DNA of 13,271 bases from Chloroflexota bacterium (GTDB taxonomy: Bacteria; Chloroflexota; Dehalococcoidia; Lucifugimonadales; JADFKI01). Below are positions 1-13,271 of the stretch, one piece after another. Location of the stretch: assembly GCA_027623195.1 (NCBI GenBank), contig JAQBUT010000045.1:1-13271 (forward strand). The letters are read 5' to 3'. Below the pieces are notes generated by a model. It was given only the letters and a program-made list of their open reading frames with translations, was not told where the DNA came from and ran no database searches. The position numbers and the translations under genes were made by a program. Position 1 is the stretch's first letter. Every line of letters starts with the position of its first letter.

Positions 1-22
1 TTGCCTGTGGCAACTGAACCCT

Positions 23-51
23 TGGACATGGCCCATATGCGGCTTTATAAT
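23..51 (+). promoter_or_regulatory. sigma70-type promoter for the methyltransferase cluster
   Basis: TGGACA (23-28), 17-nt spacer, perfect TATAAT (46-51), about 50 nt upstream of the first gene. Confidence 0.7.
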
Positions 52-104
52 GAATTAGCCTGTCATTTCTAACGAAGAAGGCAATTTATCGAAAAAGATG
101 CAAT

Positions 105-476
105 TTGGCTAAAGTAAGAGTTATGTACTGGAAGGAGATTCCAGTGCAGGTACAGGCTCAGGACGACAATGAAACGGTTTCCCGGCCCATGGACGACCGT
201 TTCCAGCAGGGCGTCGACGCCGTATCCATGTTAGACGGCAGCGGCGGGACCGACGACTACCTGATGGCCTGGGAGTGGGGCGATTTCCAGGATGTCGAAG
301 GGAGTCCCAAGGACGCAGCGGAGATTATCGCGACACGTTACGAGCTGCATTTCCCTAAGAACTTCGTGGCTCGGATACGGGACCTCCATCGAAATGGAAA
401 CCGGGACCCGCAACCAGGCGCGGTAGACCACTGGCTTGGCGACCCGGAATCAACCGCAGATAACGGAGCTGGTTAA
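105..476 (+). CDS. Virulence_fact (PF13769)-like small protein
   Basis: 123-aa ORF with TTG start. The N-terminal YWKEIPVQV, RFQQGVDAVSM and DYLMAWEW motifs are typical of this family. Its stop overlaps the next ATG (TAATG 474-478). Confidence 0.75.
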   Translation: MAKVRVMYWKEIPVQVQAQDDNETVSRPMDDRFQQGVDAVSMLDGSGGTDDYLMAWEWGDFQDVEGSPKDAAEIIATRYELHFPKNFVARIRDLHRNGNRDPQPGAVDHWLGDPESTADNGAG

Positions 477-1384
477 TGACACAAACTAACGCCCCCGCGC
501 TGACCATACTTGAGCGTCTCGCCAAGGGCGACGTGCTCATATCAGACGGCGCCACCGGCAGCTATCTGCAGCAGCACGGCCTAAAAGACGGCGACCCCGA
601 GGAGTGGAACGCCACCCACCCGGAAGTTGTGCAGAATATGGCCAAGGCCTACTTCGACGCAGGCTCCGACATGGTTCTGACCAACACCTTTGGGGGCACG
701 GCGCTACGCCAGTCCCACTACGGTTTCGAGAATCGAATCGCTGAATTCAACATTCTCGCAGCGCATCACGCTCGCAGCGTTGCGCCGGAAGGCTGCTTTG
801 TCGTCGGGTCGGCAGGCCCCACGGGCGTGCTAATAGACGACCCGCTGAGTGACAACCCCGTTTCAGATGAGCAGGCATACGAGGCTTTTAAAGAGCAGAT
901 CATGGCTTTGGCGGAAGGCGGCGTGGACGCGGTAAACATCGAGACGATGATAGACGTGCGCGAGGCGAAGCTGGCCATCAAGGCGGCCAAGGACAACACG
1001 GACCTCATCATCAGCACCACCATGTTCTTCGACAAGGGCCCACGGGGGTTCTTTACCATGATGGGCACGACTCCAGATGTGGCGGTACGGGAACTCCATG
1101 AGGCTGGCGCAGACATCGTGGGCGCGAACTGCGGCAACGGAATAGACGTAATGGTTGAGCTGGCTCGCGAACTGCGGGCTGCCACAGACGGTTACCTCCT
1201 GATACACTCCAACGCAGGCATTCCTGCCATGAAGGGTGGACAGATCATTTACCCGGAGTCGCCGGAGTTCATGGCGGAGCGCTTCAAGGTGCTGGTTGAA
1301 GACGTAGGCGTCAACATTATTGGCGGCTGTTGCGGCACCACGCCCGACCACATCCGCGCCTTGCGTAAGGCGATACGAGGATAA
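476..1384 (+). CDS. homocysteine S-methyltransferase family protein (stand-alone MetH Hcy-binding/BHMT domain)
   Basis: DGATGS, PEEWN, TNTFG and ETM motifs, plus the Zn-ligand motifs GANC and IIGGCCGTTPDHI; 302 aa. Confidence 0.93.
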   Translation: MTQTNAPALTILERLAKGDVLISDGATGSYLQQHGLKDGDPEEWNATHPEVVQNMAKAYFDAGSDMVLTNTFGGTALRQSHYGFENRIAEFNILAAHHARSVAPEGCFVVGSAGPTGVLIDDPLSDNPVSDEQAYEAFKEQIMALAEGGVDAVNIETMIDVREAKLAIKAAKDNTDLIISTTMFFDKGPRGFFTMMGTTPDVAVRELHEAGADIVGANCGNGIDVMVELARELRAATDGYLLIHSNAGIPAMKGGQIIYPESPEFMAERFKVLVEDVGVNIIGGCCGTTPDHIRALRKAIRG

Positions 1385-1428
1385 CCCGCACCCATATTCC
1401 TAGCTCGAAATATCGTAAGGTGAGATCA

Positions 1429-2103
1429 ATGACCGAGGCCAAAGCGAAGCCACGACCAGGCGCAGAGGAAGTCATAGAAAAGTATGGCCGCTGCCTGGAG
1501 CTCGTGTCCATGGATCCGCACTTCCACAACGTCAGCGTGGGCCTATACCTCAAGGGCGACGTCTGTACGGTGTGGTCGTTCAGCAGCAAGCCCGGCTTGG
1601 CGGAACGCCTGCAGCAAATTCGCGATCAGATGATAGCCCTGGGCGACATGGACCCCGTCGAAGGCTCAACAAACCAGGCGAGGTTCCGTTGCGGCGACCT
1701 ACACCCGCGCCCCGTTAAGTTCCTGCTGAGCCAGGCGGTAGGCAAGGCACCCGACTACGCCCCAGCAGACGACATGTCCATCAGAGATTCCAAGTCGGCG
1801 TTGACGCTGCGTTTCACTGGCCACGAAGAAGAGGGGCGATGGTCATACAGCGTTTCCAGCGAGGGCGAGGCCCCCAATCCTGCCGTCCGAATTCGCATGG
1901 TGGTGGCCGGCTTCGTGCGCTACGGTGAGATGGAGAAGCTCAACGACACTGATGTCGCCTTCGCCTGCGGCCGGCGCCACGACGGGCTGGTGCGGCTGTT
2001 GATGCCCTACTCGCGCAACATTTCCAGTGTGGAGGGCATGATGGAAGCCGAAGCACTGCGCGGCCAGATGACGACCGGCACGCTCGGCTTCTCGCAGACG
2101 TAG
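1429..2103 (+). CDS. hypothetical protein with internal two-fold repeat (FxCGxxH twice)
   Basis: Long ORF with host-like GC3 bias. SD-like TAAGGTGA (1416-1423) favours ATG 1429 over GTG 1420. No family recognised. Confidence 0.8.
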   Translation: MTEAKAKPRPGAEEVIEKYGRCLELVSMDPHFHNVSVGLYLKGDVCTVWSFSSKPGLAERLQQIRDQMIALGDMDPVEGSTNQARFRCGDLHPRPVKFLLSQAVGKAPDYAPADDMSIRDSKSALTLRFTGHEEEGRWSYSVSSEGEAPNPAVRIRMVVAGFVRYGEMEKLNDTDVAFACGRRHDGLVRLLMPYSRNISSVEGMMEAEALRGQMTTGTLGFSQT

Positions 2104-2111
2104 GGGACATT

Positions 2112-2357
2112 ATGAAAGATTACTCAGTTATATCCGAGTCTAAGGATGTGCTTGGCGGCACTCCTGTATTCCGGGGGACTTGCGTTCCCATCAAGAACCT
2201 GATGGACTACCTTGCGGCGGGGCAAGACCTCGACGAGTTTTTGGACGACTTTCCTACGGTGACGAAGGGGCAGGTTAAGGAATTACTAGAGATAGCCAAG
2301 CAGGCCGTATTGAGCGACACCACGGCAACGGATGCGTTAGGCTTCTCACAAACCTAA
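2112..2357 (+). CDS. DUF433 family putative antitoxin
   Basis: DVLGGTPVFRGTCVPIKNLMDYLAAGQDLDEFLDDFPTV is the DUF433 pattern, although the usual GTRVP reads GTCVP here. Confidence 0.88.
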   Translation: MKDYSVISESKDVLGGTPVFRGTCVPIKNLMDYLAAGQDLDEFLDDFPTVTKGQVKELLEIAKQAVLSDTTATDALGFSQT

Positions 2358-2364
2358 GGAGGAA

Positions 2365-2528
2365 ATGAATTTCACGATAGAAATCGAACAAGAAGTGGAT
2401 GGTCGTTGGATTGCAGAAGTTATGGAACTTCCGGGTGTTCTTTCTTACGGAACTAATTCGGGTAAAGCCAAAACAAAGGCTCAGGCATTAGGCCTACGTT
2501 TGTGACCGATAAACTTGAGTGCGGCTAG
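2365..2528 (+). pseudogene. HicB-like antitoxin, frameshifted near the 3' end
   Basis: AGGAGG at 2357-2362 and ATG at 2365 give MNFTIEIEQEVDGRWIAEVMELPGVLSYGTNSGKAKTKAQALGLRL* (stop 2503-2505). The -1 frame continues VTDKLECG* (to 2528), matching the usual HicB-like tail LRVxADRLExG. Confidence 0.8.
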
Positions 2529-2549
2529 ATCTAAAAGGAGCCCAAACAC

Positions 2550-3581
2550 ATGCCACTAATCGAGACAATGACGCCACGAGAGCGGGTGATGAACGCGCTT
2601 GCGGGAAAACCTGTGGACCGCACGCCTGTTGCGAACCCCACCAACGTGGCCACCGTGGAGCTGATGGACCTGGTGGACGCGCCCTTCCCGGAAGCCTGCC
2701 GCGACCCCGAGTTGGCCGCGCGTCTGGCGGCGACCGGACACACGGAGTTAGGCTTCGACGCCATAGCGCCATACTTCACCATCATCCAAGAGTCGTCGGC
2801 GCTGGGCTGCGAGATGCAGTGGGAGGAGAAGGACAACTGGCCCACGGTGCGCATGAGCAACCCCATCTGGAAGGGCCCCGACGACATCAAGATTCCCGCC
2901 GGGTTCTTGGAGCACCGGGACAATCTCGCCATTACCCGCTCGATCAGCCTGTTGAAGGAAGAGTTCGGCGATAAGGTGGCAATCATAGGCAAGACCATGG
3001 GCCCCTGGACGCTGGCGTACCACGTCTTCGGCGTAGAGGCCTTTTTGCTCATGACCGTGGACGACCCCGACATGACCCTGCGATGCCTCCACAAGCTAAA
3101 GGAAATTTCGGTGCTGTTCGGCCAGGCGCAAATCGCCGCCGGCGCCGATGCCCTGACATTTCCCGACCACGCCACGGGCGACCTCGTTAGCGGCGAGTAC
3201 TACAGGCGGTTCCTCCTGGAAATCCATCAGGAGATGGTGGACCGGTTCAGCGCGCCGCTTATCCTTCACATCTGCGGCAACACCCTGGACCGCATGCCCT
3301 ACATCGCGGAGACCGGCATGGCGGCGTTCCACTTCGACTCCAAGAACGACCCTCAGGAGGCCATGGACAAGGTGGACGGCAAGATCGCGCTGGTGGGCAA
3401 CATCAACAATCCCGATACGCTATACGCCCGTGGGCCTGAGCAGGTACGCGCCGAGGTGTACAAGTGCCTAGACGCCGGTGTACAGATGATAGCGCCGGAA
3501 TGCGCCATTCCTCTGGCCACAAAGCTGGAGAATCTAATCGAGATTCCCCGCGCCGTGAAGGAATGGACGGCCTCCCACTAG
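2550..3581 (+). CDS. MtaA/CmuA family (URO-D fold) methylcobamide:thiol methyltransferase
   Basis: MTPRERVMNALAGKPVDRTPV, VELMD...FPEA, GPWTLA and GNIN motifs, plus the Zn ligands LHICG and APEC. SD AAGGAG upstream. Confidence 0.9.
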   Translation: MPLIETMTPRERVMNALAGKPVDRTPVANPTNVATVELMDLVDAPFPEACRDPELAARLAATGHTELGFDAIAPYFTIIQESSALGCEMQWEEKDNWPTVRMSNPIWKGPDDIKIPAGFLEHRDNLAITRSISLLKEEFGDKVAIIGKTMGPWTLAYHVFGVEAFLLMTVDDPDMTLRCLHKLKEISVLFGQAQIAAGADALTFPDHATGDLVSGEYYRRFLLEIHQEMVDRFSAPLILHICGNTLDRMPYIAETGMAAFHFDSKNDPQEAMDKVDGKIALVGNINNPDTLYARGPEQVRAEVYKCLDAGVQMIAPECAIPLATKLENLIEIPRAVKEWTASH

Positions 3582-3686
3582 TTTCAGTGGAGTAGAGCGG
3601 ACGCCAATTCTGGTAGATGCGGACTTTTAAACGCATATTTCAATAGAACCGGATATTAATCGACTGTTGTGAGGATACCCAAAAAT

Positions 3687-4442
3687 ATGCCGATACATAA
3701 CGAGGGCCTGGCCAAGGAGATGGAGTACGTCACCAAGCCCTTCGAGATAGCACACATCAAAGGCCTTTTCGAAACCACGGACTCTCTGATGCACGACATT
3801 GCATATAACCTGATCGTCGGCAACCATACCGTGGTGGACACTCTTACTCAAAAGGCCCTAGCCGATGGCTATACGGCCAACGACATCATGGACGACGGCC
3901 TGATTGCCGGTATGGCCATCGTGGGTATTAAGTTCCGCGACAACTATATCTTCGTGCCCGAGGTGCTGGTGGCCGCCCGCGCAATGAAAGCCGGTATGGC
4001 ATATATCGAGCCTATCCTTTCCGCGTCCGGCATTGAGCCCATTGGCACCGTCATCATGGGGACGGTTAAGGGCGACCTGCACGACATCGGCAAGAACCTG
4101 TGCATCATGATGCTTCGCGGTGCTGGCTTCGTCGTCCACGACCTGGGCGTCGACACCAAGCCCGACGAGTTCATTGACGCCGTCATGGAGCACGAGGCGC
4201 AAATCCTCGGCATGTCGGCGCTGCTGACCACAACGATGCCCAACATGGGCCGCACCATCGAGGCAATCGAGGAGGCGGGCCTACGCGACGCCGTTAAGGT
4301 TATGGTGGGAGGCGCTCCCCTAAGCCAAGAGTTCGCTGATGACATGGGAGCCGACGGCTACGGGGGCAACGCCATCGAATGCGTGGACCTGGCCAAGGAA
4401 TTTGCGAAACTGAAATCGGTATCCGCAGCGGGTTCCGACTAA
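3687..4442 (+). CDS. corrinoid (cobalamin-binding) protein, MtbC/MetH B12-domain type
   Basis: FVPEVLVAARAM cap, GTVKGDLHDIGKNL (DxHxxG), MSALLTTTM and VGGAP motifs. GAGGA at 3671-3675 favours ATG 3687; the track start is GTG 3669. Confidence 0.93.
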   Translation: MPIHNEGLAKEMEYVTKPFEIAHIKGLFETTDSLMHDIAYNLIVGNHTVVDTLTQKALADGYTANDIMDDGLIAGMAIVGIKFRDNYIFVPEVLVAARAMKAGMAYIEPILSASGIEPIGTVIMGTVKGDLHDIGKNLCIMMLRGAGFVVHDLGVDTKPDEFIDAVMEHEAQILGMSALLTTTMPNMGRTIEAIEEAGLRDAVKVMVGGAPLSQEFADDMGADGYGGNAIECVDLAKEFAKLKSVSAAGSD

Positions 4443-4464
4443 GTCGAGAGGCCATTTTTAAACG

Positions 4465-4767
4465 ATGCCTGAAGACCAACGACCAGAAGAAGTTCCTAAC
4501 AGTGAACCGGTGGACAGAAGCCGTTACGAGTCCAGTCTGCAGCGGCTGGATGACATCTTTCGAGATATCTCTGGCACTGTCACCGAGGTTTCCAAGTGGC
4601 GATGCCCTTACAAGAACGTGGAGAACGAGTGCACCGCGAACTTCGGTTGCCGGAACCAGGACCGCTCCGTGCCGGAAGGCGATCTGTTCATCTGCACCAG
4701 CGACGATAAACTAGACTACCGTTCTGCCTGGGATATTTCGGATGAACGGCGGACCACCATAGAATAA
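4465..4767 (+). CDS. small cysteine-rich hypothetical protein (C-x8-C-x5-C-x14-C)
   Basis: 100-aa ORF in operon orientation with GAGAGG upstream; contains WRCPYKNVENECTANFGCRNQ...FIC. Confidence 0.75.
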   Translation: MPEDQRPEEVPNSEPVDRSRYESSLQRLDDIFRDISGTVTEVSKWRCPYKNVENECTANFGCRNQDRSVPEGDLFICTSDDKLDYRSAWDISDERRTTIE

Positions 4768-4831
4768 GCAGCAGACCATATACCATGCTTATGCGTCTAA
4801 AAAATCGAATTGGCAAAGAAGAGGATGGGAT

Positions 4832-5269
4832 TTGGCGGAAACTAAATTAGAGCTATCGATATTCATTAAACGGCCCATTGCTGAAGTATTTGAATTCGTC
4901 TCCAAGGCCGAGAACATGCCTAAGTGGGCCGCGAAAATAGTCGATGCTGCGCAGACCTCAGAGGGGCCCATCGAGGTTGGCACCACCTGCTACGTGACCG
5001 CCAAGGCCATGGGCCGCGAGGCCACACAGGATTTCATCGTAACCGAGTGCGTCGAGGACAAGACTTACGTCGCCAAAAGCACATCCGGCCCCGTGCAGAT
5101 GGAGACGCGGTACGATTTGGACCCTGCTGAAGAGGGCACGAATGTCCGGGCTACTGTCTTGGCCAACATGGGCGGAATGATGGCCGTGGCCGGTCCATTT
5201 CTGGCCCGCAAGATGAAGAAGCAGTTCGAAGAAGACCACGCCAACCTCAAGTTGTTGCTGGAATCCTAA
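4832..5269 (+). CDS. SRPBCC / polyketide cyclase-like family protein
   Basis: SIFIKRPIAEVFEFVS...NMPKW, GPIEVGT and the C-terminal helix DHANLKLLLES. GAGGA upstream of the TTG start. Confidence 0.85.
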   Translation: MAETKLELSIFIKRPIAEVFEFVSKAENMPKWAAKIVDAAQTSEGPIEVGTTCYVTAKAMGREATQDFIVTECVEDKTYVAKSTSGPVQMETRYDLDPAEEGTNVRATVLANMGGMMAVAGPFLARKMKKQFEEDHANLKLLLES

Positions 5270-5300
5270 TCCGATTGCCGCGTTAGCGCCGGGTCGTAAA

Positions 5301-5309
5301 TGCTAAAAT
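5301..5309 (+). promoter_or_regulatory. extended -10 promoter, probable leaderless transcript of the ASKHA gene
   Basis: TG-C-TAAAAT ends 6 nt before ATG 5316, with no convincing SD. Confidence 0.55.
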
Positions 5310-5315
5310 AGGCGC

Positions 5316-6938
5316 ATGGCTCCCCTTCACTACGACCACCACCGCCTCGAATCCGAGGTAGACAAGACTCTATTCGATTACGCTGACTCGCTGAAAGTTC
5401 GCGTGCCCACCTCCTGCGGGCGCACTGGAGAGTGCCACGAGTGCATTATCGACATCAGGCGCGGCATGGACGCCCTGTCGCCCCACTCGGATGCAGAGAG
5501 GTTTCTGCGAGAAAGCTATAGACTGGCCTGCCAGGTAACTATCCTTGAACCTGACGCCGACGTGGAATTTTCGGTGCTCAGACGCCAACCCCGTATCCTC
5601 ACAGACTCCATTCGAAGAGAAATCGACCTTAACCCCGTCACCCATCGTCAGGGCGACGCTGTGTACCACGGAGACCGGCGCATAGACGATTACCGAGGCC
5701 AGATGTTTGGTCTGGCCGTGGACTTGGGCACCACAACCGTAGCCATAAACCTGGTGGACCTGGAGTCCGGAAATGTGATGTACACAGCTTCCTTCGAGAA
5801 CCCGCAGCGTTTCGGTGGAAGCGACATTATGAACCGAATTTCATACGACGGTGGGCCGTTTAAGGGAGAGCTTCAACAGGTCATGCTATCGGCCGTAAAC
5901 TTCGAGATTGGCGATATGGCCAGGCAACTGGACTTCCACAGGCGCAGGATTTACGAGATCGTCATCGTTGGCAACGCCACAATGCGAGACATATTCTTCG
6001 GAATCGACGTCCAGTCCGTGGGGGAGCGCCCTTACAAATCTATCACCGAGCTTGAGATGCTGGACGGCCAGAGGGAAACCACCGCGCTAAACGTAAGCGC
6101 TCGTGATCTTGGCCTGCGTATATTTCCAGATGCGAACGTTTACGGCGGGCCACTGATAAGCTCCCACGTGGGCGCCGACGTTGCTGCCGACCTTCTGGCC
6201 ATCGGCATCGATCAGGAGGAAGACCTGGTAATGCTGGTGGACGTGGGCACCAACACGGAGGTCGTGCTGGGCAACAAGCACAGGCTGATGGCGGCCTCAT
6301 GTCCCGCTGGACCTGCCTTTGAGGGCGGGGAGGTCACCTACGGCATGCCTGGCTACGATGGCGCGGTCGAGTCCATCACGCTTGAGGGGAACAAGGTTAG
6401 CTACCAGACTATTGGAAAAACGCCGCCAGAAGGCATTTGCGGCTCCGGCCTGGTGGACCTGTTGGCGGAGCTTCGGCGTACGGGGAAGATGACCGAGTTA
6501 GGTGTCCTGGAAAACGGCCAATACGAGTTCGCTTTCGCGCCCGAGAATGGGCTAACACTTTCCAGGGCCGACATCAGCGCACTGGCGCAGGCGAAGTCTG
6601 CCAATTACGCGGGACAGTTCATCGTCATACGGAACTACGGAGAGCCTGCTGCCAAGATATCAAAGCTCTACCTCGCCGGTGGTTTTGCCAACTACATCAA
6701 CGAGGCCAACGCCGTTGCCATTGGGTTCATAGCAAATCTTCCGCAAGGGCGCATCGAGAAGGTGGGCAACGCCTCTCTCGAGGGCGCGACCATCATGCTG
6801 CTGTCCGGCAGGCTAAGACAGCGTATGGAGGAGATGGCCCGCCAGATCGAACACGTGGAACTGGAGACTACTCCCGACTTCTTCGACATTTTCGTCGAGG
6901 GCTGCATGTTCAATCCCATGATTAGCGACATAAAGTAG
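5316..6938 (+). CDS. ASKHA-domain (DUF4445/RACo-type) ATP-dependent reductive activator of corrinoid proteins with N-terminal 2Fe-2S domain
   Basis: SCGRTGECHEC...RLACQ ferredoxin motif, plus DLGTTT, NPQRFGGSDIMNRI, DVGTNTE, CPAGPAFEG, GICGSG, LAGGF and GNASLEGA. Confidence 0.93.
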   Translation: MAPLHYDHHRLESEVDKTLFDYADSLKVRVPTSCGRTGECHECIIDIRRGMDALSPHSDAERFLRESYRLACQVTILEPDADVEFSVLRRQPRILTDSIRREIDLNPVTHRQGDAVYHGDRRIDDYRGQMFGLAVDLGTTTVAINLVDLESGNVMYTASFENPQRFGGSDIMNRISYDGGPFKGELQQVMLSAVNFEIGDMARQLDFHRRRIYEIVIVGNATMRDIFFGIDVQSVGERPYKSITELEMLDGQRETTALNVSARDLGLRIFPDANVYGGPLISSHVGADVAADLLAIGIDQEEDLVMLVDVGTNTEVVLGNKHRLMAASCPAGPAFEGGEVTYGMPGYDGAVESITLEGNKVSYQTIGKTPPEGICGSGLVDLLAELRRTGKMTELGVLENGQYEFAFAPENGLTLSRADISALAQAKSANYAGQFIVIRNYGEPAAKISKLYLAGGFANYINEANAVAIGFIANLPQGRIEKVGNASLEGATIMLLSGRLRQRMEEMARQIEHVELETTPDFFDIFVEGCMFNPMISDIK

Positions 6939-6947
6939 TGCTATTAT
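6939..6947 (+). promoter_or_regulatory. candidate extended -10 promoter for the dehydrogenase gene
   Basis: TG-C-TATTAT immediately after the ASKHA stop codon. Confidence 0.4.
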
Positions 6948-7036
6948 GTGATCGTCCTATGCCTGTAGCACCACAATAGCCCTTCCTATTGGGCAGGCGT
7001 CCCATACAAATTTTTCTAAAAACCCAGGAGAACTCC

Positions 7037-8032
7037 ATGGCATACAAGGTACTGGTGACCGACTACGTTTGGCCGAATACCGACCCTGAACGCGCCGTGT
7101 TAGCCAAGATAGGCGCCGAGCTTATCGAGGCCCCAGACGCCAGTGAAGACACGCTGGCATCGATGGCGACCGACGTGGACGCTATCCTCACCTGCTTTGC
7201 CCAGGTCACTGAAAAGGTTGTTCGGGCGGCGAAGAAGTGCGTCGTGATAGGGCGCTATGGCGTCGGCTTCGACAACATCGCCGTTGACGTGGCCACGGAG
7301 CTTGGCATGGCGGTGACCTACGTCCCCGACTACTGCGTCGAAGAGGTCTCAGACCATGTGCTGGGCCTGATATATGGATGGAATCGACGCATTCCCCTTT
7401 TCGACAACTCGGTCAAAACCACAGGCTGGGGCAGTGTTACGCTGGACATGCCAATTCTCAGGCTGCGCGGCAAGAAGCTTGGTCTATTGGGATACGGTCG
7501 CATCGGTCGAGCGGTCGCCCAGAAAGCTCAAGCCCTGGGCTTTCAGGTGCTTGCTCACGACCCTTACGTCTCCAACGCCGACCCAGGCGTAAGCATTGTG
7601 GACATGGAGACCGTGCTCAAAGAGTCCGACTTTATCTCTATTCACACTCCTTTGAGCGCCGACACTGAAAAGCTGATCGGGGCGAAGGAGTTGGCTCTAA
7701 TGAAGCCAACCGCATTCCTCGTAAACTGCGCCCGCGGACCGCTGATCGACGAGGAGGCCCTTTACGACGCCCTGAGCAACAAACGAATCGGGGGCGCAGG
7801 CCTGGACGTTCTGGTGGAGGCGCATCCCGCTCCAGACTACAAGTTGCTGAAGTTGGACAACGTTATCATAACGCCCCACGTTGCCTTCTTCTCCCAGGAA
7901 GCTGTGCTGGAGCTAGAAGAGCGCGCCGCTGGAGAGGTGGTGTCAGTGCTGCAAGGCAAGATGCCCGAAAACCTGGTCAACCCTGACGTGCTGACACACC
8001 CCAACCCAAGGCACAGCCTGTCGGTAGGGTGA
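7037..8032 (+). CDS. D-isomer-specific 2-hydroxyacid dehydrogenase (CtBP/SerA-like)
   Basis: RYGVGFDNI, VPDYCVEEVSDH, GYGRIG, LVNCARG, GAGLDV and TPHVAF motifs. AGGAG at 7026-7030 supports ATG 7037 rather than TTG 6989. Confidence 0.92.
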   Translation: MAYKVLVTDYVWPNTDPERAVLAKIGAELIEAPDASEDTLASMATDVDAILTCFAQVTEKVVRAAKKCVVIGRYGVGFDNIAVDVATELGMAVTYVPDYCVEEVSDHVLGLIYGWNRRIPLFDNSVKTTGWGSVTLDMPILRLRGKKLGLLGYGRIGRAVAQKAQALGFQVLAHDPYVSNADPGVSIVDMETVLKESDFISIHTPLSADTEKLIGAKELALMKPTAFLVNCARGPLIDEEALYDALSNKRIGGAGLDVLVEAHPAPDYKLLKLDNVIITPHVAFFSQEAVLELEERAAGEVVSVLQGKMPENLVNPDVLTHPNPRHSLSVG

Positions 8033-8076
8033 GCGCGCGTCTACGAGACAGCCCTAGTAGTCTCCTGGAACGCTTC

Positions 8077-8102
8077 AGATTCCTCGCCTCGGCTCGGAAT
8101 GA
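8077..8102. repeat. REP-like extragenic palindrome between convergent genes
   Basis: AGATTCCTCGCCTCGGCTCGGAATGA is an imperfect hairpin (ATTCC/GGAAT, GCC/GGC). Its reverse complement resembles GTCATTCYGAGC...CGAGGAATCT-type dispersed repeats as I recall them. Only one copy occurs in the window. Confidence 0.5.
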
Positions 8103-8196
8103 GATCGGGGTCGGTGCCATCACATTCCACAATCGTAGGTGGAACTTCGACGTCAGCCTCCCTCCTATAGCCTAGCCCCATTCGAAAAATCTGAAA

Positions 8197-9254
8197 TCAA
8201 GGGTTCATGCGGTAGAGGCGGAACTGCGGATTCTCTACCTCCAGAACGTCGACGCTGCTGAAGCCCGCCTCCGCCGCATATTTGCGGACCGCGGATGGCT
8301 TGATGACCGTACCCGTCTGCACTGAATCAGGGAATCCCATAGCCTGGGGCAGGCAGTGCAACACACTGAAGTTGTAGAACATGTGCCCCATGAAGTTAGT
8401 GTTCTCTTCCAAGGTATCCTCTACAGCCTCGTCGGCGACCAGCACAGCGCCGTTCGGGGCTGCCAGCGCCCTCATGGCCGCAAGAGCCGATACCGGATAA
8501 GGCAGGTCGTGTAGACACTCGAACGCCGTCACCAGATCGTAGGGCCCTTGAACCGACGCATCCTCGACCGTCGTGGAGTGAAAGGTTACCTAATCTGCTA
8601 CGCCCGCCTCTGCTACATGTCTCCGGGCCTCCACTAGGGACAGCTCATCGGGGTCGATGCCATCGACTCTGACATTCGGAAAAGCCCGCGCCACCGCGAT
8701 TGCGGACCAGCCTATGCCGCAGCCAACTTCGGCCACGCGACCTCCGGCCTGTAGCTTGGCCTGGACGTCGGGCATGGCGGGTATCCACGACTCTACGTAA
8801 TCATGAATGAACATGGGCTTCGTCAACAGGCCCTGCCCGTTCACCATGTCGATGCCGTACTCCTCGTAGGGCACGTCTCCCCCGTGCGGAAGGCCTCCAT
8901 TAGTTTTGGCAGGACGCTGGTGAAGCTGGACATCCAGCCAAAAACGCCCATTCCAGAGGCCGTGTGATCGGGATTGGTAAAAACCGTCGCGTGTTCAGGG
9001 GACAGAGAAAATTCGTATGTTGGCGGGGCGTAATCCAGGTATTCACCGGCCGCCATGCACTCCAACCATTCGCACACGTATCTCTCGTTCAGGCCAGTCC
9101 TGGCGGCAAAGGCATTTGCGGTTACAGGCCCGGACTCCACCAGCGCCTTAAACAAGCCCAATCTGTCGCCGATATACATATTAATAATACTCATTCCGCC
9201 GTTGAGTTCTGTAAACAGCCGCTCCTGCAGTGCCTAAATCTTACTGTTGTCCAA
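8197..9254 (-). pseudogene. class I SAM-dependent methyltransferase with N-terminal winged helix (Rv2258c-like), disrupted
   Basis: GGAGG precedes TTG 9254. Motifs IGDRLGLF, ERYVCEWL, VAEVGCGIG, YDLVTAFECLHD and SVLHCLP are present. Lesions: in-frame TAG at 9234-9236, a 1-nt loss in the G5 run at 8879-8883, and in-frame TAG at 8590-8592. This joins three track ORFs into one gene of about 352 aa. Confidence 0.9.
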
Positions 9255-9498
9255 GGCGTGCCTCCAAATATAGGTGTTCCAAGTCATTCAAATGGAATTC
9301 TTGATAGTATAACCTACGTCTTTTGACCCGTTAAATAGCTATTCACCACAAAAACTAGATCACCTTGTACGAATCGTTAATCAACGATCCATCCAAGATC
9401 TGGGCTGGCCTTGCAGCTACGACATAGTCATTCTCAAACCACGGTCCGCCCAGTCACCACAAACGGCAAACCACCGAGCAATGCGTTAAAATGACCAC

Positions 9499-10668
9499 AT
9501 GATGGAAAACGTGATTGTCAAATTTCATGAGCTGGCCCTCAAAGGCAAAAACAGGCCCATGTTCATCCGCAAGCTTGTACAGAACCTCAGACAATCTGTA
9601 CAAGGCACCGGGGTTAAGAAAGTCTGGCGCGGGCACATGCTGGTGGGCATGACGATGGCCGAGGATGCGGACTGGCCGGAGATATCGACGCGCATACGTG
9701 ACTGCTTTGGCGTTGCCAAGTTCTTTCCGGCGCACAAGGTCGGACTGGACCTGAACGAAGTTAAGGAACTGCTCCCATACGAGCTAAGCCAACGTAAGTT
9801 TGATAGCTTTCGCATCACAGCCCATCGCTCCGACAAGCGCTTCCCCACGCACTCCAGCGACATCAATCGCGACCTGGGGGCGTTCGTGCAAGAGAAGACC
9901 GGGGCAGCCGTCAAGCTGAAAAACCCTGACCTGGAGATTTTCCTGGACATCCACCAAGACGGCATCCTGGTCTACTTCGACGAGGTGCAGGGCTACGGCG
10001 GAATGCCGGTGGGCGTCAGCGGCACGACGATGGCACTGCTTTCGGGTGGCATAGACTCGCCGGTGGCCGCGTGGTACATGATGAAGCGGGGCAGCACATC
10101 AAAGTTCGTACACTTCCACAGCCACCCGCTGGTAGACACTTCGTCCATCGAGAAGGCGGAAGAGCTAACGCAAATGCTGACCCGATACCAGTACAACTCA
10201 GAGCTTTACCTGGTGCCCTTTGCCAAAATACAGCAGCAGATAATCGTCTCCGTGCCCCCATCCTATCGCATTGTGCTCTACCGACGCTTTATGGTGCGCA
10301 TCGCCGAGGCGTTGGCTCGAAAGCACGGTGCATCCGCGCTGGTTACGGGCGAGAGCCTGGCGCAGGTGGCTTCGCAAACGCTGGACAACATCACGGTCAT
10401 CGACGATGTGGCTAACATGCCCATCCTACGACCGCTAATCGGCTTCAACAAGGACGAAATCATCGACGTAGCACAGGAGATCGGCACCTACCCGGTCTCC
10501 ATACTGCCGGACCAGGACTGCTGCACGCTATTCGTGCCCAAGCATCCGGTCATCCACGGCAACCTCGGCATGGTTAATAAGCTGGAGGCCGCGCTCCCCG
10601 TCGACGAGATGGTCGCCGAGACCCTGGAACAGGTAAAGCTACGCGAGTTCGTGTTTCCGGAAAATTAA
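9499..10668 (+). CDS. thiI: tRNA 4-thiouridine(8) synthase ThiI (THUMP + PP-loop, no rhodanese domain)
   Basis: ELALKGKNR N-terminus, THUMP region, LLSGGIDSPVA PP-loop, and VTGESLAQVASQT, ILRPLIG and DCC motifs. Confidence 0.95.
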   Translation: MMENVIVKFHELALKGKNRPMFIRKLVQNLRQSVQGTGVKKVWRGHMLVGMTMAEDADWPEISTRIRDCFGVAKFFPAHKVGLDLNEVKELLPYELSQRKFDSFRITAHRSDKRFPTHSSDINRDLGAFVQEKTGAAVKLKNPDLEIFLDIHQDGILVYFDEVQGYGGMPVGVSGTTMALLSGGIDSPVAAWYMMKRGSTSKFVHFHSHPLVDTSSIEKAEELTQMLTRYQYNSELYLVPFAKIQQQIIVSVPPSYRIVLYRRFMVRIAEALARKHGASALVTGESLAQVASQTLDNITVIDDVANMPILRPLIGFNKDEIIDVAQEIGTYPVSILPDQDCCTLFVPKHPVIHGNLGMVNKLEAALPVDEMVAETLEQVKLREFVFPEN

Positions 10669-10721
10669 GCGAAGCAACATCGCTCCTTGGCAAATCCGTT
10701 GTGGCCGGATATCCAAAATCC

Positions 10722-11498
10722 CTAAATCAGCGAGTGGCTTTGGCCGCCGTCGATGACGATGCAGGAGCCGGAGATCAGGCTGGAGCGCTCCGACGCGAGA
10801 AACGCCACCAGATCGCCCAGCGGCTCGGGGTCGCCGAACTTGCCCATGGGCAGGTTGTTTTTGATGAAGTCGTCCACGACCTCTTTCGGCTGGTCCCGCT
10901 GGAACGTCTCCCAGGAGCCACCGTCGTGTGAGATCGAGCCAGGCGCGATGCTGTTTACCAGTACACCGTCCTTGCCCAATGTCTGCGCGGCGTGCTTGGT
11001 GGCCGCTATAAGCGCGGCCTTGGCCGACATATAAGAGATGTTTCCGCCCCACTCCCGACCGTATATAGACGCTATGTTGATGACGCGTCCCCACCCCTGC
11101 TGCCGCATATGCGGTATGGCAAGTTGCATCAGTTCGAAGCCGCCAAACAGGTTTAGATCAAAGGTCGCCCTGTATGCGTCCAGCGACACGGCGGTTATGT
11201 CCTCGCGGGCCTGGGAGCCGCCGGCGTTGTTTACTAAAATGTCGATCTGCCCTAGTCCGTCTACTACCTGGCGGTGCAAAGGCTGGATATCGGACTGCGT
11301 TGCCACGTTTGCAATGATTCCGATGGAGTTCACGCCTTTGGCCTTTAACTCGGCCACCGTCTTGTCCAGCGTATCCTGCGTGCGGCCGCAAATGGCCACG
11401 TTGACGCCCTCCTGGGCCAGGGACAGCGCGGCCTGCCTACCCAATCCACGGCTCCCGCCGGTTACTAGGGCCACCTTGCCTTTAATTCCCAAGTCCAT
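10722..11498 (-). CDS. short-chain dehydrogenase/reductase (SDR)
   Basis: TGGSRGLG, DILVNNAG, YMSAK (YxxxK), VNSIAPG and IDGG motifs. AAGGAGG SD upstream. Confidence 0.95.
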   Translation of the reverse strand: MDLGIKGKVALVTGGSRGLGRQAALSLAQEGVNVAICGRTQDTLDKTVAELKAKGVNSIGIIANVATQSDIQPLHRQVVDGLGQIDILVNNAGGSQAREDITAVSLDAYRATFDLNLFGGFELMQLAIPHMRQQGWGRVINIASIYGREWGGNISYMSAKAALIAATKHAAQTLGKDGVLVNSIAPGSISHDGGSWETFQRDQPKEVVDDFIKNNLPMGKFGDPEPLGDLVAFLASERSSLISGSCIVIDGGQSHSLI

Positions 11499-11580
11499 GA
11501 AACGCCTCCTTCGTATGTCTTATAGATGACGGGCAAAAGATTATCATGTAGCAACACTCACCACAAACACCAGGCCAACC

Positions 11581-11609
11581 TTGACGCAGGAATGCCTCTG
11601 GCCTAACAT
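11581..11609 (+). promoter_or_regulatory. sigma70-type promoter for the PHP-MaoC operon
   Basis: TTGACG (11581-11586), 17-nt spacer, TAACAT (11604-11609), ending 6 nt before TTG 11616. Confidence 0.65.
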
Positions 11610-11615
11610 TCGGTA

Positions 11616-12266
11616 TTGATGTTTCTTGACCTTCATACACATTCAGTGTCCTCCGACGACTCCCGCGCGACCGTGGAACAGTACGTCAAATGGGTGTCGG
11701 TACTGCGGCGCAAGGGCAGCCAGGTGGACGGATTCGTCCTCACCGAGCACCGCCAGTTCGACGGCGATAAGGACTATTCCGGATTATCCGAGGACAACGA
11801 TGTGGTAATCCTTAAAGGGTCTGAGCTGGACACCAACTACGGTCACTTCCTGGTGTACGGTGTGACTCAGGAACTTCTTAATGAGATCGACTTCACCAGG
11901 GTCGGCCTAGACGCCATCGAACTTATGCGAGCCGCAGATGCCCACGGGGCCATTGCGATTCCGGCTCACCCCGGCAGGTTCGGCATAGGGCTGGTAGAGT
12001 ACATAGACAACGGCTCGGACTTCAGCGGCGTTAAGGCCGTGGAGCACCTCAACGGAAGCAACAGACCGGGCGAGCAGGAGCGGGCCGAAGGGTTAATTAG
12101 CCAGCGCGGCTACGCAAGCACCGGCGGCAGCGACGCCCACGTGGTCAGCGCCATCGGAACCTGCATGACCAGCTTCGAAGGTGTGATTACGAATGAGGCC
12201 GATCTGGTCCGAGAACTTCTTTCCAAGAATTTTAAGGCAGTCCACTTAAACGAGGCAAAGGCTTAA
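11616..12266 (+). CDS. PHP domain metal-dependent hydrolase
   Basis: DLHTHS, LTEH, GSE...GHFLVYG, PAHPGR and GGSDAH motifs. The start may instead be ATG 11619. Confidence 0.9.
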   Translation: MMFLDLHTHSVSSDDSRATVEQYVKWVSVLRRKGSQVDGFVLTEHRQFDGDKDYSGLSEDNDVVILKGSELDTNYGHFLVYGVTQELLNEIDFTRVGLDAIELMRAADAHGAIAIPAHPGRFGIGLVEYIDNGSDFSGVKAVEHLNGSNRPGEQERAEGLISQRGYASTGGSDAHVVSAIGTCMTSFEGVITNEADLVRELLSKNFKAVHLNEAKA

Positions 12267-12733
12267 TGACAACCGACGACGAAATAAAGTACGACCGCAG
12301 CCTGTTGGGCGTTTCCAATAAACTGGGGCAATTTCCCGTAACGTCTCAGATGATTCTGGATTTCGCCCAGTCCACTGGTGAGACGAATCCGGTCCACTCC
12401 GACGAAGCCAAAGCCCAAGCGAGCGAGTTCGGAAGCCTGATCGCGCCGCCGACGTTCTGCAACGTGTTCGTTAACGGCCTCACCCGCCCGGACATCAAGC
12501 TGGAGTTTGGCGACATCGGTTTCTTCGCAGGGCAGGCCGTGGAAAGCCTTGCGCCCATCCGGCCCGGCGACACACTGAACGCGTCCACCATGCTGAAAGA
12601 GGTCTACGCCAAGACGGGGCGCTCCGGCACGATGGTTTTCGCCGTGTGGGAGACCAGCTTCACGAACCAGAACGACGACGACGTGGCACGAGTACAGGAG
12701 TCCTACGTCAGAAGGAACAGCAGGGCCAAGTGA
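12266..12733 (+). CDS. MaoC-like hotdog dehydratase, N-terminal/HadA-type subunit
   Basis: FAQSTGETNPVH, LIAPPTF, PIRPGDTL, KTGRSGTMVF and FTNQ motifs. TAATG overlap with the PHP gene. Confidence 0.88.
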   Translation: MTTDDEIKYDRSLLGVSNKLGQFPVTSQMILDFAQSTGETNPVHSDEAKAQASEFGSLIAPPTFCNVFVNGLTRPDIKLEFGDIGFFAGQAVESLAPIRPGDTLNASTMLKEVYAKTGRSGTMVFAVWETSFTNQNDDDVARVQESYVRRNSRAK

Positions 12734-13164
12734 GCAGAGAACTTTACTTCGAAGACGTAGAGATCGGCGACGACATCGGGCCGGTGGAGCGCACAGTAAA
12801 TAAAGACCAGGTGGTTCGCTTCCTAAGCGTTCACCAGGGCCGTGACACGGGTCCAAACCGCTTCACCAGTGAAGAGGCTGCGGAAAAAGAGGGTCTACCC
12901 AACGCTATCGTACCCGGGGCCATGAACATCGCAATGATGTCTACCCTGCTAACGGGCTGGGCCGACACCGCCCGCCTGAAAAAGCTGGACGTGGTCTTCC
13001 GGGGAATGGTCCCCCACAACAAGATCTTAACGCTAGCGGGTATCGTTACCGACAAGAACGTTGTAGACGGCGAGGCCAGGTTGGAGTGCGATGTATTCCT
13101 CCAGAACGACGAGGGCACACGGCTAATAATAGGCAACGCCATAGTGCTGCTGCCGACGAGGTAG
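12730..13164 (+). CDS. MaoC-like hotdog dehydratase, HadB-type subunit
   Basis: GTG 12730 overlaps the upstream TGA (GTGA). LYFEDVEIGD, AEKEGLPNAIVPG and VVFRGMV motifs. The track start at 12646 is an upstream over-extension. Confidence 0.85.
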   Translation: MSRELYFEDVEIGDDIGPVERTVNKDQVVRFLSVHQGRDTGPNRFTSEEAAEKEGLPNAIVPGAMNIAMMSTLLTGWADTARLKKLDVVFRGMVPHNKILTLAGIVTDKNVVDGEARLECDVFLQNDEGTRLIIGNAIVLLPTR

Positions 13165-13271
13165 TAGATAAAGCGCTGTGATACATGAGTCATCCCGAAT
13201 TTGGATGATTCTAGGAAAAGTATAAAAAGAAGGCCTCTCAAGGTAGACTTTGGGTGATGAAACCTGAGTCA

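Follow-up and report, generated by a model that had tools for sequence, protein, structure and literature searches.

A conserved corrinoid operon in an uncultured Dehalococcoidia bacterium that most likely carries methyl groups from a sulfur compound to homocysteine

We describe an operon from an uncultured bacterium of the Dehalococcoidia (SAR202-type). Its products most likely remove a methyl group from a sulfur compound, load it onto a B12 protein and pass it to homocysteine, giving methionine without folate. Gene content, synteny, motifs, genome profiles and a predicted protein interface point to a corrinoid methyl hub leading from a methyl-thioether through the corrinoid to methionine, a reading that we consider moderately probable. 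The operon works like the roseobacter MtgBCDE and the mlp clusters, yet is a member of neither.

The operon and its components

The analyzed stretch, referred to here as the window, is a complete contig of 13,271 bases from a genome that is 87% complete. The cluster is one operon, conserved among relatives, with the following features.

23..51, + strand: sigma-70-like promoter TGGACA-17-TATAAT (11 of 12 consensus matches; start predicted from consensus)
105..476, + strand: PF13769 ('Virulence_fact') accessory protein (Pfam E 4e-15)
476..1384, + strand: stand-alone homocysteine methyltransferase, MetH N-domain / MtgE type (PF02574, E 1e-64)
1420..2103, + strand: U227, 227 aa, two-repeat alpha/beta protein with two C-x3-H motifs (AF2 pLDDT 89)
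2112..2357, + strand: DUF433 protein (Pfam)
2365..2505, + strand: 46-codon remnant resembling a UPF0150/HicB-type antitoxin (weak Pfam match, E 0.13, under the cut-off)
2550..3581, + strand: MtaA/CmuA-family Zn methyltransferase of URO-D fold, His240/Cys242/Cys318 (URO-D/TIGR01463)
3582..3695, + strand: 114-base gap, the site of a pterin-binding (MeTr/MtgD-type) gene in many relatives, empty here (locus comparison)
3696..4442, + strand: corrinoid protein, cap and B12-binding domain, DLHDIG motif (domain matches)
4465..4767, + strand: U100, unnamed small protein with cysteines C47, C56, C62 and C77 (homologue alignment)
4832..5269, + strand: SRPBCC/polyketide-cyclase-fold protein (Pfam)
5316..6938, + strand: RACo/ASKHA ATP-dependent corrinoid reductive activase (N-terminal 2Fe-2S domain (Fer2), middle and C-terminal domains)
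7037..8032, + strand: D-2-hydroxyacid dehydrogenase (domain match; genome co-occurrence)

The operon is taken to be intact despite the contig limits because the promoter-like site precedes its first gene; such sites number 4 on the contig against 3.8 expected by chance, and inspection by eye of 40 relatives showed TATAAT-like boxes ahead of the first gene in many. The four enzymes named in the original prediction (homocysteine methyltransferase, MtaA-like enzyme, corrinoid protein and reactivase) were all confirmed in place on the + strand, and its statement that the window holds no MT1 or pterin gene was borne out by 18 scanned ORFs without a PF00809, MttB or MtaB match. Its count of four uncharacterised proteins needs correction: the accessory ORFs are five, and three of them carry Pfam families (PF13769, DUF433, SRPBCC).

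The homocysteine methyltransferase contains GANC at residue 216 and GGCC at residue 283, and it ranks PDB structures in the order T. maritima MetH domain (E 7e-48), BHMT (7e-18) and MmuM (9e-8). The reaction assigned to it from sequence, transfer of methyl from CH3-corrinoid to homocysteine, would yield methionine. Of 80 related loci, 79 have this gene together with that for the MtaA-like enzyme, which upholds the proposed pairing of the two methyltransferases. The corrinoid protein gene, for which the ORF scan puts the start at GTG 3669, is present in 74 of the 80 loci. RACo, whose linker domain was not matched in the domain scan, is found in 44 of 61 genomes; every one of the 43 carriers of the MtaA-like gene is among them. 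U100 (72/80 loci) had no match in a Pfam search; its cysteines are kept in 95-100% of 22 distant homologues, and it probably binds metal and assists RACo or the corrinoid protein. Together with RACo and U100, the PF13769 protein (59/80 loci; 37% identity across 60 aa with the 'virulence factor' of the S. meliloti bmt/MtgBCDE region) probably forms a reactivation set. PF13769 proteins also occur in split methionine synthase clusters.

The DUF433 and SRPBCC proteins and the antitoxin-like remnant are passengers, the former two being so classed because they are found in just 37 and 3 of the 80 related loci, respectively. An insertion hot spot lies between U227 and the MtaA-like gene, where DUF433 is often accompanied by DUF5615 or DUF4268 genes. 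The dehydrogenase is a module member beyond the range 105-6938 covered by the original prediction. Of 61 genomes, 44 have its orthologue (E <1e-80), and these are exactly the 44 with RACo (44/44 co-occurrence); two weaker matches (E ~1e-78) lie elsewhere. In a FastTree analysis (support 91) it joins cluster-linked copies from a different family within the phylum, separate from the 11 paralogues in its own genome. It is this co-occurrence and tree grouping that assign it to the module. It adjoins only a few distant U227-type clusters, there at 29-39% identity, which counts against the methyl-thioether hub.

The MtaA-like enzyme and its predicted partner

The MtaA-like protein scores 254 bits against TIGR01463 (cut-off 235) and carries the motif H240-I-C242 plus C318, a His-Cys-Cys site that is unchanged in all 56 homologues aligned. 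Such a site marks methyltransferases acting on sulfur or selenium, according to the rule given in PMC10418091, and its invariance therefore indicates a sulfur or selenium substrate. We propose that this is the donor-side (MT1) enzyme; MtpA is described as an MtaA-family MT1 specific for thioethers (10.1101/548461). The protein is 72-93% identical across the order, its gene is the sole URO-D-family gene found per genome in all five genomes tested, and in a quick tree it belongs to a clade of 54 rows (SH-aLRT 99) that is distinct from the rows annotated as MtsA and from the MtaA-like ones. Among other donor-side enzymes, MttB was found in 1 of 61 genomes and MtaB in 0 of 5. Sister-clade enzymes (44-47% identity) are accompanied by a pterin subunit, a corrinoid protein and RACo, with no homocysteine enzyme, in loci L144, L145, L152, L153 and L154, which by analogy is the arrangement of a three-part demethylase. 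Among the 31 distant loci that include both flanks, seven have the MtaA-like enzyme but lack U227 and any corrinoid gene, and these seven count against the hub.

U227 has no match in Pfam or NCBIfam, and its gene is present in 80 of 80 related loci. The predicted complex of U227 with the MtaA-like enzyme scores 0.90 versus 0.01 for the best control, a mark reached by 116 of 157 solved pairs and 2 of 215 mismatched ones, counts that are only a rough guide with our own alignments. Contact agreement is at least 88% and partner pLDDT at least 87, and the predicted interface includes T31, loop 93-99, H207 and C318. On this prediction, U227 appears to be a second subunit, so far unnamed, of the MtaA-like enzyme.

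Pterin subunit and methionine routes across genomes

The absence of a folate module, a central claim of the original prediction, holds for this copy and not for the design of the family: 13 of 43 carriers of the MtaA-like gene have a pterin subunit within the operon. A cluster folate-free by design is not supported, since a PF00809 pterin subunit lies in the same operon in 13 of 17 other families sampled, in two of these with MetV and MetF. Among the 43 carriers, 13 have the pterin subunit, 21 a full MetH, none both and nine neither; the 21 with MetH, the window's genome included, are all among the 30 lacking the pterin subunit. The window's genome encodes a full-length MetH, MetF and two MetE-C-like proteins, so the cluster is dispensable for methionine there. 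We count these genes against the hub, together with the lack of any recurring substrate-specific transporter or catabolic gene adjoining the operon in the loci compared.

Six carriers have no match to a pterin subunit, MetH or the MetE family, and may rely solely on the shuttle to make methionine; they belong to a single genus and so are not independent. Four genomes (G005, G009, G011, G018), assembled in 1-2 contigs and 94-99% complete, have no MetH or MetE-family protein, with FolP as the sole PF00809 match, and keep SAH hydrolase, which produces homocysteine. The one-genus carriers may be methionine auxotrophs, because a PF01053 enzyme is absent at E 1e-20 in three of the four tested.

Metagenome loci were chosen for a 55-72% homologue with U227, a corrinoid protein and RACo. 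In the fetched DNA of these 21 loci, ten have the homocysteine enzyme only, five the pterin subunit only, one both and five neither. Divergent GntR/FCD regulators at 7 loci and PurU at 3 give neighborhoods that, by analogy, resemble catabolic C1 units.

Known systems, alternative readings and proposed mechanism

In MtgBCDE of Ruegeria pomeroyi, Phaeobacter inhibens and Sinorhizobium meliloti, as described by Mausz et al. 2025 (PMC12478193), a corrinoid protein likewise joins a donor-side transferase with pterin and homocysteine subunits, reactivation is by RamA/ASKHA, a PF13769 gene is a neighbor, and carriers mostly lack a full MetH. The relatives' pterin subunit is 35% identical to that of S. 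meliloti, and the window's homocysteine enzyme 40% identical to Bmt. In contrast, the donor-side enzyme is of URO-D/MtaA type here and MttB type there, DUF1638 is found in 0 of 5 genomes here, U227, U100 and the dehydrogenase are added, and the pterin subunit, reported as essential in R. pomeroyi (PMC12478193), is absent from 30 of 43 carriers. Type 1 mlp clusters, as presented in the Kountz and Balskus preprint (PMC10418091), share bacterial His-Cys-Cys MtaA-like proteins, a corrinoid protein, Ram/RACE, the lack of a folate transferase and a proposed salvage of methyl-sulfur or methyl-selenide into methionine; however, they are described there as needing at least two Mlps and as coming from obligate anaerobes, whereas the window's operon has one Mlp with a MetH-type homocysteine enzyme and U227. 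MesA-D (Price et al. 2021, PMC7857596) established in principle that methionine can be formed without folate from a methyl-corrinoid protein. In those enzymes MtrA, CoFeSP or MesX supplies the methyl and PF01717, the C-terminal domain of MetE, is used; in the window's operon the homocysteine step falls to a PF02574 domain of MetH type that has a corrinoid protein and an input enzyme of its own.

Methanosarcina MtaA and MtbA share the fold and Zn site (4AY7/4AY8: 31% identity, TM 0.89), and MtsA-MtsB and MtpA-MtpC illustrate that the family can demethylate thioethers onto corrinoid (10.1101/548461). The window's enzyme scores under the MtaA (231 of 400) and MtbA (209 of 600) model cut-offs, has homocysteine or folate rather than coenzyme M on the acceptor side, and has a predicted second non-corrinoid subunit. 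It could nevertheless be an MT2 as in methanogens, moving methyl from corrinoid to a thiol, sulfide or selenide for detoxification or to make a methylthio compound. We regard this as rather unlikely, and no less so the methyl source it implies, CH3-THF where a pterin subunit exists and otherwise methionine through the reverse homocysteine reaction. MtaA, an MT2, is the nearest solved structure (E 1e-51), methylation of a thiol is the downhill direction, and an Mlp2 is reported to methylate selenide and sulfide in vitro (PMC10418091). Transfer from a thioether to cob(I)alamin is uphill by ~20 kJ/mol, which counts against the hub, so the pterin-only clusters (5/21) would run more easily toward thiol methylation. 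Against this, pterin-less copies would draw methyl solely from methionine, a costly cell product, the regulator and PurU neighbors suit catabolism, and six genomes would be left with no recognised methionine-forming route though they keep two homocysteine enzymes.

Other donors have been weighed as well. Loading of the corrinoid from CH3-THF, by the MtaA-like/U227 pair or by the pterin domain of a full MetH in trans, is improbable: 13 genomes keep both a pterin subunit and an MtaA-like gene (72-82% identical to the window's copy), which suggests that the two are not redundant, and in nine carriers there is no MetH that could work in trans, even though the MtaA-family fusion MtsF/CmtA is reported to prefer methyl-tetrahydromethanopterin in vitro (10.1101/548461), Kountz and Balskus raised an Mlp as an undiscovered folate transferase (PMC10418091), and MTHFR-family genes occur in 60 of 61 genomes, including those lacking both pterin subunit and MetH. 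We give similarly little credence to a methyl halide or O-methyl donor. The URO-D superfamily includes halide demethylases and O-demethylases (PMC13222342), and Cmu of Methylorubrum extorquens CM4 and Cdm of Acetobacterium dehalogenans also combine a URO-D-fold MT1 with corrinoid and pterin transferase; PurU/FolD lie nearby in CM4, and PurU/MetF/pterin neighbors mirror the cmu layout at some loci. Conversion of a methoxy-acid to a hydroxy acid would suit the linked dehydrogenase. However, the CmuA-like role entertained in the original prediction appears weak, as CmuA is fused to its own corrinoid domain, lacks H-x-C-G and is only 23% identical in its N-domain (E 2e-7); CdmB is zinc-free and barely matches (profile E 1e-5), and carboxylates replace Cys ligands in O-demethylases, whereas the three ligands here are invariant. 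Finally, the homocysteine enzyme might act alone on a sulfonium or betaine donor, with the corrinoid module as a separate co-transcribed unit, which seems very improbable. P. inhibens Bmt, cobalamin-free in vitro, is reported to form methionine from DMSP or betaine (200 uM enzyme, 200 uM donor; PMC12366255), the window's protein has the noted identity to S. meliloti Bmt, and second stand-alone homocysteine paralogues exist at sites with no corrinoid gene nearby; yet the sequence is much nearer the cobalamin-dependent MetH domain than BHMT or MmuM, adjoins the MtaA-like gene at nearly all loci, and is the only corrinoid partner visible in pterin-less operons.

In the methyl-thioether hub that we favor, the fixed core would comprise the input enzyme (MtaA-like protein and U227), the corrinoid protein and the reactivation set, and the outputs, homocysteine enzyme or pterin subunit, would be exchangeable, as suggested by the 21 metagenome loci, which share the core and differ in these two. 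A small methyl-thioether, R-S-CH3, would bind through its sulfur to Zn on His240/Cys242/Cys318 and give up its methyl to corrinoid Co(I); by homology to MetH/MtgE, the homocysteine enzyme would then pass that methyl to homocysteine, and RACo, as is known for its family, would spend ATP on rescuing Co(II). Overall, R-S-CH3 + Hcy = R-SH + Met would exchange thioether for thioether, making folate unnecessary. The dehydrogenase probably makes or removes the 2-oxo/2-hydroxy acid form of the donor or thiol product; if so, our guess is a methylthio-oxo/hydroxy acid (e.g., from S-methylcysteine or methionine) rather than DMS as donor. Where relatives have retained the pterin subunit, the corrinoid would also exchange methyl with tetrahydrofolate, serving as a split MetH. 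In the window's lineage the pterin gene would have been lost, with a separate full MetH performing folate-dependent synthesis and the operon left as a methyl-salvage route.

Operon organization and methionine genes in the genome

The window is a complete contig (C7) of a genome that is 87% complete, and the operon occupies its forward strand as follows.

105-476, +, PF13769 protein
476-1384, +, homocysteine (Hcy) S-methyltransferase, with GANC at residue 216 and GGCC at residue 283
1420-2103, +, U227, a 227-aa protein without a family
between U227 and the MtaA-like gene, +, DUF433 protein
2550-3581, +, MtaA/CmuA-family protein (the MtaA-like enzyme), with H240, C242 and C318
3696-4442, +, corrinoid protein
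between the corrinoid gene and RACo, +, U100, a 100-aa protein with four cysteines
between U100 and RACo, +, SRPBCC protein
5316-6938, +, RACo
7037-8032, +, D-2-hydroxyacid dehydrogenase

The intergenic gaps range from -1 to 114 bases, and a promoter-like site (TGGACA-17-TATAAT) at 23-51 is a sign that the operon begins within the contig. This site, together with the placement of the pterin-binding subunit gene in relatives between the MtaA-like and corrinoid genes, led us to reject a contig-edge artefact in which that gene was lost upstream; in one locus (L121) the pterin gene does lie upstream. A scan of 18 window ORFs found no pterin-binding, MttB or MtaB domain, and the window has no match to PF01717 (the MetE C-terminal domain) or to Rfam. 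A search for a SahR-type operator, restricted to exact repeats, found no inverted repeat common to more than 3 of 56 upstream regions.

The DUF433 protein and U227 share their last six residues (2316-2357 versus 2062-2103, 25 of 42 bases identical), as if an insertion had copied the end of U227; a second copy of the U227 tail occurs in just 1 of 80 related loci. On the reverse strand, a SAM methyltransferase with an Rv2258c-like winged HTH (8197-9194) falls into three pieces in different frames (8841-9194, 8590-8874 and 8197-8532) and looks like a frameshifted gene. Genes for ThiI, an SDR, a PHP-family protein and two MaoC proteins (9499-13164, 3' of the operon) look like background gene order, similar genes recurring downstream in several relatives. 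The contig end (about 13181-13271) is a repeat of ~90 bases that is 100% identical over 65-91 bases to the ends of 7 other contigs and probably broke the assembly.

Genes of the metH, metF and metE type, which the original prediction proposed to seek outside the window, were found elsewhere in the genome, so that methionine does not depend on the operon. A 1244-aa MetH is encoded on contig C64, MetF on C37 (with a weaker MTHFR-family gene on C40), and two tandem proteins of 369 and 381 aa with the PF01717 domain at G000:C16:62153-64492. Since MetH and MetF are both present, methionine can be made by an ordinary folate-dependent route, to which the operon is an addition. Related genomes contain up to 13 PF01717 matches, above the need for methionine synthesis. 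The only PF00809 (pterin-binding) matches in this 87% complete genome are the full MetH and FolP. The latter, a 292-aa gene on C32, was considered as a hidden pterin subunit and rejected on account of its NVTPDSFS motif and its FolK-like neighbour, which we take to label it as FolP. The genome has a single URO-D-family gene and no match to MttB, MtaB or DUF1638. A second pair of PF13769 and Hcy methyltransferase genes (65% and 59% identical) lies at G000:C45:1-1274, cut by the contig end; this contig is 3.5 kb long, and beside the pair is a 471-aa ORF resembling a transposase by eye.

The MtaA-like enzyme and its predicted partner

The MtaA-like enzyme belongs to the MtaA/CmuA family (TIGR01463, 254 bits against a cut-off of 235), and its zinc ligands H240, C242 and C318 are invariant in all 56 aligned homologues. 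It scores below the cut-offs of the equivalog models for MtaA (NF040654, 231 of 400 bits) and MtbA (NF041608, 209 of 600 bits). Among solved structures, M. mazei MtaA comes closest (E 1e-51, 31% identity, TM 0.89). In a quick tree of 75 rows, where CmuA and CmuC2 are long branches, the enzyme falls in a 54-row clade (SH-aLRT 99) that has a conserved DHATxDL-type motif and stands apart from the reference proteins. With respect to MtsA/MtpA, this separation refers to four methanogen proteins (31-37% identity) whose group bears the annotation 'methylthiol:coenzyme M methyltransferase', rather than to the characterised M. acetivorans MtpA, M. barkeri MtsA or bacterial MtaA-like proteins (Mlps). 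Each of five genomes searched has a single PF01208 (URO-D) gene. The MtaA-like gene was found in 43 of 61 genomes searched within the order (the carriers) at 72-93% identity, two as fragments only, and copies at 82-85% identity occur in SAR324 and Entotheonella records; given this strong conservation, the enzyme probably acts on one widespread metabolite.

The U227 gene lies 5' of the MtaA-like gene in every intact copy of the module. The structural model of U227 (pLDDT 89) consists of two alpha/beta repeats, and its two C-x3-H motifs are conserved in >90% of 32 distant homologues. The U227/MtaA-like complex was predicted from paired alignments of 56 rows, and three runs gave a score of 0.90, compared with 0.01 for the best control; at least 88% of contacts agree and the partner pLDDT is at least 87. 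Of 157 solved complexes, 116 reach the mark applied to this score, as do 2 of 215 mismatched pairs; with our own alignments these figures are only approximate. The predicted interface on the MtaA-like enzyme comprises residues 31-45, 93-99, 207 and 318-330, including zinc ligand C318. Recall of a known complex is unlikely because the structure searches made found no solved U227 relative. The modelling supports a putative two-subunit enzyme composed of the MtaA-like protein and U227. As to the fold of U227, Foldseek gave no match at E 0.001, the best VIA-align hit (Z 6.4, rmsd 3.4, 90 aligned residues) is within the common range, and the best ESM Atlas score was 0.78; no family was assigned, which is not proof of a new fold. 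The four cysteines of U100 are conserved, and its ESM Atlas matches are unnamed Chloroflexota clusters; this protein may take part in reactivation, substituting for DUF1638.

Constant and exchangeable partners among relatives

Among 80 GTDB loci (the best of 238, biased to close relatives, overlapping the 61 genomes, with flanks of at most 8 kb and including 4 Entotheonella and 2 SAR324 records), U227 is found in 80, the Hcy enzyme in 79, the corrinoid protein in 74, U100 in 72, PF13769 in 59, RACo in 44, DUF433 in 37, the dehydrogenase in 32, the pterin subunit in 10 and SRPBCC in 3. The synteny of the Hcy and MtaA-like genes, which the original prediction proposed to test across genomes, is borne out by these counts. 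In metagenomes (best 80 of 307 loci), 56 loci contain an MtaA-like homologue of 55-72% identity, accompanied in 21 by U227, the corrinoid protein and RACo; within the recovered DNA, 10 of these 21 have the Hcy enzyme only, 5 the pterin subunit only, 1 both and 5 neither. Where flanks were sufficient on both sides (31 metagenome loci), U227 and the corrinoid gene occur together in 20, one of them in 4 and neither in 7. Seven loci have a divergent GntR/FCD regulator and three have PurU. In a sample of 301 genomes from the phylum, 34 had an MtaA-like match, and 20 loci were fetched: five sister-clade loci (44-47%) combine a pterin subunit, corrinoid protein and RACo but lack the Hcy enzyme, the same dehydrogenase accompanying two of the five, and six loci from one family have a polysaccharide-deacetylase-like neighbour and no corrinoid gene. 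In family f69 (L147-L151, L155 and L157) a sister-clade gene, free of corrinoid genes, lies beside a ~400-aa polysaccharide-deacetylase-domain protein. The constant element is the MtaA-like enzyme with the corrinoid set, and the homocysteine and folate partners are interchangeable. A plasmid search with the MtaA-like protein returned 40 records, all <30% identical and mostly HemE. A Gemmatirosa kalamazoonensis plasmid (L240:7814-14001) has a related cluster of URO-D protein, corrinoid protein, RACo, activation-domain-like protein and Hcy enzyme, its corrinoid ORF being fused, as judged by eye, to a PF13769-like tail.

Neighbourhoods were fetched for 20 of the 43 carriers; the window's family contributed three, and 17 other families one each. 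The pterin subunit (PF00809, 340-350 aa) is located 3' of the MtaA-like gene in 13, all from the other families, mostly directly 5' of the corrinoid gene; MetV and MetF are also inside the operon in two of the 13. Genome-wide, 13 of the 43 carriers have the pterin subunit without MetH, 21 a full MetH without the pterin subunit, none both and nine neither; we attach no statistic to this split because kin are not independent. Six of the nine (G005, G009, G010, G011, G013 and G018, all of one genus) are also without a PF01717 match. Four of these six, assembled in 1-2 contigs and 94-99% complete, were examined at family level: their sole PF00809 match is FolP, and SAH hydrolase is present. The three in which B12-binding domains were surveyed each have a single free corrinoid protein, encoded in the operon, and a longer B12-domain protein. 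As a caution, a PF01053 enzyme (at E 1e-20) is absent from three of the four tested genomes, which may therefore be auxotrophs.

Second Hcy paralogues were considered as partners of a hidden transferase and rejected, no pterin, corrinoid or MtaA-like gene lying beside any of the 9 fetched. In 3 of these 9 loci, stand-alone Hcy paralogues of genus g4 are followed by a conserved 379-aa protein without a Pfam match (L250:9477-10613, L253:9400-10536 and L254:10408-11556). Open frames of 620-780 aa matching Hcy methyltransferase plus MTHFR, a fused alternative, occur mostly in genomes of the order without the operon (G032, G034, G036, G038, G044, G045, G049, G054, G059, G060 and G027). One locus, L264 (G028:C4), has a split operon, with the corrinoid gene, MetV, MetF and RACo in a second unit apart from the Hcy, MtaA-like and pterin genes.

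Of the 61 genomes, 44 have RACo (the 43 carriers and the 70%-complete G003), and precisely these have an orthologue of the dehydrogenase (E below 1e-80), usually 3' of RACo even where both have moved off the operon. Copies that are linked to the cluster in another family of the phylum form a group with the window dehydrogenase, apart from the genome's 11 paralogues (FastTree, support 91); beside distant U227-type clusters the gene is mostly missing. The association suggests that a 2-oxo or 2-hydroxy acid may take part in the pathway. CtBP acts on methylthio-oxobutyrate, and a CtBP-type reductase of this compound was considered and rejected; CtBP ranks below PGDH, McyI and glyoxylate reductase, so we make no substrate call from the dehydrogenase sequence.

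Candidate pathway and its significance

The operon works like the MtgBCDE hub of marine Alphaproteobacteria described in PMC12478193 (which also covers the split MetH of P. inhibens), but lacks features that define it. Shared with these systems are a stand-alone MetH-type Hcy subunit (PF02574, Cys219/285/286, nearest PDB entry a MetH domain), a stand-alone corrinoid protein (best model MtgC_2, 203 bits, below the 370 cut-off) and an ASKHA/RamA activase. In contrast, the MtgD-type pterin subunit is not in the window's own genome, being present in 13 of 43 carriers, and the MttB-family (PF06253) donor enzyme (none in the own genome, 1 of 61 genomes) and the DUF1638 helper (0 of 5 genomes searched) are missing. 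Type 1 mlp clusters (PMC10418091) likewise have a corrinoid protein and Ram co-oriented with Mlp and a similar proposed salvage logic, but need at least two Mlps where the window has one; of their 'no folate methylase within 20 kb', the 13.3-kb contig, shorter than this range, has none, whereas 13 relatives have one. MesA-D use the PF01717 domain, which the window is without and of which two genes lie on C16; MesA-C perform folate-free methionine synthesis from a corrinoid protein with other protein families (PMC7857596). Among the matches listed, no literature described this operon (subscription papers and supplements such as PMC12478193 Dataset S2 and the PMC10418091 cluster lists may list members), and none was found that joins SAR202, corrinoid, methyltransferase and methionine.

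We lean, slightly beyond an even chance, towards a pathway in which the MtaA-like/U227 pair would move the methyl group of R-S-CH3 onto the Co(I)-corrinoid, the MetH-type Hcy domain would pass it to homocysteine, and RACo would repair the corrinoid. The pterin branch would be optional and would have been lost in the window's lineage, where a full MetH is present. Fu et al. (10.1101/548461) describe MtpA of the MtaA family as a thioether-specific MT1 and put transfer from thioether to cob(I)alamin at ~ +20 kJ/mol; homocysteine methylation would repay this cost, and with such coupling the module could persist without folate. The folate-free shuttle originally predicted therefore survives as the best reading for the pterin-less copies, but as a derived state and not a design, and the window's genome, with its MetH, is independent of the operon.

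The swappable partners around a constant MtaA-like/corrinoid set are the pattern expected of a donor-side enzyme, although this pattern leaves the direction unfixed; operation in the MT2 direction, with methylation of a thiol or selenide, appears rather unlikely to us. In this superfamily, according to Kountz and Balskus (PMC10418091), His-Cys-Cys marks S- or Se-transferases and O-demethylases swap Cys for carboxylates. CmuA is only 23% identical (over 269 aa, E 2e-7) and is fused to its corrinoid domain, whereas the window genes are separate; we hold a halide or O-methyl donor to be improbable. To the same degree we doubt that folate feeds the corrinoid in a hidden way, be it by the MtaA-like pair or by MetH in trans; nine carriers have neither MetH nor the pterin subunit. 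It is very improbable that the Hcy enzyme works alone like Bmt (PMC12366255), since it is closer to T. maritima MetH (E 7e-48) than to BHMT (7e-18) or MmuM (9e-8) and stays below the cut-offs of the BHMT/MmuM models (PRK07534, 232 of 338 bits; PRK09485, 77 of 215 bits).

Returning to the thioether-to-homocysteine pathway, an extended form of it is possible, though we place clearly less confidence in it than in the pathway itself. The MtaA-like enzyme and U227 would form a heterodimeric corrinoid methyltransferase of new architecture, demethylating an environmental methylthio-oxo/hydroxy acid or related thioether that the linked dehydrogenase processes, and the folate-free exchange would be the sole methionine route in some Dehalococcoidia. 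If true, SAR202, SAR324 and Entotheonella would provide a sink for dissolved methylated sulfur that has so far gone unrecognised.

The operon is a real, conserved and apparently undescribed variant of the corrinoid methyl hub. SAR202 bacteria are numerous in dark ocean waters and have been linked to the turnover of organosulfur compounds, and knowing the donor would give marine methyl-sulfur cycling a new step. Naming it would extend MtaA chemistry past methanogens and strict anaerobes and would test the so-far-unproven idea that corrinoid systems salvage thioether methyl groups into methionine without folate, with a sharp growth-requirement prediction for the genomes that have no other methionine synthase. 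U227 would represent a new kind of subunit for URO-D methyltransferases.
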